Shown: in pieces, positions 1-11,801 of the stretch
Layout of the letters: every line of letters starts with the position of its first letter
How positions within the stretch are numbered: position 1 is the stretch's first letter
UHGV virus genome: UHGV-0074586
Length of the DNA: 11,801 nucleotides
Strand: one strand, 5' to 3'
Source: a virus
Made by a program: the position numbers and the translations under genes
Notes under the pieces: generated by a model
What the model saw: the letters and a program-made list of their open reading frames with translations, nothing else
Database searches by the model: none
What the model was told of the DNA's origin: nothing

Positions 1-1
1 T

Positions 2-145
2 GAAAAAATGGGATTAGTAGGAATATCAGGTGACACTGCATTGAAGGCCACGAATAAAGCTGCCATGCGTCAGGCTCTGAAAGAAGCAATGGTTCCTATC
101 CCGGTATTTTATTGTGTAAATACCCGAGGTATTTATTTTTGGTGA
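2..145 (+). CDS. C-terminal fragment of a hypothetical protein whose ORF enters from beyond the left edge
   Basis: Frame is open from position 2 to a TGA at 143..145 (...MGLVGISGDTALKATNKAAMRQALKEAMVPIPVFYCVNTRGIYFW). No family recognised. An AT-rich hairpin plus T-run overlaps the last codons. Confidence 0.3.
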   Translation, partial: EKMGLVGISGDTALKATNKAAMRQALKEAMVPIPVFYCVNTRGIYFW

Positions 146-264
146 AATAATGATAAGCAAATGAATACAAAGGATATTTATTTTTTCGGTGTCTGCTTGT
201 TCAGTGCTTTTTATGCGGGATATGTGAAGTGGATCCCGATAGCTATTGCTGCCGGGATTATGGG

Positions 265-654
265 TTAGTCAGCGAAGGTTAAGACGAGAATTACCTTAAT
301 GATGTCTGCTACAACAGACACGGCCATAGATAAACCAAAGACAATCCAAGCCATAGAGATGTCTTCACTACCATCGTATAGAGTTCCGTAATCACTGGTG
401 TAAGGCGTAAATGTCGCGCCTTGATACAACAGGTATAAGCTTGAACCATAGAGGATAAATGCAGATATCCCTTGTATTGCTATGATCACTAGAATCATGA
501 AACGAGCTGATCTATGCGCCCAAGCCTGGCTTATTTTTTCTGATAGAGATTTCGCAATAAAAGCATGCGCTAAGCCGTAAATTGTCGAGATTGACAACAT
601 CCCAAAAAAGCTTGCTATAGCGGTTCCAACCATAATCGCCCCTTGCGTGATCAA
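265..654 (-). CDS. small multi-pass inner-membrane protein in the rexB position, immediately downstream of cI; candidate superinfection-exclusion or abortive-infection protein
   Basis: 129-aa ORF with about four hydrophobic helices. Its start overlaps the cI stop in an ATGA arrangement (651..654), implying co-translation with the repressor. Function inferred only from position and topology. Confidence 0.6.
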   Translation of the reverse strand: MITQGAIMVGTAIASFFGMLSISTIYGLAHAFIAKSLSEKISQAWAHRSARFMILVIIAIQGISAFILYGSSLYLLYQGATFTPYTSDYGTLYDGSEDISMAWIVFGLSMAVSVVADIIKVILVLTFAD

Positions 655-1362
655 ACCAGCCTTAGTTTTGTCTCAATTGCAACGCCTATAATCTTGCAGT
701 TTCCATTGATTGGCACGAGAGGCCATGCAGGATTAAGTCCCTTGAGGTATTTATTTCCGCCGTCGATTATCAGCTTCTTGAATGTTGCTTCGTTAGAGTC
801 AGAAAGTTTTGCTATGACCAAGCTGCCGTTGATCGCCTCCCTTCCGGTATCGAAAAGAACGAATGTTCCCTCTGGAATGCTTAACCCAACCGGTGCCGTC
901 ATTGAATCACCTTCCACTTTAAGCCAGAACGCATTACCTTGAATATGCGCGTCAGACTCAAGCCAAACATCTATGTCTTTAATGGTGTATGGTTCGCATG
1001 CTTCACACCACGAGCCAGCCTGGATACTGCTTAACACCGGATACCTCTTTCCTGCTCTGTATTCCCCTGCATACCTTACGTTGGCATCGCTCTTAAGGCT
1101 TTCTGCCTGTTCTGCAACCTTGGCAGCAATTGACTGGCTAAAATCAGCAATTGAGACTTGCAACAGTCGTGCAAAACCAGATGCAACCGTTTAGCGCGTT
1201 TCTGCCATTAAGATAATGCCCTACCGCTCCTTGGGTGATACCCAGTTCATCAGCGATTGAGTATTGGGTTATTCCCAATTCTTTCTTTTTTGACTCATAC
1301 AAAGCCTTAAGCCGCTTAGCGTCTTCGAGCTGTTCTGTCGTCAGTGATTTTTTATTTTCCAT
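651..1362 (-). pseudogene. cI: cI-like repressor (N-terminal HTH plus C-terminal S24/LexA-type autocleavage domain) interrupted by a frameshift near 1185..1191
   Basis: ORF 1144..1362 encodes an HTH domain resembling lambda cI ([26 protein letters not shown]...). ORF 651..1163 in another frame encodes the S24 domain (Ala-Gly site, GDSMTAP serine motif, FKKL lysine motif). Reading by hand, removing one C from the CC at about 1187..1188 restores a continuous ...[23 protein letters not shown]... protein. Confidence 0.75.
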
Positions 1363-1368
1363 AGCTTA

Positions 1369-1397
1369 ATTCTAATAGCTAAGGTACTTAAACTAAA
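1369..1397 (-). promoter_or_regulatory. PRM-like maintenance promoter for cI (leaderless transcript)
   Basis: On the minus strand a TAGAAT -10 hexamer (plus coords 1374..1369) lies 6 nt upstream of the cI ATG at 1362, as in lambda where the cI mRNA starts at the AUG. The -35 (about 1392..1397) is weak and abuts operator A, consistent with an activator-dependent promoter. Confidence 0.4.
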
Positions 1398-1438
1398 AAT
1401 ACCCTGAGTATTGATTGCTTTGAATACCTGTAGTATTC
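1398..1438. promoter_or_regulatory. two palindromic operator sites (OR2-like AATACcctgaGTATT at 1398..1412; OR1-like GAATACctgtaGTATTC at 1422..1438)
   Basis: Two near-perfect inverted repeats sharing the half-site AATAC/GTATT, centres about 25 bp apart, overlapping the -35 and -10 of the rightward promoter. A third site was not found. Confidence 0.6.
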
Positions 1439-1439
1439 T
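1411..1439 (+). promoter_or_regulatory. PR-like early rightward promoter (TTGATT, 17-bp spacer, TATTCT)
   Basis: -35 at 1411..1416 and -10 at 1434..1439 with 17-bp spacing, about 30 nt upstream of the cro start and overlapped by both operators. Confidence 0.5.
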
Positions 1440-1468
1440 TTGTTCATGGTTAATAACGGAGAGTGCAT

Positions 1469-1663
1469 ATGATTCGAATGACACTTGCCGATTACGCCAA
1501 AATCCATGGACAGGCTAAAGCAGCCAGTGACTTTGGTGTAATCCAGTGCGCTATCAGCAAGGCCATTCTGGCAGGCCGTAACATTATGGTTACGGTAAAG
1601 CCTGATGGCAGTGTGATTGGAGAGGAAGTTCGTCCTTTCCCAAGCAACAAGAAAAACAAATAG
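1469..1663 (+). CDS. cro: Cro repressor
   Basis: 64-aa product ([64 protein letters not shown]) is colinear with lambda Cro. GGAG at 1458..1461 is 7 nt upstream of ATG 1469; the ORF-track start at GTG 1463 is probably too early. Confidence 0.88.
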
Positions 1664-1669
1664 TAACAC

Positions 1670-1715
1670 CGCTCTTTAACAGTCATGGTCCTCATTCCCG
1701 CCGAAATGCGGGAAT
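1670..1715 (+). promoter_or_regulatory. nutR-like N-utilisation site: boxA (CGCTCTTTA, 1670..1678) and boxB-like hairpin (1694..1715)
   Basis: boxA matches the lambdoid consensus just after the cro stop. The hairpin has an 8-bp stem ATTCCCGC/GCGGGAAT and loop CGAAAT. Confidence 0.55.
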
Positions 1716-1720
1716 ACAAC

Positions 1721-1755
1721 GCGCATAAGTTGATGCGCATAACTTCTTATTTGTT
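1721..1755 (+). terminator. tR1-like element: perfect hairpin GCGCAT-aagttg-ATGCGC followed by a T-rich tract
   Basis: 6-bp perfect stem at 1721..1738 then ataacttcttatttgtt, sitting between nutR and cII as tR1 does in lambda. The T-tract is interrupted, so intrinsic strength is doubtful. Confidence 0.35.
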
Positions 1756-1771
1756 AAGGAAATACTTACAT

Positions 1772-2050
1772 ATGGAACTTACAAGTACTCGCAAGAAAGC
1801 GAATGCAATTACAAGCAACATCCTGAATCGAATTGCTGTACGTGGTCAGCGAAAGGTTGCCGACGCGTTAGGGATTAATGAATCGCAAATTTCGCGATGG
1901 AAAGACAGCTTCATCCCCAAAATGGGAATGCTTCTGGCTGTTCTTGAATGGGGTGTTGAAGACGAGGAGTTGGCGGAACTGGCTAAGAAAGTAGCCAAAA
2001 TGCTGACAAAAGAAAAAGCCCCGAAGAACGGCGAATTCTTCGAGGCCTGA
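1772..2050 (+). CDS. cII: CII transcriptional activator
   Basis: 92 aa with the ...SQISRWK...IPK...MLLAVLEWGV... core of lambda CII. The upstream ttaaggaaatacttacat-ATG matches the lambda cII initiation region as I recall it. The ORF-track start at 1685 would run through nutR and tR1 and is rejected. Confidence 0.85.
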   Translation: MELTSTRKKANAITSNILNRIAVRGQRKVADALGINESQISRWKDSFIPKMGMLLAVLEWGVEDEELAELAKKVAKMLTKEKAPKNGEFFEA

Positions 2051-2084
2051 TGTAGAAAGACTGGATCAATCCACAGGAGTAATT

Positions 2085-2246
2085 ATGACAAAACGTCGTA
2101 AGAAATACCAGGAAAAAGAAGAGATTCGACACCCTGATTCACCTGAGGGATTAGTGGTAGCCGCAGCAAATAACAGGGCGTTCGCAGAGCGCCTTGTTGG
2201 TGTTTACAGACTAGCAAAAGCAGGAGTGAAACATGGGCGTCGTTAA
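2085..2246 (+). CDS. small basic hypothetical protein (53 aa) between cII and the replication genes
   Basis: AGGAG at 2075..2079 is 5 nt upstream of ATG 2085. Product MTKRRKKYQEKEEIRHPDSPEGLVVAAANNRAFAERLVGVYRLAKAGVKHGRR. Overlaps the O-like start by 14 nt. Below the ORF-track size cutoff. Confidence 0.4.
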   Translation: MTKRRKKYQEKEEIRHPDSPEGLVVAAANNRAFAERLVGVYRLAKAGVKHGRR

Positions 2247-3123
2247 GTTAGCTGATTACAGGCATAACCCTGTACAACATCAGGAGGCATCCAGTATGGG
2301 GTATGTCTCTATACACCGCCAGTTTATGGACAGCAGGCTCTATAAGGACTCTCAGGCAGTACATCTTTGGCTTCACTTAATCCTCAAGGCTAATCACGAA
2401 TCTACTGTCGTCAATACGGATATCGGTCCGATAACTGTTGATCGCGGTCAGATGATAACTGGACGCCCGTCGCTGGTCAGAGAAACATTCATCCCCGACA
2501 ACAAAGTTCGGAGCTTATTACGGACTTTTGAGTCGAAAGGGATGCTTAATATTTGCTCGATGGGGAAGAAATTTAGCCTGTTTACAATCGTTAAATATGA
2601 CGATTTTCAGGCAAAAAATTGTCCAACGGTTGTCCAACGGTTGTCCAACGCAAACACCAGTAATGGCGAGGCTCTCAGCGGAGATTGTCCAACGGTTGTC
2701 CAACGGTTGTCCATAAACAATAATATAAATAATATCTCTAATACTGACGTATTAGAGAGTGCCACAGCAGACAAAAAGTCTGACAAGAAAAAACCTTCCG
2801 TTAGCTGTCAGGATGTTGTCGATGCTTACCACGAAATCCTTCCTGAAGCGCCAAGAATCCGCGCACTGAATGACAAGCGTAAAAACCAGATCCGAACGTT
2901 CTGGCGCAAAGCCGGAGTGATAACCCGCCAGCTTGACGGGCATGGGTTCACGATGCAGGACTGGAGAAATTATTTGAGCTACGTAGGCGAAAATTGCCGA
3001 TGGATGTTCGAAGAGCGTCCAAACCATCAACGCGGAACCGTCTGGCACAAAAAGGGATTTGATTTCCTGCTTAACGACAATACCTACCTGAAAGTTCGTG
3101 AGGGTGAACACGATGACCGATAA
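2233..3123 (+). CDS. O-like replication initiation protein (iteron-binding), origin embedded in the gene
   Basis: 296 aa. AGGAG at 2222..2226 precedes ATG 2233. Position after cII, internal iterons and translational coupling to a DnaB-type helicase indicate a lambda O / P22 gp18 analogue. Not sequence-similar to lambda O as far as I can recall. Confidence 0.7.
   Translation: MGVVKLADYRHNPVQHQEASSMGYVSIHRQFMDSRLYKDSQAVHLWLHLILKANHESTVVNTDIGPITVDRGQMITGRPSLVRETFIPDNKVRSLLRTFESKGMLNICSMGKKFSLFTIVKYDDFQAKNCPTVVQRLSNANTSNGEALSGDCPTVVQRLSINNNINNISNTDVLESATADKKSDKKKPSVSCQDVVDAYHEILPEAPRIRALNDKRKNQIRTFWRKAGVITRQLDGHGFTMQDWRNYLSYVGENCRWMFEERPNHQRGTVWHKKGFDFLLNDNTYLKVREGEHDDR
2619..2717. repeat. origin iterons: two clusters of three tandem 11-bp repeats TTGTCCAACGG (2619..2651 and 2685..2717)
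   Basis: Direct repeats with 11-bp periodicity, last copy of each cluster degenerate, clusters separated by about 33 bp, followed by an AT-rich stretch. They fall in the linker of the O-like protein (repeated translation PTVVQRLSN). Confidence 0.8.
2713..2760. promoter_or_regulatory. AT-rich DNA-unwinding-element-like tract flanking the iterons
   Basis: ataaacaataatataaataatatctctaatactgacgtattagagag is almost pure A/T directly 3' of the iterons, the classic lambdoid ori layout. Confidence 0.5.
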
Positions 3124-4549
3124 TTTTTATGCGCCGCCCCATAGCATCGAGGCAGAGCAGGCGGTGATTGGTGGATTGCTTCTGGATGATGACAGCAGTG
3201 AGCGCGTCCAGAAAGTTCTGGCGATGCTGAAGCCTGACTCATTTTACAGCCGGCCACACAAAATCCTTTTCGAAGAAATAACCAGAATGCACCGGGAGCA
3301 AAAGCCAGTAGATGGCCTGACGCTTTTCGATGAGCTGGAGCGTAAATCGTTAACGGCGTCTGTTGGCGGTTTTGCTTATATCGCTGAGATCGCAAAGAAC
3401 ACGCCAAGCGCAGCAAACATCGTTGCCTATGCAATGCAGGTTCGTGAAACCGCAATGGAACGCTACGCCATCAACCGCATGACTGAAGCGACGGAATTGC
3501 TCTATTCCCGCAACGGAATGACTGCAACACAGAAGTACGAAGCTATTCAGTCGATTTTCACGCAACTGACAGACCATGCAAAAACCGGATCGCGTCGCGG
3601 CCTTCGCTCATTTGGTGAGGTCATGGAAGACTGGGTTAGCGACCTTGAGAAGCGATTTGACCCGTCAGGCGAACAACGAGGAATGAGCACAGGGATCCCA
3701 TCGCTGGACAGGATGCTGTCACCGAAAGGTCTGGTGAAAGGCTCTCTGTTTGTCATTGGCGCTCGCCCTAAGATGGGGAAAACGACGCTATACAGCCAGA
3801 TGGCAATCAATTGCGCAGTGCATGAGAAAAAGCCAGCTCTGATGTTCAGCCTTGAAATGCCAGGTGACCAGATACTGGAAAAACTGGTAGGGCAGAAGTC
3901 TGGTGTTAACCCGAATATTTTTTACCTTCCGGCGACAAATGACGCCGATGACGGCTATCAGGGTGATTACGATGGCGACTTCAACAGGGCGATCGAAACA
4001 GCAAATCGCTTGAGTGAAATCGACCTGCTTTACATCGACGACACGCCGGGATTATCTCTGGCTCAAATCGTCAGCGAAAGCCGTCGAATCAAGCGAGAAA
4101 AAGGATGTGTTGGCATGATTCTGGTCGATTACCTGACACTAATGACCGCTGAGAAGGCCGATCGCAACGACCTTGCTTACGGCATGATCACCAAAGGACT
4201 GAAGAACCTTGCCAAAGAGCTTGATTGCGTTGTTGTGCTTCTGACACAGCTTAACCGCGCACTGGAAAGCCGAACCAATAAACGCCCATTACCAAGTGAC
4301 TCACGAGATACAGGGCAGATTGAACAGGATTGCGATTATTGGGTGGGGATCCATCGTGAAGGTGCTTTTGATGACAGCGTTCCTCCTGGTGAAACCGAAC
4401 TAATCCTTCGCCTCAATCGTCATGGCAATACCGGCACGGTGTATTGCATACAGGCAAATGGCGCTATTTATGACACAGACCAACAGTCTGCTGAAATGCG
4501 CCGCCGTGAACGCGAGGAACCGCAGTCCAAGAAGAAAGGAGGGTTCTGA
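3113..4549 (+). CDS. DnaB-family replicative helicase (P22 gp12-type)
   Basis: 478 aa with a DnaB N-terminal signature (HSIEAEQAVIGGLLLD), Walker A GARPKMGKT and a RecA-like C-terminal core. ATG 3113 overlaps the O-like stop (3121..3123); GAGGGTG lies upstream. The ORF-track GTG at 3098 is less likely. Confidence 0.9.
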   Translation: MTDNFYAPPHSIEAEQAVIGGLLLDDDSSERVQKVLAMLKPDSFYSRPHKILFEEITRMHREQKPVDGLTLFDELERKSLTASVGGFAYIAEIAKNTPSAANIVAYAMQVRETAMERYAINRMTEATELLYSRNGMTATQKYEAIQSIFTQLTDHAKTGSRRGLRSFGEVMEDWVSDLEKRFDPSGEQRGMSTGIPSLDRMLSPKGLVKGSLFVIGARPKMGKTTLYSQMAINCAVHEKKPALMFSLEMPGDQILEKLVGQKSGVNPNIFYLPATNDADDGYQGDYDGDFNRAIETANRLSEIDLLYIDDTPGLSLAQIVSESRRIKREKGCVGMILVDYLTLMTAEKADRNDLAYGMITKGLKNLAKELDCVVVLLTQLNRALESRTNKRPLPSDSRDTGQIEQDCDYWVGIHREGAFDDSVPPGETELILRLNRHGNTGTVYCIQANGAIYDTDQQSAEMRRREREEPQSKKKGGF

Positions 4550-4653
4550 TGACCATCTACATCACTGAGCTAATAGCAGGGTTATCGTTACTAATGGTTC
4601 TTACTGTATATATTATTAAGTATATTCTTTATGCGAATAAAAAAACTAATTGA
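4549..4653 (+). CDS. 34-aa hydrophobic single-pass peptide, translationally coupled to the helicase stop
   Basis: ATG 4549 overlaps the helicase TGA (4547..4549) with AGGAGG at 4538..4543. Product MTIYITELIAGLSLLMVLTVYIIKYILYANKKTN. Caveat: AT-rich DNA yields hydrophobic ORFs by chance. Confidence 0.3.
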   Translation: MTIYITELIAGLSLLMVLTVYIIKYILYANKKTN

Positions 4654-5242
4654 TCACGATGAGCTTCTGTCAACATTATCATATGACTCAGAAACAGGAA
4701 TATTTAAATGGCTAAAAACAAATTCAGTAGTAAGAGTAAAAGGTAGTATTGCTGGAGGTGTTAGTGGTGGTTATATATGCATTAGCATAAATAATGTTTT
4801 GTATTATGCGCATAGACTTGCTTGGTTCTATGTATACAAAAAATGGCCTCCTAAGTTTATTGATCATGTAAATGGGAACAGACTTGACAATAGGATTTCA
4901 AATCTAAGACTGGCAACAGAAGAGCAGAATGCAAGAAACATTGTAGGGAATAGGTTAAACACATCCGGTGCGATTGGAGTGTCTTGGTATAAGCCAACTG
5001 GCAGGTGGAAGTCTTATGTTGGTTATAAAAATAAGACAATATCGTTAGGGTATTTCGATAGCAAAGAAGATGCAGCATTCATAGCAGCACTAGCAAGAAA
5101 GAAACTATATGGAACTTATGCGAGTAAAGCACTTAATTGCGAGCATGAGCTTTTATCTCAATTTAATAATGATGAGGATAAACTTGCGGAATATCTTAAG
5201 GAAAAATCTAAAAGGACTCGAAAGCGTGTTAAAAAAAGATAA
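4631..5242 (+). CDS. HNH homing-type endonuclease with C-terminal AP2 DNA-binding domain
   Basis: HNH motif (YYAHRLAWF...IDHVNGNRLDNRISNLRLATEEQNARN) and AP2-like segment (GVSWYKPTGRWKSYVGYKNKTISLGYFDSKEDAAFIAA). The gene sits in a visibly AT-rich island unlike its neighbours. Confidence 0.85.
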   Translation: MRIKKLIDHDELLSTLSYDSETGIFKWLKTNSVVRVKGSIAGGVSGGYICISINNVLYYAHRLAWFYVYKKWPPKFIDHVNGNRLDNRISNLRLATEEQNARNIVGNRLNTSGAIGVSWYKPTGRWKSYVGYKNKTISLGYFDSKEDAAFIAALARKKLYGTYASKALNCEHELLSQFNNDEDKLAEYLKEKSKRTRKRVKKR

Positions 5243-5274
5243 AGGCCTGCTGGTAATCGCAGGCCTTTTTATTT
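5241..5274 (+). terminator. rho-independent terminator after the HNH gene
   Basis: Perfect 8-bp GC-rich stem AGGCCTGC/GCAGGCCT with an 8-nt loop, then TTTTTATTT. An A-run upstream makes it potentially bidirectional. Confidence 0.7.
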
Positions 5275-5290
5275 GGGGGAGAGGGAAGTC

Positions 5291-5731
5291 ATGAAAAAAC
5301 TAACCTTTGAAATTCGATCTCCGGCACATCAGCAAAACGCTATTCACGCAGTACAGCAAATCCTTCCAGACCCAACCAAGCCAATCGTAGTGATCATTCA
5401 GGAGCGCAACCGCAGCTTAGACCAGAATCGGAAGCTTTGGGCTTGCCTTGGTGACGTCTCTCGTCAGGTTGAATGGCATGGTCGCTGGCTGGATGCAGAA
5501 AGCTGGAAGTGCGTTTTTACAGCAGCATTAAAGCAGCAGGATGTTGTTCCTAACCTTGCCGGGAATGGCTTTGTGGTAATAGGCCAGTCAACCAGCAGGA
5601 TGCGTGTAAGCGAATTTGCGGAGCTATTAGAGCTTATACAGGCATTCGGTACAGAGCGTGGCGTTAAGTGGTCAGACGAAGCGCGACTGGCTCTGGAGTG
5701 GAAAGCGAGATGGGGAGACAGGGCGGCATGA
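5291..5731 (+). CDS. ninB: NinB (Orf-family recombination mediator)
   Basis: 146 aa from ATG 5291 ([34 protein letters not shown]...), essentially lambda NinB as I recall it. Confidence 0.9.
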
Positions 5732-5910
5732 GACGACAGCGACGAAGCATCACCGACATCATCTGTGAAAACTGCAAATACCTTCCAACGAAACGCTCCA
5801 GAAATAAACGCAAGCCAATCCCAAAAGAATCTGACGTAAAAACCTTCAACTACACGGCTCACCTGTGGGATATCCGGTGGCTTAGAGAACGTGCGAGGAA
5901 AACAAGGTGA
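5728..5910 (+). CDS. ninE: NinE
   Basis: 60 aa ([52 protein letters not shown]...). ATGA overlap with the ninB stop. Confidence 0.8.
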
Positions 5911-6077
5911 TTGACCCAAATCGAAGTTACGAACAAGAAAGCGTCGAGCGGGCTTTAACGTGCGCTAACTGCGGTCAGAAGCTGCATGTGCTGGAAGTTC
6001 ACGTGTGTGAGCACTGCTGCGCAGAACTGATGGGCGATCCGAATAGCTCAATGTACGAGGAAGAAGACGATGAGTGA
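5907..6077 (+). CDS. ninF: NinF (small CxxC...CxxC protein)
   Basis: GTG start overlapping the ninE stop (GTGA). 56 aa ([55 protein letters not shown]). Below the ORF-track cutoff. Confidence 0.7.
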
Positions 6078-6792
6078 GTTAATGAATGGCAATGCCATCA
6101 AAATGACAAGCATTGAAATCGCTGAGTTGGTGGGTAAGCGTCATGACAATGTGAAACGTACCATCGAAACGCTGGCTAAAAATGGTGTTATCCGGCTTCC
6201 TCAAATTGAGGTTTCCGAAAGAATCAATAACTTAGGGTTCAATGTTCAGTACGAGCATTACGTCTTCGAGGGCGAACAAGGTAAGCGAGACAGTATTGTC
6301 GTTGTTGCCCAGTTGTCGCCAGAGTTCACCGCTCGCCTTGTTGACCGCTGGCGAGAGCTTGAAGAAACTGCGGTTAATATCCCCAAAACGCTACCAGAAG
6401 CGTTGCGCCTTGCTGCTGATCTTGCTGAGCAGAAAATGCAACTGGAAAACCAGCTCGCAATTGCCGCACCTAAAGTTGAGTTTGCCGATCGCGTTGGCGA
6501 GGCCAGCGGAATTTTGATTGGAAACTTTGCAAAGGTTGTTGGTATTGGTCCAAACAAACTGTTTGCGTGGATGCGCGATCACAAAATCCTTATTGCTTCA
6601 GGTTCCCGGCGCAATGTGCCAATGCAGGAATATATGGATCGCGGCTATTTCACAGTGAAAGAAACAGCGGTCAACACAAATCACGGAATACAGATATCGT
6701 TCACCACAAAAATCACCGGGCGTGGTCAACAGTGGCTGACCAGAAAGTTGCTCGATAACGGAATGCTGAAAGTAACAGGGGAGGCTGCTTAA
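6070..6792 (+). CDS. Rha-family regulatory protein with KilA-C/ANT-type C-terminal domain (antirepressor-like)
   Basis: 240 aa. N-terminal segment (IKMTSIEIAELVGKRHDNVKRTIETL) resembles the Rha domain; C-terminal half (NFAKVVGIGPNKLFAWMRDHKIL...EYMDRGYFTVKE...TTKITGRGQQWL) resembles the antirepressor C-terminal domain. Assigned from memory. Confidence 0.65.
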   Translation: MSELMNGNAIKMTSIEIAELVGKRHDNVKRTIETLAKNGVIRLPQIEVSERINNLGFNVQYEHYVFEGEQGKRDSIVVVAQLSPEFTARLVDRWRELEETAVNIPKTLPEALRLAADLAEQKMQLENQLAIAAPKVEFADRVGEASGILIGNFAKVVGIGPNKLFAWMRDHKILIASGSRRNVPMQEYMDRGYFTVKETAVNTNHGIQISFTTKITGRGQQWLTRKLLDNGMLKVTGEAA

Positions 6793-7082
6793 TGGCTAAC
6801 CTACGCAAAGAAGCACGCGGCAGAGAATGCCAGGTACGTATTTACGGCGTATGCAATGGCAACCCTGAAACTACAGTTCTGGCACATTACCGGATGGCTG
6901 GAATTTGCGGAACGGGAATGAAGCCTGACGACCTGATCGGCGCATGGGCTTGTAGCGCGTGTCACGATGAAATCGACCGACGCACCCATAACCTCGACAA
7001 CAAAGACGCCAGACTTTACCACCTCGAAGGCGTAATCAGGACGCAGGCGATACTGCTGAAGGAGGGGAAGATTAAGCCATGA
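6792..7082 (+). CDS. small Cys/His-rich protein of the kind found upstream of rusA in lambdoid nin regions (DUF1364-like)
   Basis: 96 aa with a C-x8-C...H...C...CxxCH pattern. TAATG overlap with the upstream stop and ATGA overlap with rusA. Family name from memory. Confidence 0.55.
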   Translation: MANLRKEARGRECQVRIYGVCNGNPETTVLAHYRMAGICGTGMKPDDLIGAWACSACHDEIDRRTHNLDNKDARLYHLEGVIRTQAILLKEGKIKP

Positions 7083-7441
7083 ACGAATATCAGTTTGTGC
7101 TTCCATACCCACCGTCGCTGAACACCTACTGGCGAAGACGGGGAAGCCAATACTACATCAGCGATAAAGGCCAGAAATACCGAAAAGACGTTCAGCAAAT
7201 CATCCGCCAACTCAAGTTAGACATTTTCACCAAATCACGACTCCGCATCAAAGTCATCGCAGACGTTCCAGACTCCCGCCGCCGCGACCTCGATAACATC
7301 CTGAAAGGTTTACTCGATTCCCTTATCCACGCCGGATTTGCGGAAGACGACGAGCAATTCGATGACATTCGCGTAATTCGTGGTGTGAAAGTACCAGGCG
7401 GACGGCTTGGAATAAAAATCACCGAACTGGAGAACGCATGA
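7079..7441 (+). CDS. rusA: RusA-family Holliday junction resolvase
   Basis: 120 aa, colinear with E. coli RusA as I recall it, including the RRRDLDN catalytic motif and GGRLGIKITEL C-terminus. Confidence 0.88.
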   Translation: MNEYQFVLPYPPSLNTYWRRRGSQYYISDKGQKYRKDVQQIIRQLKLDIFTKSRLRIKVIADVPDSRRRDLDNILKGLLDSLIHAGFAEDDEQFDDIRVIRGVKVPGGRLGIKITELENA

Positions 7442-7626
7442 ACGCCACAATTCAAACGATACCAGAGCTTCTTATCCAGACACGAGGCAATCAGACCGAA
7501 GTGGCGAGGATGCTTTCCTGCGCAAGAGGAACAGTGCTCAAGTACAACCGAGACAGCAAAGGCGAGCTTCACGTAATAGTTAACGGCGTCCTGATGGTCA
7601 AACAGGGCAAGAGGGGAAGACGATGA
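7438..7626 (+). CDS. ninH: NinH
   Basis: 62 aa with the ...GNQTEVARMLSCARGTVLKY...VIVNGVLMV core matching lambda NinH. ATGA overlaps on both sides. Confidence 0.8.
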   Translation: MNATIQTIPELLIQTRGNQTEVARMLSCARGTVLKYNRDSKGELHVIVNGVLMVKQGKRGRR

Positions 7627-8111
7627 GCATAAGAGAACTAAACCTCACCAAAGAGCAGCACGAGTGGCTGAATGGCTGGCTTGAACTGTGGGGCGCATGG
7701 GTTTATTCAGGTCGTCTGGAAAAGCGCATGAGCAGCGTAATAGCGAAGTTCATGGAGAGCGTAGAGCCGGGAAGAGTTATGACAAGGCCAATGTGCAATG
7801 ATGATGATGGAATGTTGATTTCTCAGGTCGTCGATTCCGTCATGTACATTGACAAGAAAGCCTTTGGAATCCTCCTCAGCTACTACGCTCATGGCTCTTC
7901 CAAGCACGCCATTGCATCTTACTATCATCGCGTCGCAAGACCTCGCAAGATGTTATGCCGTGGCGGCGGGCGCATTCAAAAACCATCGCTCGCAACCTGT
8001 CGACGGGAAGTTGACGAAATCCTTAATGCCTCGTTGTTTATGATTTACCCGGTTCTGGATAGTGCGTTTAAAAACCGGAAACGTGTAGAGAAAATTAAAC
8101 ATGTAGCATAG
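7623..8111 (+). CDS. Q-like late-gene antiterminator (non-lambda Q type)
   Basis: 162 aa, last gene before the lysis region. WGAW...RPMCNDDDGMLIS...YYAHG motifs resemble the Q proteins of 933W/82-type phages, not lambda Q. Assigned from memory and position. Confidence 0.65.
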   Translation: MSIRELNLTKEQHEWLNGWLELWGAWVYSGRLEKRMSSVIAKFMESVEPGRVMTRPMCNDDDGMLISQVVDSVMYIDKKAFGILLSYYAHGSSKHAIASYYHRVARPRKMLCRGGGRIQKPSLATCRREVDEILNASLFMIYPVLDSAFKNRKRVEKIKHVA

Positions 8112-8117
8112 AACGTG

Positions 8118-8198
8118 TTGACATCATTGAGCAAATGAGCAACACTATTGGCATAAGCTGCCGTTAGTGACTCTTAAGTTGCAACGGTGGCTTTTTTT
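8118..8198 (+). promoter_or_regulatory. candidate late promoter (consensus -35 TTGACA at 8118..8123) followed by a hairpin plus T7 run (8157..8198)
   Basis: Perfect TTGACA 7 nt after the Q stop; no convincing -10. Stem GCTGCCGTT/AACGGTGGC (two G-U pairs, 17-nt loop) is followed by TTTTTTT ending 5 nt before tRNA 1. Confidence 0.3.
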
Positions 8199-8202
8199 AT
8201 TT

Positions 8203-8277
8203 GGGTCAGTCGTATAAAGGTCATTACTGAAGGCTGTTAACCTTCTTATCGTGGTTCGAGTCCACGCTGTCCCGCCA
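8203..8277 (+). tRNA. tRNA-Asn (anticodon GUU), phage-encoded
   Basis: Hand-folded cloverleaf: 7-bp acceptor stem with one T-T mismatch, perfect anticodon stem GAAGG/CCTTC with loop CTGTTAA, perfect T-arm CGTGG-TTCGAGT-CCACG, encoded CCA. The D-stem has only 3 pairs. Confidence 0.6.
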
Positions 8278-8282
8278 AATAT

Positions 8283-8358
8283 GCTGGTTTAGCTCCAATG
8301 GTAGAGCAGTCGCCTTGTAAGCGAATGGGTAGCGGTTCAAGTCCGTTAACCAGCACCA
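8283..8358 (+). tRNA. tRNA-Thr (anticodon UGU), phage-encoded
   Basis: Hand-folded cloverleaf: perfect acceptor stem GCTGGTT/AACCAGC, D-arm GCTC-CAATGGTA-GAGC, anticodon loop CTTGTAA, T-arm AGCGG-TTCAAGT-CCGTT, discriminator A and CCA. Confidence 0.7.
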
Positions 8359-8519
8359 TAACTGAGCCGTAGCCACTGGCTATCCTGAATTCATCAGTGA
8401 TAGTTATGCTGCGGCCTTCTACACATGACCTTCGTGAAAGCGGGTGGTTCAATTCTGCTGCCTTCTTCACGTTAAAAGAGGAATTAGGCTTCGAAAATGC
8501 AAAAACTTGCAAAAATGAC

Positions 8520-8548
8520 TTGAAAACGAGTTTTGAAACTGCATAATT
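8520..8548 (+). promoter_or_regulatory. sigma70-like promoter (TTGAAA, 16-bp spacer, CATAAT) preceded by phased A-tracts
   Basis: -35 at 8520..8525, -10 at 8542..8547 with a TG just upstream. The preceding 40 bp holds repeated TGCAAAAA/TTGAAAAC A-tracts at roughly helical phasing (8492..8526). Confidence 0.35.
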
Positions 8549-8630
8549 CCTATATGCTCGGACGTCAAAGGCGAAAGAGCTTACCCACCAGCGAAGATGC
8601 CTTGTGCGGAGCGGTGGGAAACACATTCAA

Positions 8631-8658
8631 GCCCTTGCAGAAATGCAGGGGCTTTTTT
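8631..8658 (+). terminator. strong rho-independent terminator in the leader upstream of the insertion operon
   Basis: 9-bp stem GCCCTTGCA/TGCAGGGGC (one G-U pair) with GAAA tetraloop, then TTTTTT. It lies 30 nt upstream of the first operon ATG and inside the ORF-track 5' extension that starts at TTG 8533. Confidence 0.7.
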
Positions 8659-8688
8659 ATTGGCTCAGTGCCACCAGGTGAACACCGT

Positions 8689-9240
8689 ATGCACACGGCG
8701 ATCATTTGCGCTTCCGGACCTTCCCTCACCCACGACGACTGCCAGAAAGCCATTGGCGCTGGATTACCCGTTATTGCGGTGAATTCTTCATGGCGCGCGG
8801 TGCCGGGATGCTCTCACATTTACGCGGGTGATCTGCGCTGGTGGGATGTGAACATTCCCGCGCTGCCCGATGGCCCCGAACGCTGGTCATGTAACCGGAG
8901 AGCACACACCCGATACGGCGTGAGCCTCTTCCCGACAGATACCAGCGGCACATTCAATTCGGGGCAGAGAGCAATCCTGTTCGCTCACTGGCTGGGTGCC
9001 AGTAGCATCATCCTGCTGGGCTTCGATTGCTCAATCTCAAACGGTAGTCACTGGCACGGCGATCACACAGTCCTCGATAACCCGACAGCAGCGAACGTAA
9101 AGCGCTGGCATGGCGAGTTTGCCCGGGTTGCGGCGCAGCTGCGTGGAAGCGTCAATATCATCAACAGCAGCCGCCAGACGGCGCTTAATTGCTTTCGTCG
9201 CTTACCTCTTGAAGCTGCGATCAGCGAGGTTACATGCTGA
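8689..9240 (+). CDS. hypothetical protein with Cst/GT42-like (DUF115/MptE-like) CMP-ulosonate transferase-fold signatures
   Basis: 183 aa from ATG 8689 (AGGTGA 7 nt upstream). IICASGPSL...PVIAVNSSW and FNSGQRAILFAHWLGASSIILLGFDCSISNGSHWHGDH parallel the GNGPSL, RCN, TSG...LGY...LSGIDFY and SHYIGH motifs of Campylobacter Cst-type sialyltransferases as I recall them. Fold-level inference only. Confidence 0.45.
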   Translation: MHTAIICASGPSLTHDDCQKAIGAGLPVIAVNSSWRAVPGCSHIYAGDLRWWDVNIPALPDGPERWSCNRRAHTRYGVSLFPTDTSGTFNSGQRAILFAHWLGASSIILLGFDCSISNGSHWHGDHTVLDNPTAANVKRWHGEFARVAAQLRGSVNIINSSRQTALNCFRRLPLEAAISEVTC

Positions 9241-10175
9241 ATCCTCCGATTTACATCGATGGCATGCTGGGAATGGGAGATACCATTTACCAGCGCGCTT
9301 TCGTCAAACAACTGCCTGCTGGGACATTCATTAAGACGGCATGGCCGGAGCTTTACGAAGATCTGCCGGTGAAAGTTGTCCGAAGTGACACCACGCTCAG
9401 AACGCAGCGTAAAAATGAGTTTCGCAGTTCGGCAAAGTTTTATCCGCCGCCATCGCCACGACAGACGAAGCGAATATTTTACGGACCGTATGATCTGCGG
9501 CGCGGTTCGATATTTGATGCGATGCGACGCCAGTTCGGCGTAACGCCAGCAGCGCTTGATTTGCCATCCTTTGGCCCGTCGCAGTTTACGCACCAAAAGC
9601 CGATCGCCGTTATCCGTCCGGCAACGGTTCGTTCTGAATGGCGTAGCGACTCCCGAAACCCTGACCCCGATTACCTCCTGCGCGCATCGAGAATCCTGCG
9701 GAAACATTTCTGCGTGATTAGCGTTGCTGATTTGCAGGACGGGGAAGAGTGGCTGGTGGGCGAAGAACCAGAGGCGGATCTGAAAATGCACGCTGGCGAG
9801 CTCAATATCAAAGAGCTGATGCGCCTGGTTGAGCATGCCGCTGTCGTGGTTACGCCTGTTGGCTGGGCGCTGCCCGCTGCCATTGCGTACAAAACACCTG
9901 TTTACGTTGTCGCTGGTGGGCGCGGTGGGCATAACGCTCCCGAGATAGTCACCGATCCGGCGATGGATTTATCCCGCGTTGGCTGGGCAATCCCGGACAA
10001 TTATTGTCGCTGCGAAGCGTGGGATCACCATTGCGACAAACGCATCTTCAACTTTGATTCAAAATTCGAGACATGGCTGAATGAAGTCGTTTTATCAGGA
10101 ACTGAACAGCGGGCTGGTATTCCTCCCGGAGCTGGGCATCGGTCGTTATCCGGTTCCGGCATCACGCCCGTATGA
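9234..10175 (+). CDS. hypothetical protein with glycosyltransferase family 9 (ADP-heptose:LPS heptosyltransferase)-like fold; 3' boundary uncertain
   Basis: ATG overlaps the upstream stop (ATGCTGA). N-terminal IYIDGMLGMGDTIYQRAFVKQL and C-terminal ELNIKELMRLVEHAAVVVTPVGWALPAAIAYKTPVYVVAGG follow the GT9 pattern, but the canonical DTGPMHLAAA motif is replaced by TPVGWALPAAIA. The ORF runs 95 nt into the next gene. Confidence 0.45.
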   Translation: MLNPPIYIDGMLGMGDTIYQRAFVKQLPAGTFIKTAWPELYEDLPVKVVRSDTTLRTQRKNEFRSSAKFYPPPSPRQTKRIFYGPYDLRRGSIFDAMRRQFGVTPAALDLPSFGPSQFTHQKPIAVIRPATVRSEWRSDSRNPDPDYLLRASRILRKHFCVISVADLQDGEEWLVGEEPEADLKMHAGELNIKELMRLVEHAAVVVTPVGWALPAAIAYKTPVYVVAGGRGGHNAPEIVTDPAMDLSRVGWAIPDNYCRCEAWDHHCDKRIFNFDSKFETWLNEVVLSGTEQRAGIPPGAGHRSLSGSGITPV

Positions 10176-10690
10176 CGAGCAGTATTTCGCGAAGTATCAG
10201 CAGCTTGCCGACACCGAAACGGGCAGAGCCTTAACGCAATCCCGTATTGAGCTGGTGGCGCGCCATTTTCACGGTCCTGTTCTCGACGTTGGTATCGGTG
10301 CCGGTCAGTTCGTCTCTACCCGACCGGGAACGCTTGGGTATGACGTTAATCCGGCTGGTATCGCCTGGCTGAACGAGCGGGGCGCATTCGCTGACCTCTA
10401 GTCAGGGGCGCGCGCTGACGATGTGGGATGTCCTGGAGCACATCGACGAGCCGGAGCTGGCGGTACAGCAGGCTACAGAGTTTGTTTTCGTGTCGATCCC
10501 CATTTTTACCGATGCCGGAGACATTCTTCGCTCGCACCATTTCAGGAAGAACGAGCACATCTGGTATTTCACTGACGACGGTATTAAGCGCTGGTTTGCA
10601 GAGCAGGGCTTCGAATGCGCTGAACAGAACACAATCGAATGCCAGTTAGGGCGTAAGGGCGTCGCTTCGTACGCTTTCCGCCGCGTTTAG
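10081..10690 (+). pseudogene. class I SAM-dependent methyltransferase split by a frameshift near 10395..10402
   Basis: ORF 10081..10401 carries motif I (VLDVGIGAGQF) and an acidic beta-2 end (GYDVNP). ORF 10421..10690 in another frame carries the DVLEH motif. The frame upstream of 10421 reads ...SSQGRALTMWDVLEH, so one indel just before the TAG at 10399..10401 would restore a single protein of about 200 aa. Confidence 0.6.
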
Positions 10691-10764
10691 TCCCCTCTTA
10701 GCCCATTGCATTTGGGTTTATTCCAGTTTCGCACACATCACCCGCAAACAGGCGAGGTCAACCT

Positions 10765-10923
10765 ATGAATAGCTCTCACGGGATTTTTGAACAAACCATG
10801 AAATGGATCGCGCTATATCTGCCGTCAGTTTACGCCGGGTTATGCGCTCTGGGCATCTCAGCGCTTATCGACATACGCGCAGGGAAGCCGAAACTCTACA
10901 CCGCCACTGGCGCGCTAAATTAA
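10765..10923 (+). CDS. 52-aa small membrane protein immediately upstream of the holin gene
   Basis: GAGGT at 10754..10758 is 6 nt upstream of ATG 10765. Product MNSSHGIFEQTMKWIALYLPSVYAGLCALGISALIDIRAGKPKLYTATGALN has one predicted TM helix. Its stop coincides with the point where lambda-like sequence resumes. Confidence 0.45.
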   Translation: MNSSHGIFEQTMKWIALYLPSVYAGLCALGISALIDIRAGKPKLYTATGALN

Positions 10924-10954
10924 ATAGAGCAAATCCCCTTATTGTGGGTAAGAC

Positions 10955-11278
10955 ATGAAGATGCCAGAAAAACATGACCTGTTAGCCGCCATTCTCGCGG
11001 CAAAGGAACAAGGCATCGGGGCAATCCTTGCGTTTGCAATGGCGTACCTTCGCGGCAGATATAATGGCGGTGCGTTTACAAAAACAGTAATCGACGCAAC
11101 GATGTGCGCCATTATCGCCTGGTTCATTCGTGACCTTCTCGACTTCGCCGGACTAAGTAGCAATCTCGCTTATATAACGAGCGTGTTCATCGGCTACATC
11201 GGTACTGACTCGATTGGTTCGCTTATCAAACGCTTCGCTGCTAAAAAAGCCGGAGTAGAAGATGGTGGAAATCAATAA
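10955..11278 (+). CDS. S: holin S (S107/S105 dual-start class I holin)
   Basis: 107 aa, essentially lambda S as I recall it. Met1-Lys2-Met3 dual-start motif at 10955..10963 and a CCCC...GGG stem upstream. Confidence 0.95.
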
Positions 11279-11738
11279 TCAACGTAAGGCGTTCCTCGAT
11301 ATGCTGGCGTGGTCAGAGGGAACTGATAACGGACGACAGAAAACCAGAAATCATGGTTATGACGTCATTGTAGGCGGAGAGCTATTCACTGATTACTCTG
11401 ATCACCCTCGCAAACTTGTCACGCTAAATCCGAAACTCAAATCAACAGCCGCCGGACGCTACCAGCTTCTTTCCCGTTGGTGGGATGCCTACCGCAAGCA
11501 GCTTGGCCTGAAAGACTTCTCTCCGAAAAGCCAGGACGCTGTGGCATTGCAACAGATTAAAGAGCGTGGCGCTTTACCGATGATTGACCGCGGTGATATT
11601 CGTCAGGCAATCGACCGTTGCAGCAATATCTGGGCTTCACTGCCGGGCGCTGGTTATGGCCAGTTCGAGCATAAGGCTGACAGCCTGATTGCAAAATTCA
11701 AAGAGGCTGGCGGAACGGTCAGAGAGATTGAGGTATGA
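11262..11738 (+). CDS. R: endolysin R (lytic transglycosylase)
   Basis: 158 aa, essentially lambda R as I recall it ([39 protein letters not shown]...). Start overlaps the end of S as in lambda. Confidence 0.95.
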
Positions 11739-11801
11739 GCAGAGTCACCGCGATTATCTCCGCTCTGGTTATCTGCATCATCGTCTGCCTGTCATGGGCT
11801 G
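11735..11801 (+). CDS. Rz: spanin Rz, 5' partial (runs off the right edge)
   Basis: ATGA overlap with the R stop. N-terminus [22 protein letters not shown] matches the lambda Rz signal-anchor. Confidence 0.85.
   Translation, partial: MSRVTAIISALVICIIVCLSWA

Follow-up and report, generated by a model that had tools for sequence, protein, structure and literature searches.

The slot behind the repressor gene of a prophage is transcribed in every lysogen, and it has already yielded RexAB and BstA. Which gene occupies this slot in the phage analysed here, and what might its product do? The slot behind prophage cI has been called a 'hotspot of mosaic diversity', in which rexAB and bstA are found (PMC8585504). 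The window of our study, i.e. the whole stretch of viral DNA that was analysed (UHGV-0074586), contained 11,801 nucleotides. An earlier note, made from the letters of the window, had described in this position a small four-helix membrane protein, translated together with the repressor and possibly concerned with the exclusion of phages. In our study, the gene was found to have been known as an ORF since the annotation of coliphage HK620 (2001) and to have been labelled 'unknown' ever since. It is present in the tractable model phages HK620, mEpX2, HK630, and HK140.

Identity and reading frame of hkaS

The ORF listing contained an uninterrupted ORF of 129 aa, read from a TTG, at 265..654 on the minus strand; as the earlier note had described it, the ORF is directly downstream of the repressor gene and on the same strand. 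Judged by homology, it is a genuine gene, the hkaS gene of coliphage HK620. The HK620 record places hkaS (AAK28867, 2001; product 'unknown'; 369 nt) between cI and tIMM/OL3-OL1/pL. The HkaS protein of the window was 97-98% identical to that of HK620, and the identity of hkaS was 97-99% across HK620 and 15 other phage records. The region 103-1500 of the window showed 98-99% identity to the immunity regions in 16 phage records, which include HK620, mEpX2, HF4s, HK630, HK140, two Stx2c-converting phages, and phi296/phi367. The hkaS region of E. coli VCSW5 was 100% identical to the window. Residues 8-129 of the ORF matched positions 1-122 of the 122 positions of the PHROG 6534 profile ('unknown function') with E = 1.2e-78. 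Residue 14 of the window HkaS (codon at 592-594, in helix 1) was serine, and the corresponding residue was alanine in HK620 and in 80 of 80 IMG/VR copies (A14S).

The start codon was found to differ from the one proposed in the earlier note, which had put the start at 654 and had described an ATGA overlap with the cI stop. Bases 654..651 read TTGA, and the TTG at 654..652 (minus strand), which overlaps the cI stop in this way, was not conserved between lineages. The conserved start was the ATG at 633, which gives a protein of 122 aa, not 129. The ATG and a purine-rich Shine-Dalgarno sequence (AAGGGG, AAGGA or AAAGGA) were kept in every lineage compared; the window contained AAGGGG at 644..639 (minus strand), as read from the sequence. 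The Salmonella lineage contained an in-frame TAA immediately upstream of the hkaS ATG, and the Hafnia lineage has its cI stop in frame with hkaS. Since the TTG was not conserved and the ATG with its Shine-Dalgarno sequence was kept in all lineages, hkaS was assigned to 265..633 (minus strand; homology and cross-lineage start comparison), with 122 aa and a TAA stop at 267..265. The junction with cI at 634..654 (minus strand), which was read from the sequence and compared among five lineages, contained a spacer of 17 nt at 634..650. The cI-hkaS gap was 17-20 nt in the other loci and 17-19 nt in 77 IMG/VR loci.

Repressor gene and quality of the contig

The cI gene, of the HK620 immunity type, was located by Pfam and alignment at 651..1362 (minus strand), with its TGA stop at 653..651. 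The intact cI assumed earlier was not found in the window: a 5-bp deletion splits the gene into an N-terminal HTH ORF of 72 aa with the HTH_3 domain (1144..1362, minus strand) and a C-terminal Peptidase_S24 ORF of 170 aa (651..1163, minus strand), both identified with Pfam. The alignment with HK620, HF4s, and E. coli VCSW5 showed that the nucleotides GTTGA are missing between 1189 and 1188. The cI gene was intact in E. coli VCSW5 (238 aa) and in 77 of 79 IMG/VR loci.

The left end of the window, nucleotides 1..102 (plus strand), was foreign DNA that matched an ATP-grasp gene from the Clostridium relative Enterocloster aldenensis at 100% identity; the 100% match to this gene (NZ_BAABZL010000001) extended over window 1-123. 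The phage and the Enterocloster parts have exactly one 21-mer in common (103..123), GGTATTTTATTGTGTAAATAC, which consists of half of OL1 and the spacer, and OL1 is thereby cut in half. Nucleotides 1-102 were present in no complete E. coli genome searched, and in 80 of 80 IMG/VR loci the match to the window started at exactly base 103. These observations suggest that the left end is probably an assembly chimera of a k = 21 de Bruijn graph in a gut metagenome contig. A biological loss of the left arm of the prophage (PL/N) was considered and rejected, because the join at 103 is chimeric and the loss is only apparent.

A second 5-bp deletion was found at 10400, where ACGCC is missing; it splits a methyltransferase gene that is a single CDS of 204 aa in E. 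coli I3. Both deletions (cI 1188/1189 and methyltransferase 10400) were frameshifting, and neither was located within a repeat. Since two such deletions and a chimeric end occur in one contig, the lesion in cI may well be a sequence artefact; it could otherwise be a real pseudogenisation.

The split methyltransferase gene (Methyltransf_23, 10081-10690) is part of a cargo region at 8203-10690, between the antiterminator gene Q (7623-8111) and the holin gene S (10955-11278), which is the stx position of the Stx phages. The cargo also contained tRNA-Asn (8203-8277), tRNA-Thr (8283-8358), a gene for an MptE-like protein (about 8689-9240), and an ORF of 313 aa without a Pfam match (9234-10175). Among the 5426 complete E. 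coli genomes, just 4 contained it nearly in full, and the cassette may serve to modify glycans or the surface. Elsewhere in the window, a probable homing endonuclease of 203 aa, with HNH_3 and AP2 domains, is encoded at 4631-5242, as an insertion that separates the replication gene P from ninB.

Anatomy of the probable cI-hkaS transcript

On the minus strand, no sigma-70-like promoter and no terminator-like site were found between the start of cI and the stop of hkaS. A stable stem-loop was present at 233..258 (minus strand), 9 nt past the hkaS stop, with a folding energy of -13.7 kcal/mol (z = -4.05) and no U-tract. A post-stop hairpin was found in four lineages, 9-22 nt after the stop, with energies from -13.7 to -18.5 kcal/mol and z from -2.8 to -5.4. 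The hairpins of the Salmonella lineage, locus L007, and the Hafnia lineage (-16 to -18.5 kcal/mol) occupied the same position and were devoid of a U-tract, and their sequences were unrelated. The hairpin coordinates were about 5381-5421 in locus L003, about 5383-5412 in L007, and about 1832-1859 in L009. A comparison of the window with the Hafnia lineage showed one G-U pair of the hairpin turned into an A-U pair. The hairpin at 233..258 is the probable 3' end, or a stabiliser, of the cI-hkaS transcript.

The HK620 authors annotated a terminator, tIMM, which corresponds by homology to 153..183 (minus strand) of the window. The simple terminator scan did not detect tIMM at 153-183, and it is not a convincing intrinsic terminator.

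Because cI and hkaS lie on the same strand, are separated by 17 nt without a promoter or terminator between them, and are followed by a hairpin after the hkaS stop, we infer that hkaS is expressed from the repressor transcript. The arrangement points to a bicistronic cI-hkaS RNA in lysogens (PRM/PRE operon), which would end or be stabilised at the hairpin. The hkaS gene would be the distal cistron of this operon, translated from its own Shine-Dalgarno sequence.

Evolution of hkaS and cI

The protein identity between lineages was 85-95% for cI and 52-82% for HkaS. The synonymous divergence between HK620 and the Hafnia lineage was 0.73 in cI and 0.67 in hkaS, and by this equal divergence the two genes have been inherited as one block. 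The dN/dS ratio was 0.02-0.03 in cI and 0.13-0.30 in hkaS, where the synonymous sites are near saturation. Judged by these ratios, hkaS is under purifying selection, and its protein is changing about four times faster than cI. The length of HkaS was 122 aa, without indels, across lineages down to 52% identity, and the ORF of 122 aa was intact in 80 of 80 IMG/VR loci.

A small family without annotation, which includes a few truncated variants (77 and 111 aa), might be expected if hkaS were a chance ORF or a decaying remnant. However, the dN/dS of hkaS, the constant length, the 80 intact loci, the conserved Shine-Dalgarno sequence, and the confident structure prediction all argue against this explanation, which we consider hardly credible; it is effectively refuted by the conservation data. 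On the dN/dS ratio, the 80 of 80 intact loci, and the full-length PHROG 6534 match, hkaS is more than a chance ORF.

Predicted structure and topology of HkaS

The AlphaFold2 model of HkaS, computed from an alignment of 7 sequences, had a pLDDT of 92.3. It contained helices at residues 2-29, 41-73, and 89-121, an interfacial helix of 7 residues at 31-37, and a beta-hairpin at 78-86. The Kyte-Doolittle hydropathy plot showed three peaks. The hydropathy and the model both predict a small, very hydrophobic multi-pass membrane protein, in agreement with the earlier description; the number of membrane-spanning helices, given there as four, is three according to the model and the peaks. Helix 1 was also considered as a cleavable signal peptide, and this was rejected: the A-H-A motif was not conserved in other lineages, and a basic n-region was not present.

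Conservation was highest in loop 1 (residues 28-44), which was basic with a net charge of +3, and lowest in loop 2 (residues 73-92), which was acidic with a net charge of -4, Tyr/Gly-rich, and contained the beta-hairpin. With these charges, the positive-inside rule gives an N-out/C-in orientation, and HkaS is predicted to cross the inner membrane three times, from a periplasmic N-terminus to a cytoplasmic C-terminus. The mean pairwise identity of HkaS was 71% in the cytoplasmic loop, 56-62% in the helices, and 51% in the periplasmic loop. The invariant residues include G3, S8, G11, K33, W38, H40, R44, Q54, S65, Y67, Y70, D110, K113, and a C-terminal ILVLT-A; the polar or charged Q54, D110, and K113 are located inside helices. 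The C-terminus reads ...LVLTFAD, without a basic tail, and the protein was devoid of a soluble domain.

These features bear on the possibility that HkaS acts in abortive infection as an effector like RexB or a holin, i.e. an oligomeric channel or lesion that would depolarise the membrane upon perturbation by a phage, either alone or gated by the host. HkaS is small and multi-pass and is encoded in the same slot as rexB; its invariant features include Q54, D110, K113, and, in helix 1, a small-residue motif. The class I holins have three transmembrane helices and an N-out/C-in topology, which is also the topology predicted for HkaS. However, HkaS showed no similarity to RexB (hhalign 0.7%) and none to the S holin of the window; it is predicted to have three helices and not four, and a RexA-like sensor, a soluble domain, and a charged C-terminal tail are all absent. 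An effector of this type is, in our judgement, improbable.

The immunity block and the linkage of hkaS with cI

The left operator region was located at 103..183 (minus strand) with the HK620 feature table (offset 2398). It contained, by homology with HK620, the right half of OL1 at 103..109, truncated by the chimeric join, followed by OL2 at 118..134 and OL3 at 140..156 (all minus strand). Beyond the cI start, OR3-OR2-OR1 with PR and the implied PRM were located at 1373..1438 (HK620 feature table, offset 2403 after the 5-bp deletion), followed by cro at 1469..1663 (plus strand; HK620 feature table). In phage lambda, rexAB occupies the slot between cI and OL/PL. The argument from the rexB position is thus borne out: hkaS is found in the cI-OL/PL slot, as rexAB is in lambda and bstA in BTP1 (PMC8585504).

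The loci compared belonged to E. coli, Salmonella, and Hafnia lineages and to one lineage without organism assignment. In every locus examined, hkaS was found directly behind a repressor with HTH_3 and Peptidase_S24 domains, on the same strand, so that the conservation next to cI in related prophages, which the earlier note had proposed as a check, was observed. Downstream of hkaS, the loci contained a gap of about 350-490 nt followed by an N-type antiterminator; on the other side of the repressor lay cro, cII, and the replication genes, in divergent orientation. With HK620 as the reference, the block common to 79 of 80 IMG/VR loci began at nutL/pL, took in OL, hkaS, cI, and OR, and stopped where cro ends, and the mosaic break-points were located just outside this nutL/pL-cro block. 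The shared block places hkaS inside the classical immunity region. The immunity module with hkaS was found to occur with podovirus and siphovirus virion modules alike.

Within the HK620-type cI lineage, hkaS was never seen replaced. The related cI lineages (67-75% nucleotide identity) contained an empty slot, or a DUF6932 gene together with an ORF of 310 aa; what fills the slot thus differs from one immunity type to another. One such locus was that of E. coli L6-21 (L016, 943-2351), with a DUF6932 gene and a hypothetical gene of 310 aa behind cI; the cI of L6-21 matched the initial 402 bases of the query cI at 75% nucleotide identity. The two genes are a possible two-gene defence cargo.

A linkage of this kind could mean that HkaS is part of the lysis-lysogeny control of the phage. 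Made from PRE/PRM with cI, HkaS would work at the membrane, perhaps through FtsH/HflKC or induction signalling, and would stabilise the establishment or maintenance of lysogeny. The strict 1:1 linkage with the cI lineage, the equal synonymous divergence, the lack of any replacement, and the conserved cytoplasmic face are all consistent with such a role. The linkage is, however, explained more simply by the position inside the immunity block: whichever gene lies in the cI-OL interval is locked in this block, so the 1:1 linkage needs no functional explanation. In addition, the related cI lineages work without hkaS, and HF4s and some E. coli prophages have truncated copies. A role in lysogeny control is therefore rather doubtful.

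Family and distribution of HkaS

When 5.8 billion proteins were searched with a word index, no more than 12 clusters turned up, the most distant at 52% identity; a profile HMM run exhaustively against 1.84 billion representatives, clustered at 50% identity, gave just 2 matches. In neither protein set were relatives found outside this locus; among the sequences searched there was no homologue of any kind elsewhere, and thus no housekeeping membrane protein, the kinship that the earlier note had named as evidence against its proposal. The members came from Escherichia, Salmonella, Enterobacter, and Hafnia, and all sources label them 'hypothetical'. As far as these searches reach, HkaS forms an orphan family that occurs in Enterobacterales only. 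The Pfam, NCBIfam, and PADLOC (PADLOC-DB 2.0.0) scans assigned HkaS to no family; the lone line in Pfam was TssN with E = 0.06, under the threshold. A sequence profile search of the PDB found nothing, a fold search of the model against BFVD and the PDB gave no significant match, and hmmscan against all PHROGs found nothing but PHROG 6534. The databases and the literature searched give no function for the family; in this literature no paper pairs hkaS with HK620, and the papers on mEpX2 are not functional studies.

The hkaS gene was present in 146 of 5426 complete E. coli genomes (2.7%), Stx2c phages included, and cI at an identity of at least 95% was found in the same number of complete E. coli genomes (146). 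In HF4s (L002, 2663-3031), which is an isolated phage, hkaS was frameshifted by the loss of 1 nt in an A-run. Truncated HkaS variants of 77 aa and 111 aa (clusters P0031-P0041) were found in a minority of E. coli genomes and were rare. The frameshift in HF4s and the truncated variants suggest that hkaS is dispensable for phage growth.

The distribution of the gene may also be read as that of a lysogenic-conversion protein without a role in defence, which would modulate a host transporter, a sensor or a property of the envelope, as Bor and Lom do. The position of hkaS implies expression with the repressor, and the gene is carried by 2.7% of the complete E. coli genomes, including those with Stx2c phages. 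The loop KISQAW-H--ARF is the part most conserved across Escherichia, Salmonella, Enterobacter, and Hafnia, as expected if it contacts a conserved host partner. HkaS showed no homology to any host pathway, and otherwise nothing specific was found against a conversion function, which we consider unlikely.

Proposed function of HkaS

The reading that we favour, tentatively and by analogy, is that HkaS is a protein of the inner membrane, expressed in the lysogen, which may exclude superinfecting phages by acting within the membrane. HkaS would be made with cI in the lysogen from the shared transcript and would insert in the inner membrane in the N-out/C-in orientation. There it would benefit the lysogen by excluding superinfecting phages, and it would do so by blocking or destabilising the conduit through which the DNA of the incoming phage enters, or the host proteins of the inner membrane that such phages use. 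Since a soluble sensing domain and a partner gene are both absent, the action is most likely within the plane of the membrane.

Several observations stand against exclusion. No annotation gives HkaS any function, and all sources describe it as hypothetical. The PADLOC, NCBIfam, and Pfam scans gave no match, and no likeness in sequence or fold to SieA, RexB or holins was found. The expected contact surface of an injection block, the periplasmic loop, is the region with the lowest conservation, and the highly conserved cytoplasmic loop is no less compatible with a conserved partner, of the host or of a phage, at the cytoplasmic face. The module with hkaS accompanies both podovirus and siphovirus virion modules, which means that the gene cannot be matched to a single injection apparatus.

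A bolder version of the defence reading, which seems unlikely, is that HkaS is the sole component of a prophage defence that has gone unrecognised. HkaS would then gate the membrane against phage DNA or trigger abortive infection, and it would do by another, unrelated means what rex does in the lambda immunity operon. In a variant of the defence reading, the conserved cytoplasmic loop might dock on a membrane machine of the host, for instance FtsH/HflKC or one of the PTS permeases that serve DNA entry.

If HkaS excludes phages, it would be among the smallest stand-alone defence proteins and would be relevant to the host range of phages in E. coli phage therapy. If it does not, hkaS would be another conserved orphan that rides in an immunity cassette.

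Comparison with known systems

HkaS had been described as unlike RexB, and our searches agree: no PF15968 match was found at E <= 1, where lambda RexB itself scored 8.5e-92, and the hhalign probability was 0.7%. A RexA-like partner was likewise absent, as stated earlier, since nothing but 17 nt separates hkaS from cI. Both RexB and HkaS (the latter by prediction) are small multi-pass proteins of the inner membrane, encoded distally in the cI operon before OL/PL. Lambda RexB contains 144 aa and four transmembrane helices and has RexA as a partner, whereas HkaS contains 122 aa and three predicted helices and has no partner. An internal promoter like PLIT of rexB was not seen for hkaS in the promoter scan.

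The class I holins (lambda S, PF05106) differ from HkaS in that no holin match was found for HkaS in Pfam or PHROG, and hkaS is located in the immunity region and not in the lysis cassette. The hhalign probability between HkaS and the profile of the S holin of the window was 0.2%.

BstA of the Salmonella prophage BTP1 is encoded directly downstream of cI and presumably shares its promoter (PMC8585504). The genetic architecture behind cI is the same for hkaS, but HkaS is a predicted membrane protein without a match to any model of PADLOC-DB 2.0.0.

SieA of P22 is an inner-membrane protein of 162-164 aa with three predicted transmembrane domains, which blocks DNA delivery via the ejection proteins (PMC10883804). 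SieA and HkaS are both stand-alone, small proteins with three predicted transmembrane segments and little soluble mass, and both are expressed from the prophage, as far as can be inferred for HkaS. However, the hhalign probability between the two was 0.3%, and sieA has its own promoter and is located in the immI/tail region. The P22 type was the SieA compared directly, and no other PHROG matched HkaS. By these profile comparisons, HkaS is unrelated to RexB, SieA, and holins.

HK97 gp15 and T4 Imm are small inner-membrane proteins that block the entry of DNA without a partner gene. Both are listed in PMC11436027. HkaS resembles them in size class, in its predicted membrane location, and in the absence of a partner gene, whereas gp15 and Imm belong to other families (the PHROG scan of HkaS gave 6534 only) and occupy other genomic positions. 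HkaS is a sequence-unrelated addition to the accessory genes of the repressor operon, and its mode of action would be that of P22 SieA, HK97 gp15, and T4 Imm, unlike the sensor-gated type of RexA/RexB.

Follow-up and report, generated by a model that had tools for sequence, protein, structure and literature searches.

A five-base gap in the cI repressor gene of an HK620-immunity prophage contig is probably a product of metagenome assembly

The viral sequence UHGV-0074586, which is referred to below as the window and was analysed over its whole length of 11,801 nt, carries a cI repressor gene that is read in two frames instead of one. The question was whether the phage itself has lost an intact repressor or whether bases were lost when the sequence was assembled.

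Both pieces of the gene are located on the minus strand. An ORF of 72 aa at 1362..1144 forms the N-terminal piece and is closed by TGA at 1146..1144 (tca on the plus strand). Its residues 1-58 (MENKK...GRNALN) are native (1362..1189) and are followed by 14 out-of-frame residues. The C-terminal frame (651..1190) has 179 codons, is open only below TAA at 1193..1191 (tta on the plus strand), and comprises the linker and the peptidase domain. These two stops, and a division of the gene into separate ORFs for the HTH and the autocleavage domain, had been described in an earlier sequence-only reading, and both were confirmed. Pfam comparison assigned the first ORF to PF01381 HTH_3 (27 bits, cut-off 23) and the second to PF00717 Peptidase_S24 (E 2.6e-24, 85.6 bits). 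Residues 3-58 were aligned with helices 1-3 of lambda cI. In the alignment with full-length lambda cI (3BDN), the Ala117-Gly118 cleavage site was found at 1019..1014, the serine of the GDSM motif (S155) at 905..903, and the lysines of the FKKL motif from residue 197 onwards. Alignment with lambda cI (3BDN; 1LMB for the N-terminal domain on operator DNA) extended over residues 3-232 with an E-value of 1e-51, and the two-domain plan, the Ala-Gly site and the motifs of the Ser/Lys dyad were all matched. Differences from lambda cI are the operator specificity, which is that of HK620 immunity, and the break itself, which strips helices 4-5 from the N-terminal piece. Judged by these comparisons, the gene is an ordinary lambda-type cI of HK620 immunity with an N-terminal HTH and a C-terminal S24 self-cleavage domain.

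The surroundings of the gene correspond to those in HK620 (AF335538, cI AAK28868), with an hkaS-like ORF, OL and OR operators, cro, and cII. Downstream of cI, an hkaS-like ORF of 122 aa (265..633, minus strand) was without Pfam match. Operator positions were transferred from the HK620 annotation, using window = 2906 minus HK620 position for OL and window = 2901 minus HK620 position for OR. OL3 (140..156), OL2 (118..134), OL1 (93..109), and pL were placed at 93..156 on the minus strand, and OR3 (1373..1389), OR2 (1397..1413), and OR1 (1422..1438) with pRM/pR at 1373..1438 between cI and cro. The genes cro (1469..1663, plus strand; PF09048, E 3.6e-26) and cII (1772..2050, plus strand; PF05269, E 8e-43) are intact. 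The genes cI and cro diverge from a tripartite OR between them, and OL is located on the opposite side. OL1 itself is incomplete, since a chimeric join cuts off the phage sequence at 103.

Alignment with HK620 and E. coli VCSW5 revealed that the lesion in cI is a deletion of 5 bp at 1188..1189 (minus strand), comprising bases that are present in all relatives. The coding strand of the complete form reads AAAC(GTTGA)GGTTGC and the plus strand GCAACC(TCAAC)GTTT, the bases in brackets being missing in the window. AAAC is directly followed by GGTTGC in the short form, and the form with the five bases is AAACGTTGAGGTTGC; the junction string of the deleted form is AAACGGTTGC. The junction has 1 nt of microhomology, no repeat, and no homopolymer, and the sole local run is CC. 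One uninterrupted ORF is missing in the window and was obtained only after the five bases had been put back. The resulting 238-aa protein is identical to WP_000428318, the common allele, and one residue apart from HK620 cI (A66/T66). In comparison to both, the coding sequence of the window is without GTTGA after codon 58, which leaves the 72-aa ORF and the 179-codon frame.

The sequence-only reading had proposed that removal of one base from the CC at 1187..1188 gives a continuous cI-like protein and that a homopolymer sequencing error might be the cause. The first part holds, since removal of one C opens a frame of 236 aa, and this is what speaks for a single-base error. The true lesion, however, consists of five non-repetitive bases; the relatives differ by five bases and not by one, and the CC pair is not a homopolymer run. 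Moreover, the 236-aa protein lacks V59-E60, which are invariant in every cI relative checked. The alignments refute a single-base error, and next to no weight is given to it.

By the helix limits of lambda repressor, N58 is situated after helix 3 of the five-helix N-terminal domain. Judged from its reading frame, the first product would lose helices 4 and 5, the linker, Ala117-Gly118, and the Ser/Lys dyad. The earlier suggestion that an HTH-only fragment could still bind the operators found little backing, as the native sequence ends at N58 and helices 4 and 5 are replaced by the out-of-frame residues. Neither folding nor useful operator binding is likely for a fragment of this kind.

Comparison with cI alleles of the same immunity type, a check named in the sequence-only reading, showed that all of them carry the five bases. 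A cI-region query of 761 bases matched 766 bases in 146 of 146 E. coli complete genomes and in 16 of 16 phage records, at identities not higher than 99.3%. With a junction-centred search, 145 E. coli genomes were found, all without the deletion. GTTGA was present in 62 of 62 IMG/VR contigs, and cI was intact in 21 of 21 metagenome contigs. The deletion was hence seen in 0/146 E. coli complete genomes, 0/16 phages, 0/62 IMG/VR contigs, and 0/21 metagenome contigs. Its junction string was not found in GTDB genomes or IMG/VR, and an exact look-up of the 72-aa product returned only the window's own contig, NODE_2034. A mosaic boundary, at which another immunity type would share the C-terminal domain of cI and thereby make the assembly graph branch, was considered and rejected, as the matches in all 146 E. 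coli genomes extend over the full gene, with no case confined to the C-terminal part.

A functional split, either by programmed ribosomal frameshifting or by use of the HTH and S24 fragments as separate proteins, has nothing more in its favour than the existence of two ORFs. The split is not conserved in relatives (0 of approximately 245 related alleles), the N-terminal piece stops after helix 3 of a five-helix domain, and TTG is the earliest start codon available in frame to the second ORF. On these grounds, a functional split is scarcely credible.

A look-up of the O protein led to E. coli GCA_024353925.1 (JAHASK010000043.1), in which the same prophage is inserted beside proB-proA-thrW and is collinear with positions 103..11801 of the window. 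Over these 11.7 kb, the two sequences differ by 7 SNPs and exactly two 5-bp deletions. In GCA_024353925.1, cI (238 aa) and a methyltransferase gene (204 aa) are both intact. Two intragenic 5-bp deletions against 7 SNPs is not a usual ratio for natural divergence. Between positions 1256 and 3975, zero differences from the intact prophage (L133) were recorded.

The collinear prophages were also compared with respect to other features. One of the 7 SNPs is located inside tRNA-Asn (position 8228; T in the window, G in the relative) and could be another error of low coverage. This tRNA-Asn(GTT) and a tRNA-Thr(TGT) are encoded at 8203..8358, directly downstream of Q. Between the gene for the DnaB-like helicase and ninB, a free-standing gene (4631..5242) encodes an HNH_3 + AP2 endonuclease of 203 aa. 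The otherwise collinear prophages of W284 and GCA_024353925.1 possess this gene and those of ET450 and STEC384 lack it, a pattern as expected for a mobile homing endonuclease.

The second deletion disrupts a class I SAM methyltransferase gene (10081..10690, plus strand), the intact relative of which encodes 204 aa. A frameshift at approximately 10400 had been noticed in the sequence-only reading, with the advice that it be judged together with that in cI; the advice proved sound, since this lesion is a 5-bp deletion as well. In comparison to E. coli I3 and 11 of 11 IMG/VR contigs, ACGCC is missing between 10399 and 10400 in CCTCT(ACGCC)AGTCAG. The short form, in which CTCTA is followed by GTCAG, has the junction string CTCTAGTCAG, and the form with the five bases is CTCTACGCCAGTCAG. 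In addition, a T>G exchange relative to I3 and these IMG/VR contigs was found at 10406, 6 nt downstream of the junction, and the same exchange is present in contigs assembled with MEGAHIT. A window-wide scan against the nearest relatives gave no further window-specific multi-base indel.

Common causes of both deletions were sought in the local sequence. A GC-rich stem with a 10-nt loop (-18 kcal/mol, z -1.5; CGCTGAC / GTCAG, then GGCGCGCGC) is predicted at the methyltransferase site, and the gap falls into the loop. Hairpin-driven loss was discarded as a common cause, as the cI site is without notable structure (z -0.5 and 0.0). A site-specific nuclease or shared motif was discarded as well: CGTWGAGGT occurs on one strand at both sites, but the deletion offsets differ, and flanks aligned by hand on a 4-5-nt gap are dissimilar. 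Joining through a spurious overlap needs self-similarity at a shift of 5; inspection by hand revealed none at either site, and this route was ruled out.

The methyltransferase gene is part of a three-gene moron cluster (8533..10690) between Q with the tRNAs and holin, which is the slot of stx in Stx phages. The cluster encodes an MptE-like/DUF115 protein (below the Pfam cut-off), a 313-aa protein without Pfam match, and the class I SAM methyltransferase. It is rare: among 5426 E. coli complete genomes, 15 gave a match, and most of the cluster was covered in only 4. A terminator-like hairpin with T run, GCCCTTGCAGAAATGCAGGGGCTTTTTTATT, is located at 8628..8665 and shows a G-run polymorphism (GGGG in the window, GGG in I3); one Logan contig (L011) begins exactly at this hairpin. 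In a related phage lineage (95% identity), contigs of 17 kb from Logan SRR33884538, SRR33701456, and SRR32022194 (L090, L091, and L092) carry a stop at W96 (TGG>TAG) of the methyltransferase, at the site homologous to 10366..10368 of the window. Going by these contigs from other samples, the methyltransferase gene has been inactivated independently and decays in nature.

The origin of the window was established by exact look-up of the 72-aa product and by the O protein look-up. It is identical to the whole ENA contig ERZ773198 NODE_2034_length_11801_cov_3.312021, a metagenome contig of SPAdes or metaSPAdes style with a k-mer coverage of 3.3. Its left end is foreign: positions 1..123 (plus strand) are identical in 123 of 123 bases to the chromosome of Enterocloster aldenensis (NZ_BAABZL010000001.1; L003 3480..3602) and look, judged by eye, like an internal piece of an ATP-grasp-like ORF. 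No E. coli match was obtained for positions 1..110, and in alignments with relatives phage homology starts at 103. The 21-mer GGTATTTTATTGTGTAAATAC (103..123) is common to Enterocloster aldenensis and the OL region of the phage, and 21 is the smallest default k of SPAdes. Given the full identity of the first 123 bases and the shared 21-mer, the left end is, on comparison of the sequences, an inter-species assembly chimera joined via this 21-nt string. The ERZ27262435 contig L094, which belongs to the same strain, extends to the left of 103 with true phage DNA. A defective prophage from which pL, N, and int had been deleted was considered, as homology ends inside OL1; the Enterocloster aldenensis chimera and the normal continuation in ERZ27262435 led to its rejection.

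Other assemblies were inspected at both junctions; ERZ773198, ERZ914886 (ERR589762), and ERZ27262435 may derive from the same reads. Among MEGAHIT contigs of the same strain, ERZ27262435 k119_46105 begins with GGTTGCATC at position 1188 and matches the window over 1086 nt at 100% identity. At 10400, the contigs ERZ27262435 k119_36572 and ERZ914886 k127_22636 terminate with GACCTCTA, and ERZ27262435 k119_28612 and ERZ914886 k127_8904 begin with AGTCAGGGG. Two Logan contigs stop one base before these ends. The MEGAHIT ends are exactly the last or first bases common to the intact and the deleted allele, at one end for cI and at both sides for the methyltransferase gene. They fit a two-allele branch in the reads, or flanks which were left unconnected and then glued by the SPAdes scaffolder.

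To control for selection bias in such look-ups, contig ends in other samples were also counted. At the cI junction codon, 12 contig starts were found, some of them duplicates, as compared to 5, 8, and 3 at control codons. Of these 12 (window 1187..1189; L093-L102), 5-7 begin at one and the same base (GGTTGC) on differing SNP backgrounds. The excess in unrelated samples is weak, and the idea of a general hot spot for contig ends at the cI junction was rejected. At the methyltransferase gap, 2 starts and 4 ends were counted, as compared to 0 and 0 at control positions shifted by one and two codons. The ends at 10399/10400 come from at least four other metagenome assemblies, and two contigs have their start at 10400 (L010-L013, L088, L089); these may reflect either a spot that is difficult to sequence or the presence of two alleles.

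Taken together, the cI gap probably stems from the assembly rather than from the phage: in a thin and partly chimeric contig, this junction would be one that lacks support. The uniqueness of the deletion, the intact twin, the 3.3x coverage, and the proven misjoin all favour an artefact, and same-strain contigs break at both junctions. An error had been named in the sequence-only reading as an equally possible cause, and it was right to treat an error as a serious alternative. The read graph would have been broken or branched at 1188/1189 in cI and at 10399/10400 in the methyltransferase gene, and the assembler would have emitted a path five bases short at both. A Poisson model (k-mer coverage 3.3, k = 55, reads of 90-150 nt, 11.7 kb) predicted 1.7-4.6 breaks of a 21-mer path and 0.3-2.3 zero-coverage gaps; hence several bridged gaps are to be expected in NODE_2034. 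Low coverage combined with interspecies repeats is described as a trigger of intergenomic errors in the metaSPAdes paper (PMC5411777). In mock viromes, assemblers produced a mean of approximately 8 indels per 100 kb, and up to approximately 40 for low-abundance genomes (PMC6350398); two indels in 11.7 kb are within this range, which counts for an artefact. The window resembles the published chimeras and indel errors of short-read metagenomes (PMC5411777, PMC6350398) in its low coverage, the 21-nt join of two species, and an indel rate within the benchmarks. We infer the absence of solid read support for the deleted path as well as the route of the assembler. Several points count against an artefact: a concrete assembler mechanism was not reproduced, gaps of exactly 5 bp at both sites would be a coincidence under random coverage gaps, the MEGAHIT ends at the bases of allele divergence may mean that reads with the deletion really exist, and the T>G exchange is shared by the MEGAHIT contigs.

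A real 5-bp cI deletion in part of the population is a possibility which we hold clearly less probable than an artefact. A cI-null variant, forming clear plaques and obligately lytic on non-immune hosts, would then exist beside the wild-type lysogen; MEGAHIT would break at the two-allele bubble, and metaSPAdes would pick the deleted arm. In the other assemblies, every contig end seen lies exactly at a point where the intact and the deleted allele part or meet again, and metaSPAdes is known to collapse small-indel strain bulges into one path (PMC5411777). The T>G exchange beside the methyltransferase junction could belong to a complex mutation, and the W96 stop in other samples indicates natural decay of that gene. 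However, a minority allele demands two independent 5-bp deletions in a lineage 7 SNPs away from an intact prophage, with no linkage of both to the same molecules, and the deleted cI was never assembled elsewhere in the GTDB, IMG/VR, and metagenome contigs searched. In addition, a given 5-bp deletion is too rare to reach a sizeable fraction of reads unless the mutant actively propagates. A deletion that is real and fixed, in a decaying defective prophage or in a virulent derivative no longer in need of cI, appears improbable. Two frameshifted genes in 11.8 kb and a left arm that at first sight is deleted, with phage homology ending inside OL1, would suit such decay, but what looks like a lost left arm is the Enterocloster chimera, and the same strain runs on normally in ERZ27262435. 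Outside the two 5-bp gaps, all genes agree with those of the intact prophage, with no more than 7 SNPs, and no host context is provided by the ends of the contig. Moreover, a population containing the deleted allele only would be assembled through both junctions, at which MEGAHIT breaks. From lambda biology, a cI-null prophage with intact pR, cro, O, DnaB-like helicase, Q, and lysis genes would be expected to be lethal to its host. The sequence-only reading had further considered that a real mutation would mean a clear-plaque or virulent phage or a defective prophage; no positive support for this was obtained, and the intact twin and the breaks in other assemblies speak against it.

The artefact that we prefer has a direct consequence for the use of such sequences: a frameshift seen in one metagenome contig of low coverage calls for read support before it is interpreted as biology. 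The contig also illustrates how a Firmicute and the operator region of a coliphage can be fused through a common 21-nt string. Lambdoid phages that form clear plaques through spontaneous cI frameshifts have been known for decades and were isolated as live phages. A frameshift after the HTH would abolish dimerisation, cooperativity, and RecA-dependent cleavage and lead to clear plaques. In contrast to those mutants, the allele of the window is known from one 3.3x contig only. If the deletion were true, the phage would be a clear-plaque mutant that could not be maintained as a prophage, with pR, cro, O, helicase, Q, and lysis genes being intact. It is doubtful that both deletions are real and reside on the same molecules, which would make the phage a cI-null, methyltransferase-null derivative of the thrW prophage, lytic in the human gut beside the wild-type lysogen. 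The shared and unusual size of 5 bp would then point to a specific mutational process, e.g. a staggered 4-5-nt break and end joining on replicating phage DNA. A true cI deletion would mean that a temperate phage has just turned obligately lytic in a gut community, which would be of some ecological interest.

Follow-up and report, generated by a model that had tools for sequence, protein, structure and literature searches.

The cI–cro intergenic region of a metagenomic virus contig very probably represents the right operator of the HK620-type lambdoid immunity module

In phage lambda, the right operator region separates the divergent genes cI, coding for a repressor with a helix-turn-helix (HTH) and an S24 peptidase domain, and cro. 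It carries three 17-bp operators with a central base pair, the first of which, OR3, lies 10 nt from the cI ATG. The −35 element of PR is placed over the end of OR2 and its −10 element in OR1, the −10 element of PRM extends over the start of OR3, and cI is leaderless. The closest described relative of the locus studied here is the immunity region of phage HK620, whose record (AF335538) annotates OR3, OR2, OR1, pR, OL1–3, pL, nutL, nutR, and tIMM, with no PRM annotated. The record reportedly stems from Clark et al. 2001 (J Mol Biol 311:657). Its operator calls are themselves computational, and no published binding, footprinting, or EMSA data on the HK620-type cI or Cro were found in the searchable literature. 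The HK620 immunity group also comprises mEpX2, HK630, HK140, HF4s, phi296, and some Stx2c phages, which share identical OR DNA, a cro gene at 99.8–100% identity, an hkaS-like gene in the rex position, OL2, and cII.

The stretch of DNA analyzed here, referred to as the window, is 11,801 nt long and corresponds to an entire metagenomic contig of the ENA assembly ERZ773198 (NODE_2034, cov_3.31), sequenced at 3.3x coverage. Its cI–cro intergenic region occupies in full positions 1363–1468, between the cI ATG (complement of 1360–1362) and the cro ATG at 1469. Megablast of the segment 640–2060 against phage genomes returned full-length matches of 98–99% identity to mEpX2, HK620, HK630, HK140, phi296, and some Stx2c phages. 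Window positions 1190–1500 are 100% identical to both HK620 and mEpX2, and the longer segment 1190–1663 is 100% identical to mEpX2 and 99.8% identical to HK620. In an alignment of seven phages of different morphotypes, the intergenic region shows two variable positions, one in the OR2–OR1 spacer and the other near the ribosome-binding site of cro. The module is present in 146 of the 5426 complete Escherichia coli genomes (about 2.7%).

Taken with the layout described below, this identity makes it very probable that region 1363–1468 is the OR of an HK620-type lambdoid immunity module, directly homologous to that of lambda, where OR1, OR2, and OR3 would be bound by cI and Cro. The first-pass annotation of the region, made from the letters alone, had reported two palindromes of 15 and 17 bp with AATAC/GTATT half-sites and had taken them, together with a diverged repressor, to define a separate immunity group. 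Both palindromes are indeed present, AATACCCTGAGTATT at 1398–1412 and GAATACCTGTAGTATTC at 1422–1438. As judged from sequence, they are the annotated OR2 and OR1 of HK620 and belong to an already-known immunity type: the specificity is unlike that of lambda, with differences at half-site positions 1, 3, and 4, but the group is not new, being 100% identical to HK620 and mEpX2 and annotated in AF335538. The features of the region are as follows.

651–1187, minus strand: rest of cI with the linker and the Peptidase_S24 domain, in a different frame from the N-terminal part
1144–1362, minus strand: 5′ part of cI, coding for 58 native residues (HTH_3) and then, out of frame, for 14 more before a stop
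1369–1397, minus strand: predicted PRM, −35 TTTAGT (1397–1392), 17-nt spacer, −10 TAGAAT (1374–1369)
1373–1389: OR3, TAATAGCTAAGGTACTT, core 8/10; 2-mismatch match to the motif, annotated in HK620
1397–1413: OR2, AAATACCCTGAGTATTG; exact motif, HK620 annotation, seven-phage alignment, and relatives
1411–1439, plus strand: PR, −35 TTGATT (1411–1416), 17-nt spacer, −10 TATTCT (1434–1439)
1422–1438: OR1, GAATACCTGTAGTATTC, perfect 6+5+6 palindrome overlapping the PR −10; exact motif, HK620 annotation
1469–1663, plus strand: cro, 64 aa, lambda-fold Cro with the recognition helix IQCAISKAI (Pfam Cro, E=3.6e-26)

When transferred onto the window, the HK620 annotations fall at 1373–1389 (OR3), 1397–1413 (OR2), and 1422–1438 (OR1), with the operator centers at 1381, 1405, and 1430, respectively. 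Read from the cI ATG to the cro ATG as ATG–OR3 gap, OR3, spacer, OR2, spacer, OR1, and OR1–cro ATG, the layout is 10/17/7/17/8/17/30 nt in the window and 10/17/6/17/7/17/26 nt in lambda. The two regions are collinear, with the same 10-nt gap and the same three 17-bp operators with a central base pair, while the operator spacers are 1 nt longer here (7 and 8 nt versus 6 and 7). The earlier observation that the spacing of OR1 and OR2 mirrors that of lambda is borne out in this form.

The predicted promoters are embedded in the operators as in lambda. The −35 hexamer of PR, TTGATT, straddles the end of OR2, whose last 3 nt are its start, and the −10 hexamer TATTCT overlaps OR1, in keeping with the overlap between palindromes and PR noted before; the pR annotation of HK620 maps to 1411–1446. 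On the opposite strand, the first nucleotide of OR2 is the end of the predicted PRM −35, and OR3 extends over the spacer of PRM and 2 nt of its −10 hexamer, again as in lambda. Transcription from PRM is predicted to start on the A (1362) of the cI ATG, the −10 hexamer ends 7 nt ahead of this A, and no Shine-Dalgarno sequence occurs between 1363 and 1372. The leaderless PRM proposed previously is consistent with this lambda-like geometry, on which the prediction is based. In the diverged relatives presented below, the PRM −10 is kept as TAGAAT or TACAAT. All hexamers were read out by one positional, lambda-anchored rule applied to every phage, and the same rule on lambda itself returns its known hexamers (PRM TAGATA-17-TAGATT and PR TTGACT-17-GATAAT). 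A generic scan of 1–1800 for sigma-70 consensus promoters and terminators called neither PR nor PRM, each of which matches 8/12 positions; the two promoters are accordingly assigned from their homology to lambda and from the HK620 annotation.

By analogy with lambda, the region would function as follows. Dimers of cI and Cro would bind the three 17-bp pseudo-palindromes OR3, OR2, and OR1, which share the half-site NAATACY. Occupation of OR1 and OR2 by cI would occlude PR (TTGATT-17-TATTCT), while cI on OR2, centered at −43 relative to the predicted PRM start (−42 in lambda), would activate the weak leaderless PRM (TTTAGT-17-TAGAAT). OR3, the most degenerate site, centered at −19 in both phages, would shut PRM off when occupied, either by cI at high concentration, probably with the aid of OL–OR looping, or by Cro during lytic growth. 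We infer binding, occupancy order, cooperativity, looping, and transcription start sites from the lambda analogy. In these terms, the locus looks like an ordinary textbook-type lambdoid switch; its operators have been annotated since 2001, and it is spread unchanged over many E. coli phages and prophages.

The first-pass annotation had assumed that an OL region would lie to the left of the window. The half-site motif and the alignment with HK620 place a second operator cluster at the left end of the window itself, composed of the following sites.

103–109: GGTATTT, right half of OL1; at the chimeric junction, foreign DNA takes the place of the left half and of the PL −10
118–134: OL2, AAATACCCGAGGTATTT; exact motif, aligns with OL2 of HK620
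140–156: equivalent of the HK620 'OL3', TGGTGAAATAATGATAA, about 4/10 core positions (by-eye count)
163–179: third OL-side operator-like site, GAATACAAAGGATATTT, core 9/10, 45 bp from OL2

HK620 shows complete OL1 and OL2 sites, whereas PL is cut off in the window and the left half of OL1, PL, nutL, and N are absent because of the chimeric contig end. OL2 differs from its HK620 counterpart by one central SNP, A to G at 126.

The contig as assembled does not hold a complete circuit: it lacks PL and part of OL1, and the frameshift in cI leaves the repressor half unable to operate. Relative to HK620 and mEpX2, cI carries a 5-bp deletion between 1188 and 1189 (CTCAA or TCAAC, according to how the sequences are aligned), by which the frame is lost after residue 58, and the contig therefore encodes no intact repressor, in contrast to HK620. 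The truncated product, devoid of the last helices of the DNA-binding domain, is probably non-functional. A second 5-bp deletion (ACGCC), relative to E. coli strain I3, is found at 10399/10400, where it splits a class I methyltransferase gene into two ORFs (10081–10401 and 10421–10690). These two frameshifts, together with the end of phage homology within OL1, could be taken as the signs of a decaying, defective prophage with a dead cI and with PL, N, and the leftward DNA deleted, the operators being relics that answer only to Cro or a co-resident homoimmune repressor.

We consider this reading unlikely. Positions 1–123 are 100% identical to an ATP-grasp gene of the Firmicute Enterocloster aldenensis, while phage homology begins at 103, inside OL1; the overlap 103–123 is exactly one shared 21-mer, GGTATTTTATTGTGTAAATAC. 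Assembly by SPAdes starts at k=21, and a contig named in this way, with 3.3x coverage, is typical of this assembler. The exact 21-nt overlap, matching the first k-mer of SPAdes, therefore led us to read the junction as an assembly chimera, which it almost certainly is. Positions 1–102 are absent from the phage collection and from all 146 module-bearing E. coli genomes, none of which reaches into this segment. A prophage truncated by a deletion into OL1 was largely rejected on the same grounds, namely the Enterocloster origin of 1–123, the exact 21-nt overlap, and the absence of 1–102 elsewhere. The apparent loss of half of OL1, of the PL −10, of nutL, and of N is thus most likely not biological.

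Some features of the frameshifts also speak against a decaying prophage. The truncated cI product is recorded from this contig only, and the E. coli matches listed exceed the query by 4–6 nt, as would be the case if the 5 bp were present in those genomes. The equal length of the two deletions points to a technical cause, and their occurrence in a chimeric contig of 3.3x coverage suggests technical error. The cI frameshift and the PL/OL1 loss may both be assembly artefacts. The contig should accordingly not be used for conclusions on this particular repressor. The earlier description of the repressor as diverged holds with respect to lambda only (43% identity), and it concerned a gene whose frame is broken here by the 5-bp deletion.

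A second alternative, which follows the first-pass annotation, is a bipartite OR made of OR1 and OR2 only, with no functional OR3 and little or no negative autoregulation of cI. The site at 1373–1389 does deviate from the motif at two of the ten core positions (AATAG/GTACT, core match 1374–1388), and its affinity may be low. However, it lies exactly at the position of lambda OR3, 10 nt from the cI ATG and 24 bp center-to-center from OR2, and is annotated as OR3 in HK620. At up to two mismatches, the motif background is about 3.8e-4 per position (4.45 matches over 11801), and the chance of an OR3-like match within ±1 bp of the spacing predicted from lambda is roughly 1e-3. Moreover, distant blastn searches identified two diverged relatives, the Hafnia phage Pocitis76 (OL512804, 75% identity) and the Erwinia phage vB_EhrS_49 (MH443100, 69% identity), whose OR3-equivalents match the core at 9/10 positions, with one mismatch each, while the gap and spacers have diverged. 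The bipartite reading is therefore quite improbable. Since OR3 exists at the lambda position and is conserved, the sequence gives no ground for proposing that negative autoregulation is weak or absent; both the supposed lack of an OR3 and the placement of OL beyond the window were reading errors.

The motif itself is clearly non-random. Exact AATAC-N5-GTATT occurs three times in 11.8 kb, with starts at 119, 1398, and 1423, against an expectation of 0.00 from 200 dinucleotide-preserving shuffles, in which the motif was absent; the palindromes are real. At up to two mismatches, 11 matches were found versus 4.45 expected. Five of the 11 are inside the two operator regions, and the excess consists of two clusters, 119–178 and 1374–1437. 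The remaining matches (423–437, 464–478, 1713–1727, and three beyond 10 kb) were set aside as chance, their number being that expected by chance after removal of the operator clusters. Two of them, 423–437 and 464–478, sit within the gene of a 122-aa protein and are both present in HK620, probably also by chance.

The diverged relatives delineate the operators further. In loci of about 3.4 kb from Pocitis76 and vB_EhrS_49, the motif at up to two mismatches returns three OR and three OL sites and nothing else. OR1 is unchanged in the seven phages and in Pocitis76. Among the three phage types, 25 of the 30 columns of the core half-sites are invariant versus 7 of the 25 columns of the operator centers and the cI–OR3 gap (Fisher p=4e-5). 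The recognition helix of cI is unchanged in both relatives, except for one Thr-to-Ser substitution in the Hafnia phage. That of Cro is identical in the Hafnia phage and changed at three of nine positions in the Erwinia phage, none of them being H1, H3, or H6. In our view, this footprint and the conservation of the helices provide the strongest computational support that OR1–OR3 would be the operators of these proteins. That the palindromes arose by chance in an AT-rich promoter region, or serve another protein such as a host factor or CII, is extremely improbable, given the three exact matches against none in 200 shuffles, the confinement of the sites to the OL and OR clusters of three related phages with the footprint on the half-sites, their fit to the Cro recognition code described below, and the annotation of the CII site elsewhere, inside cII, in mEpX2.

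The proteins encoded around OR are homologous to those of lambda. Pfam matches in the region are HTH_3, Peptidase_S24, Cro, and Phage_CII. The cI protein in its HK620 form shares 43% identity with lambda cI over its full length (E=6e-65) and the Cro of the window 63% with lambda Cro, and the best PDB matches are lambda cI (3BDN, 1e-51) and lambda Cro (5e-19). The Ala-Gly, Ser, and Lys residues of the S24 domain (A117, G118, S155, and K197 in HK620 cI) are invariant with respect to lambda cI, which implies RecA-stimulated self-cleavage for induction; in the window, these residues fall in the out-of-frame part.

The half-site consensus was derived from 36 half-sites pooled from the window or HK620 and the two diverged relatives. 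It reads NAATACY, with the conserved base found 36 times at A2, 34 at A3, 36 at T4, 36 at A5, 27 at C6, and 33 at Y7. The lambda half-site is TATCACC; A2, A5, C6, and C7 are common to both, whereas positions 1, 3, and 4 are not. None of the operators matches the lambda TATCACCGC half-sites, and the module consequently lacks the imm lambda specificity.

These base differences can be set against the recognition helices, which are QCAISK for Cro (QSAINK in lambda) and QGAVGHY for cI (QSGVGAL in lambda). A partial 'evolutionary code' of Cro proteins pairs Gln at H1 with A+2, Ala at H3 with A+5, and Lys at H6 with C+6 (PMC6649833). All three pairings are satisfied by the Cro helix I-Q-C-A-I-S-K and the half-site N-A-A-T-A-C. 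Relative to the lambda helix Y-Q-S-A-I-N-K, changes are found at H0, H2, and H5, and we take those at H2 and H5 to go with the altered base pairs 3 and 4. In cI, Gln44, Asn55, and the N-terminal Lys residues are retained. The lambda repressor–operator structure 1LMB displays contacts of Gln44 with A2, of Asn55 and Lys4 with base pair 6, and of Ser45 with base pair 4. With these contacts, the unchanged cI residues would face unchanged bases, while the replacement of Ser45 by Gly would go with the change at base pair 4. The specificity could thus represent a clean natural case of co-variation between cI/Cro and operator beside that of lambda, with the contacts to A2, A5, and C6 kept.

One deviation from the consensus recurs. 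A G at half-site position 6 (AATAG) is found in 3 of the 36 half-sites, all of them in OR3 and once per phage type, the three types coming from different host genera. The OR3 sites concerned are at 1373–1389 in the window and at 1684–1700 in the loci of both Pocitis76 and vB_EhrS_49. This G may be a conserved mark of OR3.

On the left side, the site at 163–179 is invariant in the seven phages. HK620 annotates the stretch holding its equivalent as part of 'tIMM' (about 153–183), which we rejected as a terminator: the folding of the minus-strand RNA of this stretch does not exceed that of shuffled sequences (z=−1.1). The motif scan at up to two mismatches does not return 140–156, the equivalent of the HK620 'OL3', and the OL3 annotation of HK620 may be misplaced. 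Only tentatively do we propose that the position-6 G could set the order of operator occupancy by Cro and cI and that the site at 163–179, rather than the annotated OL3, may be the real third left operator. Neither the position-6 mark nor this site is in the HK620 annotation. In Pocitis76 and vB_EhrS_49, the OL spacing is canonical (21–29 bp), whereas in the HK620 type 45 bp separate OL2 from the third site. If 163–179 is a true third left operator, the looping geometry would be unlike that of lambda.

The differences from lambda in the half-site, the recognition helices, the operator spacers, and the rex position, where rexA and rexB are replaced by a 122-aa protein of unknown function, together suggest that the module is heteroimmune to lambda. 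The gene of this protein (265–633, minus strand; phrog_6534, hkaS of HK620) is located between cI and OL. The diverged relatives, for their part, share with the window the operator half-site, a tripartite OR and OL, and the OR geometry, but have other hosts and differ in overall DNA identity (~70–75%), in the spacers and operator centers, and in the C-terminal parts of the proteins. As far as these operators indicate, the immunity specificity is not confined to E. coli phages. The shared half-site and the nearly identical cI helices make cross-immunity between phages of different host genera conceivable.

Two other segments of the contig differ from the related phages or are rarely found. An HNH endonuclease ORF (4631–5242, 203 aa) directly follows the gene of a DnaB-like helicase; the stretch containing it (about 4553–5242) has no homology to mEpX2 and resembles a mobile insertion within the nin region. 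Between the genes of the Q antiterminator (7623–8111) and the holin (10955–11278), a moron-like block (8533–10690) codes for a sialyltransferase-like protein, a phrog_6804 protein of unknown function, and the methyltransferase. Megablast of the methyltransferase end (10050–10720) against the phage collection gave no match, and the reference for this gene was taken from E. coli genomes instead. The segment 8400–10900 is covered to at least 80% in only four complete E. coli genomes.

Follow-up and report, generated by a model that had tools for sequence, protein, structure and literature searches.

Identity and annotation of the small gene

The open reading frame of 53 codons at 2085-2246 of the window, by which we mean the whole stretch of 11,801 nucleotides from virus genome UHGV-0074586, can be regarded on comparative sequence evidence as a practically certain protein-coding gene of the HK97 gp53 / Sf6 gp42 family (phrog_1331). 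As first cistron it opens a replication module of the lambdoid type, ahead of an O-like initiator gene and a phage-encoded helicase gene. The explanation that best accounts for the data as a whole joins a genuine gene, the start site that it occupies, its coupling to the initiator gene and an accessory mechanism of its product, and we consider this combination probable. The gene as such is already known, annotated and described, and its finding is ordinary. The genes of the window to which the following sections refer are:

651-1362, minus strand: cI-type repressor of the lambdoid early-right region
1463-1663, plus strand: cro (Pfam Cro, 3.6e-26)
1772..2050, plus strand: cII-like activator gene, directly upstream of the small ORF (Pfam Phage_CII, 8e-43)
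2085..2246, plus strand: gene of a small basic protein of 53 aa, HK97 gp53 / Sf6 gp42 / phrog_1331 family (ORF, profile match and comparative coding evidence)
2233..3123, plus strand: O-like initiator gene (phrog_345, E 4e-85; compare Sf6 gene 43 and its rep_origin annotation)
2619-2705, on the strand of the O-like gene (plus) and inside it: five origin iterons TTGTCCAACG, recognized as sequence repeats
3113..4549, plus strand: DnaB-type replicative helicase, third gene of the module (Pfam DnaB 3e-31, DnaB_C 3e-60)

The sequence-only reading from which this study started had called the small ORF unannotated, which is wrong. Its translation covers the full profile of phrog_1331 (E 1.4e-37), residues 1-53 being aligned to profile positions 1-53 of 53, and PHROG labels this family "unknown function". 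It is 100% identical over 53 aa to the annotated coding sequences of HK97 Gp53, mEpX2 gp46 and the Sf6 gene 42 protein, the last of which is annotated as "Phage HK97 53 protein homolog", and near-identical to those of ES18 gp58 (94%) and epsilon34 gp49 (98%). HK97 Gp53, Sf6 gp42, ES18 gp58 and epsilon34 gp49 represent the same protein in the same position, likewise overlapping the initiator gene by 14 nt, and no notable difference from the window was seen. The coding sequence is also annotated in HK542, HK446, HK544, Stx2 phage 1717 and many others. By tblastn the protein was found in 97 phage records, in 61 of these at 99% identity or higher, with matches of 100% that include HK446 and Stx phages. 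In E. coli the protein has the RefSeq accession WP_000166961.1 ("hypothetical protein"). Of 5426 complete E. coli genomes, 561 (~10%) have a match to most of a 251-bp region around the ORF, and every listed E. coli match that covers the ORF has a PGAP "hypothetical protein" underneath.

The locus has been described in the literature as well. Hayes et al. 2012 (PMC3349717) reported the layout cII-oop-orf-O-P, whose "orf" is the small ORF, used the conserved 33-bp sequence ACTGGATCaATCcACAGGAGTaATTATGaCAAA to find the locus, and took as position 1 the ATG with which lambda O, the P22 orf48 homologues or the HK97 gp53 homologues begin. In our literature search on the small ORF family and on the Pfam family DUF2740 this was the only paper retrieved, and no experiment or functional paper was found. 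The name 'orf48' also appears in papers on accessory-gene screens, where it belongs to another, unrelated numbering. GenBank has listed the gene from the genome papers of HK97, HK022 and Sf6 onward, RefSeq calls it as a matter of routine, and it carries little weight as a discovery. The replication module to which it belongs is widespread in prophages of E. coli, Shigella and Salmonella and in Stx-phage prophages, and no gene of this module is better conserved.

Coding evidence

In the ORF listing the small ORF starts with ATG and is translated as MTKRRKKYQEKEEIRHPDSPEGLVVAAANNRAFAERLVGVYRLAKAGVKHGRR. The product contains 14 K+R versus 6 D+E, with a pI of 10.7 and a charge of about +7.7, exactly the basic, Lys/Arg-rich ORF of 53 aa that had been described from the sequence. 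Its length alone is not significant, because 89 ORFs of at least 40 aa are found in the six frames of the window. It is the comparative data, and not the length, that raise this ORF above chance, as judged from the aligned sequences.

The comparative sample consisted of 17 loci obtained by a pattern scan, with one genome per species and 57-100% protein identity. These loci derive from ten named Enterobacterales genera and from two records (L004 and L007) whose non-enterobacterial labels look wrong. The ATG and the open frame are kept in 17 out of 17 loci, and an SD-like purine run precedes the ATG in 16, the exception being L019. Indels among the homologues comprise whole codons. The median of the pairwise Nei-Gojobori dN/dS values is 0.18, at a pS of 0.6-0.78 that brings the synonymous sites near saturation. 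Column entropies of 0.54, 0.38, and 1.19 at codon positions 1, 2, and 3 identify the third position as the most variable one. Pooled pN/pS amounts to 0.32 in frame and to 1.55 and 2.04 when the reading frame is shifted. Across the 17 loci stop codons are absent from the frame of the small ORF, whereas each of the five other frames contains 14 to 62.

Overall, a dN/dS of about 0.2-0.3 indicates purifying selection on the peptide. Conservation and dN/dS across related prophages, both proposed beforehand as checks, thus speak for the gene, and loss of the frame in homologous regions, which had been named as the outcome that would argue against it, was not seen in any of the 17 loci. The probability that the open frame is incidental, its conservation being due to the boundary sequence, to the promoter pO or to the 5' leader of the initiator gene, is close to nil. 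An incidental frame would be in keeping with the many ORFs of similar size in the window, with the position of its first 8 nt in a conserved sequence of 33 bp, and with the putative -10 element of pO, which overlaps its start. Against it stand third codon positions that are the least conserved ones along the whole ORF, a frame that is the only one open in all 17 loci, and the frame-specificity of pN/pS. In one locus (L126) the small ORF is frameshifted to 22 aa within a module that is otherwise 99% identical, and for this reason the gene may be dispensable.

The boundary sequence and the start site shared with lambda O

The start of the small ORF lies in a short region in which several elements of both strands are superimposed:

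2060..2092, no strand assigned: lambdoid 'boundary sequence' of 33 bp, ACTGGATCAATCCACAGGAGTAATTATGACAAA (Sf6 bsq5), an exact and single match in the window
2075..2079, plus strand: Shine-Dalgarno sequence AGGAG of the small ORF with a 5-nt spacer (from the sequence and from the purine runs of the sampled loci)
2082..2090, minus strand: inferred -10 element of pO with upstream TG, TGTCATAAT (bases identical to lambda; the P22 oop promoter is annotated here)
2006..2074, minus strand: oop-like antisense RNA with an inferred 5'-end at 2074 (terminator scan, fold, and homology to the lambda and P22 annotations)

The boundary sequence matches the window once and exactly, where no match is expected by chance. 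Hayes et al. 2012 quote the identical sequence, and in Sf6 it is annotated as bsq5. Its plus strand provides the SD, the ATG, and the first codons (the first 8 nt) of the small ORF, and its minus strand the putative 5'-end of the oop-like RNA together with the putative -10 of pO. The consensus AGGAG with good spacing that had been noticed before the ORF is confirmed at 2075-2079, 5 nt ahead of the ATG at 2085.

Lambda and the window are identical at 30 of the 33 positions. The cII-oop-O junction of lambda has in common with the window this 33-bp sequence, the oop 5'-end, the -10 of pO, and a homologous SD followed by the start ATGACAAA. It differs in that the ATG of the boundary sequence is the start of O in lambda, whose module uses P with the host DnaB and not a helicase of its own. 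In the window the start of the initiator gene sits 148 nt further downstream. Since the small ORF takes over the start site of lambda O, it is not a mere filler of the gap between cII and O. The sequence-only reading had placed it in the cII-O interval, between cII and the O-like initiator gene, where lambda is without a gene; this position is correct, but simple gap-filling is not, because the ORF begins at the SD and ATG of lambda O and displaces the initiator by 148 nt.

Within the end of cII, the terminator scan detected on the minus strand the stem of an oop-like terminator (2048..2016) with a T-run behind it. The 71-nt transcript of this strand is predicted to fold into two hairpins (-27.2 kcal/mol, z -4.3). 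An oop promoter and terminator are annotated at the homologous positions of P22, and those of lambda are likewise homologous. We therefore list 2006..2074 as a putative transcript. Its 5'-end would lie 1 nt upstream of the SD of the small ORF, and the RNA would run leftward into cII, away from the ORF. The putative -10 of pO overlaps the start codon and codons 1-2 of the small ORF. The assignment of pO draws on homology to lambda and P22 only, since its -35 is poor and a sigma-70 consensus scan called no full promoter at this site. Rfam returned no family at the oop-like locus; its only hits in the window were two tRNAs located elsewhere.

Junction with the initiator gene

At its 3'-end the small ORF is interlocked with the O-like gene by two further elements:

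2222..2226, plus strand: the O-like gene's own SD, AGGAG, within the codons Ala-Gly-Val of the small ORF (from the sequence)
2233..2246, plus strand: overlap of 14 nt, ATGGGCGTCGTTAA, between the start codon of the O-like gene and the stop codon of the small ORF

An overlap of the ATGGGCGTCGTTAA type measures 14 nt in 16 of the 17 diverged loci and 17 nt in the remaining one, and in nearly all of them a GGAG or GGGG run precedes the start codon of O by 6-10 nt. To judge from the sequence, the conserved overlap and the embedded SD form a translational-coupling architecture. The earlier proposal that the overlap with the O-like start implies coupled expression from the early rightward transcript fits these data, and co-expression of the small ORF with the initiator gene is very likely. 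The small ORF would be transcribed from pR, after cII, and ribosomes that terminate on it would be released beside the SD and ATG of the initiator gene, so that both proteins would be made together.

Regardless of the type of initiator that follows, its first ~10 residues (MGVVKLADYR) go together with the small ORF. In L009, L016, and L019, where the upstream gene is not cII, the small ORF stays with the initiator gene. RNAalifold detected in 17 sequences no conserved RNA structure that would hide the O ribosome binding site until upstream ribosomes open it; the consensus has -1.9 kcal/mol and only 5 pairs, which leave the SD and ATG free. A fold predicted at the junction from the single sequence (z -2.5) was dropped, as no consensus structure exists across the 17 loci.

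Short ORFs that are coupled to a replication gene are known from plasmid rep leaders, namely tap-repA of R1 and repY-repZ of ColIb-P9. By the same principle, translation of the small ORF might only set the expression of the initiator through coupling, the peptide itself being functionless. The likeness to R1 tap and ColIb-P9 repY consists in a short ORF overlapping the start of an initiator gene with an antisense RNA nearby, here an oop-like RNA that begins 1 nt upstream of the SD. In contrast to these leaders, the peptide of the small ORF is under selection, with a dN/dS of about 0.2-0.3 at saturated synonymous sites, and its indels are whole codons. Furthermore, O has a strong SD of its own that no conserved structure occludes, and the oop-like RNA runs off leftward and leaves the ribosome binding site of the small ORF uncovered. 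A pure leader function is consequently very improbable.

Association with the type of helicase

What follows the boundary ATG in other phages was recorded without pre-selection in a scan of IMG/VR for the boundary sequence, with the three variable positions left free, which yielded 120 loci. Helicases were counted in those of the 120 loci that have at least 3.5 kb of downstream sequence, with the following result:

gp53-type ORF at the boundary ATG: DnaB-like helicase 21, gp4-like primase-helicase 1, lambda P 0
orf48-type ORF at the boundary ATG: DnaB-like helicase 9, gp4-like primase-helicase 6, lambda P 0
O itself at the boundary ATG: DnaB-like helicase 0, gp4-like primase-helicase 0, lambda P 21 (O is truncated in one copy)

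Hence, among the IMG/VR loci with enough flanking sequence there is not a single exception to the rule that a small ORF goes with a phage-encoded helicase and O at the boundary ATG with lambda P. A DnaB-type helicase (28-95% identity) was also present in 17 out of 17 genome loci, and ES18 and Oslo, in which a gp4-like primase-helicase accompanies the small ORF, follow the same pattern. The association may reflect few evolutionary events, e.g. one deletion on the branch that led to lambda O-P, because these phages are mosaic and closely related. The strict link between the small ORF and a phage helicase nevertheless offers a cheap, testable hypothesis on replication initiation or on host shutdown.

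Within these modules three kinds of initiator N-domain accompany the gp53-type ORF, namely the type of the window and Sf6, a P22 gp18-like type, and a type 93% identical to that of lambda O, the latter in ES18-type modules. Co-variation of the small ORF with its neighbors was analysed in a set of 19 modules:

Mean pairwise identity, small ORF: 0.70
Mean pairwise identity, initiator N-domain: 0.36
Mean pairwise identity, initiator C-domain: 0.29
Mean pairwise identity, helicase: 0.40
Mantel test, small ORF versus initiator N-domain: r 0.05, p 0.24
Mantel test, small ORF versus initiator C-domain: r 0.25, p 0.026
Mantel test, small ORF versus helicase: r 0.11, p 0.18
Mantel test, initiator C-domain versus helicase: r 0.69, p 0.0005

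The initiator C-domain and the helicase co-vary strongly, as expected of partners. The small ORF is part of the replication module, yet it shows no co-evolution with the main domains of the module's proteins. It does correlate with the first 10 residues of O (r 0.58), a correlation that is due to physical overlap and linkage.

These data bear on the possibility that the small protein serves the initiator and helicase of the phage itself as a specific adaptor, or as a partner resembling a loader, and stands in for lambda P. It co-occurs perfectly with own-helicase modules, is absent from lambda P modules, would be co-translated with the initiator, and is accompanied by the first 10 residues of O, as an adaptor should be. 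The same or a near-identical protein is, however, found with three unrelated initiator N-domains and several C-domains, and the helicases next to it comprise DnaB-like proteins only 30% identical to each other as well as a gp4-like primase-helicase. Its lack of co-variation with the helicase or the O domains, set against the strong co-variation of O C-domain and helicase, also argues against a dedicated partner, and we regard this role as quite unlikely.

Protein properties and relatives

An AlphaFold2 model based on an alignment of 32 sequences shows a disordered, K/R-rich N-terminus of 20 residues and a helix from 21 to 49, with a mean pLDDT of 70, which is a moderate confidence only, and values of 80-89 over residues 21-40. 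From this model the product is predicted to be a very basic protein of ~6 kDa that consists of a disordered K/R-rich N-terminus and one helix of ~29 residues. Invariant or nearly invariant residues form the cluster P20-x-G-L-V...N30..F-A-E-R..G39..R42.A44. An amphipathic or coiled-coil nature of the helix is not claimed, as its hydrophobic moment is not significant (19% of shuffles were at least as high); this counts among the points against the proposed mechanism.

The small ORF had no match in Pfam, NCBIfam, and PADLOC, and a profile search of all PDB chains gave nothing better than an unrelated radical SAM protein (E 7.5). The family is small and narrow and comprises 68 clusters at 90% identity. 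An exhaustive HMM search of 1.84 billion representatives retrieved only 24 clusters at 50% identity, all of them short proteins of the same family, and neither larger relatives nor informative fusions. A relation to the FtsH inhibitor CIII of lambda was considered and dismissed; the two are of similar size only, share no sequence similarity, and the gene studied here stays with O and not with cII.

Other occupants of the slot

The earlier statement on small ORFs of P22-like phages in this interval is correct in a double sense, which needs to be specified: phages such as Sf6 and epsilon34 possess the same family, and P22 itself has orf48, a member of an unrelated one. P22 orf48 is a member of Pfam DUF2740 (PF10872, 2e-28). 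Between the small ORF and orf48 no homology was detectable by BLASTP (E 3.9) or hhalign (probability 0.05%), and a search of the small ORF against Pfam, DUF2740 included, produced no match at E values up to 1. On these results homology of the two was rejected. Like the small ORF, orf48 starts at the homologous boundary ATG, overlaps the start of the initiator gene (gene 18), encodes ~50 aa with a pI above 10, and is found only with phage-encoded helicases.

The presence of two unrelated families in one slot fits a hotspot for accessory genes as well as it fits a role in replication.

Possible roles of the small protein

We propose that the target of the small protein may be a conserved partner, either nucleic acid or a protein of the host, and not the variable surfaces of initiator and helicase. 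Such a mode of action is suggested because the protein is the most conserved one in the module, occurs alongside three kinds of initiator N-domain and two types of helicase, does not track their divergence, and is highly basic. As it occurs only in modules with their own helicase, it would be a non-core accessory factor that favors replication initiation driven by the phage helicase. This putative accessory role in replication, exerted through a conserved partner, is put forward tentatively as our best guess; it is possible, and clearly less secure than the gene and its coupling to the initiator. Classical P22 genetics is not known to have assigned a replication function to genes other than 18 and 12, which counts against a replication role.

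A different reading assumes an accessory ('moron-like') early gene that has no link to replication, modulates the host, counteracts defence or influences the lysis-lysogeny decision, and simply rides in the boundary slot. Most characterised small early proteins of lambdoid phages (Kil, CIII, Gam, Ral) act on host targets, which favors this reading. It also gains from the alternation of gp53-type and orf48/DUF2740 genes directly after bsq5, which is typical of accessory-gene hotspots, from a divergence of the small ORF that is independent of the replication proteins, and from the frameshifted copy of L126 in an otherwise intact module. A gene that merely rides along is, however, hard to reconcile with the interlocking with the initiator gene through a conserved 14-nt overlap and an embedded SD, with the small ORF following the initiator when the upstream gene changes, and with its strict confinement to helicase-encoding modules, and PADLOC gave no match. 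On balance, an accessory gene unconnected with replication appears rather unlikely.

A further reading can be formulated by analogy. In S. aureus phage 77, the ORF104 protein of 52 residues inhibits DnaI, the helicase loader of the host (PMC4887207). It resembles the small protein in size and in being encoded with replication genes, by way of analogy only; it derives from another host and phage lineage, and the PDB profile search (best E 7.5) matched the small ORF to no PDB chain by sequence and did not place it with 77ORF104. In the same manner, though with an unrelated protein, the putative function of the gp53-type protein, and by analogy also of DUF2740/orf48, might be that of a host-replication takeover factor that neutralises DnaB/DnaC loading or another conserved step of the host replisome. 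We consider this improbable as it stands. If true, host replisome components would be freed for the phage's own helicase. A takeover function would also explain why the gene occurs only with an own helicase and never with the host-DnaB-dependent lambda P, why it is more conserved than the surrounding phage proteins, and why its divergence does not track theirs.

Occupation of the slot after the boundary-sequence ATG

In IMG/VR loci carrying the 33-bp lambdoid boundary sequence (L026-L145) and in P22, the slot located 3' of the boundary-sequence ATG is occupied either by a gp53-type ORF, the type of the small ORF in the window, or by the unrelated orf48/DUF2740 ORF.

850-996 (P22 locus L021): slot after the boundary-sequence ATG

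ORFs of both types were found only alongside phage-encoded helicases, either DnaB-like or gp4-like, and O genes starting right at this ATG only in lambda P modules. The two arrangements were represented by 37 and 21 loci, respectively, with zero exceptions. In the IMG/VR locus L126, whose module is approximately 99% identical to the window, the small ORF is frameshifted and encodes only 22 aa. The small ORF may be dispensable, or this frameshift may be a sequencing error.

The start codon of the small ORF is overlapped by the inferred -10 element (TGTCATAAT) of the promoter of an oop-like antisense RNA, which is without an Rfam family.

2006-2090 (-): oop-like antisense RNA and the inferred -10 element; the RNA folds into two hairpins (-27.2 kcal/mol, z -4.3)
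2048..2016 (-): its terminator

Chimeric initiators were found in the ES18-type loci L057, L088, and L112. Here, the gp53-linked N-terminus MGVVKLADYRP... is fused to an N-domain approximately 93% identical to that of lambda O. The C-terminal part differs, and a primase-helicase comes next. These chimeras show recombination within O near codon 17. In modules of the ES18/epsilon34 type, the O-like gene is separated from the gp4-like primase-helicase by a second tiny ORF of 35 aa (ES18 gp60), for which Pfam gave no match.

4001-4108 (L023, ES18): second tiny ORF
4001-4108 (L025, Oslo): second tiny ORF

Two of the genome records compared, L004 (organism label 'Bacillota bacterium MAG') and L007 (organism label 'Chryseobacterium sp.'), contain enterobacterial lambdoid prophage sequence, probably due to contamination or mis-binning in both assemblies.

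Other genes in the window

651-1362 (-): cI-type repressor gene
4631-5242 (+): HNH_3 and AP2 domain protein gene, homing-endonuclease type, directly 3' of the helicase gene
7623-8111: Q-type antiterminator gene
8203-8274 and 8283-8355 (+): two tRNA genes
10081-10401 and 10421-10690 (+): neighboring ORFs

Compared to mEpX2 cI (717 bp, 238 aa), the cI-type gene lacks 5 bp (CTCAA) near 1187 and is otherwise 99% identical. The frame is therefore broken into two ORFs (651-1163 and 1144-1362). The gene thus seems to encode no active repressor, pointing to a mutant with clear plaques, to a prophage in decay or to an error in the assembly.

The two neighboring ORFs look like halves of a single SAM-dependent methyltransferase gene, which may be interrupted; the downstream ORF aligns with positions 87-163 of the 164 in Methyltransf_23, its C-terminal part. 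Whereas ninA follows the helicase gene in Sf6 and P22, this position is taken by the HNH_3 and AP2 gene in the window. Just 3' of the Q-type antiterminator gene lie the tRNA genes, an arrangement shared with Stx-phage-like late regions.

Follow-up and report, generated by a model that had tools for sequence, protein, structure and literature searches.

Which function do the short direct repeats inside the replication initiator gene of this lambda-like phage serve, and which protein would read them? The original prediction had placed a replication origin, composed of two triplets of 11-bp iterons and an AT-rich element, inside the gene of an O-like protein. Our analyses of the window (the whole stretch of 11,801 nucleotides of virus genome UHGV-0074586) indicated, with a probability of roughly 0.87, that the element is the theta-replication origin of a lambdoid phage or prophage, situated where its own initiator gene codes for the linker. 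As the predicted origin of a lambda-like E. coli phage it is ordinary, and the same element has been annotated before.

Repeats, AT-rich block and inverted repeat in the initiator gene

Analysis of the nucleotide sequence revealed that the 11-bp unit TTGTCCAACGG occurs in two tandem arrays of three head-to-tail copies each (Table 1). Tandem Repeats Finder returned the same period (11) and consensus (TTGTCCAACGG) for the intervals 2619-2650 (2.9 copies) and 2685-2713 (2.6 copies), both with 100% matches. Four copies are exact (starts 2619, 2630, 2685 and 2696), and the exact unit was found zero times in 200 of 200 dinucleotide-preserving shuffles. The third copy (start 2641), TTGTCCAACGC, carries one mismatch to TTGTCCAACGG and the sixth (start 2707), TTGTCCATAAA, agrees with it in the first seven of its 11 bases, so that the predicted count of 3 + 3 tandem copies was right, provided that a slightly degenerate third and a clearly degenerate sixth copy are included. 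Elsewhere in the whole window no additional copies of TTGTCCAACGG were found at up to two mismatches, and an exact-string literature search for TTGTCCAACGG retrieved no paper.

The spacer that separates the triplets measures exactly 33 bp, hence all six copies share one 11-bp register and the triplet starts lie 66 bp apart. The six units are asymmetric and show no dyad symmetry. Translation of the 11-bp unit runs through all three frames, and therefore the encoded 11-residue peptide is itself non-repetitive and the repeating unit is one of DNA and not of peptide. The warning that the repeats should not be mistaken for a CRISPR array was upheld by their anatomy, as they are 11 bp long, abut each other and lie inside an intact ORF; a CRISPR array, which needs repeats of 23-50 bp and unique spacers of similar length and is usually non-coding, was ruled out on anatomy alone.

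The AT-rich block that had been predicted to follow the iterons was also recovered, its GC content (Table 1) being far below the 46% of the whole initiator gene; over the longer interval 2711-2760 the value is 24%. A perfect inverted repeat adjoins the block; it lies within the coordinates of the original prediction and had been overlooked there. As a single strand, the 91 nt between 2700 and 2790 fold at -12 kcal/mol (z = -4.8), with the hairpin of the inverted repeat as the main stem. Taken together, the repeats, the AT block and the inverted repeat code for residues 129-176, between two confidently modelled domains, and the disordered region in the AlphaFold model covers nearly all of these residues, which bears out their placement inside the linker.

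Table 1. Positions of the predicted origin elements, the initiator with its domains and the adjoining helicase gene in the window
Feature	Position (nt)	Strand	Residues (aa)	Sequence or composition	Remarks
Initiator gene	2233..3123	+	296		'replication protein O' in the annotation of relatives
Initiator N-terminal winged-helix DNA-binding domain (predicted)	2320-2607		~30-125		
Initiator disordered linker	2620-2796		130-188		AlphaFold pLDDT < 50
Iteron triplet 1	2619..2651			TTGTCCAACGG, TTGTCCAACGG, TTGTCCAACGC	11-bp direct repeats, head to tail
Inter-triplet spacer	2652..2684			33 bp	Sequence variable in relatives; length constant in 32/34 loci
Iteron triplet 2	2685..2717			TTGTCCAACGG, TTGTCCAACGG, TTGTCCATAAA	Final copy truncated, likewise in every relative
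AT-rich block	2711..2734			12.5% GC	Candidate DNA-unwinding element
Perfect inverted repeat	2735..2758			TCTCTAATAC-TGAC-GTATTAGAGA	10-bp arms 2735-2744 and 2749-2758, 4-nt loop
Initiator C-terminal helical domain	2800-3120		190-296		AlphaFold boundaries
Phage DnaB-family replicative helicase, partner of the initiator	3098..4549	+			Likely start ATG 3113

The initiator protein and the adjacent helicase gene

The initiator matched phrog_345, 'replication initiation O-like', with E = 4e-85 (residues 1-296 against profile positions 1-292 of 297), and is 99% identical to the product of Sf6 gene 43 and to those of the O genes of HK629, mEp234 and HK75. Searches against Pfam and NCBIfam assigned it to no family, DUF7376 giving a sub-threshold match only, and a sequence search of the PDB produced no match. 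The family of lambda O, PF04492 (Phage_rep_O), did not match the initiator even at E <= 1, while the controls lambda O and P22 gp18 were detected with E values of about 5.7e-36 and 6.9e-38, respectively. Direct comparison with lambda O by BLASTP yielded E = 4.6, and hhalign with a profile of lambda O and P22 gp18 yielded a probability of 0.4%.

Instead, the N-terminal domain aligned with residues 2-112 of G38P, the origin-binding protein (replisome organiser) of Bacillus phage SPP1, both by BLASTP (E = 8e-13, 28% identity over 110 residues) and by hhalign (probability 97.9%, E = 5e-13), and tblastn searches with the initiator also retrieved SPP1 and SPP1-like phages. Sequence comparison thus indicates that the initiator is not a homologue of lambda O and that its DNA-binding domain belongs with that of SPP1 G38P; the designation 'O-like' holds for its position and function but not for homology. 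Foldseek paired the N-terminal domain with winged-helix DNA binders at weak E-values (0.03-0.17), and the AlphaFold model was derived from a shallow alignment of database proteins (32 sequences) and reached a pTM of 0.37. The C-terminal domain shows weak similarity to its counterpart in P22 gp18 (E = 1e-4), a protein likewise paired with a DnaB-type helicase.

No gene intervenes between the initiator gene and the helicase gene, which, if translated from its likely start, overlaps the end of the former by 11 nt; in HK629, Sf6 and mEpX2 the annotated start of the homologous gene lies at the equivalent position. The helicase scored 584 bits against TIGR03600 phage_DnaB (cut-off 499) and matched Pfam DnaB and DnaB_C. 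A DnaB-family helicase gene directly downstream of the initiator gene and overlapping it is also annotated in HK629, Sf6, L, HK620 and in Klebsiella and Yersinia phages. A small upstream ORF (2085-2246) is conserved together with the replication module. A scan of the complete genome of mEpX2, a close relative, showed the iteron core at no other site.

Conservation of the element and co-variation with the initiator

Comparison of 34 homologous loci from phages and prophages of Enterobacterales revealed that 32 of them carry the 3 x 11 + 33 + 3 x 11 layout with the AT block and the inverted repeat at the same position of the gene, the remaining two having a 12-bp variant. The 11-bp period, the truncated sixth copy and the gene position are conserved in related loci, and the 33-bp spacing, the AT block and the palindrome are retained down to about 40% protein identity; the AT block is present in all 32 loci of standard layout, with a GC content of 0.10-0.23 over 30 nt. 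Within allele classes, nucleotide identity amounted to 92-98% for the iteron cores, 66-79% for the DNA coding for the N-terminal domain and 57-69% for the spacer. By these alignments the iteron cores are the best-conserved DNA of the gene, and the pattern indicates that the repeats are under selection as DNA.

The number of copies varies in steps of 66 bp (22 aa), so that the protein measures 274, 296 or 318 aa or, in the HK620 type, 299, 321 or 343 aa. Natural variants with one triplet encode proteins of 274 aa and 277 aa; either three iterons suffice or some such prophages are replication-defective. In the natural variant P0039 the linker is frameshifted and the repeats are still read through. 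The allele of the window was present in 145 of 5426 complete E. coli genomes.

The iteron core differs by allele (GTCCAACG, TACCAGCA, TGCCAACA, GTCCAGCC and others), all copies changing jointly, and its variation parallels that of the N-terminal domain, not that of the C-terminal domain. Between the window and HK620, VT2-Sakai and locus L013, the C-terminal domains are 94-100% identical while the N-terminal domains are about 50% identical and the iterons are different. Pairs of loci with the same core averaged 76% identity in the N-terminal domain, and the other pairs, grouped by core distance, 52-63%. Residues of the predicted recognition helix (here R93-S94) track the bases that precede CCA, [KR]S being found with GTCCA, KY with TGCCA and QY with TACCA, a correspondence drawn from the 34 loci and from 360 protein cluster representatives in which the linker peptide served as proxy for the iteron. 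This co-variation is confounded by shared ancestry, since the allele classes are largely clades and independent changes are consequently few, the clearest being that of loci L025/L026. The proposal that the iterons set the replication specificity of the phage draws comparative support from these data, in that the cores follow the N-terminal domain allele.

The inverted repeat was found in 34 of 34 loci with 11 different stem sequences, each perfectly complementary. For this element only, a role as RNA was weighed: it might end leftward (antisense) transcription as an intrinsic terminator or, as a hairpin, serve the processing or pausing of the rightward early mRNA. The minus-strand reading of the hairpin has TATTATTTAT behind it, bears a weak resemblance to a terminator and passes a simple scan for such sites; the record of phage L has a predicted minus-strand terminator at the homologous site, and the maintenance of a stem by compensatory change is also a property of RNA structures. 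However, an AT-rich stem with three G-C pairs and an interrupted T-run would make a poor terminator, and a leftward promoter downstream is not indicated above chance (four promoter-like sites against 2.2 +/- 1.3 expected), the promoter-like sites of the minus strand being mere iteron sequence. Moreover, none of the 11 stems has a G-T wobble position, as expected of a DNA palindrome symmetric on both strands and not of an RNA helix, an analogous palindrome occupies the same relative position in the lambda ori, and Rfam gave no RNA family in the origin region, its matches elsewhere in the window being two tRNAs only. We consider an RNA role of the inverted repeat unlikely.

It is far less probable that the repeats bind a different protein, such as host DnaA, the product of the small upstream ORF or a regulator, and thereby control expression or copy number with the initiator acting elsewhere. 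The conservation of the small ORF with the module would agree with this, and on the minus strand the truncated sixth copy gives TTATGGACA (2708-2716), which differs from the relaxed DnaA box at a single position; in other alleles the sixth copy terminates in CCACA. Against it, the full iterons differ from a DnaA box at three or more positions, the sequence of the iterons follows the initiator's own N-terminal domain, including the predicted recognition-helix residues, and repeats of just this kind within gene 38 are bound by the SPP1 G38P domain to which that N-terminal domain is homologous. The DnaA-dependent version was rejected, as the window has no excess of DnaA-box-like sites (27 against an expected 21.7 +/- 4.6) and the single site of the region with one mismatch is the truncated sixth iteron on the minus strand. 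Lowest in probability is a reading of the repeats as a protein repeat of the linker (CPTVVQRLS occurs twice) or as a neutral product of slippage or unequal crossing-over devoid of cis-acting DNA function, for although a linker predicted to be disordered should tolerate insertions and copy-number steps of 66 bp are the expected outcome of unequal crossing-over between repeats, the unit runs through three frames with no unit-level peptide periodicity, the cores stay conserved beside a spacer that drifts within the same linker, the copies change jointly between alleles and with the N-terminal domain, and the spacing, AT block and palindrome persist over wide protein divergence.

The reading as a replication origin, by comparison, is well supported because the layout is kept, the cores track the initiator allele, the inverted repeat is always complementary and the iteron DNA is the best conserved; for the present allele, initiator binding and origin activity are strong predictions. 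A search of the accessible literature yielded no footprint, gel-shift or origin-activity report for this allele or any member of the family. The location of the origin inside the initiator gene, as originally proposed, is favoured by the conservation of layout and cores, by the co-variation of iterons and N-terminal domain and by GenBank annotations.

Relation to known origins and proposed mode of initiation

The element is already known, since the records of Sf6, HK620 and L in GenBank carry a rep_origin feature on the homologous stretch, and six imprecise 11-bp repeats, TGTCCAACGGA, were described as the probable origin of phage L in a paper of 2020 (PMC8022706). Origins of the Sf6, L and HK620 type are called 'putative' or 'likely' in GenBank and in that paper. 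Shigella phage Sf6 (gene 43) is 99% identical to the window over the entire gene, with the rep_origin feature on the corresponding stretch, and Salmonella phage L (gene 18) shares the core TGTCCAACG. In Sf6, L and the coliphages HK620/HK022/VT2-Sakai (gene O) the putative origin occupies the same position in a gene of the phrog_345 family and has the 3 x 11 + 33 + 3 x 11 arrangement together with the AT block and the inverted repeat. HK620, HK022 and VT2-Sakai have a C-terminal domain almost identical to that of the window, while their iteron core is TACCAGCA and their N-terminal domain, at about 50% identity, belongs to another allele. The module of the window has the features of this family, namely a full-length phrog_345 protein, two triplets 66 bp apart with an AT block and an inverted repeat, and an overlapping DnaB-family gene. 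According to the genetics cited in PMC8022706, L and P22 can exchange their replication regions solely as entire modules.

In SPP1, whose G38P has a homologous N-terminal domain, oriL lies inside gene 38 right after the part coding for that domain, and in it an AT-rich unwinding element comes after tandem units of 11 bp, AGAAACGACAG and its variants; G38P binds the oriL repeats, and a 356-bp oriL fragment is sufficient for replication in vitro (PMC6316719, PMC5737612). SPP1 differs from the window in having about five contiguous repeats instead of 3 + 33 bp + 3, an AT block with no trailing inverted repeat, a C-terminal domain of the Phg_2220_C type (which matches G38P only), a separate helicase loader, G39P, and an additional binding region, oriR; in the window and in the mEpX2 genome no further iteron cluster was detected.

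Lambda likewise has its ori inside the initiator gene, flanked by the coding sequences of the N- and C-terminal domains, with iterons followed by an AT block and a palindrome. The palindrome of lambda, to the right of the AT block, has 12-nt arms and a 4-nt loop, while that of the window has 10-bp arms and a 4-nt loop. The gene order (cII, oop, small ORF, initiator, partner) and the modular logic, in which the N-terminal domain carries origin specificity and the C-terminal domain partner specificity, are also alike. The DNA-binding domains, on the contrary, have no detectable homology (PF04492, BLASTP, hhalign), lambda O recruits host DnaB via P while the module of the window encodes its own DnaB-type helicase, like P22 gp12, and the four iterons of lambda are about 19 bp long, with internal dyad symmetry and 20-24 bp apart, while those of the window are six asymmetric 11-bp units. 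The iterons are thus unlike those of lambda, as had been noted. Of the 'lambdoid ori-in-O arrangement' the location inside the initiator gene and the order of elements stand, but the protein is no O homologue and its partner is no P-type loader. A short inverted repeat after the AT block was looked for in P22 and SPP1 and was absent, indicating that the palindrome is common to lambda and the present family and not to every initiator-internal origin.

Iteron plasmid origins such as RSF1010 oriV also combine direct repeats and a plasmid-encoded winged-helix initiator with an adjacent AT-rich unwinding element, and in RSF1010 an inverted repeat with single-strand initiation signals comes next. 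Plasmid iterons usually measure 17-22 bp and lie outside the rep gene. To our knowledge, the initiator has no detectable homology to plasmid Rep proteins.

For the predicted origin the following course of initiation is proposed. The winged-helix N-terminal domain, of SPP1 G38P type, would bind the 11-bp direct repeats through the core TGTCCAACG, in which CCA is invariant. The head-to-tail sites, one per helical turn in two three-site clusters set 66 bp apart, would align several initiator molecules on roughly one face of the DNA, a geometry that is approximate because 11 bp slightly exceeds the 10.5-bp turn of B-DNA. The initiator-DNA complex would then destabilise the adjoining AT block, flanked by the 24-bp palindrome, and the C-terminal domain would bring the phage's own DnaB-family helicase, encoded by the next gene, onto the opened DNA, after which host primase and polymerase would take over. 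The palindrome may take some part in these steps.

A wider proposal, which may prove correct but which we hold tentatively and rate somewhat below even odds, is that many enterobacterial 'lambdoid O proteins' are G38P-type organisers with a two-residue code ([KR]S/KY/QY) and that the palindrome is an essential DNA element of the origin. Such organisers would read asymmetric 11-bp head-to-tail sites, the residues choosing the two bases before CCA. A hairpin or cruciform formed by the palindrome might position helicase loading or priming, with a parallel in the lambda ori.

No concept is changed by this element, since both the design of an origin inside its initiator gene and the specific repeat were described previously. 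The origin and the N-terminal domain of its initiator determine the replication specificity of a phage; on this depend the viability of hybrid phages, the mutual interference of plasmids or prophages via origin titration, and the places at which origin-sensing defence systems could act, enrichment at the lambda ori having been demonstrated for Lamassu (PMC12663957). As the allele is common and a sister allele is found in Shiga-toxin phages, e.g. VT2-Sakai, its accurate annotation, as a G38P-type initiator with 11-bp iterons and its own helicase, is of practical value.

Genetic context and the iteron array

The window corresponds to the early-right region of a lambdoid phage or prophage and carries an S24-peptidase repressor, a cII homologue, a small ORF, the initiator, a DnaB-type helicase, a nin-like region, Q and lysis genes. 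It is a mosaic whose top matches, coliphages mEpX2 and HK620, showed 97.5-97.9% identity across 57-65% of the window length. The HNH endonuclease gene located just 3' of the helicase gene is missing from the corresponding place in both coliphages, which may contribute to the mosaic gap seen when the whole window is aligned. The small ORF is a homologue of orf48/gp53 and travels with the replication module in P22, L, HK97, HK620 and Klebsiella and Yersinia phages. The oop-like region harbors a strong terminator-like hairpin (stem 2048-2016, 14 pairs followed by TTTCTTTTGT), and the homologous stretch in the HK629 record is annotated as similar to lambda oop RNA.

Features of the window and of the initiator protein (aa, initiator residues)
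Feature	Position	Strand	Details
oop-like antisense RNA region	~1998-2067	-	overlaps 3' end of cII homologue
Small conserved ORF	2085-2246	+	53 aa; phrog_1331; overlaps initiator gene start
Initiator ORF	2233-3123	+	296 aa
N-terminal domain	aa ~30-125		confident, pLDDT 80-89 (AlphaFold)
Disordered stretch	aa 130-188		pLDDT < 50 (AlphaFold)
C-terminal helical domain	aa 190-296		confident (AlphaFold)
Period-11 array 1	2619-2650		consensus TTGTCCAACGG (Tandem Repeats Finder)
Spacer	2652-2684		33 bp
Period-11 array 2	2685-2713		consensus as array 1
AT block	2711-2734		12.5% GC
Perfect inverted repeat	2735-2758		TCTCTAATAC-TGAC-GTATTAGAGA; 10-bp arms, 4-nt loop; just right of AT block
Phage DnaB-family helicase gene	3098/3113-4549	+	next after initiator; TIGR03600 584 bits vs cut-off 499
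HNH endonuclease gene	4631-5242	+	phrog_99, 5.6e-72
tRNA-Asn (GTT)	8203-8277	+	late-regulatory part
tRNA-Thr (TGT)	8283-8358	+	late-regulatory part; adjacent to tRNA-Asn

Exact iteron copies begin at 2619, 2630, 2685 and 2696, and none was found in 200 shuffles; the 2641 copy has a final C in place of G and that at 2707 reads TTGTCCATAAA. The length of the spacer places all six copies in one 11-bp register. The repeat finder, the exact copies and the common register all bear out the 3 + 3 tandem arrangement of the original prediction, and the AT-rich block that it placed after the iterons was likewise recovered. Since the 11-bp unit is translated in all three frames, a peptide repeat cannot account for the array. 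No further copies were found elsewhere in the window and the core TGTCCAACG is confined to the initiator gene in the complete mEpX2 genome, therefore no second, oriR-like site is present in either. The truncated sixth iteron (2708-2716, minus strand, TTATGGACA) has one mismatch to the relaxed DnaA box TTWTNCACA, and in other alleles this copy has a CCACA end; the resemblance is probably a coincidence, because the window shows no excess of DnaA-box-like sites.

The initiator and its relation to lambda O and SPP1 G38P

The initiator matched PHROG 345, 'replication initiation O-like', from end to end (4e-85), and no Pfam family was matched. AlphaFold modelling from 32 family members gave two confident domains separated by a disordered stretch. 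The iterons, AT block and palindrome code for aa 129-176 and so lie exactly within this predicted linker, as had been proposed from the sequence. Foldseek matches of the N-domain were winged-helix DNA-binding domains (CodY, MarR, TubR, CRP), with weak E values (0.03-0.17) and high probabilities.

The label 'O-like' holds for position and role but not for homology. The Pfam family Phage_rep_O was found in lambda O (5.7e-36) and P22 gp18 (6.9e-38) and gave no match in the initiator even at E <= 1; BLASTP against lambda O gave E = 4.6, and hhalign of the family profile against lambda O and P22 gp18 gave 0.4% probability. On the contrary, aa 20-127 aligned with aa 2-112 of SPP1 G38P (BLASTP, 28% identity, E = 8e-13), and the family profile matched G38P with 97.9% probability (hhalign, E = 5e-13). 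These comparisons assign the predicted DNA-binding domain to the SPP1 G38P type and not to the lambda O type. The C-domain showed a weak likeness to that of P22 gp18 (BLASTP, 25% identity, E = 1e-4), which fits the pairing of both proteins with a DnaB-type phage helicase.

G38P is a proven origin-binding protein that binds 'AB boxes', and a 356-bp oriL fragment of SPP1 suffices for theta replication in vitro (PMC6316719, PMC5737612). SPP1 oriL lies inside gene 38, where the N-domain coding part runs directly into about five 11-bp units in tandem (AGAAACGACAG and variants), with an AT-rich stretch beyond them. G38P/oriL gives the proposed mechanism its firmest experimental footing.

Conservation, co-variation and array size

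Homologues of graded similarity were taken from annotated phages (L, HK620, VT2-Sakai, two Klebsiella phages and one Yersinia phage), and a bacterial-genome scan provided 28 further loci, all from Enterobacterales prophages except for odd host labels. One lies on a 799-kb contig labelled Chryseobacterium sp. 18061 (L011, 86% identity) and another on a 501-bp contig labelled Catenulispora yoronensis (L036); both assemblies probably carry a wrong label or contamination. An array of three 11-bp repeats, then a spacer of 33 bp and a second set of three whose final copy is truncated, was found at the identical gene position in 32 of the 34 loci, all with an AT block of 10-23% GC; the remaining two carry a 12-bp spacing variant. 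Within the core CCA is invariant and the rest varies by allele: GTCCAACG in this window, L and L010-L012, TACCAGCA in HK620, VT2-Sakai and others, TGCCAACA in Klebsiella phi13.1, Yersinia loci and others, GTCCAGCC in Chronis, Enterobacter loci and others, and rarer cores in single loci.

Comparison of the window with HK620, VT2-Sakai or the prophage locus L013 revealed 98-100% identity in the C-domain, about 50% in the N-domain, and iterons that differ at 4/8 core positions. N-domain identity averaged 76% for same-core pairs vs 52-63% for other pairs, grouped by core distance; the iterons thus follow the N-domain. Within the predicted recognition helix, the residue pair at R93-S94 varies with the dinucleotide that precedes CCA ([KR]S with GT, KY with TG, QY with TA), most clearly in loci L025/L026, whose N-domain is otherwise like that of the TGCCA class, yet has QY with TACCA iterons. 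The association was also seen in 360 protein cluster representatives with the linker peptide as proxy for the iteron; shared ancestry confounds the counts, which makes the association no more than suggestive. The iterons are under selection at the DNA level because, within allele classes, their cores (92-98% identical) are better kept than N-domain coding DNA (66-79%) and the spacer of the linker itself (57-69%), and because the unit spans three frames.

Database proteins of the window's allele have 274, 296 or 318 aa and those of the HK620 allele 299, 321 or 343 aa. Such variants (P0002, P0036, P0041, P0121; window 2619-2717) differ by multiples of 22 aa and correspond to one, two, three or four 66-bp 'triplet + spacer' units, two being by far the commonest; one-triplet forms occur in dozens of contigs, complete Shigella and E. 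coli chromosomes among them. This suggests unequal crossing-over within the array and resembles lambda-type Stx phages, whose iteron number is known to vary. One 292-aa protein (P0039, from a single 5.5-kb contig) has 3 + 2 iterons and a linker frame shifted across the repeats (…AKIVQRLSNGCPTQTPVMARLSAEIVQRLSINN…), which could be a tolerated real frameshift or an assembly error.

The palindrome and the predicted origin

The inverted repeat, absent from the original prediction, extends it slightly. Folded as single-stranded DNA, 2700-2790 is much more stable than its shuffled versions (z = -4.8), and this hairpin forms its principal stem. Each of the 34 loci has a perfect inverted repeat of 9-10 bp around a 4-nt loop, in 11 distinct stem sequences without G-T positions. 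All stems are fully Watson-Crick complementary despite wholly unlike encoded peptides (ISNTDVLES, ISSTDVEES, LLPNGSKYV, LISKDIKC), which amounts to compensatory evolution, either of a nucleic-acid structure or of a symmetric site. In lambda ori a comparable palindrome lies to the right of the AT block (lambda 39162-39189, 12-nt arms 92% complementary, 4-nt loop), and the P22 and SPP1 origins have none. The phage L annotation and a terminator scan would make the palindrome a leftward terminator, but with an AT-rich stem, an interrupted T-run and no evident promoter for leftward transcription this main rival is weak. We favour a role at the DNA level, at the edge of the candidate unwinding element, and the conserved palindrome completes a three-part predicted origin.

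The element is already on record: in Sf6 (AF547987) a rep_origin at 28385-28480 in gene 43, corresponding to window 2618-2713, carries the note 'repeat region reminiscent of the phage lambda origin; similar to phage HK620', a rep_origin is likewise placed within gene O of HK620 (AF335538), and phage L (MW013502) carries a 'putative origin of replication'. In print, six imprecise 11-bp repeats of phage L are described as its likely origin, and L gp18 is just 15% identical to lambda O (PMC8022706); genetics cited there showed that the replication regions of L and P22 swap only as whole modules. A literature search found no biochemical or plasmid-replication test for any member of the initiator/origin family.

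The conserved layout, N-domain co-variation, DNA-level selection and G38P homology indicate that the origin-in-initiator-gene interpretation was essentially right, and we put the probability that 2619-2758 is an origin bound by the product of its own gene at nearly nine in ten. Having been annotated and described before, the element is ordinary; it represents the predicted origin in a family of lambdoid replication modules with many members. The present analysis adds a predicted DNA-binding domain of the G38P type, DNA-level selection on iterons that change together with the N-domain, a palindrome kept throughout the loci compared, and variation of the array in modules of 66 bp.

Follow-up and report, generated by a model that had tools for sequence, protein, structure and literature searches.

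Insertion of a probable homing endonuclease gene into ninA, at the foot of tR2, in lambdoid phages

Results

Anatomy of the locus

The window analysed here is a stretch of 11,801 nucleotides from the virus genome UHGV-0074586. A replicative helicase gene that is 97.5% identical to gene P of HK022 and the recombination mediator gene ninB flank an HNH-AP2 endonuclease gene and the terminator tR2 (Table 1). Comparison with phages in which the same site is empty (HK542, lambda-type phages, Sf6 and P22) defines an insert of 665 bp at positions 4581-5245 of the + strand, the junctions being computed against the empty site of HK542, with which the left-hand homology extends to position 4580. Since a 3-nt microhomology, AGG, is common to both junctions, the coordinates 4578-5242 are equally valid, in which case the insert ends on the stop codon of the HNH gene. 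The cassette holds a 50-nt leader and the 612-nt HNH-AP2 open reading frame (ORF), and nothing else. A scan for inverted or direct repeats at the two ends, 4581 and 5245, was negative, and an origin as an IS element or transposon was rejected on that ground, as well as on the 3-nt extent of the junction microhomology and the presence of the HNH gene as the sole ORF. The only Rfam matches in the window are two tRNAs, both outside the island.

Table 1. Coordinates of the features at the ninA/tR2 site within the window
Feature	Start	End	Strand	Description
DnaB-type replicative helicase (HK022/P22 gp12-type P)	3098	4549	+	Pfam DnaB_C and DnaB; upstream neighbour
ninA Shine-Dalgarno sequence, AGGAGG	4537	4542	+	within the 3' end of the helicase gene, 6 nt before the ATG; belongs to the target, not to the island
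Left homology arm	4549	4580	+	first 32 nt of ninA, kept in empty sites; ATG overlaps the helicase stop (TGATG)
Chimeric ninA' ORF	4549	4653	+	34 aa, MTIYITELIAGLSLLMVLTVYIIKYILYANKKTN; codons 1-11 from the target, 12-34 from the island
G/A polymorphism (NinA T10A)	4576	4576	+	4 nt left of the junction
Inserted cassette	4581	5245	+	665 bp, GC 0.338, terminal repeats absent
AT-rich leader	4581	4630	+	50 nt; without Shine-Dalgarno sequence or + strand promoter-like site
HNH-AP2 endonuclease gene	4631	5242	+	203 aa; stop TAA at 5240-5242 abuts the tR2 stem
A7 homopolymer	4639	4645	+	in the ninA'/HNH overlap; slippage-prone tract
HNH_3 (beta-beta-alpha-metal) catalytic module	4802	4936	+	residues 58-102
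AP2 DNA-binding domain	4970	5113	+	residues 114-161, three strands plus helix
Helical basic C-terminal tail	5132	5239	+	residues 168-203; lineage-specific, not in relatives
Lambda-type tR2 intrinsic terminator	5241	5274	+	stem 5241-5268, then T-tract to 5274
Right homology arm	5243	5290	+	tR2 hairpin plus TTTGGGGGAGAGGGAAGT; 3' ninA remnant, out of frame; TGA 5292-5294 overlaps the ninB ATG
ninB/orf recombination mediator	5291	5731	+	Pfam NinB, E 7e-54; first gene after the site

Whether this AT-rich island is an insertion with an empty-site counterpart, a question raised by an earlier sequence-only reading of the window, is answered by the many empty counterparts found. The sharp fall in base composition noted in that reading is also real, from about 0.50 to 0.34 GC over roughly 4581-5245, but the extent of 4549-5274 that it gave to the island is not, as the change begins at 4581. 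The GC content of the insert is 0.338 versus 0.499 and 0.502 in the adjoining 665 bp on each side, the lowest value among the other 665-bp windows of the 11.8 kb being 0.409 (mean 0.496, sd 0.04), and third codon positions in the HNH ORF have a GC of 0.25 versus 0.54 in the helicase gene and 0.49 in ninB. Nor is this the place where lambda carries P/ren, as had been supposed: in lambda-type phages the same site, empty or filled, lies downstream of ren, and in phage PA28 the cassette follows an intact ren and does not replace it.

The position of the cassette is fixed, inside ninA, at the 5' foot of the tR2 hairpin and between the replication and nin modules. Conserved sequence on either side is limited to about 32 nt on the left, which are also found unchanged after Ren, the HK97-type helicase and other genes, and about 45 nt on the right. 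Within the left arm, position 4576 is G in all 34 readable filled sites versus 2 of 119 empty sites, nearly all of which have A, in samples that are linked by descent and not independent. This G, 4 nt outside the insert, accompanies every cassette copy, and linkage by descent fits the pattern as well as co-conversion does. On the right, tR2 (annotated in the records of Sf6, P22, HK620 and Nil2) is left intact by the cassette that interrupts ninA; the terminator is present as the sequence-only reading had it, but it is not borne by the island, the lambda tR2 being identical at empty sites. Its stem counts 10 bp at the filled site versus 8 bp at empty ones, with two A-U pairs contributed by the final AA of the HNH stop TAA. 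In the Sf6 record the ninA/tR2 stretch is annotated as a boundary sequence, bsq6. From the same point onwards HK97 has another hairpin, and upstream and downstream modules are shuffled at empty sites as well.

A chimeric ninA and an HNH start without a Shine-Dalgarno sequence

In empty sites ninA is a conserved 26-codon ORF. As the insert lies within this ORF, the small coupled peptide that had been ascribed to the island is a chimeric ninA (ninA'). The strong translation signal described for it (AGGAGG and a start codon sharing the A of the helicase TGA) and its overlap with the HNH start are both there, but the first 10-11 codons, the start, the Shine-Dalgarno sequence and the stop/start overlap are those of the target ninA, and only the last 22-23 codons are encoded by the island. 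PHROG 5907 matches residues 1-12 of NinA' only, and the island-encoded part, LSLLMVLTVYII, is unusually hydrophobic. We considered and rejected the view that ninA' is an intact NinA, that is, a hydrophobic ORF of 26-32 residues running through tR2 to the ninB start, since ninA' departs after codon 11 and ends at 4653. Neither the HNH protein nor NinA' or NinA has an NCBIfam model. All six unrelated upstream gene ends found beside ninA bear a GGAG-type Shine-Dalgarno sequence 6-8 nt before the ninA ATG, and these six independent contexts provide the first reasonable argument for real translation of the 26-codon ninA.

The ATG of the HNH gene at 4631 is preceded by TATTATTAAGTATATTCTTT and, as the sequence-only reading had remarked, by no obvious ribosome-binding site; it is the only listed gene start of the operon without a purine-rich Shine-Dalgarno sequence. 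No promoter-like site for the HNH gene was found on the + strand. The mRNA accessibility at this start (0.48) is like that of other starts, so that structure neither explains nor replaces the missing Shine-Dalgarno sequence. With respect to ninA' the HNH gene is read in the +1 frame. The ninA' ORF overlaps the HNH start by 23 nt and ends 20 nt downstream of the HNH ATG. From this geometry alone, ribosomes translating ninA', itself coupled to the helicase gene, may reach the HNH ATG. Alternatively, translation of the HNH protein might not begin at its own ATG; ribosomal or transcriptional slippage by +1 on the A7 tract (4639-4645) would then yield a NinA'-HNH fusion, a membrane-tethered or N-terminally extended nuclease. 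We regard such slippage as extremely improbable. While the lack of a Shine-Dalgarno sequence, the placement of A7 exactly in the overlap of two frames that differ by +1, and slippage of the tract at the DNA level (an A8 frameshift in one cassette copy, L141) would all suit it, A7 is short for efficient slippage, relatives begin within a few residues of the HNH ATG without such an upstream ORF, folding of 120 nt of this AT-rich stretch (MFE -16.6 kcal/mol) reveals no stimulatory structure, and termination followed by reinitiation 20 nt away is a simpler route.

The HNH-AP2 protein

The proposal of a homing-type, free-standing HNH-AP2 endonuclease in the island is upheld by profile matches of the ORF at 4631-5242 to Pfam HNH_3 (PF13392; 57.8 bits, cut-off 24.8) and PHROG 99 (E 6e-72), and by a match to Pfam AP2 of 28.7 bits, under the cut-off of 33.3. 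Among 41 family members, this one included, residues H61, R62, D78, H79, N87, N91, R93 and N103 do not vary. The fold is of the beta-beta-alpha-metal type with an N-terminal DNA-binding sheet as in I-HmuI, and the AP2 domain follows the HNH module on its C-terminal side, the arrangement that defines HNH-AP2 proteins. Judged by its sequence the protein joins an I-HmuI-like HNH nuclease, with putative cleavage activity, to an AP2 DNA-binding domain. Among 28 intact HNH ORFs, representing 10 alleles, there are 9 synonymous versus 8 non-synonymous codon changes (pN/pS about 0.24, Fisher p 0.004), a ratio indicating that the gene is under purifying selection. Synonymous changes predominate in the HNH core, and half of the non-synonymous polymorphisms fall in the C-terminal tail (residues 168-203). 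A few cassette copies are broken, whether by IS elements, by one frameshift or by HNH-HNH recombination.

Distribution of the cassette

At 98.6% identity or more, the cassette is present in 126 of 5426 E. coli genomes and in 19 phage records, always at ninA. In complete E. coli genomes 138 filled places in 126 genomes stand against about 2999 ninA/tR2 places in 2053 genomes, an occupancy of about 5% that leaves about 95% of the sites empty, and genomes with several lambdoid prophages usually carry a single copy. Among phage records at least 308 have an intact site, versus the 19 with the cassette. A flank-independent search with island-internal sequence recovered 36 copies, in which every readable flank is the 5' part of ninA on the left and tR2 on the right. 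Six unrelated upstream gene ends precede these copies and at least seven downstream contexts follow them. Diverged ninA/tR2 alleles (L138 and L140) are among the settings, and the junctions are identical throughout. PA28 and WGPS6 differ on both flanks and have cassettes that are more than 99% identical, and the window and another copy (L084) have the cassette plus one flank in common. Phages whose virion modules are unrelated, Stx phages for example, carry the cassette, and it is missing from HK542, mEp234 and HK106, close relatives with the same module types. In a scan of one genome per species, close homologues were found in E. coli only, together with two AP2-only matches in Firmicutes. 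The sole relative between 50% and 98% identity (P0004, 62%) was rejected as an independent lineage at the site because it is a chimera, the 3' half of which had no DNA match in the phage collection.

Discussion

Homing as the preferred reading

We conclude that the cassette is probably a free-standing homing endonuclease gene (HEG) that targets the ninA/tR2 boundary, its cleavage activity being putative. It is present or absent at one fixed site with precise junctions, and near-identical copies reside in unrelated backgrounds, as homing would have it. HNH-AP2 proteins are a recognised class of HEGs, and AP2 domains have been reported to favour GC-rich targets (PMC10448857). In the window, the HNH gene would be transcribed from pR along with the replication genes, upstream of tR2, and would then be expressed only in lytic growth. 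The enzyme, perhaps a strand-specific nickase by analogy with I-HmuI, would nick or cut the uninterrupted ninA/tR2 site of a co-infecting or resident lambdoid genome, with the AP2 domain binding the GC-rich hairpin or the G-run. Phage recombination functions would then mend the break with the cassette-bearing genome as template, via the short conserved arms or longer homologous flanks, and this repair would copy the cassette in and split the recognition site. It is the position of the insert, and only this, that suggests the cleavage target. Free-standing phage HEGs often cut away from their own insertion point, so that the real target could lie elsewhere nearby. We also count the low occupancy and the AP2 score below the Pfam cut-off against homing.

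Since modules recombine at ninA/tR2 without the cassette, as the HK97 hairpin indicates, the variety of contexts could reflect ordinary recombination that carries the cassette along. It is conceivable, if less probable, that the cassette is passive cargo that entered ninA a single time by illegitimate recombination at AGG and was then shuffled by ordinary exchanges at ninA/tR2, with the nuclease helping its carrier in another way than by its own copying, perhaps through cleavage of competing phage or host DNA elsewhere (marker exclusion, superinfection competition). The annotation of the site as a boundary sequence and the same module shuffling at empty sites fit this scenario, as does the different hairpin of HK97 from the same breakpoint; purifying selection would suit a function useful to the phage, low occupancy is in keeping with it, and pairs such as the window and L084 are what single crossovers give. 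However, the pair PA28 and WGPS6 would require exchanges within both the 32-nt and the 45-nt arms, the junction is unchanged in the diverged ninA/tR2 alleles, the architecture and gene-only content match those of classical free-standing HEGs, and no data point to another target. A domesticated DNA-binding regulator is very unlikely; in this reading the AP2 domain, alone or together with the basic tail, would bind a specific site and repress or modulate transcription in the manner of CasPR-type AP2 proteins, maybe also termination at tR2, and the nuclease would be lost or irrelevant. Phage AP2 proteins can be transcriptional silencers (bioRxiv 10.64898/2026.02.23.707548), the basic C-terminal tail is lineage-specific and the HNH stop codon abuts the tR2 stem, but all HNH catalytic and structural residues are kept and synonymous changes predominate in the HNH core. 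Moreover, CasPRs combine CapR with AP2 and have no HNH domain, whereas no CapR or other regulator domain was found here, and the PADLOC match, which led us to reject a component of a defence system as well, is only a weak and generic one to 'homing endonuclease'. Cos phages of the HK022/HK97 type need an HNH protein for packaging, and an HNH protein assisting terminase in the manner of HK97 gp74 was considered for that reason. The presence/absence pattern effectively refutes it: the cassette is absent from the close relatives HK542, mEp234 and HK106 and found in phages with unrelated virion modules. Besides, the Pfam family differs (HNH_3 plus AP2 versus gp74-type HNH) and the gene lies in the early-right operon, not adjoining terminase.

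A rather doubtful extension of the homing reading is that the element does minimal harm, in that its target is a regulatory boundary sequence and not a protein gene, and it repairs what its insertion interrupts. Cuts by the enzyme at ninA/tR2, the border of the replication and nin modules in hundreds of lambdoid phages, would directly supply double-strand breaks behind the modular exchange at this hotspot. As the cassette ends exactly on a stop codon, tR2 would be rebuilt with a longer stem; the island would supply a surrogate hydrophobic C-terminus for NinA; and translation of the chimeric NinA' would be used to express the HNH gene that has no Shine-Dalgarno sequence of its own.

In HK022, PA28 and phage 1717, and in about 2% of the complete E. 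coli genomes, the gene is already annotated as an HNH or homing endonuclease, and the cassette would be a neat but unexceptional case of a selfish nuclease gene, with nothing categorically new about it. What is added here is its precise anatomy, the interruption of ninA at the foot of tR2 between conserved arms of 32 and 45 nt. A full-text literature search found no description of the ninA insertion, though an earlier one may exist outside the texts covered. With this anatomy, an imprecise annotation becomes a candidate homing system open to direct test in the best-understood phage family, with HK022 available as a donor and HK542, lambda or HK97 as recipients. If the enzyme cuts the boundary sequence, a specific nuclease would be linked to one of the classic mosaic joints of lambdoid genomes.

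Comparison with known systems

Relative to NinA of P22, phage 21, HK620 and Sf6 (gp45), ninA' keeps the start codon, the Shine-Dalgarno sequence, the overlap with the upstream stop and the first 9 residues (position 10 being the T/A polymorphism), but it is interrupted after codon 11, and the 15 C-terminal residues are replaced by 23 island-encoded ones. Compared with bsq6 and tR2, the filled site retains the whole hairpin and the ninB junction, the overlap of the ninA stop with the ninB start being disconnected from ninA translation. Like the 'morons' of lambdoid phages (the concept of Juhala and Hendrix), the cassette is a compositionally deviant extra gene between two conserved genes; we nevertheless rejected this assignment because morons carry their own promoter and terminator, whereas the cassette has no promoter and its terminator is the resident tR2. 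An AP2 silencer of the CasPR type was likewise rejected, given the lack of a CapR match and the intact HNH domain. With T4-type free-standing HEGs (seg, mob) the cassette shares its gene-only content, its place between or within conserved genes, its polymorphic presence or absence, its AT-richness and expression from transcripts of the host phage. The nucleases of those genes belong to other families (GIY-YIG and other HNH types), and marker exclusion and homing have been shown experimentally for seg and mob, whereas the cassette is known here from its sequence.

I-HmuI-type enzymes nick DNA, an activity assumed for the cassette enzyme by analogy only. HNH-AP2 homing endonucleases were reportedly described by Magnani and colleagues in 2004, the work that PMC10448857 cites for the preference of AP2 domains for GC-rich targets. 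In the HNH_3 profile and in its catalytic residues the cassette enzyme conforms to the HNH_3-type phage homing endonucleases I-HmuI (structure PDB 1u3e), I-HmuII, I-BasI and I-TwoI, its sequence similarity to I-HmuI being marginal (E 0.35). These relatives are intron-encoded with helical or HTH DNA-binding ends, whereas the cassette enzyme is free-standing and carries AP2 plus a basic tail. The HNH-AP2 HEGs, including 'IPA-HNH' of phage ICP1 (Barth et al., 2023; PMC10448857), have the same order of an N-terminal HNH and a C-terminal AP2 domain. The cassette differs from them in residing in a temperate lambdoid phage and in being inserted in a tiny ORF at a terminator, not in or beside a large essential gene, and its protein matches the canonical Pfam HNH_3 profile strongly, whereas the IPA-HNH proteins of ICP1 are too divergent for that profile. 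Both nonetheless are free-standing in a phage genome, at a boundary of genetic exchange that adjoins essential replication genes.

Results

Insertion boundaries

The sequence-only reading had placed an AT-rich island at 4549-5274, with a free-standing HNH-AP2 endonuclease gene and a coupled 34-aa hydrophobic peptide, and every feature that it described is present. The drop in base composition is real: GC is 0.338 in the insert versus 0.50 on either side, no other 665-bp window lies below 0.409, and GC3 of the HNH ORF is 0.25 versus 0.54 and 0.49 in its neighbours. However, junction computation places the true insert at 4581-5245. As had been proposed, alignment with relatives reveals an empty-site counterpart, since the island is absent from HK542, mEp234, HK106 and many other close relatives. 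After the helicase stop, HK542 has ATGACCATCTACATCACTGAGCTAATAACAGG joined directly to CCTGCTGGTAATCGCAGGCCTTTTTATTTGGGGGAGAGGGAAGTCATGA, and this empty site is an intact 26-codon ORF, annotated ninA in P22, phage 21, HK620 and Sf6, that passes through the hairpin annotated lambda tR2 and whose TGA overlaps the ninB ATG; in the Sf6 record all 81 nt carry the label 'bsq6; boundary sequence'. Homology extends to 4580 on the left and resumes at 5243 on the right, and three bases (AGG) are common to both junctions, such that the 665-bp insert can equally be written 4578-5242; written this way, its last three bases are the HNH stop codon. Besides a 50-nt leader, the cassette contains only the HNH gene; a repeat scan found no terminal repeats in it, and no promoter-like site was found on its + strand.

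These junctions change the ownership of several parts. The canonical intrinsic terminator taken as the island's end is tR2, already present at empty sites; it is resident at the site rather than brought by the cassette, and its stem grows from 8 bp to 10 bp in the filled allele via the last two bases of the HNH TAA. The 34-codon ORF does begin with the A that closes the helicase TGA, and AGGAGG precedes its ATG by 6 nt, but it is not an island gene: it is ninA interrupted after codon 11 (hereafter ninA'), whose start codon, AGGAGG and stop/start overlap come with the target site and not with the island. Its 3' end shares 23 nt with the start of the HNH ORF, and a run of seven A lies within this overlap. 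At the HNH ATG no purine-rich Shine-Dalgarno (SD) sequence was found, as had been noticed, the sole such case among the operon gene starts checked. The earlier interpretation as a whole was thus partly right, with boundaries, peptide and terminator reassigned.

Genomic setting

The window spans 11.8 kb and covers the region from immunity to lysis in a lambdoid phage or prophage. From the helicase to ninB it shares 97.5% identity with phage HK022, and the window is a separate mosaic, because no sequenced phage covers more than 65% of it. The tRNA genes lie just 3' of Q, as in Stx-type phages, and the block between Q and the holin (GC 0.56-0.61) looks like late-operon cargo with a broken methyltransferase. 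The operon holds two more nuclease genes, ybcO and rusA; the YbcO homologue in HK97 carries the RefSeq label 'HNH endonuclease', which the Pfam result does not support.

Features of the window in and around the interrupted ninA site
Feature	Position	Remark
cI-type repressor (Peptidase_S24), cII, O		first in gene order, before helicase P
DnaB-type helicase P	3098-4549	directly before the ninA/HNH site
Stop/start overlaps	4547-4551, 5291-5294	
ninA'	4549-4653	34 codons
HNH-AP2 gene	4631-5242	203 aa
A7 run	4639-4645	
tR2	5241-5274	
ninB, ninE/F, roi (Rha/ANT), YbcO, RusA, NinH, Q		in this order after the insertion site
YbcO	6792-7082	
RusA	7079-7441	
tRNA Asn(GTT), Thr(TGT)	8203-8358	after Q
GC-rich block	8533-10690	after Q; sialyltransferase-like ORF (phrog_4603), unknown ORF (phrog_6804)
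Methyltransferase (phrog_6564), two ORFs	10081-10401, 10421-10690	in GC-rich block
Holin, endolysin		after Q

Distribution and flanks

The cassette occurs in 19 phage records, at 99.6% identity in HK022 and about 99% in PA28, 1717, WGPS4/6, SH2026Stx1 and other Stx phages, and in 126 of 5426 complete E. coli genomes, where it fills 138 places, always at 98.6% identity or more. At least 308 phage records have the uninterrupted site, and 2053 E. coli genomes contain it at a total of about 2999 places, which puts occupancy at about one site in 20. Searching IMG/VR with an island-internal, flank-independent 35-mer and adding loci already in the set gave 36 copies, and every readable flank among them has the ninA 5' arm on the left and tR2 on the right. 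Six unrelated gene ends precede the copies (HK022-type P, HK97-type helicase, a primase/helicase, lambda Ren and two others), at least seven contexts follow them, and two copies sit in diverged ninA/tR2 alleles. Left homology starts at the ninA ATG (32 nt) and right homology ends about 45 nt past the junction. HK022 has three additional small genes between tR2 and ninB (HK022_58 to HK022_60; locus 2889-3689) that are missing from the window, and therefore the right arm of the site is a mosaic joint too.

Position 4576, four bases outside the insert, is G in all filled sites, and of 119 empty sites sampled 117 have A. Given the single recent origin of the cassette, this reflects linkage and is not independent evidence; it does show that every transfer included at least the flanking bases out to 4576. 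Two empty sites among loci L012-L131 (GCAGGCCTGCTGGTAATCGCAGGCATTTTT) have the filled-type G at -4, and in both the 3' arm of the tR2 stem has a C-to-A change; they may represent an ancestral target allele or precise loss of the cassette.

The HNH-AP2 protein

The identification as an HNH-AP2 endonuclease is upheld by matches to HNH_3 (57.8 bits) and to PHROG 99 'HNH endonuclease' (E 6e-72), the AP2 match of 28.7 bits being under the Pfam cut-off of 33.3. There are 1607 homologues at E below 1e-5, most with HNH_3 and AP2; the E. coli cluster is at least 98% identical and the rest at most 50%, save for one 62% chimera. H61, R62, L63, A64, W65, D78, H79, N87, N91, R93 and N103 are invariant in a 41-member alignment and make up the signature of an HNH_3 active site. 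The AlphaFold2 model is confident (pLDDT 89.8), and the protein of this lineage ends in an additional basic, helical tail of about 35 residues. In the 28 intact copies, which represent 10 alleles, 9 codon changes are synonymous and 8 are non-synonymous, over 131 synonymous and 478 non-synonymous sites (pN/pS about 0.24, p 0.004), and the tail holds half of the amino-acid replacements. The protein is being maintained.

Several copies are broken. ISEc8 is inserted at the equivalent of 4580-4587, with an 8-bp duplication (GGTTATCG), in phage 1717 and one IMG/VR contig, and IS100 accompanies a split, frame-broken HNH gene in a prophage of E. coli L3_CS7_E2980; these insertions into the AT-rich 5' end of the cassette are independent events. 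In one IMG/VR copy an A7-to-A8 change frameshifts the gene at codon 4. The chimera, in a lambdoid contig (L132 3919-4516), is nearly identical to the cassette over its first 279 nt, except for three SNPs in common with the PA28/WGPS6 alleles, and switches right after the AHRLAWF codons into a different, GC-richer HNH-AP2 gene; for the 3' half of the chimera the phage collection gave no match at the DNA level. The chimera adjoins rusA, tR2 and ninB-to-roi being deleted, and is evidence for recombination between paralogous nuclease genes.

Translation of ninA and the NinA' C-terminus

It is very likely that ninA is translated, because each of six unrelated upstream genes carries an SD of the GGAG type 6-8 nt ahead of the ninA ATG and ends in a stop codon that overlaps this ATG or lies right against it. 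At empty sites (HK542, 1647-1732), overlapping stop/start codons link the last replication gene to ninA and ninA to ninB, in a chain whose translation would run on through the tR2 hairpin, and ninA translation could for that reason modulate termination at tR2. The cassette breaks this chain, placing the HNH stop codon against the tR2 stem instead. The first 12 island-encoded NinA' residues (LSLLMVLTVYII) average 2.64 on the Kyte-Doolittle scale. Among 36-nt island windows, in any frame on either strand, 0.56% reach this value, as do 0.075% of random sequences that are matched in composition and free of stops for at least 17 codons; this is a post-hoc test, to be taken as a lead. Since NinA ends with a hydrophobic segment and then charged or polar residues in all three alleles (standard, HK97 and filled), the cassette may supply a working replacement for its C-terminus.

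Discussion

What the comparisons show is that an intact HNH-AP2 nuclease gene under selection has been inserted, site-specifically and with no other gene, into a highly conserved sequence that lies in many unrelated backgrounds. We lean towards active homing at the ninA/tR2 site as the explanation. The HNH gene would be transcribed from pR upstream of tR2 and, because of this, be silent in lysogens; ribosomes that end ninA' translation 20 nt beyond the SD-less ATG would reinitiate at that ATG. The enzyme would then nick or cut the intact ninA/tR2 allele, and the filled allele would serve as template for repair of the break. GC-rich DNA is the reported preference of AP2 domains (PMC10448857). 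The only GC-rich elements adjoining the insertion point are the tR2 stem and the GGGGGAGAGGG run. Enzymes of the I-HmuI type are strand-specific nickases, and Red-type recombinases work with homologies of 30-50 nt.

The main rival, which we consider less likely, is that the cassette is passively reshuffled as cargo and that the nuclease serves another purpose such as phage competition. Such reshuffling is possible because the ninA/tR2 stretch is recognised as a mosaic joint irrespective of the cassette. In HK97 (L010 2501-2599) the ninA 5' arm is kept as far as ACAGG and a different terminator hairpin (GGGGCTATTTACACAGTAGCCCC) follows, and the tR2 foot is a recurrent mosaic breakpoint even without the cassette. 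Readings of the element as a regulator, a packaging function or a frameshift fusion are minor next to homing.

The element is not a moron, having no promoter-like site on the + strand and a terminator that is resident, nor a transposon, as it lacks terminal repeats; its features match neither a CasPR silencer nor a gp74-type packaging HNH protein. A literature search, which did not extend to the original HK022 paper, found no description of the ninA interruption, and annotations in HK022, 1717, PA28 and RefSeq genomes read 'putative endonuclease', 'HNH endonuclease' or 'homing endonuclease'. This is an already known kind of element: it works like HNH_3/I-HmuI-type nucleases and like free-standing HNH-AP2 homing endonuclease genes, and it agrees with both in those features by which membership can be tested.

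Follow-up and report, generated by a model that had tools for sequence, protein, structure and literature searches.

Two genes lie between ninF and rusA in the DNA analysed here. What do their products do, and do they act together with the Holliday junction resolvase encoded immediately downstream? A preliminary description had taken the first for an extra antirepressor gene, one that might matter in polylysogens, and the second for the gene of a small Cys/His-rich protein working with the resolvase. The whole stretch, 11,801 nucleotides long and hereafter called the window, comes from a lambdoid phage or prophage, of which it is the early-right and lysis region. Its early part reads cI-type repressor (minus strand), cro, cII, O, a DnaB-type P and an HNH/AP2 gene; then come ninB, ninE, ninF, roi, hkbD, rusA, ninH and Q, and finally two tRNAs, some unusual genes in a small cluster, the holin and the lysozyme. 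The more unusual features of the window are found outside roi-hkbD. Relative to the nearest relatives, a frameshifting deletion of 5 bp is present in cI and another one, also of 5 bp, in a late-region methyltransferase gene, and the cluster located between Q and the holin is a rare group of three genes.

The region itself is the standard nin segment, roi - hkbD (gp66/ybcO) - rusA, of HK022-, HK97- and HK620-type lambdoid phages. Over the 1.55 kb covering ninF-roi-hkbD-rus-ninH, DNA identity amounts to 98% with HK620, HK633, HK75 and HK140, and to 94% with HK022 and HK97. In the records of HK620 and HK022, the genes of the block are annotated as ninF, roi, HkbD (HK97 gp66), rus and ninH, with ninF at the corresponding place in HK620, and annotated roi genes exist also in HK97, CUS-3, mEpX1 and mEpX2. 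At a coverage of at least 80%, the block was detected in 556 of 5426 complete E. coli genomes (about 10%). We estimate at roughly 0.8 the probability that the reading developed below is right as a whole, namely that this is a standard nin segment in which Roi is a DNA-binding protein acting with IHF, and HkbD a nuclease coupled to RusA.

The roi-hkbD-rusA block is thus an already known, widespread mosaic module, very common in E. coli prophages, and it carries little weight as a discovery, its genes having been named earlier as HK022 roi (1996), HK97 gp65-gp67, HK620 roi/hkbD/rus and K-12 DLP12 ybcO-rusA. The comparative data leave this picture unchanged. They slightly sharpen the questions of the role of Roi and its KilAC domain and of the activity of YbcO, by way of three results: the conservation of codons at an IHF core, the cassette slot that separates ninF from hkbD, and the fact that DUF1364 genes are coupled to those of non-homologous nucleases.

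Both open reading frames are present on the plus strand where the preliminary description had placed them, and the gene order that it gave is right (Table 1). Its three guesses of domains, Rha, ANT/KilAC and DUF1364, were all matched in a Pfam search. For Roi, the ANT/KilAC domain scored 113.5 bits against a cut-off of 25.3 (PF03374, E = 7.8e-33), and the N-terminal Phage_pRha domain 36.7 bits against 29.9 (PF09669, E = 6.3e-9); with the NCBIfam model TIGR02681, the score was 18 against 45.95. HkbD matched the YbcO/DUF1364 family with 150.1 bits against 29.9. These Pfam matches of the roi and hkbD products are far beyond chance. The score of RusA was 60.9 bits, for a gathering threshold of 22.8. 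None of the PADLOC defence models matched Roi, HkbD, RusA or the products of the late-region genes.

Table 1. Features of the ninF-ninH block, with positions in the window.
Feature	Position	Strand	Evidence or remark
ninF, 56 aa, left border of the variable slot	5907..6077	+	Pfam NinF PF05810, E 1.6e-12
roi, 240 aa, ATG start, DNA-binding protein Roi	6070..6792	+	PF09669 and PF03374; PHROG 63, E 1.2e-98
Rha-type domain coding region of roi (residues 12-99)	6103..6366	+	Pfam PF09669 coordinates
IHF core consensus AATCAATAACTTA inside roi (predicted site)	6222..6234	+	Sole perfect WATCAANNNNTTR match in the 11.8-kb window
ANT/KilAC domain coding region of roi (residues 126-228)	6445..6753	+	Pfam PF03374
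hkbD (HK97 gp66, YbcO family, DUF1364), 96 aa, ATG start	6792..7082	+	PF07102, E 1.8e-44
rusA, 120 aa, Holliday junction resolvase	7079..7441	+	PF05866, E 2.4e-16; PHROG 34, E 2.7e-53
ninH, 62 aa, right border of the block	7438..7626	+	Pfam Phage_NinH, E 7.9e-25

The junctions between these genes are overlaps of 8 nt for ninF/roi, 1 nt for roi/hkbD (TAATG) and 4 nt for the hkbD stop and the rusA start (ATGA, 7079-7082), and an SD-like GAGGA precedes roi at 6057-6061. Overlaps are found at every junction from ninB to Q in the window, so that the tight coupling of hkbD to rusA is, taken alone, nothing special. From 5232 to 7779, a consensus scan detected no promoter-like site; the roi-hkbD-rusA block is probably transcribed within the N-antiterminated pR delayed-early operon. 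Within roi, 5 terminator-like hairpins were counted (e.g. 6492-6508), against 3.0 ± 1.8 in shuffled sequence; as they are no commoner than in the shuffled controls, they were left uninterpreted.

HkbD and YbcO of E. coli K-12 share 71% identity, and a comparison of HkbD with the YbcO crystal structure (PDB 3G27) gave an E value of 2.6e-40. Its 96 residues include 5 cysteines and 4 histidines, and C13, C21, H32, C39, C54, C57 and H58 do not vary among 20 homologues. Conservation in the whole family is high: the best 120 database hits, which range from Escherichia to Pseudomonas, have identities of 72-100%. Two classifications in print assign the DUF1364 proteins to the zinc treble-clef / His-Me finger (HNH) nucleases and give them a catalytic histidine that is conserved (PMC4999995, PMC5714182), and YbcO/DUF1364 forms group 7 of the His-Me fingers. 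The His-Me finger pattern is found in HkbD, with the invariant H32 as the proposed catalytic histidine, together with C13, C21, C54, C57 and H58. A relaxed Pfam scan of HkbD returned no HNH family, and a search of the literature for a biochemical study of any DUF1364 protein found none. Structure models brought no independent support: the predicted structure of HkbD failed to retrieve 3G27, in spite of the 71% identity, and was discarded. On the strength of its family and of its conserved residues, HkbD would be a His-Me finger protein that binds zinc and most likely acts as a nuclease or nickase on DNA, and its synthesis would be translationally coupled to that of RusA.

The neighbourhood of DUF1364 genes was then counted in 77 loci from different species in which the downstream gene was readable. 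RusA was encoded by the next gene in 52 of them, a VRR-NUC protein in 6 and a DUF1064 protein in 1; in 2 more, rusA was separated from the DUF1364 gene by the insertion of a single HNH/AP2 or phosphatase gene. A Q-type antiterminator gene came next in about 10 loci (about 13%), with no resolvase or RusA within 3 kb, from which we conclude that RusA is not an obligatory partner. The overlap of 4 nt with the next gene was seen in 65 of the 77 loci, whichever gene followed. As far as gene order can tell, this neighbourhood supports, short of proof, a functional link of HkbD to junction-type nucleases.

An alternative is that HkbD is an independent small HNH nuclease, or else a zinc-finger DNA-binding protein, and that its position next to rusA merely reflects the conserved order of the nin genes. 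Since this order is conserved as a whole, the adjacency of hkbD and rusA is indeed weak evidence for a joint function. The same is suggested by the overlaps all along ninB-Q, which make the coupling not specific to hkbD-rusA, by the persistence of the 4-nt overlap whatever gene follows, and by the loci where a Q-type antiterminator gene is next and no resolvase is near. Two observations speak against such independence: in 7 loci deprived of RusA at this place, the next gene still encodes a nuclease fold (the VRR-NUC and DUF1064 cases), and some members of the family exist as fusions with annealing domains of the ERF or Rad52 type (PMC5714182). We consider an independent HkbD rather unlikely. 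A nuclease coupled to RusA is the reading that we retain.

That DUF1364 genes neighbour those of RusA, Q and antirepressors, and that their products play a role in recombination, was proposed in print in 2017 (PMC5714182). Co-working of HkbD with the resolvase is therefore a plausible idea already published as a hypothesis, and the gene order reported here is in line with it. The proposal that the Cys/His-rich protein works with RusA gains from the comparative gene order, and loses the argument of tight coupling, which is not specific to this pair.

We now turn to Roi. In phage HK022, Clerget and Boccard reportedly recognised roi in 1996 as the determinant of the dependence of the phage on IHF for its lytic growth. 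The HK022 protein is said to be a helix-turn-helix protein binding a site in its own gene, which adjoins an IHF site, and the Roi-DNA complex to be stabilised by IHF; its C-terminal half is reportedly similar to Ant1 and KilA of P1. Two later papers cite the HK022 work consistently with this DNA-binding and IHF account (PMC3430580, PMC4587872). The Rha family, for its part, owes its name to a growth block: Rha of phi80 and orf201 of P22 stop lytic growth in IHF-defective hosts (PMC4936722). The Roi protein of the window probably binds DNA and is built of two domains, one of the Rha type at the N-terminus, which would resemble a winged helix, and KilAC at the C-terminus. From its homology to HK022 Roi, it would bind within its own gene beside an IHF site (core at 6222-6234), and would be harmful to lytic growth in hosts lacking IHF, a phenotype like that of the Rha family.

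The sequence of the window agrees with this picture, as roi contains a predicted IHF site. The HK620 and HK022 loci have only one perfect IHF core each, located at the same roi codons as in the window. In five of the at least six roi alleles, the core AATCAATnnnTTA forms an island of identity in diverged DNA, and an island of this kind, within the diverged stretch, was observed for 7 of 8 representative alleles. At the codon level, I52, N53 and L55, which encode the core, showed no synonymous change in 7 representative sequences belonging to 5 allele types, as opposed to synonymous variation at 14 of the 15 other amino-acid-invariant codons nearby (Fisher p = 0.005, a value which is descriptive only, because the roi alleles are not independent). 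The peptide I-N-x-L-G encoded at the core is conserved as well, and the conserved IHF match could in part reflect a constraint on this peptide, or a patch of shared ancestry. An inverted repeat in roi, 6275-6287 / 6330-6342, is shared with HK022, and is a candidate Roi operator only.

Roi alleles differ essentially in one place. Residues ~22-65 form an allele-variable stretch, for which at least six N-terminal alleles were found in related loci; overall, the N-terminal half is variable and the KilAC half nearly invariant between alleles. The variable stretch is likely to be the DNA-recognition part of the protein. An AlphaFold2 model of Roi, built with 16 close homologues, had a mean pLDDT of 41 and was unusable for a fold search. 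In this low-confidence model, residues 9-69 form a strand-helix-helix-hairpin unit of the winged-helix type, and the variable stretch seems to span its second helix and its hairpin, which we take as a hint only. A sequence search among solved structures returned none related to Roi at E ≤ 0.1.

Is Roi tied to the two nucleases encoded downstream? Among 80 viral contigs with a near-identical hkbD, the slot between ninF and hkbD was filled by roi in about 40, and in the remaining half or so by an 89-aa ORF, by a 70-aa ORF or by nothing. Of the 77 species-level genome loci counted above, only 2 had roi, and ninF or ninB often abuts hkbD directly. By these counts, the slot is variable and accepts several cassettes, of which roi is one, and roi is not linked to the two nucleases. 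The possibility that roi and hkbD-rusA make up one functional unit was rejected, given that roi is missing from 75 of the 77 species-level loci, as it is from K-12 DLP12, and that other short ORFs replace it in about half of the close relatives.

More ambitious readings can be put forward for both genes, which we find quite improbable. The first starts from the AriS protein of the Listeria phage phi10403S, in which the ANT/KilAC domain alone suffices for SOS inhibition (PMC9043618). Roi would be an enterobacterial counterpart of AriS. By analogy with AriS, the allele-variable Rha-type domain and the embedded IHF site may set a phage-specific DNA targeting, and the nearly invariant KilAC half may hit a host target such as RecA/SOS. 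The second makes HkbD a dedicated accessory nuclease for junction-type nucleases, its translation staying coupled to that of RusA, VRR-NUC or DUF1064, which are nucleases of three unrelated families.

The reading that concerns Roi can be considered by itself: Roi would be a dual regulator, acting through its N-terminal domain on genes of its own phage, dampening host RecA/SOS through KilAC, and thereby tuning the induction of co-resident SOS-inducible elements. In addition to the activity of the KilAC domain of AriS, pRha-KilAC is among the AriS-like architectures listed (PMC9043618), and a near-invariant KilAC joined to a variable N-terminal half is in keeping with a host target that is conserved and DNA targets that are specific to the phage. 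AriS comes from Firmicutes, however, and the likeness is one of domain architecture, with an N-terminal AntA/AntB domain and a Gram-positive host in the case of AriS, versus pRha in Roi. Moreover, an SOS effect of Roi was not found in the literature searched, and the IHF-dependent phenotype of Roi and Rha is left unexplained. An AriS-like Roi is in our opinion very unlikely. Were it true, a phage bearing roi (~10% of complete E. coli genomes) would, once induced, modulate how co-resident prophages are induced, so that the polylysogen idea of the preliminary description might survive in a different form, by way of an AriS-like role of KilAC.

In its original form, the idea was that of an extra antirepressor. 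Classic ant genes have a regulated control region of their own, as in P22 immI or the LexA-controlled Gifsy antirepressors. The consensus scan found for roi no regulated promoter of its own outside the repressor-controlled early operon; embedded as it is in a chain of overlapping pR-operon genes, roi would therefore be expressed only after repression has already been lifted. The window contains no other ant gene to which roi would be extra, and no report of Roi binding or inactivating a prophage repressor was found in the literature searched. That Roi is a true antirepressor, which inactivates the CI-type repressors of its own or co-resident prophages and so induces them in polylysogens, is thus most unlikely: the KilAC family (PF03374) is named after Ant1/KilA of P1, PHROG 63 and RefSeq carry the label 'anti-repressor Ant', and phi80 Rha is so called in passing (PMC4936722), but such labels derive from domain names and not from assays, the characterised orthologue, HK022 Roi, figures as a DNA-binding protein in GenBank records and in PMC4587872, and Roi has no PADLOC or other functional match. 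Nothing found here supports an antirepressor function, and the gene is better described as roi, coding for a DNA-binding protein that would act with IHF.

How does the segment compare with known systems? In lambda, the order is ninF-ninG-ninH, and roi-hkbD-rusA stands at the position of ninG, one gene versus three. The earlier wording, 'in place of ninG', is thus correct by position. The junction endonuclease NinG/Rap and RusA both act on branched recombination intermediates. NinG has no detectable sequence relationship to RusA, nor to HkbD (hhalign probability 0.4%), and this same value gives no support to a derivation of HkbD as a detached His-Me domain of NinG. No NinG homologue was found within 3 kb of 160 DUF1364 loci, nor in the window, and these NinG-free loci, together with the neighbourhood described above, fit a view of hkbD + rusA as an alternative to ninG/rap. 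HkbD and RusA, which hold the NinG/Rap position, most likely function in the recombination of the phage and in processing branched DNA.

A parallel for hkbD-rusA is found in K-12 itself. The DLP12 prophage has the order ninE-ybcO-rusA, with the same 4-nt overlap between ybcO and rusA, and neither roi nor ninF. YbcO (K-12 DLP12, phage 82; PDB 3G27) shares with HkbD the length of 96 aa, all its Cys/His ligands and the proposed catalytic histidine.

For Roi, the more distant relatives are Rha of phi80 and orf201 of P22, members of the Phage_pRha family, which the N-terminal domain of Roi matches modestly; Roi differs from them in carrying a KilAC domain as well. The close ones are the roi genes of the HK022/HK97/HK620 group, found at the same position (ninF-roi-gp66-rus), in a gene order identical to that of the HK620 and HK022 records. 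Roi of the window is 87% identical over 240 aa to HK022 Roi. The divergence is confined to residues ~22-65, where the window follows the HK620 allele, and the two proteins are nearly identical from residue 66 to the C-terminus. Because residues ~22-65 differ, the DNA target of the window's Roi may differ from that of HK022 Roi. To HK620 Roi, the identity reaches 99%, with only three amino-acid differences, N2S, I5M and E190D.

Among the close viral loci bearing DUF1364 (L005-L084), the interval between ninF and hkbD, the DUF1364 gene, is filled in several ways. In about 40 of the 80 loci, its occupant is roi, with a length of about 720 bp; 18 have an 89-aa ORF without a Pfam match, and about 13 an ORF of roughly 70 aa; in the remaining ones, it is near-empty or empty. 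We conclude that in these loci the ninF-hkbD interval is a cassette slot.

DUF1364 also has other neighbours. In six Yersinia and Serratia loci (L127, L129, L137, L147, L148 and L162), the order is DUF1367, DUF1364 and a Q-type antiterminator, and RusA was not found within 3 kb. Five further loci (L085, L087, L088, L091 and L115) lie on contigs of MAG bins labelled Cellvibrionaceae, Bacillota, Collinsella and Bacteroides. Their DUF1364 genes share 76-100% identity with the protein encoded in the window, four of them reaching 94-100%, and the rusA adjoining DUF1364 in L085, L087, L088 and L091 is 98-99% identical to the Escherichia-type gene. These contigs are most likely mis-binned enterobacterial prophages.

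Other features of the window are collected in the following table.

Additional features of the window, with their positions
Feature	Position	Strand	Remarks
cI-type repressor, split	651-1362	minus	HTH ORF 1144-1362 and Peptidase_S24 ORF 651-1163
HNH_3 + AP2 gene, homing-endonuclease-like	4631-5242	+	flanked by ninB and the DnaB-type replication gene
13-nt inverted repeat in roi	6275-6287 and 6330-6342		arms 85% complementary, 42 nt apart
tRNA-Asn(GTT)	8203-8277	+	directly 3′ of Q
tRNA-Thr(TGT)	8283-8358	+	forms with tRNA-Asn(GTT) the pair directly 3′ of Q
Three-gene cluster	8533-10690	+	between Q plus tRNAs and holin
Cluster gene, 235-aa protein	within 8533-10690	+	weak, sub-threshold MptE-like/DUF115 match
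Cluster gene, SAM-dependent methyltransferase, split	10081-10690	+	ORFs of 106 aa and 89 aa

A gene comparable to the HNH/AP2 gene separates DUF1364 from rusA in a Cedecea locus (L092). Taken together, the two genes suggest a mobile endonuclease invading nin-region junctions.

Two genes of the window have suffered frameshifting deletions of exactly 5 bp. Apart from this gap, the window cI is ∼99% identical to that of HK620; the missing GTTGA (coding strand, at about 1188/1189) shifts the reading frame directly past the HTH. Possible readings are a repressor that is defective or of the clear type, a prophage in decay, or an error in the sequence. Similarly, the methyltransferase lacks ACGCC at about 10401, compared to the 99.5% identical copy of E. 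coli strain I3, which is a single 204-aa gene. No 5-bp frameshifting indel of this kind was found in the window's roi, hkbD and rusA.

The three-gene cluster is rare: among 5426 complete E. coli genomes, just 4 contain at least 80% of positions 8100-10950. Its 313-aa protein had no match in Pfam or NCBIfam, and PADLOC matched nothing in the cluster. In Stx phages, the slot where the window has this cluster is occupied by stx.

Both arms of the inverted repeat fall within conserved roi sequence, shortly 3′ of the IHF core (6222-6234). The repeat is a candidate binding site for Roi, the alternative being a chance occurrence. The repeat is common to the window and to the roi gene of HK022.

Follow-up and report, generated by a model that had tools for sequence, protein, structure and literature searches.

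Two tandem tRNA genes, for tRNA-Asn and tRNA-Thr, lie directly behind the late terminator in the 11.8 kb stretch of viral DNA analysed here (hereafter, the window). In all likelihood both genes are functional. They form a standard late-leader cassette of the phage 21 type, probably gated by the antiterminator Q, in which the tRNA-Thr would resist the nuclease P2-OLD.

ARAGORN called exactly two tRNA genes in the window, both on the + strand. The first, tRNA-Asn with anticodon GUU, occupies positions 8203..8277 (75 nt). The second, tRNA-Thr with anticodon UGU, occupies positions 8283..8358 (76 nt). Each gene encodes its own CCA end, and the 5 nt spacer between them, at 8278-8282, reads AATAT. 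With the Rfam model RF00005, tRNA-Asn scores 53.4 bits (E=2e-9) and tRNA-Thr scores 61.5 bits (E=1e-11). The minimum free energy fold of each RNA is a cloverleaf. A preliminary description, prepared from the DNA sequence, had reported two phage-borne tRNA genes (Asn-GUU and Thr-UGU) that fold into cloverleaves, encode CCA and are 5 nt apart. Coordinates and anticodons agree with those from ARAGORN, the folds agree with our own, and covariance scoring, proposed there as a check, places both genes well above the Rfam gathering score of 29. A permissive Rfam search of positions 8100-8800 found no RNA above threshold besides the two tRNAs. Note that two sRNA matches at 8582-8660 scored 17.7-19.2 bits, against gathering scores of about 50, and were taken as chance.

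The late-control module upstream of the tRNA genes

Upstream of the tRNA genes, on the + strand, is a gene for a 162 aa antiterminator Q of the phage 21 type (7623..8111). The protein matches phrog_943 over its full length (E=3e-90) and PF06530, Phage_antitermQ (E=9e-25). At the DNA level, the gene is 97.8% identical to its phage 21 counterpart, which is annotated 'antiterminator'. Over positions 7608-8420 as a whole, identity with phage 21 is also 97.8%. In that phage (OL657228.1; PMC9119081; for the terminator, PMID 1704887) Q, the late promoter pR', the Q-binding element, the pause element, the terminator tR', tRNA-Asn and tRNA-Thr occur in the order, and with the spacing, found in the window. 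Coordinates of the control elements were transferred from record OL657228.1, with an offset of 4607 between the phage 21 locus and the window.

All of the transferred elements are on the + strand. Promoter pR' maps to 8118..8146, with a -35 element (TTGACA, 8118-8123) of the same sequence as in phage 21 and, by the phage 21 annotation, a -10 element at 8141-8146. The Q-binding element, ATTGAGCA/AATGAGCA, at 8126-8141, is identical to that annotated in phage 21. Similarly, transcription is annotated to start at 8153, and the sigma-dependent pause element TAAGCTG, at +2 (8154-8160), is identical in the two phages. The transferred tR' annotation spans 8155-8202; in Sf6, a terminator and a qut region are annotated. 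The late leader is 50 nt long (8153..8202) and consists of the start, the pause element, the tR' hairpin and a run of seven T residues. We folded the RNA from 8153 to 8202. The hairpin, at 8155-8193, has 17 base pairs and is bulged, with a free energy of -20.2 kcal/mol (z = -6.1); none of 200 shuffled sequences was equally stable. The T-run follows at 8192-8198, and tRNA-Asn starts 4 nt past it. Hence, both signals noted in the preliminary description, a consensus TTGACA at 8118..8123 and a hairpin with T7 adjoining the first tRNA downstream of Q, are present and correspond to pR' and tR' of phage 21. Judged by sequence, the Q/pR'/tR' module of the window is of the phage 21 type, with the predicted function of each element following the annotation.

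Elsewhere, the two phages differ. Within the cassette, the window has G26->U in tRNA-Asn (position 8228) and a C->T change in the spacer. Phage 21 encodes a pinholin and a SAR endolysin, whereas the window has lambda-type S and R together with a 2.47-kb insertion. The early region of the window is of the mEpX2/HK620 type, unlike that of phage 21.

Distribution, boundaries and conservation of the cassette

The arrangement is not confined to phage 21. In Sf6, the annotated Q gene, terminator and tRNA pair match the layout of the window. More widely, the pair lies directly behind a Q21-like gene and tR' hairpin in Sf6, SfI, BTP1, SPN9CC and other P22-like or lambdoid phages, with tRNAs that are 98-99% identical. 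Other parts of these genomes are less uniform. Virion modules differ, and in the Sf6/L group the promoter, the Q-binding element (AATTAGCC/ATTTAGCC) and the Q C-terminus have all diverged. Among 5,426 complete E. coli genomes, 369 contain the 156-nt tRNA pair, labelled tRNA-Asn and tRNA-Thr by the NCBI pipeline, and 60 phage records match it at a coverage of at least 80%. Neither of these BLAST collections, of E. coli genomes and of phage records, contains an identical 156-nt copy; the best match is 99.4%. The pair also features in the literature. The SfI paper (PMC3636060) describes two tandem tRNA genes downstream of Q, one or both of which are also in Sf6, ST64T, PS3 and p21. Further accounts concern P22-like prophages (in the epsilon34 paper, PMC2629481) and phage L (PMC8022706), and the announcement of the phage 21 genome gives the number of tRNA genes as 2 (PMC9119081). 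We conclude that the tRNA-Asn/tRNA-Thr cassette is an already known feature of many E. coli, Shigella and Salmonella prophages.

Two other phage systems bear comparison. In P1, adjacent genes for tRNA-Asn(GUU) and tRNA-Thr(UGU) have the same order as in the window and are 2 nt apart. However, these are only distantly related in sequence to the window pair, and their setting differs: in place of a Q-type terminator, the ban promoters, which C1 controls, lie upstream of them. Lambdoid Stx-converting phages also open their late transcript with a small tRNA cluster, which lies past the late terminator and ahead of the first late genes, and which presumably supplies tRNAs for rare codons. In phages such as 933W this cluster is ileZ-argN-argO, downstream of Q/pR'/tR'. 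In contrast to the window tRNAs, these are Ile and Arg isoacceptors, associated with another type of Q and unrelated in sequence. A tRNA gene near the stx2 operon, ileX, is cited in the SfI paper (PMC3636060).

Contigs in IMG/VR allow the boundaries of the cassette to be placed. A pattern scan returned 120 loci, 94 of which are close copies of tRNA-Asn. In every one of the 94, a hairpin and T-run end 3-4 nt upstream. The hairpin is of the 21-type tR' in 77 of the 94 copies (exact in 68/94), and all 77 have a Q21-like gene upstream. The end of this gene is 93-97 nt from the tRNA in 69/77 and 794 nt in 5/77. The other hairpin, CCCGAAAC...GTTTCGGGATTTTTT, precedes 17 of the 94 copies and is the lambda 6S/tR' terminator. 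Here, the upstream gene is a 207-aa ORF beginning MRLESVAKFHSPKSP, with no similarity to Q21, which is presumably lambda Q. Hence, in some contigs, the cassette stands behind a Q/tR' of the lambda type, which is a modest new point. In both classes, the junction consists of the T-run TTTTTT(T)ATTT and then GGGTCAG. On the right, positions 8360..8447 (+ strand) are 93% identical over 88 nt to lambda 44945-45032 (blastn), a non-coding stretch between lambda tR' and S. This match defines the right boundary of the cassette relative to lambda. Taken together with the tR' junction on the left, it indicates that the Asn-Thr unit replaces the lambda segment between tR' and that point. Downstream of tRNA-Thr the window continues with lambda-like leader sequence, followed by the lysis genes.

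Conservation is greatest within these boundaries. Among IMG/VR relatives, mean identity to the window is 95.2% for the leader and 96.5% for tRNA-Thr, neither of which was constrained by the search pattern. The equivalent value for tRNA-Asn, 98.4%, is inflated because relatives were chosen on the tRNA-Asn sequence. The flanks are less conserved: the 3' end of Q has a value of 83%, and the downstream side one of 91%. We also aligned five phages: the window, 21, Sf6, L and JLK-2012. From TAAGCTG to the tRNA these are identical save one T of the T-run, an extra residue that the window and phage 21 share. Continuing the comparison through tRNA-Asn adds a single difference, at position 26 of the tRNA. 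The promoter and downstream flanks of the same phages have diverged.

These comparisons bear on the state of tRNA-Asn, for which the preliminary description noted a mismatched acceptor pair and a 3-bp D-stem, and raised the prospect of decay or an unusual identity. The irregularities are real. The cmscan alignment marks two pairs as non-canonical, one within the acceptor stem (U4·U69) and one that closes the D stem (U13·U22). The interpretation does not follow, since both mismatches are fixed in a conserved family. Thus, U13·U22 is present in 94/94 of the IMG/VR copies and U4·U69 in 89/94. The remaining five have U·C (3), U·G (1) or G·U (1) and, given the latter two variants, the 4:69 pair is apparently just tolerant. 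All other stem pairs are essentially invariant among the 94 copies, and so carry no covariation signal. The nucleotides U8, A14, A15/U48, G18G19, U33, G53-C61, the T-loop UUCGAGU, T54-psi55-C56 and A58 are in place, as are anticodon GUU, discriminator G73 and CCA. We take the AsnRS identity set to be GUU and G73. Apart from position 26, tRNA-Asn is the same in phage 21, Sf6, L and JLK-2012, despite the diverged flanks. A decaying or non-functional gene, or one of switched identity, could still be argued from the two non-canonical pairs, from an Rfam score below that of tRNA-Thr, from the lack of a codon-usage rationale (below) and from the window-private G26->U at 8228, where all 94 relatives have G26. 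Set against the conservation of the family and its intact tertiary and identity nucleotides, we regard this as highly improbable. A pseudo tRNA was rejected on the same grounds: conservation, intact identity and tertiary nucleotides, and mismatches that are fixed.

Turning to tRNA-Thr, all 76 of its 76 nucleotides are identical in phage 21, where the molecule is known as tRNA-Thr21, and in Sf6. Two oddities, absent from the preliminary description, are C14 and a G27·A43 mismatch. The mismatch is in the anticodon stem, next to a U28-A42 pair. Position 14 is near-universally A in tRNAs; across 84 relatives of the window tRNA-Thr it is C in 81/84 and T in 3/84. Other conserved tertiary and loop nucleotides are present. 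Compensatory changes occur in two stems. In 5 IMG/VR contigs G5-C68 is replaced by U5-A68 and, in 1 relative, A49-U65 is replaced by G-C; G·U intermediates are also present. Such changes suggest that selection keeps the tRNA-Thr stems paired. The molecule carries G1-C72, C2-G71, G35, U36 and A73, the identity set for E. coli ThrRS. In addition, phage tRNA-Thr(UGU) is reported to restore the decoding of ACA (PMC12445682), which implies that tRNAs of this class are charged.

Expression of the tRNA genes

In a lysogen, transcripts from pR' would stop at tR', leaving the tRNAs essentially silent. On induction, Q21 would engage RNA polymerase during its halt at the sigma-dependent pause element, and read-through of tR' would then occur. 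The late transcript would yield the tRNAs before any other product. RNase P would be expected to cut at 8202/8203 and 8282/8283, with 3' exonucleases trimming back to the encoded CCA. Since the two signals upstream match those annotated as pR' and tR' in phage 21, Q-dependent read-through of tR', and excision of the tRNAs from the late transcript, is the natural reading, which we infer from position. Note that the cassette is always joined to a late terminator, whatever the type of Q. This supports Q-gated expression as part of the design, and is the best circumstantial argument for the read-through suggested in the preliminary description. The phage L paper (PMC8022706) left undecided whether expression is by excision from the late mRNA or from an unidentified promoter. 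Our sigma-70 scan of positions 7600-11000 found no site between Q and the tRNAs, although the scan is insensitive and misses pR' itself, which has a weak -10 element. An independent tRNA promoter was rejected; there is no scan match between Q and the tRNAs, and only 4 nt lie between the T-run and the first tRNA.

It could instead be supposed that the tRNAs are made in the lysogen, due to a leaky tR' or an unrecognised promoter, and constitute a lysogenic-conversion trait. Any terminator lets some transcripts through, prophages often carry the cassette, as judged from its frequency in E. coli genomes, and PMC7547250 describes pR' of Stx phages as always active, with termination immediately downstream in lysogeny. 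However, the tR' hairpin is strong and is backed by a U7 tract, just 4 nt from the tRNA, and no sigma-70-like site other than pR' was apparent upstream. Furthermore, the cassette adjoins the late terminator with either type of Q. Expression in the lysogen is consequently, in our view, unlikely, and we favour Q-dependent read-through.

Proposed roles in codon supply and in resistance to the OLD nuclease

Why might a phage carry these tRNAs? One answer is that they top up the host pool for codons favoured by the phage, namely ACA and, in abundant late proteins, those for Asn, and have no role in defence. The preliminary description had proposed looking for enrichment of ACA and of AAC/AAU codons. 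For ACA, enrichment is evident. In the late genes of phage 21, 18.7% of Thr codons are ACA; the share is 11.0% for 38 K-12 genes (p=3e-4), and for the late genes of lambda it is 11.4% (p=0.003). Note that the K-12 baseline of 38 CDS, or 14,057 codons, is from one 49-kb region. Within the window, the ACA share is 34% for the early, nin and Q ORFs and 30% for ORFs of the insertion. For Asn, enrichment was not found: phage 21 late genes have 37.7 Asn codons per 1000, against 35.4, and AAC makes up less of their Asn total than it does in the host genes sampled. Similarly, Asn enrichment is absent from the insertion and lysis genes of the window.

The usage of ACA speaks for codon compensation. Relative to K-12 and lambda, it is about 1.8 times as high in the late genes of phage 21, and for the ORFs of the window itself the factor is about 3. 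The SfI paper (PMC3636060) similarly gives 17.3% versus 7.1% for ACA, with no explanation for tRNA-Asn, and in the capsid gene of phage L 24/25 Asn codons are AAC (PMC8022706). Set against this, Asn codons are not enriched in the late genes of phage 21, whose major capsid gene has AAT for 9/11 Asn codons and ACA only once. Moreover, lambda expresses largely homologous late genes, according to BLASTp similarities to lambda in the phage 21 record, without any tRNA. Finally, the stem changes of tRNA-Thr21 are those that confer OLD resistance experimentally, which supplementation alone does not explain. Hence, compensation as the sole role is a possibility that we rate well below even. Codon compensation and defence evasion are not mutually exclusive.

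The resistance in question has been described in a recent study (PMC12445682, NAR 2025). P2-OLD, the effector of P2-lambda interference, is lethal to lambda-infected cells because it cleaves host tRNA-ThrU, which in E. coli is the sole tRNA with a UGU anticodon and the sole decoder of ACA. The cuts fall after C28 and C40, where the anticodon stem carries a paired CNG motif. Cells are rescued by phage tRNA-Thr(UGU) species, which stand in for the degraded host molecule. In particular, tRNA-Thr21 of phage 21 gave partial protection from P2-OLD when expressed from a plasmid. Its resistance is ascribed to C28U/G42A together with a shortened anticodon stem; C28U/G42A alone, in ThrU, gave no protection. 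We found no statement in the paper on whether phage 21-type phages escape P2 interference.

The tRNA-Thr of the window has the sequence of tRNA-Thr21, including U28-A42 and G27·A43. Thus, at positions 28-30/40-42 it reads UCG/CGA, and 27:43 is mismatched, while host thrU has CUG/CAG and a stem of 5 bp. The copy in the published assays was on a plasmid; that in the window sits behind its native, predicted Q-gated leader. The best-supported reading is that tRNA-Thr is a nuclease-resistant ACA decoder, probably delivered at the start of late transcription. It would keep ACA decoding available during late protein synthesis. It would also add capacity for ACA, which these phages overuse compared to the host. 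The tRNA-Thr of P1 differs from that of the window, in that both CNG motifs and a 5-bp stem are retained.

A variant of the cassette provides a further hint. JLK-2012 and nine IMG/VR contigs have a chimeric second tRNA, in which the 3' half is that of host thrU. In JLK-2012 and 8 of the 9 contigs, the chimera has G42U/U43C, so that the CNG motif of the 3' strand is destroyed and pairs 27:43 and 28:42 are lost. The thrU-derived chimera therefore seems to have reached both published resistance factors independently. We also considered mutations of the anticodon loop as a signature of nuclease escape, an idea in PMC10264068. This was set aside; both phage tRNAs share their 7-nt loops with host asnT and thrU, and the differences are in the stems.

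The tRNA-Asn, for which codon usage offers no rationale, may have a parallel role. Host asnT has CGG/CCG at positions 28-30/40-42, and A37. The tRNA-Asn of the window has AAG/CUU at the same positions, and A37. Loss of the CNG motif from phage tRNA-Asn is a modest new point. P1 tRNA-Asn also lacks the motif. In PMC12445682, host tRNA-Asn(GUU) is one of three comparison tRNAs in the cleavage kinetics, and tRNA-Asn of phage 21 is not discussed. Our own suggestion is that tRNA-Asn is plausibly a second nuclease-resistant spare, which would explain its retention without codon bias. Extending this, the Asn-Thr pair could be a two-tRNA counter-defence cassette, mobile between 21-type and lambda-type Q/tR' and switched on with the late genes, rather than a codon aid. 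We offer this larger proposal tentatively, and consider it doubtful. Some observations run counter to tRNA-Asn as a resistant spare. Its anticodon stem is not shortened, with five standard pairs from 27:43 to 31:39, and in ThrU a CNG change by itself was insufficient (PMC12445682). Against a two-tRNA role directed at OLD is the P1 tRNA-Thr, with its CNG motifs intact.

As a finding, the tRNA pair adds nothing new, being annotated in the phage 21, Sf6 and SfI records and in hundreds of E. coli genomes. Rather, it is a correctly read landmark, which marks the late-control module of this mosaic prophage as being of the phage 21 type and assigns the neighbouring 2.47-kb insertion to the late transcript under Q control. 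If confirmed, loss of the motif from tRNA-Asn, the cassettes behind lambda Q and the thrU chimera would support defence evasion as the reason that temperate coliphages keep the pair.

Unusual tRNA positions and variant second tRNAs

The tRNA-Asn(GUU) gene of the window (8203-8277) has T at position 26 (window 8228), whereas phages 21, Sf6, L and JLK-2012 have G. The same G26 is found in all 94 close copies of this tRNA from IMG/VR, leaving the window alone with T. As a result of the T at 8228, the G26·U44 junction pair becomes U·U. Either a mutation private to this copy or an error in sequencing could account for this base. The tRNA-Thr(UGU) gene (8283-8358) also has an atypical base, C at position 14 (window 8296); A14, which partners U8, is almost universal among tRNAs. 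Of 84 relatives, 81 have C14 and the remaining three have T. By contrast, both the host gene thrU and the tRNA-Thr of phage P1 have A14.

In some related phages the second tRNA is different. A chimeric gene, with a 5' half of phage 21 type and a 3' half of host thrU, occurs in phage JLK-2012 (L005:1281-1356) and in nine IMG/VR contigs. The chimera of JLK-2012, and those of eight of the nine contigs, carry the changes G42U and U43C. These break two anticodon-stem pairs and one CNG motif, the paired anticodon-stem motif that P2-OLD cuts in host tRNA-ThrU. ARAGORN made no call for the JLK-2012 chimera, which is followed, as in P1, by an extra tRNA-Gly and tciA/tciB. At the place of tRNA-Thr, phage L (ST64T type) has a 72-nucleotide tRNA-like gene (L004:1281-1352). 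Its acceptor stem is of the Thr type and its anticodon arm is different. The gene is annotated as tRNA-Leu(TAA), despite having no long variable arm, and was not called by ARAGORN.

The Asn(GUU)-Thr(UGU) pair recurs in unrelated temperate coliphages. In P1 (L006:1425-1578), tRNA-Asn(GUU) precedes tRNA-Thr(UGU), as it does in the window, with 2 nucleotides between them. Note that the sequences of both P1 tRNAs are only distantly related to those of the window.

A 2.47-kb insertion downstream of the cassette

Between a lambda-like leader and the holin gene S lies a 2.47-kb insertion (8448-10917), in the place of lambda 45033-45148. Stx phages carry stx at the same position. The insertion is within the predicted Q-controlled late transcript, and its GC content is 54.7%, compared with 46.5% for window positions 1-8100. 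It has three genes. These encode an MptE-like/DUF115 protein (phrog_4603, annotated 'alpha-2,3-sialyltransferase'), a protein of unknown function (phrog_6804) and a class I methyltransferase (phrog_6564; 10081-10690). The same block, 99.5% identical, is present in E. coli I3. There, the block follows an antitermination gene as long as lambda Q (624 nucleotides), and the two tRNAs are absent.

In E. coli I3, the methyltransferase gene is intact and encodes 204 amino acids. Relative to this reference, the window has a 5-bp deletion (ACGCC), which splits the reading frame after 10399 into two ORFs (10081-10401 and 10421-10690). The copy in this element is likely to be a pseudogene.

The left end of the insertion (8520-8662) is non-coding. 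It contains a good sigma-70-like site (TTGAAA-16-CATAAT, 8520-8547) and, about 80 nucleotides beyond, an 11-bp GC-rich hairpin with a T-run (8629-8662). These elements precede the first gene of the insertion, which probably starts at ATG 8689, judging by the E. coli I3 annotation. The region could specify a small transcript of about 110 nucleotides, or an attenuated leader. The arrangement is kept in E. coli I3; Rfam searches of this region gave only sub-threshold matches.

The cassette behind other late-control regions

In five IMG/VR loci of the 21 type, the Q21-like gene ends about 794 nucleotides before tRNA-Asn, rather than the usual 95 or so. In these contigs, the sequence immediately preceding the pause element and hairpin has neither TTGACA nor the Q-binding element. 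This suggests an insertion or replacement of about 700 bp at the promoter.

In 17 further IMG/VR loci (L014, L015, L021, L025, L032 and 12 others) the Asn-Thr cassette directly follows a 207-amino-acid ORF, which we take to be lambda Q, and the lambda 6S/tR' terminator. Here, the cassette junction falls inside the terminator T-run. Since it also occurs behind a lambda-type Q and 6S/tR', the Asn-Thr cassette is not tied to Q21.

Follow-up and report, generated by a model that had tools for sequence, protein, structure and literature searches.

The DNA analyzed here (called the window) is a stretch of 11,801 nucleotides from a virus, the genome UHGV-0074586. Between its late antiterminator gene Q and its lysis gene S lies an operon of two putative glycosyltransferase genes, A and B, and a methyltransferase gene, MT. 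The features of this locus are as follows.

7623..8111, plus strand: resident antiterminator gene Q, which drives late transcription into the block (Pfam PF06530, Phage_antitermQ, 87.4 bits)
8155..8200, plus strand: resident late terminator directly after Q, a tR'-like hairpin and U-run (fold -20.2 kcal/mol, z = -3.4, then U7)
8203..8358, plus strand: genes of tRNA-Asn(GTT) and tRNA-Thr(TGT), outside the cassette (ARAGORN, Rfam RF00005)
8360..8447, plus strand: left lambda-like flank, a conserved lambdoid boundary sequence (93.2% identical to lambda)
8448..8546, plus strand: scar, last 33 codons of a donor Q-like antiterminator gene (aligned at the protein level with a 227-aa gene that precedes the cassette in the relatives L001 and L002)
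8520..8547, plus strand: donor late-promoter-like site, TTGAAA-16-CATAAT (10/12 matches)
8629..8664, plus strand: donor late terminator, an 11-bp GC-rich stem (8629-8654) and U-run (terminator scan and fold)
8689..9240, plus strand: gene A, PmgO/DUF115-like (Maf/GT42-fold) putative glycosyltransferase, 183 aa
9234..10175, plus strand: gene B, predicted GT-B glycosyltransferase of the GT9 (heptosyltransferase) fold group, 313 aa
10081..10690, plus strand: gene MT, class I SAM-dependent methyltransferase, a pseudogene here
10765..10923, plus strand: scar, first 51 codons of a donor 110-aa lambda-family holin gene, cut by the right junction
10918..11801, plus strand: right lambda-like flank with the S holin (10955-11278) and the R endolysin (11262-11738) (97.5% identical to lambda; PF05106, 105.3 bits)

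In the alignment with lambda, the two flanks correspond to lambda 44945-45032 and 45149-46032. In lambda they are separated by only 116 bp, and in the window 2470 bp (8448-10917) stand in that place. Comparison with the "empty-site" E. coli prophage L009 gave the same picture of replacement. The GC content of the block is 0.53-0.59, against 0.45-0.51 in the flanks. The original prediction, which was made from the sequence and placed a GC-richer block unlike lambda between 8447 and about 10917, was thus right to a few bases, and all of the open reading frames that it listed are present where it placed them.

The left flank is 97-100% identical to the corresponding sequence of many lambdoid and P22-like phages, and in CUS-3 it is annotated as "bsq3 boundary sequence". 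DNA homology to L001 begins at position 8444, and homology to the donor relatives stops at 10918. That is, the block is the lambda Q-S spacer exchanged for the equivalent interval of another lambdoid phage, and the imported interval holds the three-gene operon between two gene remnants, with the 3' end of a Q-like gene and a late promoter and terminator on the left and the beginning of a holin gene on the right. An accessory cassette inserted at the Q-S cargo site had been proposed; the block is indeed foreign and accessory, but it arose by a mosaic swap and is not a self-contained insertion. The viral contig L013 has the identical hybrid arrangement and junctions, with MT intact.

The imported interval carries late-control elements of its own. 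The 227-aa gene of L001 and L002 with which the left scar aligns belongs to phrog_753, "anti-termination protein Q-like" (9.5e-57). The site at 8520..8547 is the sole sigma-70-like site within 8050-11000, and its position after the donor Q gene suggests that it is the donor late promoter. The terminator that follows lies 35 nt upstream of gene A, and the leader folds with -42.7 kcal/mol (z = -3.2). The promoter and leader terminator that had been ascribed to the cassette itself therefore exist, but they form a donor late unit preceded by 33 Q-like codons. Given this remnant, we discarded the idea of an independent moron promoter. The terminator at 8155..8200, which is conserved in L009, is inferred to belong to the resident late promoter.

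Thus, the cassette in the window lies behind two intrinsic terminators, and no promoter-like site was found from the last terminator to gene A, so that transcription would occur only by Q-modified polymerase, late in the lytic cycle. From these sequence elements, expression of the cassette is predicted to be late only. Late control of these genes was seen in four independent settings. They lie behind tR'-type terminators after Q, between lysis and terminase genes, or in the head-tail connector cluster of D3, PAJU2, L093 and many environmental siphophages, and the P1 homologs pmgO and pmgP are under the late promoter LPpmgL and C1 operators.

The open reading frame of 52 aa at the right end had been counted as a fourth cassette gene, encoding a small membrane protein. 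The frame is real, but it shows 98% identity to the N-terminal part (residues 1-51) of the L010 and L001 holins. The full-length donor-type holin matches PF05106 with 59.2 bits, and the window frame itself gives a weak match to phrog_126 (E 0.0058). With residues 1-51 of 110 left, it falls short of a full-length lambda-family holin (about 105-110 aa). A specialised small membrane protein is thus ruled out, and the cassette genes number three, not four, because 10765-10923 is a truncated holin gene. Both tRNA genes are missing in the cassette-bearing relatives examined (L013, L001, L002 and L010), and the reference phages also lack adjacent tRNAs; the suggestion that the cassette modifies these tRNAs was therefore rejected.

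Next we consider the three proteins. The model of the gene A product (pLDDT >91) has as its nearest fold the flagellin glycosyltransferase Maf, and the Cst/GT42-like fold proposed earlier agrees with the Maf/GT42 catalytic-domain fold of this model. Maf is a multi-domain protein of about 600 aa, in which other domains flank the DUF115 core, and it uses a CMP-nonulosonate donor. In contrast, gene A encodes a catalytic core alone, without Maf's flanking domains. The GT42 sialyltransferases Cst-I/II are, like Maf, close to it by fold. Sialic or pseudaminic acid is not made by most cassette hosts. The motifs SGPSL, NSG, GFDC and HWHGxH are invariant in gene A. Against PF01973 (DUF115/MptE-like) the protein scores 30.9 bits with a cut-off of 34.6, over residues 86-118 only, and the majority of its homologs have a precomputed PF01973 match. 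No solved structure in the PDB was matched by sequence. The homologs extend to phages P1 and P7 and to Caulobacter giant phages.

For gene B, the model (pLDDT >91) has a predicted GT-B fold nearest the solved GT9 structures, as had been supposed, and the protein heptosyltransferase TibC is the top match. The assignment to GT9 failed at the level of sequence, and only the fold comparison places B there. That is, no Pfam match was obtained at E <= 0.1 (PF01075 included), no PDB match was obtained with either the single sequence (phmmer) or a 40-sequence profile, and the hhalign probability was 0.5% for WaaC and 7.5% for WaaF. Although the autotransporter heptosyltransferases TibC/Aah and the LPS heptosyltransferases WaaC/WaaF are nearest by fold, gene B thus differs from them in sequence. 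According to an exhaustive profile search, the B family is closed and comprises 863 clusters at 50% identity. The conserved core stops near residue 287, and the tail merely overlaps MT. GT9 enzymes have a catalytic Asp in an N-terminal GD motif and bind the donor with a C-terminal D(S/T)G motif. In 40 homologs of gene B, G13-x-G15-D16 (GxGD) and C258-x-C260-x4-H265-x-C267 are invariant. In the weak alignment with the WaaF profile, the position of the GT9 donor motif "NDSG" reads "PVGW" in gene B, and the donor sugar is therefore uncertain. TibC/Aah enzymes are encoded beside their autotransporter substrate, have a metal (iron) finger and form a dodecamer. No autotransporter gene was found in about 160 cassette neighbourhoods. 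Elsewhere, B-family domains are joined in one protein with genuine GT9, LicD and methyltransferase domains, and these fusions indicate multi-step glycan assembly.

The third gene had been described as a frameshifted SAM-dependent methyltransferase gene, and this was borne out. Five base pairs (ACGCC) are missing between 10399 and 10400, which gives rise to a TAG at 10399-10401. Four relatives (three by alignment, and L013), among them a 99.3%-identical viral contig, do not have this deletion. The two halves, of 106 and 89 aa, both match phrog_6564. The intact 204-aa homolog of L010 matches PF13489 with 40.4 bits (cut-off 27), and the C-terminal piece in the window reaches 26.9 bits; the window gene is a member of the family, although its frame is no longer intact. 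No DNA-methyltransferase motifs were found in MT. With MT inactivated, the window phage could make no more than an unmethylated product. Because L013 has the same hybrid junctions with an intact MT, the damage is recent, and it is limited to one gene.

Genes A and B overlap by 7 nt, and B and MT by 95 nt. The tight coupling that had been noted for four genes therefore holds for these three. Among the first 80 IMG/VR loci, 78 had all three genes covered, and each of these showed the order A-B-MT; in a second, divergent set of 80, it was seen in 64. In the remaining loci, the ORF calls are incomplete or in another order, mostly where a contig ends. The same order is seen in PAJU2, Eowyn, Mulvp2 and L093, and natural A-B fusion proteins of about 500 aa occur. 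The dN/dS values of the cassette genes are 0.10-0.14, reflecting strong purifying selection, and A and B of the window are intact and 96-100% identical to those of relatives. Taken together, the order, the overlapping frames, the fusions and the selection indicate that the three genes act together. When the neighbouring genes of 80 enterobacterial and 80 divergent loci were clustered de novo, only A, B and MT proved universal, and no fourth conserved gene or candidate substrate emerged. No sugar-nucleotide synthesis genes accompany the cassette. In the divergent set, the gene just upstream of A resembles, in our judgement of its sequence, a head-tail adaptor, with no Pfam match.

As a conserved module that moves among phages of Gram-negative bacteria, the operon has retained its three genes in those that infect Escherichia, Enterobacter, Salmonella, Klebsiella, Serratia and Pseudomonas. 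The virions of its carriers are unrelated, comprising HK97-like siphophages, a contractile-tail lambdoid prophage and jumbo myophages. An NCBIfam search of the cassette gave no match, and a full-text literature search found no functional study of the trio genes. The combination had been regarded as undescribed. This is correct with respect to function, but the trio is already present in D3 and PAJU2, which are published, as well as in Eowyn and the PHROG families 4603/6804/6564.

We compared the cassette with these and other known systems. The same three families occur in the Pseudomonas phages PAJU2 (gp10-gp11-gp12) and D3 (orf7, orf12, orf13), the Klebsiella jumbo phage Eowyn (gp005-003) and the Enterobacter phage Mulvp2, with 44-53% identity to the window for B and 32-46% for A. 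They are annotated there as "hypothetical", "alpha-2,3-sialyltransferase", "GT9" or "structural protein". The genes overlap in the order of the window in PAJU2, Eowyn and Mulvp2, whereas in D3 four genes lie between A and B-MT. In PAJU2 and D3 the trio is in the head-tail connector cluster, and not in the Q-S interval as in the window. In P1, the set is pmgO-pmgP-(ppp)-pmgQ, where PmgO (phrog_4603) and A share 37% identity, PmgP is a DUF115-like paralog, and PmgQ (phrog_1962) is a second glycosyltransferase that follows. This set and the related one of Citrobacter phage phiNP are under late control like the window cassette, but their second transferase is from a family other than B and a methyltransferase is lacking. 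The gtrABC/Oac genes for O-antigen conversion in temperate phages are another kind of glycan-modifying cargo, carried by lambdoid and P22-like prophages. They encode membrane proteins, lie beside the attachment site and are expressed in lysogens. In contrast, the window cassette is a late operon behind terminators, and A, B and MT are all predicted to be soluble, with no hydrophobic segment in any of them (maximum KD19 <= 1.6).

From the fold comparisons, A and B appear to most resemble protein-glycosylating enzymes. We therefore tentatively propose, with a probability of about 0.4, that the cassette glycosylates and methylates a protein in late infection, and that this putative acceptor may belong to the virion. 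A and then B would transfer two sugars in succession. The nucleotide sugars would be supplied by the host, because no genes for their synthesis travel with the cassette. Our guess at the donors is CMP-Kdo for A and ADP-heptose for B. Both compounds occur in all cassette hosts. MT would afterwards methylate the product of A and B, a step that would be missing in the window phage. The acceptor would most likely be a protein that is synthesised or available at this late stage.

Several observations bear on the virion as target. The A homolog of PAJU2, ORF010, was labelled a "structural protein" by its depositors. Structural operons can hold unrelated cargo genes. Among the unrelated virion types, no partner or target gene travels with the cassette, and a host or generic target therefore fits at least as well. 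Collagen-repeat proteins encoded beside the cassette in PAJU2-like environmental phages were considered as substrates and rejected, because no homolog exists in the enterobacterial loci, prophage I3, D3, Mulvp2, P1, phiNP or Eowyn. The P1 genes pmgO, pmgP and pmgQ are non-essential by CRISPRi and deletion, and plaques form without these homologs (PMC10695390). When ten phages, none of them known cassette carriers, were surveyed by staining, no virion glycoproteins were seen (PMC12894461). We consider it rather unlikely that the complete scheme holds, in which a new and widespread protein-glycosylation system of phages of Gram-negatives, including the relatives in P1 (PmgO/PmgP) and D3, would use the LPS-core precursors CMP-Kdo and ADP-heptose of the host and, at the late stage, furnish virion proteins with a short glycan capped by a methyl group.

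Other targets can be imagined. The cassette might modify the LPS inner core or an envelope glycolipid of the host with Kdo/heptose-like sugars and methyl groups and thereby alter phage receptors, so that other phages would be excluded or progeny would avoid adsorption to debris. Lysogenic conversion of LPS, which had been suggested for this locus, is not expected, because there is no promoter-like site between the terminators and A in the window, and every context examined points to late-only expression. Late in infection there is little time to remodel outer-membrane LPS, the proteins have no membrane segments, the carriers' virions are so different that one common receptor is unlikely, and the end of E. 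coli prophage I3 holds a conventional gtrABC module for conversion, apart from the cassette. An LPS target thus seems unlikely. Late expression and independence of virion type would also be expected of genes that hypermodify phage DNA before packaging, by base glycosylation with or without methylation, to evade restriction. DNA methylases occupy the same Q-S position elsewhere in lambdoids (e.g., dam in phiNP), the A and B proteins have a slightly basic pI of about 8.3, and phage GT-B enzymes attach Kdo or heptose to 5hmC (bioRxiv 10.1101/2023.12.21.572611). Even so, we regard DNA as a very improbable target, and of the earlier proposal of late modification of DNA or virion proteins, the virion part is the best supported of what remains.

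Alternatively, the substrate might be a small molecule or a protein of the host, and its modification could, for instance, shut down a defence or stress pathway late in infection, or A might be a pyrophosphokinase instead of a glycosyltransferase. We judge this doubtful, since no PADLOC match to known defence-system protein families was obtained, counter-defence genes are usually early rather than late, and the fusions of A with B and of B with GT9, LicD and methyltransferase domains indicate glycan assembly. The block might also be decaying cargo, acquired by recombination and no longer useful in this phage. The lesion in MT, the gene fragments at both ends (Q-like tail and holin head) and the rarity of the block in E. 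coli, where 4 of 5426 complete genomes contain at least 80% of it and 5 records have a diverged copy, are consistent with decay. However, A and B are intact, the whole family is under strong purifying selection, and L013 has an intact MT with the same junctions; decay is an improbable explanation.

The proposed late modification of a protein has a parallel in mycobacteriophages, in which, as cited in PMC11600133, glycosyltransferases and an O-methyltransferase modify capsid and tail-tube subunits (Freeman 2023), and the virion glycans, according to the same source, dampen antibody recognition. The make-up of those cassettes, as reported there, is the same, namely transferases plus a methyltransferase, but their hosts are actinobacteria and those here are Gram-negative. 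In the literature searched, no natural virion glycosylation is documented outside mycobacteriophages. If our proposal for the virion is true, it would be the first described outside actinobacteriophages. It would matter for phage therapy (immunogenicity and clearance) and for phage-host recognition, and it would help to annotate thousands of "hypothetical" late genes. The cassette reaches far beyond one prophage, as the size of the B family alone indicates. D3, PAJU2 and P1 are culturable carriers or relatives in which the hypothesis is directly testable. Even if the target were LPS, DNA or a host molecule, the cassette would define a new late-acting phage function.

DNA on both sides of the block aligned with lambda: window 8360-8447 matched lambda 44945-45032 at 93.2%, and window 10918-11801 matched lambda 45149-46032 at 97.5%. 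The lambda counterparts of these flanks are 116 bp apart, while in the window they are separated by 2470 bp (8448-10917) with a GC content of 0.53-0.59, compared to 0.45-0.51 outside. The alignment with L009, an E. coli prophage whose site is "empty", gave the same picture. Thus, the original prediction was correct in its coordinates, its GC statement and its list of ORFs. The features are as follows.

Features of the late region (window coordinates, + strand)
7623-8111: Q (PF06530), followed by two tRNA genes and then the block
8155-8200: resident terminator hairpin and U-run, directly after Q
8448-8546: stump of the donor Q-like gene, whose last 33 residues are still encoded
8520-8547: sigma-70-like site, the only one in the region
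8629-8654: strong donor terminator, followed by a U-run
8689-9240: gene A, 183 aa, phrog_4603 (4e-49)
9234-10175: gene B, phrog_6804
10081-10690: gene MT, class I methyltransferase (PF13489)
10955-11278: lambda-type S (PF05106), followed by R

The window spans the part of a lambdoid phage genome that runs from immunity to lysis, and before Q it carries genes for an S24-type repressor, Cro, CII, an O-like protein, a DnaB helicase, an HNH-AP2 endonuclease, NinB, a KilAC antirepressor, YbcO and RusA. The O-like replication gene (2233-3123), which had no Pfam match, contains tandem coding repeats (CPTVVQRLSN x2), probably origin iterons, and mirrored ORFs on both strands. The low-GC ORF (0.33-0.39) with HNH_3 and AP2 domains at 4631-5242, between the DnaB-like helicase gene and NinB, looks like an inserted homing endonuclease.

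In three E. coli relatives (L001, L002 and L010), the same DNA has a Q-type gene on one side and a holin gene on the other. On the left, homology begins at window 8444, within the last 100 bp of the relatives' 227-aa gene (phrog_753, "anti-termination protein Q-like"). On the right, it stops at window 10918, in the middle of the gene of a 110-aa lambda-family holin. The 52-aa membrane protein that had been predicted as a fourth gene turned out to be residues 1-51 of this holin (98% identical) plus one codon. Because both edges are gene stumps, a Q-like tail and a holin head, the block is a recombinational replacement of the entire Q-S interval by that of another lambdoid phage, with the two stumps left behind.

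The promoter-like site at 8520-8547 and the donor terminator, which had been taken as the operon's own promoter-like element and leader terminator, are arranged like a lambdoid late promoter and its short terminated leader RNA. The resident phage has a late-leader unit of its own (8118-8200), in which TTGACA lies just past the Q stop and is followed by the hairpin (8155-8193) and U-run. That is, two such units stand in tandem, the resident one and the imported donor promoter and terminator (8520-8664), and the cognate Q of the donor leader is missing from the window except for the 33-codon stump. Since the resident terminator is retained in addition to that of the donor, the cassette lies behind two terminators, and late transcripts must pass both to reach it. 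A promoter scan of the region found no promoter-like site between the last terminator and gene A.

The genes for tRNA-Asn(GTT) and tRNA-Thr(TGT) (8203-8358) follow the resident late terminator and precede the conserved boundary sequence. In the closest relatives, L009 and the viral contig L013, about 177 bp of unrelated DNA take this place, and the tRNA pair is therefore a separate, recent insertion or replacement.

Gene A belongs to a family labelled "alpha-2,3-sialyltransferase" in PHROGs, and its match to Pfam MptE-like/DUF115 (PF01973) was borderline and below threshold. Its AlphaFold model, made with a 43-sequence alignment as input, had a pLDDT of 91.5. B had no sequence match in Pfam, NCBIfam or the PDB and falls outside GT9 by sequence. 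In the homolog alignment its invariant residues include an N-terminal GxGD, which resembles the GT9 catalytic motif, together with LRTQ, RPxTxRxEW, GEL and a CxCx4HxC cluster. A weak alignment of B with WaaF places "PVGW" at the position of the GT9 "NDSG", and this may be the degenerate motif of the original prediction. The final 26 residues of B are unconserved and poorly modelled; this tail exists only through the frame of B running into the next gene. MT showed no DNA-methyltransferase motifs, and in the window a 5-bp deletion leads to a stop at 10399-10401. All three proteins were predicted from sequence to be soluble.

The order A-B-MT was found in 78 of 78 loci covering all three genes among the best 80 IMG/VR loci (B identity 55-100%), and MT nearly always begins before B has ended. 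In a second set of 80 loci, picked around a divergent homolog, 64 had the full order; in the other 16, the ORF calls were incomplete or in another order, mostly where the contig ended or as a result of over-long ORFs. The order also occurs in PAJU2, Mulvp2 and contig L093, and in the jumbo phage Eowyn, whose trio forms an operon by itself. A and B are fused in proteins of about 500 aa, in one case with MT next in line, in a structural operon of a siphophage. B-family domains are also joined to genuine GT9, LicD and methyltransferase domains. The large fusions (P0386, P0433, P0366 and P0396) include a 1214-aa protein with a DUF115-like domain and three B/GT9-like domains; others combine GT9, an intein (LAGLIDADG) and B, LicD and B, or a methyltransferase and B. 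Median dN/dS was 0.13 for A, 0.10 for B and 0.14 for MT. Neighbour clustering in the two sets of 80 loci found no fourth co-travelling gene. These comparisons show A, B and MT to be inherited together, sometimes fused and under selection; two of them have transferase folds, the third is a methyltransferase, and all are soluble and, by position, expressed late.

Among enterobacterial lambdoids, the cassette occupies either the Q-holin interval or the interval between lysis genes and terminase. The Q genes that accompany it are of three families, the endolysins of two types and the heads of at least two. In D3, PAJU2, L093 and many environmental relatives, it lies among head-tail connector genes. 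By position, every context examined belongs to late lytic transcription. The E. coli I3 prophage (L176 8197-10916), which is among the carriers, has a contractile-tail structural module. At its end, separate from the cassette, this prophage has a conventional gtrA-gtrB-gtr(type) O-antigen glucosylation operon, and thus two unrelated glycan-related modules.

A, B and MT would build a short methylated glycan, to judge from the families that their folds belong to, from the fusions with other domains of glycan assembly and from the lack of sugar-nucleotide synthesis genes. As such genes are lacking, the donors would be common host nucleotide sugars; our guess is CMP-Kdo and ADP-heptose, which occur in all the hosts and suit these fold families. 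The acceptor would be a protein, possibly a virion protein, and we give a protein or virion target a probability of about 0.4. This reading is suggested by the top structural neighbours of A and B, which glycosylate proteins (flagellin; autotransporters), by the late timing and the placement inside morphogenetic operons, and by the label "structural protein" that the PAJU2 depositors gave the A homolog. There is also a precedent: mycobacteriophage cassettes of glycosyltransferases and an O-methyltransferase modify capsid and tail tube (Freeman et al. 2023, as summarised in PMC11600133). On the other hand, the cassette is spread over phages with unrelated kinds of virion and no partner gene travels with it, and structural operons can hold cargo genes. 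We found no glycosylated virion of a Gram-negative phage in the accessible literature, and a stain survey of ten unrelated phages, none of them known to carry the cassette, was negative for virion glycoproteins (PMC12894461). LPS transferases also scored nearly as high for B in the structural comparison; LPS or another envelope glycan is, in our estimate, an unlikely target, about half as probable as a protein. Modification of DNA is more improbable still, since the known Kdo and heptose DNA modifications require a hydroxylating enzyme (bioRxiv 10.1101/2023.12.21.572611) and none accompanies the cassette. Modification of the adjacent tRNAs, also proposed originally, is rejected, as the relatives L001, L002, L010 and L013 carry the cassette with no tRNA genes beside it. 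The remaining probability falls to other targets.

PAJU2-like environmental siphophages (L106, L110, L111, L119, L120, L137 and L141; e.g. L111 3835-5679; also L115 5951-6583) encode proteins with collagen repeats (Pfam Collagen), some of about 207 aa and others of 420-680 aa. Their genes lie a short way ahead of A-B-MT, with the portal gene on one side and the adaptor gene on the other. The proteins share a weak CBM_5_12-like C-terminus with PAJU2 gp07. Of 80 PAJU2-like loci, 33 encode a protein with 8 or more GXY repeats, versus 0 of 80 enterobacterial loci. The collagen-repeat proteins are possible substrates in the PAJU2-like clade, and no homolog was found in other carriers.

P1 has a related set, namely pmgO (37% identical to A), its paralog pmgP, and pmgQ of another glycosyltransferase family, under the late promoter LPpmgL with C1 operators. 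None of the three is needed for plaque formation (PMC10695390). A second cassette type, made up of two DUF115-like paralogs and then a glycosyltransferase of phrog_1962, is present in P1 (L007 4941-7499) and in Citrobacter phage phiNP (L008 6001-7758), where it lies between lysis and terminase genes and the paralog at 6001-6528 is unannotated in the record. Compared to Maf and TibC, A and B are without the substrate-docking parts and without adjoining substrate genes. The cassette differs from gtrABC conversion modules in location, topology and timing.

In 50,697 phage records, block DNA was not found except for a 214-bp leader match in Citrobacter phage Omnitron. At least 80% of the block was present in 4 of 5426 complete E. 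coli genomes, at 99.5%, 94.6% and, in two genomes, 82.3% identity, and five records held a partial copy (about 80% identical). L013 is 99.3% identical to window 8333-11801, with the same two junctions, an intact MT and no tRNAs.

The trio has been public as sequence in D3 since about 2000 and in PHROGs, and the window holds one more, slightly damaged copy, whose interest is tempered by the broken MT. As a system, it is uncharacterised and belongs among the phage-encoded glycan-modifying cassettes. It is of interest for how widespread and conserved it is, and because it offers a prospect, open to test, that virions of Gram-negative phages are glycosylated.

Follow-up and report, generated by a model that had tools for sequence, protein, structure and literature searches.

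Positions 8448-8660 of an 11,801-nt stretch of the virus genome UHGV-0074586 (hereafter the window) are best explained as a displaced, orphan Q-dependent late module of the PHROG 753 family (DUF1133-related, with the fold of Q21), which would have been brought by mosaic recombination, together with a transferase cassette, into a late region of phage 21 type. We give this reading, which we base on the DNA and its relatives, a probability of roughly 0.78. Most likely the module travelled along as a passenger when the cassette was transferred and is not a dedicated regulator of the transferases. Its parts and those of the surrounding region are listed in Table 1.

Under this reading, sigma-70 polymerase would start at about A8554, induced or not, and would terminate at 8653-8660 because the cognate Q-like protein is absent and the module has no Q21 binding site, yielding an RNA of about 101-106 nt that would carry a hairpin at its 5' end and the terminator stem at its 3' end, analogous to the lambda 6S RNA and to StxS. 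Polymerase starting at the phage's own pR' (8118-8160) and modified by Q21 would read through tR'(21), the tRNAs and the second terminator into the transferase and lysis genes. The background for this scheme is how a Q cassette is defined and the fact that polymerase loaded with Q becomes resistant to terminators (10.1101/651190), together with the constitutive activity of PR' and its short terminated RNA (PMC7547250). In Q cassettes, transcription stops at tR' when Q has not loaded at the QBE and SDPE.

Table 1. Features of the late region of the window, from the resident antiterminator gene to the lysis genes.
Feature	Position	Strand	Basis or remark
Q21-type antiterminator gene, 162 aa	7623-8111	+	Pfam Phage_antitermQ, E = 8.8e-25
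Phage-21-type late promoter cassette	8118-8202	+	transferred from phage 21 record OL657228, 1 mismatch here
pR'(21) -35	8118-8123	+	OL657228 alignment
pR'(21) QBE	8126-8141	+	OL657228 alignment
pR'(21) -10	8141-8146	+	OL657228 alignment
pR'(21) start	8153	+	OL657228 alignment
SDPE	8154-8160	+	OL657228 alignment
tR'(21)	8155-8202	+	OL657228 alignment
tRNA-Asn	8203-8277	+	ARAGORN, Rfam tRNA model
tRNA-Thr	8283-8358	+	ARAGORN, Rfam tRNA model
Truncated 3' remnant of putative PHROG-753 Q-like antiterminator gene	8448-8546	+	last 32 codons and TAA (8544-8546)
A-tracts and TGCAAAAA repeats 5' of the -35	8494-8519	+	candidate UP-like element; also encodes ENAKTCKND
Predicted sigma-70-type promoter	8520-8547	+	consensus scan, 10/12 matches
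TATGCT, -10-like hexamer (TAnnnT) overlapping predicted start A8554	8553-8558	+	position conserved in 98 loci
5' two-tier hairpin, GCUC-GGA-CGUC-AAA-GGCG-AAA-GAGC	8556-8581	+	folds at -9.1 kcal/mol
Middle stem, CCCACC (8584-8589) / GGTGGG (8613-8618)	8584-8618	+	-13.5 kcal/mol in the window
Predicted intrinsic terminator, tR' equivalent of the orphan module	8629-8660	+	terminator scan, fold, shuffles
183-aa MptE-like / 'sialyltransferase' PHROG protein	8689-9240	+	Pfam and PHROG hits
313-aa protein of unknown function	9234-10175	+	Pfam and PHROG searches
SAM-methyltransferase gene, frameshifted by a 5-bp deletion	10081 to about 10695	+	Pfam and PHROG hits
Holin gene	10955-11278	+	Pfam Phage_holin_3_1
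Putative lysis gene	11262-11738	+	no Pfam match

The resident late switch and the recombination joint

The window has the layout of a lambdoid late-control region, with a KilAC-domain antirepressor gene (Pfam ANT/Rha), ybcO, rusA and ninH followed by Q. DNA identity to phage 21 is about 98% in the Q gene region and about 99% over 8100-8420. The phage-21-type cassette could be transferred to the window intact, and a complete late switch is therefore already present about 400 bp upstream of the module, with two QBE subsites (TGAGCA at 8128 and 8136) and a tR'(21) that folds at -20.2 kcal/mol (z = -4.56). Both tRNA genes lie between tR'(21) and the orphan module, and the phage 21 record likewise annotates tRNA-Asn and tRNA-Thr after tR'. 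The Q21 subsite TGAGCA was not found in 8440-8700. Since the module has neither its own Q nor Q21 subsites, the Q protein of this phage should not load in trans at the 8520 promoter.

The match to phage 21 runs out at about 8420, and homology to phages of the Sf6, CUS-3 and HK620 type ends at about 8447 and resumes only near the holin gene. The segment from about 8448 to 10800 is an insertion relative to phage 21 and Sf6-type phages, with its left recombination joint at about 8447. It carries the transferase cassette, the first gene of which is preceded by an AGGTGA ribosome-binding site.

The Q-like gene remnant and its full-length relatives

To place the inserted DNA, we compared it with phage and bacterial genomes. 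The segment 8444-8657, bounded by the joint and the terminator end, has a counterpart of 93.5% identity in Citrobacter phage Omnitron and counterparts of 93-97% identity in E. coli prophages, found in 10 of 5,426 complete genomes. In Omnitron and in these prophages the first ~100 nt of the match form the 3' end of a gene encoding a 227-aa 'hypothetical protein', of which WP_000198639.1 is an example, located right after rusA, the classical position of Q. The remnant in the window translates to ...FNSAAFFTLKEELGFENAKTCKNDLKTSFETA*, matching the C-terminus of the 227-aa protein, and a tblastn search against the window recovered only 8448-8543 (84% identity over 32 aa). The stop codon of the remnant falls inside the -10 hexamer of the predicted promoter.

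The 227-aa protein matches PHROG 753, 'anti-termination protein Q-like', with E = 1e-57. It has no Pfam hit at E <= 1, neither PF06530 nor PF03589 being matched, and searches of Pfam, NCBIfam and PDB sequences with the single sequence and with a profile returned no match; its placement comes from PHROGs and the fold search only. Some relatives bear the label DUF1133, to which weak matches were obtained for 3 of 16 relatives and also for the Q21 of the window. Aligning the profile of the 227-aa protein to Q21 with hhalign covered 19 columns only (probability 8%, not significant), corresponding to a short N-terminal LTxxQxxWxxxxLxxWG motif. The fold search, run with a predicted model of moderate confidence (mean pLDDT 66), recovered the three-dimensional fold of Q21, and by sequence the protein falls outside the Q21/Q933W family (PF06530). 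We conclude that, as modelled, it is related to Q21 in structure and belongs to none of the three sequence families of Yin et al. (10.1101/651190). From gene position, the PHROG label and that same model, we regard the family as putative Q-like antiterminators. Relatives include Sb49 of ST64B and proteins of ZF40, ENT47670 and Klebsiella, Yersinia and Serratia phages; altogether 29 phage records encode one, and Gifsy-1 is not among them. The literature that we searched contained no experimental test of any member of the family, no paper on its late promoter and no DUF1133 papers.

Set against the definition of a Q cassette (10.1101/651190), the module has the predicted sigma-70 promoter directly 3' of a Q gene end, a terminator between this promoter and the late genes, and late (lysis) genes downstream, namely the holin gene followed by the putative lysis gene. 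The adjacent upstream Q gene is missing from the window except for its last 32 codons, and the module is therefore classed as the orphan of a Q-dependent cassette and not as a complete one.

Promoter and terminator

The predicted promoter consists of a -35 TTGAAA (8520-8525), a 16-nt spacer and a -10 CATAAT (8542-8547). A consensus scan returned 2 such sites in 1.8 kb for 1.5 expected, so that the promoter match alone is at chance level. The same type of scan found one terminator, AAGCCCTTGCA-GAAA-TGCAGGGGCTT followed by TTTTATTG, at 8629-8654. Its stem comprises 9 core base pairs (8631-8639 / 8644-8652) and reaches 11 bp over 8629-8654, with a GAAA loop, a T6 run at 8653-8658 and a T6-A-TT tail; the hairpin folds at -18.4 kcal/mol, and when the region was dinucleotide-shuffled, a terminator with an 11-bp stem arose in only 1.3% of cases.

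To extend the comparison, we used protein alignment to fetch 96 further loci, and about 100 related loci were compared (98 promoters scored, 104 loci examined for the leader core described below). The decisive evidence that promoter and terminator are real is that promoter geometry and terminator position recur in these loci. The spacer is 16 nt in 98 of 98 loci scored, 42 of which have distinct promoter sequences. Over these 98 loci the best-conserved columns are the -35 CTTGAAAA, a spacer motif AGT(T/A)(T/A)TGAA, the TG before the -10 and the -10 itself; the spacer motif of the window, AGTTTTGAA, is with the -35 and -10 among the most conserved columns. A second TTGAAAC lies inside the spacer (8533-8539) as a candidate Q-binding repeat, and the conserved TTGAAAAC...AGTTTTGAAAC of the -35 and spacer region is a candidate Q binding element.

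Terminators were detected in 65 of 71 distinct modules and comprise at least 28 different hairpin sequences, the stem ending at about +56 to +170 in 55 of the 65. Our detector was simple and missed visible terminators (mismatched stems, or a wrong promoter anchor in a few loci), so the count of 65/71 is a lower bound. The hairpin of the window is identical in nearly all window-type modules, and elsewhere unrelated terminator sequences occupy the same relative position.

An earlier note, made from the DNA of the window, had described a TTGAAA-N16-CATAAT promoter-like element preceded by phased A-tracts with repeated motifs, and a 9-bp GAAA-loop hairpin with a T6 run (8631-8658) ending 30 nt before the first operon gene. 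The promoter-like element lies where it was described, and the invariant 16-nt geometry bears it out; the hairpin is confirmed and extends to 11 bp, and the distance to the gene is as described, the ATG being at 8689. The note had further held that lack of conservation of the hairpin in related cassettes would speak against its proposal, and we find the hairpin either kept or replaced by other terminators. As for the A-tracts, they are present (starting at 8494, 8501, 8511 and 8523), as are the repeats (TGCAAAAA at 8498 and 8508, TTGAAAAC at 8520), but their phasing is only roughly 10 bp and the DNA is the 3' end of the truncated Q-like gene. Because the short reading frame here is the C-terminus of the Q-like protein, the A-tracts are at once coding sequence of the truncated gene and promoter-upstream DNA. 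The A-rich block just 5' of the -35 is kept even in relatives in which this DNA is non-coding.

Start site and 5' hairpin

At the usual 7-nt distance from the -10, the predicted start site is A8554, the A of TATGCT. A TA(T/C/G)GCT hexamer is placed exactly 5 variable nt 3' of the -10 in 98 of 98 loci. Its resemblance to the SDPE of Q cassettes (10.1101/651190) makes TATGCT a candidate sigma-dependent pause element.

Directly downstream, the 5' hairpin has an outer stem GCUC/GAGC, an internal loop of 3-4 nt on each side and an inner stem. Its 29-nt core, ATATGCTCGGACGTCAAAGGCGAAAGAGC, is found exactly or with 1-2 changes 9 nt 3' of the gene end in 72 of 104 loci, and the others follow the same plan with a different small hairpin. 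All 8 class-A sequence variants (8/8) fold to one shape, with inner stems CGUC/GGCG, CGUC/GACG, GCU/AGC or GC/GC, and class-B relatives, ST64B included, have a simpler GCUU-loop-AAGC hairpin. An unchanged copy of the block that starts with the spacer TGAAA, includes the -10 and reaches +27 occurs in prophage LR-28; the flanks there are unrelated, and the Q-like protein shows only 28% identity.

These observations raise a further idea, which we consider rather unlikely: TA(Y)GCU and the 5' hairpin might together form the site at which a fourth family of Q proteins, sharing the Q21 fold, is loaded, the nascent-RNA hairpin being part of the signal. Through the orphan copy, Q-like proteins encoded by co-resident prophages might then switch the late operon of a Q21 phage in trans.

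Other readings of this stretch were discarded. A leaderless peptide from the ATG at 8554, whose frame in the window continues without a stop into the 183-aa gene, was rejected because relatives carry TACGCT, TAGGCT or an early stop. A promoter made up of the second TTGAAA as -35 and TATGCT as the actual -10 was rejected because its spacer would be 14 nt. Two minus-strand ORFs (8246-8626, which overlaps the tRNA genes, and 8565-8753) were not supported.

Distribution of the module and of the transferase cassette

In the prophages TOK-001 and EC2001 the module is followed by tRNA-Asn and a holin gene, and in LHM10-1 and 730V1 by the same three-gene transferase cassette and a holin gene. The cassette follows the module in about 22 loci with an intact Q-like gene. 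Of the 32 IMG/VR contigs that carry the window-type leader exactly, 31 have such an intact gene upstream, as do most module-bearing E. coli prophages. The sole orphan among the 32 contigs (L106) shares the joint of the window and is 99.5% identical to it over 8356-9008.

A second, independent orphan occurs in E. coli I3, which has a lambda-type Q with a TTGACT-17-TAAATT pR' and a terminator, the module following about 370 nt later. Here the joint lies at the -35 (position 8520 in the window), which is partly replaced, the terminator has lost one base or pair, and an identical cassette follows. The two different joints, that of the window and L106 and that of I3, suggest that the cassette is the transferred part and that the module came along because it abuts the first gene. 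Given the partly replaced -35 and the lost terminator pair in I3, the module may be decaying or neutral and not active.

The same loci bear on a different account, in which the module is a moron-type unit: the 8520-8547 promoter would drive the transferases in the lysogen by partly reading through the terminator, which would act as an attenuator that sets a low constitutive level. In favour of such a unit, promoter, leader and terminator have moved together with the cassette into late regions with two unrelated types of Q (that of the window and L106, and that of I3), and the T-run ends just 30 nt before the gene start; in Gifsy-1, IsrK is a documented case in which some transcription passes a PR'-type terminator and reaches the genes downstream (PMC4825925). 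Yet where the cassette is absent, the module stands before tRNA and lysis genes as the general late module of its family, the I3 joint cuts into the -35, so that the promoter was not kept intact, and the terminator is strong by its stem, folding energy and T6 run. Nor did the leader show a ligand-sensing or anti-terminator alternative structure or covariation. We consider a moron-type unit distinctly unlikely and retain the displaced late module as the explanation.

The leader body

For the 109-nt leader the folding energy is -42.7 kcal/mol (z = -3.65). The earlier note had proposed a second stem in it, CCCACC with GGTGGG. This stem pairs in the window but is not maintained in relatives: the 3' arm reads GGTGTG in the commonest of them and GGCGGG or CCGTGGG in others, breaking the pair with no compensating change, and some relatives replace the whole segment. 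RNAalifold, run on the window-type leaders, preferred a different long-range pairing for the 5' half, so that no one structure is supported for the middle of the leader. The alignment fold of 14 window-type leaders gave no covariation (term -0.01), the sequences being too similar. We also carried out the covariance-model search that the note had suggested. Rfam returned no match to the leader at E <= 1, the sole hits in the window being the two tRNAs, and for related loci (ten searched at E <= 0.1, the ST64B locus at E <= 1) it returned only tRNAs and sub-threshold noise.

One could suppose that the 101-106 nt RNA is a trans-acting small RNA selected for a function of its own, like StxS, which would explain why the module was retained. 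The predicted 5' hairpin and 3' terminator with U-tail are the typical build of a stable Hfq-type RNA, PR'-derived short RNAs can gain regulatory roles (PMC7547250; PMC4825925), and the window-type leader is nearly invariant over 32 viral contigs. This near-invariance, however, reflects close relatedness, since lineages of the wider family swap the leader body between 5' hairpin and terminator freely; no Rfam family was matched and no seed or target was identified. We judge such a selected function highly improbable.

The remaining proposal, also made in the earlier note, is that of a riboswitch, or of an attenuator that senses a metabolite or a protein and serves the transferase operon specifically. 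It would suit a structured leader directly 5' of the operon, but we find it unsupported and scarcely credible, because an identical leader stands before tRNA-Asn and holin genes in no fewer than 14 distinct loci that have no transferase operon, no Rfam family matches it and covariation is absent, and, in addition, the middle stem is broken in relatives and the fold of the leader predicts no anti-terminator pairing that competes for the terminator arm.

Relation to known late-control systems

The module resembles the late cassette of phage 21 in the order of its parts at native loci: an antiterminator gene, a constitutive sigma-70 promoter (predicted for the module), a -10-like element at the start, a strong terminator within about 60-170 nt, then tRNA and lysis genes. 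The 227-aa protein has, in its predicted model, the Q21 fold, and the short direct repeats of the module lie between -35 and -10, where Q21 has its QBE. Unlike in phage 21, the cis elements of the module (TTGAAAAC and TTGAAAC) are 13 bp apart, versus two adjacent 8-bp TGAGCA subsites, with no detectable similarity; the Q-like protein is 227 aa long and belongs to neither PF06530 nor PF03589; the promoter overlaps the gene end, and the Q gene is missing in the window. The module further has a conserved 5' RNA hairpin after the start, and no counterpart is annotated in phage 21.

With lambda PR'-6S-tR' and StxS (PMC7547250) it would have in common a constitutive late promoter with termination close behind it, a short RNA made in the lysogen, and late-gene expression that depends on Q-modified polymerase. 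It differs from both in Q family and sequence and in being a second, tandem copy about 400 bp 3' of a pR'-tR' unit, without its cognate Q; its RNA is predicted from the DNA. The likeness to lambda PR'-6S-tR' drawn in the earlier note is therefore right in kind, the same layout being found after an intact Q-like gene in about 100 loci, where the native module stands between that gene and the lysis genes; in the window itself, however, the real late switch is the Q21 unit upstream, and the module's own Q is gone.

IsrK of Gifsy-1 (PMC4825925) is alike in that the gene for this small RNA lies right after a Q-like antiterminator gene, has a promoter of its own and ends in an intrinsic terminator, which is partly read through into the genes downstream. 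It differs in that the Rfam IsrK model has no match in the window, Gifsy-1 is not among the 29 phage records noted above, and IsrK regulates translation of anrP in trans, nothing comparable being indicated for the module.

By analogy, the module would work like the pR'-tR' units of phage 21, lambda and 82, yet by sequence it is a member of none of them. The new elements are modest and consist of the cis-signature of a Q family that has the Q21 fold and is unstudied, and of a natural tandem of two late modules of different specificity. A conspicuous arrangement of promoter, leader and terminator can in this way be a by-product of lambdoid mosaic recombination, and recognizing it as such avoids mis-annotation as a riboswitch. 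The comparison also provides a description of the late control site for a widespread Q-like family, found in ST64B (Sb49), ZF40, Omnitron and many Enterobacterales prophages. The window, L106 and E. coli I3 would be natural late operons with two tandem pR'-tR' modules of different specificity, and phages of this kind could serve as substrates for studying the specificity of Q loading and the generality of terminator resistance.

The cassette gene pair and its position

The three-gene transferase cassette, which lies between the orphan module (promoter, leader and terminator, with the cognate Q-like gene cut to a 3' remnant) and the holin gene, includes a gene pair that recurs in about 22 related loci, placed after the late promoter module and before the holin. 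In Stx phages, stx sits at this same position. Compared with its intact 204-aa counterparts in E. coli I3 and 730V1, the cassette's SAM-methyltransferase gene has lost 5 bp near window position 10400. This loss breaks it into two ORFs, and the gene is therefore probably a pseudogene.

Coordinates and assignments of the features discussed
Feature	Location	Description
Conserved gene pair	window 8689-10175; e.g. L005 4243-5729
First gene of pair		183-aa MptE-like protein; PHROG 4603, "alpha-2,3-sialyltransferase"
Second gene of pair		313-aa protein without assigned function; PHROG 6804
SAM-methyltransferase gene	window 10081-10695
Remaining ORFs	window 10081-10401 and 10421-10690	split by 5-bp deletion
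Q-like C-terminal tail, encoded by the late promoter (-35, spacer, -10)	window 8514-8546
Left recombination joint	window, about 8421-8447
Tandem arrangement	L007 (E. coli I3) 3506-4180
Longer leader	L055 about 3719-3870; L008 about 4049-4170	also L056, L062, L065, L067, L069, L021, L023
STnc100	L015 3917-4112	Rfam, 104 bits

Origin and conservation of the module

The left recombination joint of the window falls at the spot annotated as "bsq3 boundary sequence" in phage CUS-3, a coincidence in keeping with lambdoid and P22-like phages swapping modules at conserved boundary sequences. A tandem arrangement independent of that in the window was found in E. coli I3, where a lambda-type Q gene, pR' (TTGACT-17-TAAATT) and its terminator precede the orphan module and the cassette, which come about 370 nt later. 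This orphan module has its joint at the -35 and a 1-nt deletion in its terminator.

The Q-like protein (227 aa, PHROG 753, antiterminator-like) ends in the tail KDLKTSFETA (columns 227-236 of alignment A2), whose coding sequence doubles as the -35, spacer and -10 of the protein's own late promoter. Homologues that stop earlier still have this DNA motif, but there it is non-coding. What keeps the tail conserved is probably the promoter and not the protein itself.

RNA elements in related loci

One subset of relatives has a longer leader, about 110 nt in length, after the 5' hairpin, the small hairpin just after the predicted transcript start. This leader (GGTGAG...CTCACC, CCGCCTAGTTGGT...CTCCAACC...GCTGAGAGGT) is recognisably conserved across prophages of E. 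coli, Yersinia and Xenorhabdus, with apparently compensated stems, and no Rfam family matched it. Separately, a Klebsiella grimontii prophage (L015) carries the sRNA STnc100 downstream of its late promoter module, at a distance of about 230 nt.

Follow-up and report, generated by a model that had tools for sequence, protein, structure and literature searches.

A lambdoid late-operon leader probably interrupted by a late-region slice of a Chi-rich phage

In the window studied here (the whole 11,801-nucleotide stretch of the virus genome UHGV-0074586), we propose, with a probability of about 85%, that positions 8360..8447 are the beginning of a lambdoid late-operon leader broken by a non-homologous joint with a 2.47-kb slice of the late region of a Chi-rich lambdoid phage, a second joint leading back to the leader of S. 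The left joint, at the foot of the second hairpin of the leader, would have fused this leader to the late region of another lambdoid phage. The slice would have brought in, from left to right, the 3' end of a Q-like gene, a late promoter with the leader and terminator that belong to it, the three cargo genes and, last, the first third of a holin gene. The second joint, at 10917/10918, would then have returned to the lambda S leader, with 116 bp of leader lost overall. The sequence features listed in an earlier note on this DNA are all present, three sets of coordinates being one base off.

The leader segment between the tRNA genes and the lysis genes

The window reads Q21, pR', tR', two tRNAs, leader segment, insert, S and R. 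Its features up to the end of the leader segment are as follows.

7623..8111, plus strand: Q antiterminator gene of the phage-21 type (Pfam PF06530, E 8.8e-25; phrog_943, E 3.2e-90)
8118..8202, plus strand: phage-21-type late promoter region pR' (homology to phage 21)
8118..8123, plus strand: -35 element of pR' (phage 21 homology)
8126..8141, plus strand: Q-binding elements ATTGAGCA/AATGAGCA (phage 21 homology)
About 8153, plus strand: start site of pR' (phage 21 homology)
8155..8202, plus strand: terminator tR' (phage 21 homology)
8203..8277, plus strand: tRNA-Asn (GTT) (ARAGORN; Rfam RF00005, 53.4 bits)
8283..8358, plus strand: tRNA-Thr (TGT) (ARAGORN; Rfam RF00005, 61.5 bits)
8360..8447, plus strand: untranslated lambda-type late-operon leader segment (blastn and alignment to lambda; annotation of phage CUS-3)

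The leader segment directly adjoins the phage-21-type Q/pR'/tR'/tRNA-Asn/tRNA-Thr block. Phage 21 is 97.8% identical to the window over 7608..8420; the coordinates of pR' were transferred from its annotated record OL657228 by ungapped offset and the sequence itself was read directly. Q21 drives the late operon that includes the leader segment.

We found that 8360..8447 corresponds to lambda 44945..45032, with 82 of 88 positions identical (93.2%, blastn E 1.45e-32), and that the GAATTC site at 8387..8392 aligns with the lambda EcoRI site at 44972. This match lies far beyond chance. The earlier note had recognised a lambda-like segment upstream of S at 8359..8446, and such a segment is indeed there, one base further on. 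The alignment it had called for shows similarity that breaks at 8447/8448 and resumes at 10918 (lambda 45149) through S and R, and the point of divergence coincides with the left recombination joint of the insertion in alignments to lambda, to the empty-site prophage L003 and to the donors. The 37 nt of leader next to S are kept (10918..10954, lambda 45149..45185), while the middle 116 bp of the lambda-type leader are missing; downstream, 10918..11801 is 97.5% identical to lambda 45149..46032.

To call the segment a lambda remnant is correct as far as the likeness goes, but the 88 nt are also the opening of a 241-bp stretch present in other phages, which is annotated before S in phage CUS-3 as the bsq3 boundary sequence. 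The CUS-3 feature (CP000711) begins at the same base as the window segment and is 100% identical to it over 86 nt. More than 120 IMG/VR contigs carry the segment, and what precedes it is of five kinds: tRNA-Thr, a lambda-type context and three T-arm-like relics. The lambda-type sequence runs on past 8447 in 123 of 125 contigs, so phages do not commonly change module at this point. Phage 21 and the Klebsiella phages part from the window just past the first hairpin, at about 8420. With 8380..8520 as the query, the lambda-type left half was matched in 613 of 5426 E. coli genomes and, among the matches listed, the left-half alignments stop at query position 68, that is 8447. From this homology, 8360..8447 is identified as the start of a late-operon leader common to lambda, phage 21, Sf6/P22-like phages and many enterobacterial lambdoid phages.

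The concept of boundary sequences in lambdoid mosaics reportedly stems from the work of Clark et al. in 2001 on HK620. It is also cited in PMC3029335. Our segment agrees with this concept by its homology, by its position between a Q/pR'/tR' block and a holin gene on the late-transcribed strand, and by the different modules that adjoin it, all of which are read from sequence comparison. Like the leaders of CUS-3 and lambda, it is placed between the Q/pR'/tR' block and a lambda-type S holin gene, and like bsq3 it stands behind several upstream modules. The likeness to CUS-3 bsq3 and lambda 44945..45185 covers the first 88 nt and the last 37 nt, whereas the middle 116 bp, with the second hairpin, are swapped in the window for 2.47 kb of foreign late-region DNA.

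The recombination joints and the imported slice

The left joint was mapped by aligning the window with the recipient arrangement (lambda, L003) and with the donor arrangement (prophages L005 and L006). From this joint onwards, the window contains the following features.

8447..8448: left recombination joint, recipient ...GCGGGTGG / donor TTCAATTC... (three-way alignments)
8448..8546, plus strand: truncated Q-like antiterminator gene, last 32 codons and stop, in frame with the C-termini of the L006 and L005 proteins
8520..8547, plus strand: second sigma-70 promoter-like site, TTGAAA, 16-nt spacer, CATAAT, 10/12 matches (consensus scan)
8554..8661, plus strand: predicted leader RNA of about 105 nt with an intrinsic terminator (terminator scan; fold -43.9 kcal/mol, z -3.0)
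8689..9240, plus strand: cargo gene, MptE-like, phrog_4603 (Pfam, PHROG)
9234..10175, plus strand: cargo gene, phrog_6804 (PHROG)
10081..10690, plus strand: cargo gene, SAM methyltransferase, broken (Pfam, PHROG)
10765..10917, plus strand: truncated donor holin gene of the lambda family, first ~50 codons (identity to the L004 and L005 holins)
10917..10918: right recombination joint, donor ...GGCGCGCTAA / recipient ATTAAATAG..., lambda 45149 on (alignments)
10918..10954, plus strand: lambda-type S leader (lambda alignment)
10955..11278, plus strand: holin S (lambda annotation)
11262..11738, plus strand: endolysin R (lambda annotation)

The left joint reads GCGGGTGG then TTCAATTCTGCTG..., with a single shared base, G8447. 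The right joint also has one shared base, and all recipient-type loci compared there (119/119) read TTCCTAA followed by TTAAATAG. Between the two, 8448..10917 (2470 bp) stands where 116 bp of lambda-type leader was. Indeed, the empty-site prophage L003 matches the window at 98.5% identity as far as 8447 and at 98% from 10918 on, and has the 116-bp lambda-type stretch between these two points. Each side of a joint matches a different parental arrangement that is intact elsewhere, the recipient in L003 and lambda, the donor in L005 and L006, and the joints cut the Q-like gene, the holin gene and the second leader hairpin, HP2. As read from these alignments, both joints are products of illegitimate (non-homologous) recombination with 1 nt of microhomology each, of the ordinary kind for lambdoid mosaics.

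Site-specific or transpositional insertion was considered and rejected. In a repeat search over 8340..10990, no direct or inverted repeat paired the left with the right end of the insert, which leaves the flanking repeats anticipated by the earlier note without a counterpart; and no integrase or transposase was matched among the ORFs of the insert in Pfam, PHROG or NCBIfam.

It is extremely improbable that the joint is an assembly chimera and not a real phage arrangement. In favour of a chimera, the exact joint is in no GTDB representative genome, complete E. coli genome, plasmid or GenBank phage record, and its matches were confined to a single contig of IMG/VR and a single metagenome contig of ENA. 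Against this, both joints recur in the independently assembled IMG/VR contig 3300029005_000004 (40.9 kb), which differs from the window in the tRNA region, at base 8461 and at a 5-bp deletion in the methyltransferase gene, and the left joint is found again in the ENA contig OAZW01000448.1. In this sister IMG/VR contig the promoter and the Q-binding region differ from those of the window, and a T-arm relic replaces the tRNAs. L004 shows a left joint of separate origin, which falls on the -35 of the imported promoter and follows a lambda-type Q. No intermediate between the two recombination events was found.

The content of the insert points to a donor late region. The Q-like fragment matches the C-terminus of the 227-aa L006 protein at 31 of 32 residues and that of L005 at 28 of 32; the full-length protein belongs to phrog_753 'anti-termination protein Q-like' (E 9.5e-57) and is 42-44% identical to the annotated Q of ST64B and of a Serratia phage. 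At the other end, the translated holin fragment agrees without a difference with residues 1-51 of the L004 and L005 holins (110 aa; Pfam PF05106, E 5.5e-16). In L005 and L006 the donor layout is intact: Q-like gene, promoter, terminator, three genes, holin and GH19 endolysin. This Q-like gene with its promoter and terminator is found again in the Citrobacter phage Omnitron, immediately before the lysis genes. The methyltransferase gene is broken by the 5-bp deletion at about 10399 (compared with L004 and L130), and the cargo genes had no match in PADLOC, NCBIfam or PDB sequences.

In L005, L006 and Omnitron, the promoter-like site is found where the Q-like gene ends, and lysis genes follow. 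Across the donors, 8520..8547 is 94-100% identical, and the leader 8554..8661 is 96-98% identical, whereas their cargo genes are only ~75% identical. Between the hexamers of the imported promoter there is a direct repeat, TTGAAAAC / TTTGAAAC, and a -10-like TATAT is found at the predicted start of its RNA. The terminator has a stem at 8629..8654, with 11 pairs followed by TTTTTTAT (T-tract). No Rfam family was found for 8554..8661. The stretch 8520..8661 has the layout of a Q-dependent late promoter, with a putative sigma-70 site, the 3' end of a Q gene, a predicted terminator and late genes; these promoter and terminator assignments are drawn from consensus matches and position. We infer that 8520..8547 is the late promoter of the donor itself, whose cognate Q is now lost.

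Base composition is consistent with such an origin, the GC content being 54.8% in the insert and 46.5% in the left flank. All five Chi octamers of the window are in the insert (0.08 expected; four were reached by 0/2000 shuffles). Many Chi sites are also found in the donor-type prophages L005, L006 and L009, and none in the lambda, phage 21 and L003 stretches. Chi-rich lambdoid phages are a known class (PMC12315714) which the insert matches, with the difference that here only a 2.47-kb piece of this kind lies inside an otherwise Chi-free window.

Three sequence resemblances around the left joint have other explanations. The earlier note had described a 13-bp motif and its recurrence; both copies are present, TGCTGCGGCCTTCT at 8407..8420 and CTGCTGCCTTCTTC at 8455..8468 (one base before the position first given), but their resemblance elsewhere is at chance level. 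That the insertion recombined at these copies, as a microhomology or a recognition repeat, is very unlikely. Their best self-alignment, 14/16, was reached by only 5/1000 dinucleotide shuffles of this window, and the similarity to phage 21 happens to stop at 8420, just past copy 1, two points that would suit such a role. However, the sister contig and the donors aligned at this place (L005, L006) have a T at base 8461, and the match is then 13/16, reached by 322/1000 shuffles: in the window the resemblance rests in part on a private substitution, and with T at 8461 it is at chance level. Copy 1 (TGCTGCGGCC) is the 3' arm of the first leader hairpin, HP1, and copy 2 is coding sequence of the Q-like gene (Ser-Ala-Val/Ala-Phe-Phe). 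The joint 8447/8448 lies outside both, 27 nt after the end of copy 1 and 8 nt before the start of copy 2 in donor DNA; since recombination inside a repeat leaves a single copy at the joint, this counts against the motif as a marker of the junction. The right joint has neither a copy of the motif nor another repeat.

The T-arm-like decamer GGTTCAATTC does exist, at 8446..8455. It straddles the joint: its GG is recipient sequence and its TTCAATTC belongs to the codons Phe-Asn-Ser of the donor. Its T-loop-like appearance, its place just past two tRNA genes and the T-arm-like relics that precede the 88-nt segment in some other phages could suggest a relic of a third tRNA or a tRNA-targeted integration site. 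This is hardly credible, given that the loop has no flanking complementary stem, that the joint splits the decamer, and that its last 8 nt, TTCAAYTC, are conserved in Q-like genes. In 8359..8470, ARAGORN detected no tRNA or T-arm and Rfam gave none even at E up to 10; over 8050..8750, Rfam returned the two tRNAs only, the rest being at E >0.1 and far under gathering thresholds. Among the relics elsewhere, that of L020 is a 17-nt T-arm match only (E 0.045), and no match supports a tRNA ancestry of the leader of lambda itself.

The 6-bp stem CGTGAA/TTCACG is likewise real, with arms at 8433..8438 and 8466..8471. Together with neighbouring pairs it folds at -15.4 kcal/mol (z -2.6, matched by 3/200 shuffles). 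Its arms come separately from recipient and donor, the TTCACG arm being coding sequence of the truncated Q-like gene; it is thus a by-product of the joint and, on the alignments, an accidental chimera.

Hairpins of the late leader

Two inherited hairpins, one whole and one halved, belong to the leader segment.

8366..8415, plus strand: HP1, a 20-bp imperfect hairpin (RNA fold -27.7 kcal/mol, z -5.2)
8426..8447, plus strand: 5' half of HP2, the orphaned second leader hairpin (fold of the empty-site prophage L003)

In L003, the equivalent of 8426..8447 and the next ~50 nt fold at -38.1 kcal/mol (z -5.8), and the lambda version of HP2 at -30.2 kcal/mol. The left joint cuts HP2 2 nt into its inner stem, and the partner strand is within the 116 bp lost to the insertion. 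The two hairpins that had been called nested are not nested together, one being the inherited HP1 and the other the chimeric stem. The 9-bp bulged hairpin at 8380..8403 (CTATC-CTGA/TCAG-T-GATAG) is present but is merely the tip of HP1.

HP1 consists of 8 bp, an internal loop, 12 bp with a one-base bulge and a 5-nt apical loop that overlaps the EcoRI site. Its stability was reached by 0/200 shuffles. It is found in lambda, phage 21, Sf6/P22-like phages and a Klebsiella phage lineage, a few bases past the last tRNA or tRNA relic of the late leader. HP1 would most probably work as RNA, on the plus (late) strand; its G-U pairs would turn into C-A mismatches on the other strand. With 20 pairs, one internal loop and one bulge, it fits the size of RNase III substrates (~20 bp, about two helical turns). 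Our best guess, a tentative one, is that HP1 sets the tRNA block apart from the lysis mRNA as a boundary for RNA processing or stability. In broader terms, and with the same reserve, HP1 may be a conserved, so far undescribed cis-acting RNA element, either an RNase III/RNase E processing-stability boundary or a back-up terminator. If true, this element would keep tRNA expression apart from lysis-gene expression.

Our second guess, a weak back-up terminator, is rather unlikely. HP1 would then be a back-up intrinsic terminator or pause hairpin that blocks read-through of tR' into the lysis genes of the prophage and is ignored by Q-modified polymerase. Behind its GC-rich basal stem comes a conserved tail of pyrimidines, CCTTCT (T58, T59 and T61 invariant); in phage 21, the copy ends in U7 and the tail CUUCUUUUUUU has the canonical terminator shape; and in the lambda-type leader the next element downstream is a second terminator-like hairpin followed by GUUUUGCC. 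Tandem termination sites in the lambda late leader were reportedly described by Luk and Szybalski in 1983. On the other hand, the tail in the window and in most variants is CUUCUACA, with 3 U in 8, HP1 was not called by the terminator scan, and a 20-bp stem with an internal loop is atypical of intrinsic terminators. The combination of a GC-rich hairpin and a U-tract is thus not seen in the HP1 of the window, where no proper U-tract follows the stem.

It is somewhat unlikely that the 88 nt, HP1 included, are neutral leader DNA without a function of their own, similar between phages through recent descent and frequent homologous exchange among lambdoid phages. Among phages the segment is 93-100% identical, no more than the S and R genes beside it (97.5%), and the lambda copy of HP1 is degraded, with two mismatches and a fold of -17.2 kcal/mol. 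Covariation in the lambda/P22-like set equals that of shuffled controls, which is uninformative within this set because column identity is 97%, and stem transitions retaining pairing (10/13 against 57% expected) are not significant. Yet HP1 stems vary less than unpaired columns (17/40 against 18/26 columns, p 0.045), and in three lineages HP1 folds with z of -5.2, -5.0 and -4.1. A 'distant' blastn search returned almost nothing below 93% identity except one Klebsiella phage. HP1 is a conservation island in the Klebsiella phages: the helix is kept with one compensatory C-G to U-A change, while the loops and both flanks differ. By our count, this Klebsiella support would represent about two evolutionary events. 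Being just 3' of the tRNA block and present even in lambda, HP1 could interest phage biologists.

Present-day working and relation to known systems

In the present arrangement, we infer that Q21-modified polymerase starting from pR' (8118..8153) would pass tR', the tRNAs, HP1 and the imported terminator, and that by this read-through the cargo and lysis genes would therefore be expressed late in infection. The imported promoter, being without its Q, would by itself yield only the terminated RNA of ~105 nt. At the DNA level, the 88 nt may serve as shared homology, and attached cargo could thus move between phages with different upstream modules.

The concept of moron-like cargo genes that lie between Q/pR' and the lysis genes of lambdoid prophages is said to come from Juhala et al. 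in 2000 and from the Stx-phage literature. In Stx phages, stx is found downstream of pR' and of tRNA genes. As with cargo of the Stx type, the genes of the insert would be non-essential late-leader genes reached by Q-dependent read-through, 3' of phage tRNAs and with a base composition of their own. They differ from moron-like cargo in being a late-region slice of another phage, with a Q-like gene cut short at one end and a holin gene cut short at the other, and in that one of them is broken; and, unlike in a moron cassette of promoter, gene and terminator, the promoter and terminator unit lies upstream of the genes.

The behaviour of PR' in lambdoid prophages has been described, as have the short PR' transcripts 6S RNA of lambda and StxS of Stx phages (PMC7547250). 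The unit 8520..8661 resembles them by its predicted layout, in which a strong sigma-70 promoter placed where a Q-type gene ends precedes a structured leader of ~100 nt with an intrinsic terminator. It differs in having no sequence or Rfam similarity to them and in that its cognate Q is reduced to 33 codons. A weaker possibility, by analogy with StxS, is that the orphaned unit makes a constitutive regulatory RNA of ~105 nt in lysogens.

For annotation, the ORFs 8397..8546 and 10765..10923 are gene fragments, not genes, and the leader would hold a second, orphaned late-promoter unit. Neither the T-arm look-alike nor the repeated motif deserves an entry, and the donor lineage can be recognised by its Chi density and GC content. 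Altogether, the window offers a clean, base-resolved case of lambdoid phages gaining late-operon cargo, in a block that would then have spread to a second phage background via the conserved flanking leader.

The late region and its two recombination joints

The sequence in the window belongs to a lambdoid prophage and covers its late regulatory and lysis region, with the features listed below.

Features of the late region and of the insert (window coordinates unless stated)
7623..8111: phage-21-type gene for the late antiterminator Q (Pfam PF06530, phrog_943)
3' of the Q gene: phage 21 late promoter pR', Q-binding elements and terminator tR', with coordinates transferred from the annotated phage 21 record
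8203..8277: tRNA-Asn
8283..8358: tRNA-Thr
8520..8547: strong sigma-70-like promoter (TTGAAA, 16-nt spacer, CATAAT; 10/12 matches), overlapping the end of the Q-like gene
8629..8654: intrinsic terminator (11 bp and T-tract), about 105 nt beyond the promoter
8585 (-); 8837, 9752, 9912, 10251 (+): Chi octamers
Within 8689..10175: MptE-like protein, 183 aa, intact (phrog_4603, annotated 'alpha-2,3-sialyltransferase')
Within 8689..10175: 313-aa protein, intact (phrog_6804, which assigns no role)
10081..10690: SAM methyltransferase gene, broken at about 10399
10765..10923: 52-codon ORF, about 50 donor holin codons, to which the lambda S leader adds two codons and a stop
From 10955: lambda-type S (holin) and R (endolysin)
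Lambda 45025..45075 and positions 2340..2390 of the empty-site prophage: HP2, the leader's second hairpin, removed from the window

By blastn against lambda, 44945..45032 corresponds to window 8360..8447 (82/88 identical, E 1.45e-32) and 45149..46032 to window 10918..11801 (97.5% identity), while the GAATTC at 8387..8392 maps to lambda 44972, the right-most EcoRI site of lambda. The earlier note had thus correctly identified this sequence as that upstream of S; the motifs that it quoted all exist, although three sets of coordinates are off by one base. The alignment to lambda that it proposed as a check maps the junctions between 8447 and 8448 and between 10917 and 10918.

An 'empty-site' prophage of E. 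coli UPEC_U013 matches the window with 98.5% identity as far as 8447 and with 98% from 10918 onward, and carries between these points the same 116 bp as lambda 45033..45148. Therefore, window 8448..10917 (2470 bp, plus or minus one shared base per end) replaces 116 bp of leader. At the left joint (marked by a slash), recipient GCGGGTGG/CAnGAGG and donor GAGTTG/TTCAAYTC gave GCGGGTGG/TTCAATTC; at the right joint, donor GCGCTAA/T... and recipient TTCCTA/ATTAAATAG gave GCGCTAA/ATTAAATAG, with one base common to both parents at each. What each piece is and where the two joints lie are both established. The insert arose by illegitimate recombination. Transposition and site-specific integration were rejected, because a repeat search across the insert and its flanks found no direct or inverted repeats bracketing it, and Pfam, PHROG and NCBIfam searches found no recombinase encoded in it.

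The joint was absent from 5426 complete E. coli genomes, plasmids, GenBank phages and GTDB representative genomes. Both joints were found in IMG/VR contig 3300029005_000004, and the left one also in ENA contig OAZW01000448.1. Identity between the IMG/VR contig and the window is 98-99.6% across the insert. The contig differs in its promoter and Q-binding region, in having a T-arm-like relic where the window has the two tRNAs, and in its unbroken methyltransferase gene. The recurrence of the joints in this differing background means that the joint is genuine; it arose a single time, and exchange between homologous flanks then took it to a second background. The same cargo was captured separately in the prophage of E. 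coli strain I3 (positions 2490..2530 of that sequence), where it lies behind a lambda-type Q/pR'/tR' and its left joint falls inside the -35 of the imported promoter, whose spacer is down to 15 nt. The cargo has thus entered late leaders more than once.

The left joint is an ordinary phage mosaic joint within an already annotated boundary sequence: in the CUS-3 record, the 241 bp before S are annotated 'bsq3; boundary sequence', with a first base equivalent to window 8360. Among 125 contigs that have the last 21 nt of the 88-nt segment 8360..8447 in common, this segment follows five upstream contexts, namely tRNA-Thr, lambda-type sequence and three T-arm-like relics. These relics precede it in phages devoid of the tRNA-Asn/Thr pair, for example as GCCGGTTCGATTCCGGC-CGCCACAACCCA (L020 3100..3140; other variants occur), and in lambda (44925..44944) it is preceded by ...CAGCACAACCCA. 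Modules do not habitually end at 8447, since 123 of the 125 contigs run on past it in lambda-type sequence. With a junction-spanning query (8380..8520), the lambda-type left half was matched by 613 E. coli genomes, and the listed matches stop at query position 68, that is 8447. These preceding sequences suggest that the leader may derive from a tRNA gene trailer, the gene itself having decayed in several lineages, among them lambda; a single 17-nt T-arm match (E 0.045) supports this.

Donor origin of the insert

The sequence from 8448 onward matches the 3' end of a 227-aa gene in two donor-type E. coli prophages. Its product belongs to phrog_753 'anti-termination protein Q-like' (E 9.5e-57) and shares 42-44% identity with proteins annotated as Q in ST64B and in a Serratia phage. 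What the window retains of the gene, 8448..8546, comprises the 32 C-terminal codons and the stop, and 31/32 of these residues are the same in one of the donors (L006). The leader of about 105 nt between the following promoter and terminator is structured, and the unit 8520..8661 has no Rfam family. We infer that this unit is the donor's own late promoter/terminator unit, now orphaned in the window, because Citrobacter phage Omnitron has the same Q-like gene, promoter and terminator directly before its lysis genes. Among donors, the unit is 94-100% identical whereas their cargo genes are only about 75% identical.

The foreign signature extends to composition: GC is 54.8% in the insert versus 46.5% in the left flank, and the 11.8-kb window has five Chi octamers (GCTGGTGG), every one of them within the 2.47-kb insert, where 0.08 are expected and none of 2000 shuffles reaches four. 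The + strand carries 4/5 of them, and Chi in this orientation is active on RecBCD that enters at the right-hand cos end. The donors, rich in Chi throughout, retain most of the sites, and no Chi octamer occurs in the lambda, phage 21 and empty-site prophage stretches, in agreement with the known split of lambdoid phages into Chi-rich and Chi-free (PMC12315714).

Regarding the cargo, the 313-aa protein has no match in Pfam, NCBIfam, PADLOC or PDB sequence searches. The methyltransferase gene has a 5-bp deletion compared to the strain I3 prophage and the sister IMG/VR contig, leaving ORFs 10081..10401 and 10421..10690; this is either a pseudogene private to the window or a sequencing error. The insert ends within the donor's gene for a lambda-family holin, which the right joint truncates after ~50 codons, and the resulting ORF 10765..10923 sits just upstream of the intact S gene.

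Hairpins and repeats at the left joint

The 9-bp bulged hairpin described from sequence inspection is present, but it is merely the tip of a larger hairpin, HP1 (8366..8415), in which 8 bp and an internal loop lead to 12 bp with a single bulge, closed by a loop of 5 nt (-27.7 kcal/mol, z -5.2). Columns are 97% identical in the lambda/P22-like set, where covariation does not rise above that of shuffled controls; variation is less frequent in stem columns (17/40) than in unpaired ones (18/26, p 0.045). A Klebsiella phage lineage keeps the helix while the internal loop, apical loop and both flanks differ, with one C-G pair changed to U-A and a U-G to C-G. Once this lineage is added, pairing holds in 97% of cells and none of 500 shuffles attains the covariation score, which reflects only about two evolutionary events. 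Several G-U pairs are invariant, which points to an RNA structure on the late-transcribed strand. The lambda copy is weaker (-17.2 kcal/mol) and that of phage 21 is followed by U7. Similarity to the window ends at about the same point (8420/8421) in phage 21 (L002 2821) and Klebsiella phages (L132 about 464), agreeing within a base or two, just after HP1 and its CCTTCT tail, and a different sequence follows in each; the hairpin unit thus acts by itself as a mosaic boundary.

HP2 is stronger than HP1 (-38.1 kcal/mol, z -5.8) in the empty-site phage, where the stretch 8426..8447 supplies its 5' half; the left joint falls 2 nt into its inner stem. Across phages, HP2 comprises an outer stem that encloses a GC-rich stem of 10-12 bp followed by GUUUUGCC (-30 to -38 kcal/mol); its third stem pair is G-C, U-A or one of several mismatched combinations. 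It looks terminator-like, and carries no annotation in the lambda NC_001416, CUS-3 and Sf6 records.

While the observation in the earlier note was good, the mechanism that it drew from the repeats and the 'T-arm' fails. The 6-bp stem that it reported exists as part of a chimeric fold spanning the joint (-15.4 kcal/mol, z -2.6), and so cannot predate the recombination. The enclosed 'T-arm-like' GGTTCAATTC is recipient GG plus donor codons Phe-Asn-Ser. As for the repeated 13-bp motif proposed to mark the junction, copy 1 (TGCTGCGGCC) is the 3' arm of HP1, and copy 2 and TTCACG are donor codons of the Q-like gene. The 14/16 match is unusual in the window (equalled by 5/1000 shuffles); the sister contig, like the donors aligned across the site, has T at 8461, and with this T the match is equalled by 322/1000 shuffles. 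With the joint inside neither copy and the likeness at chance level, the motif was discarded as a recombination mark.

Possible expression of the captured module

Polymerase modified by the phage-21-type Q would start from pR' and read through tR', the tRNAs, HP1 and the imported terminator, so that the cargo would be expressed, then S and R. ORF 10765..10923 could be translated during this late expression. HP1 might, tentatively, separate the tRNA block from the lysis mRNA as a boundary for RNA processing or stability; that it does nothing beyond acting as shared homology is rather doubtful, and a weak back-up terminator is unlikely. The imported promoter, which has lost its own Q and lacks Q21 binding elements, would for this reason yield only a short terminated RNA, comparable to lambda 6S RNA or StxS (PMC7547250). 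The orphaned unit could make such a short RNA constitutively in lysogens. Altogether, the MptE-like, phrog_6804 and methyltransferase genes suggest a glycan or other modification module in the late operon.
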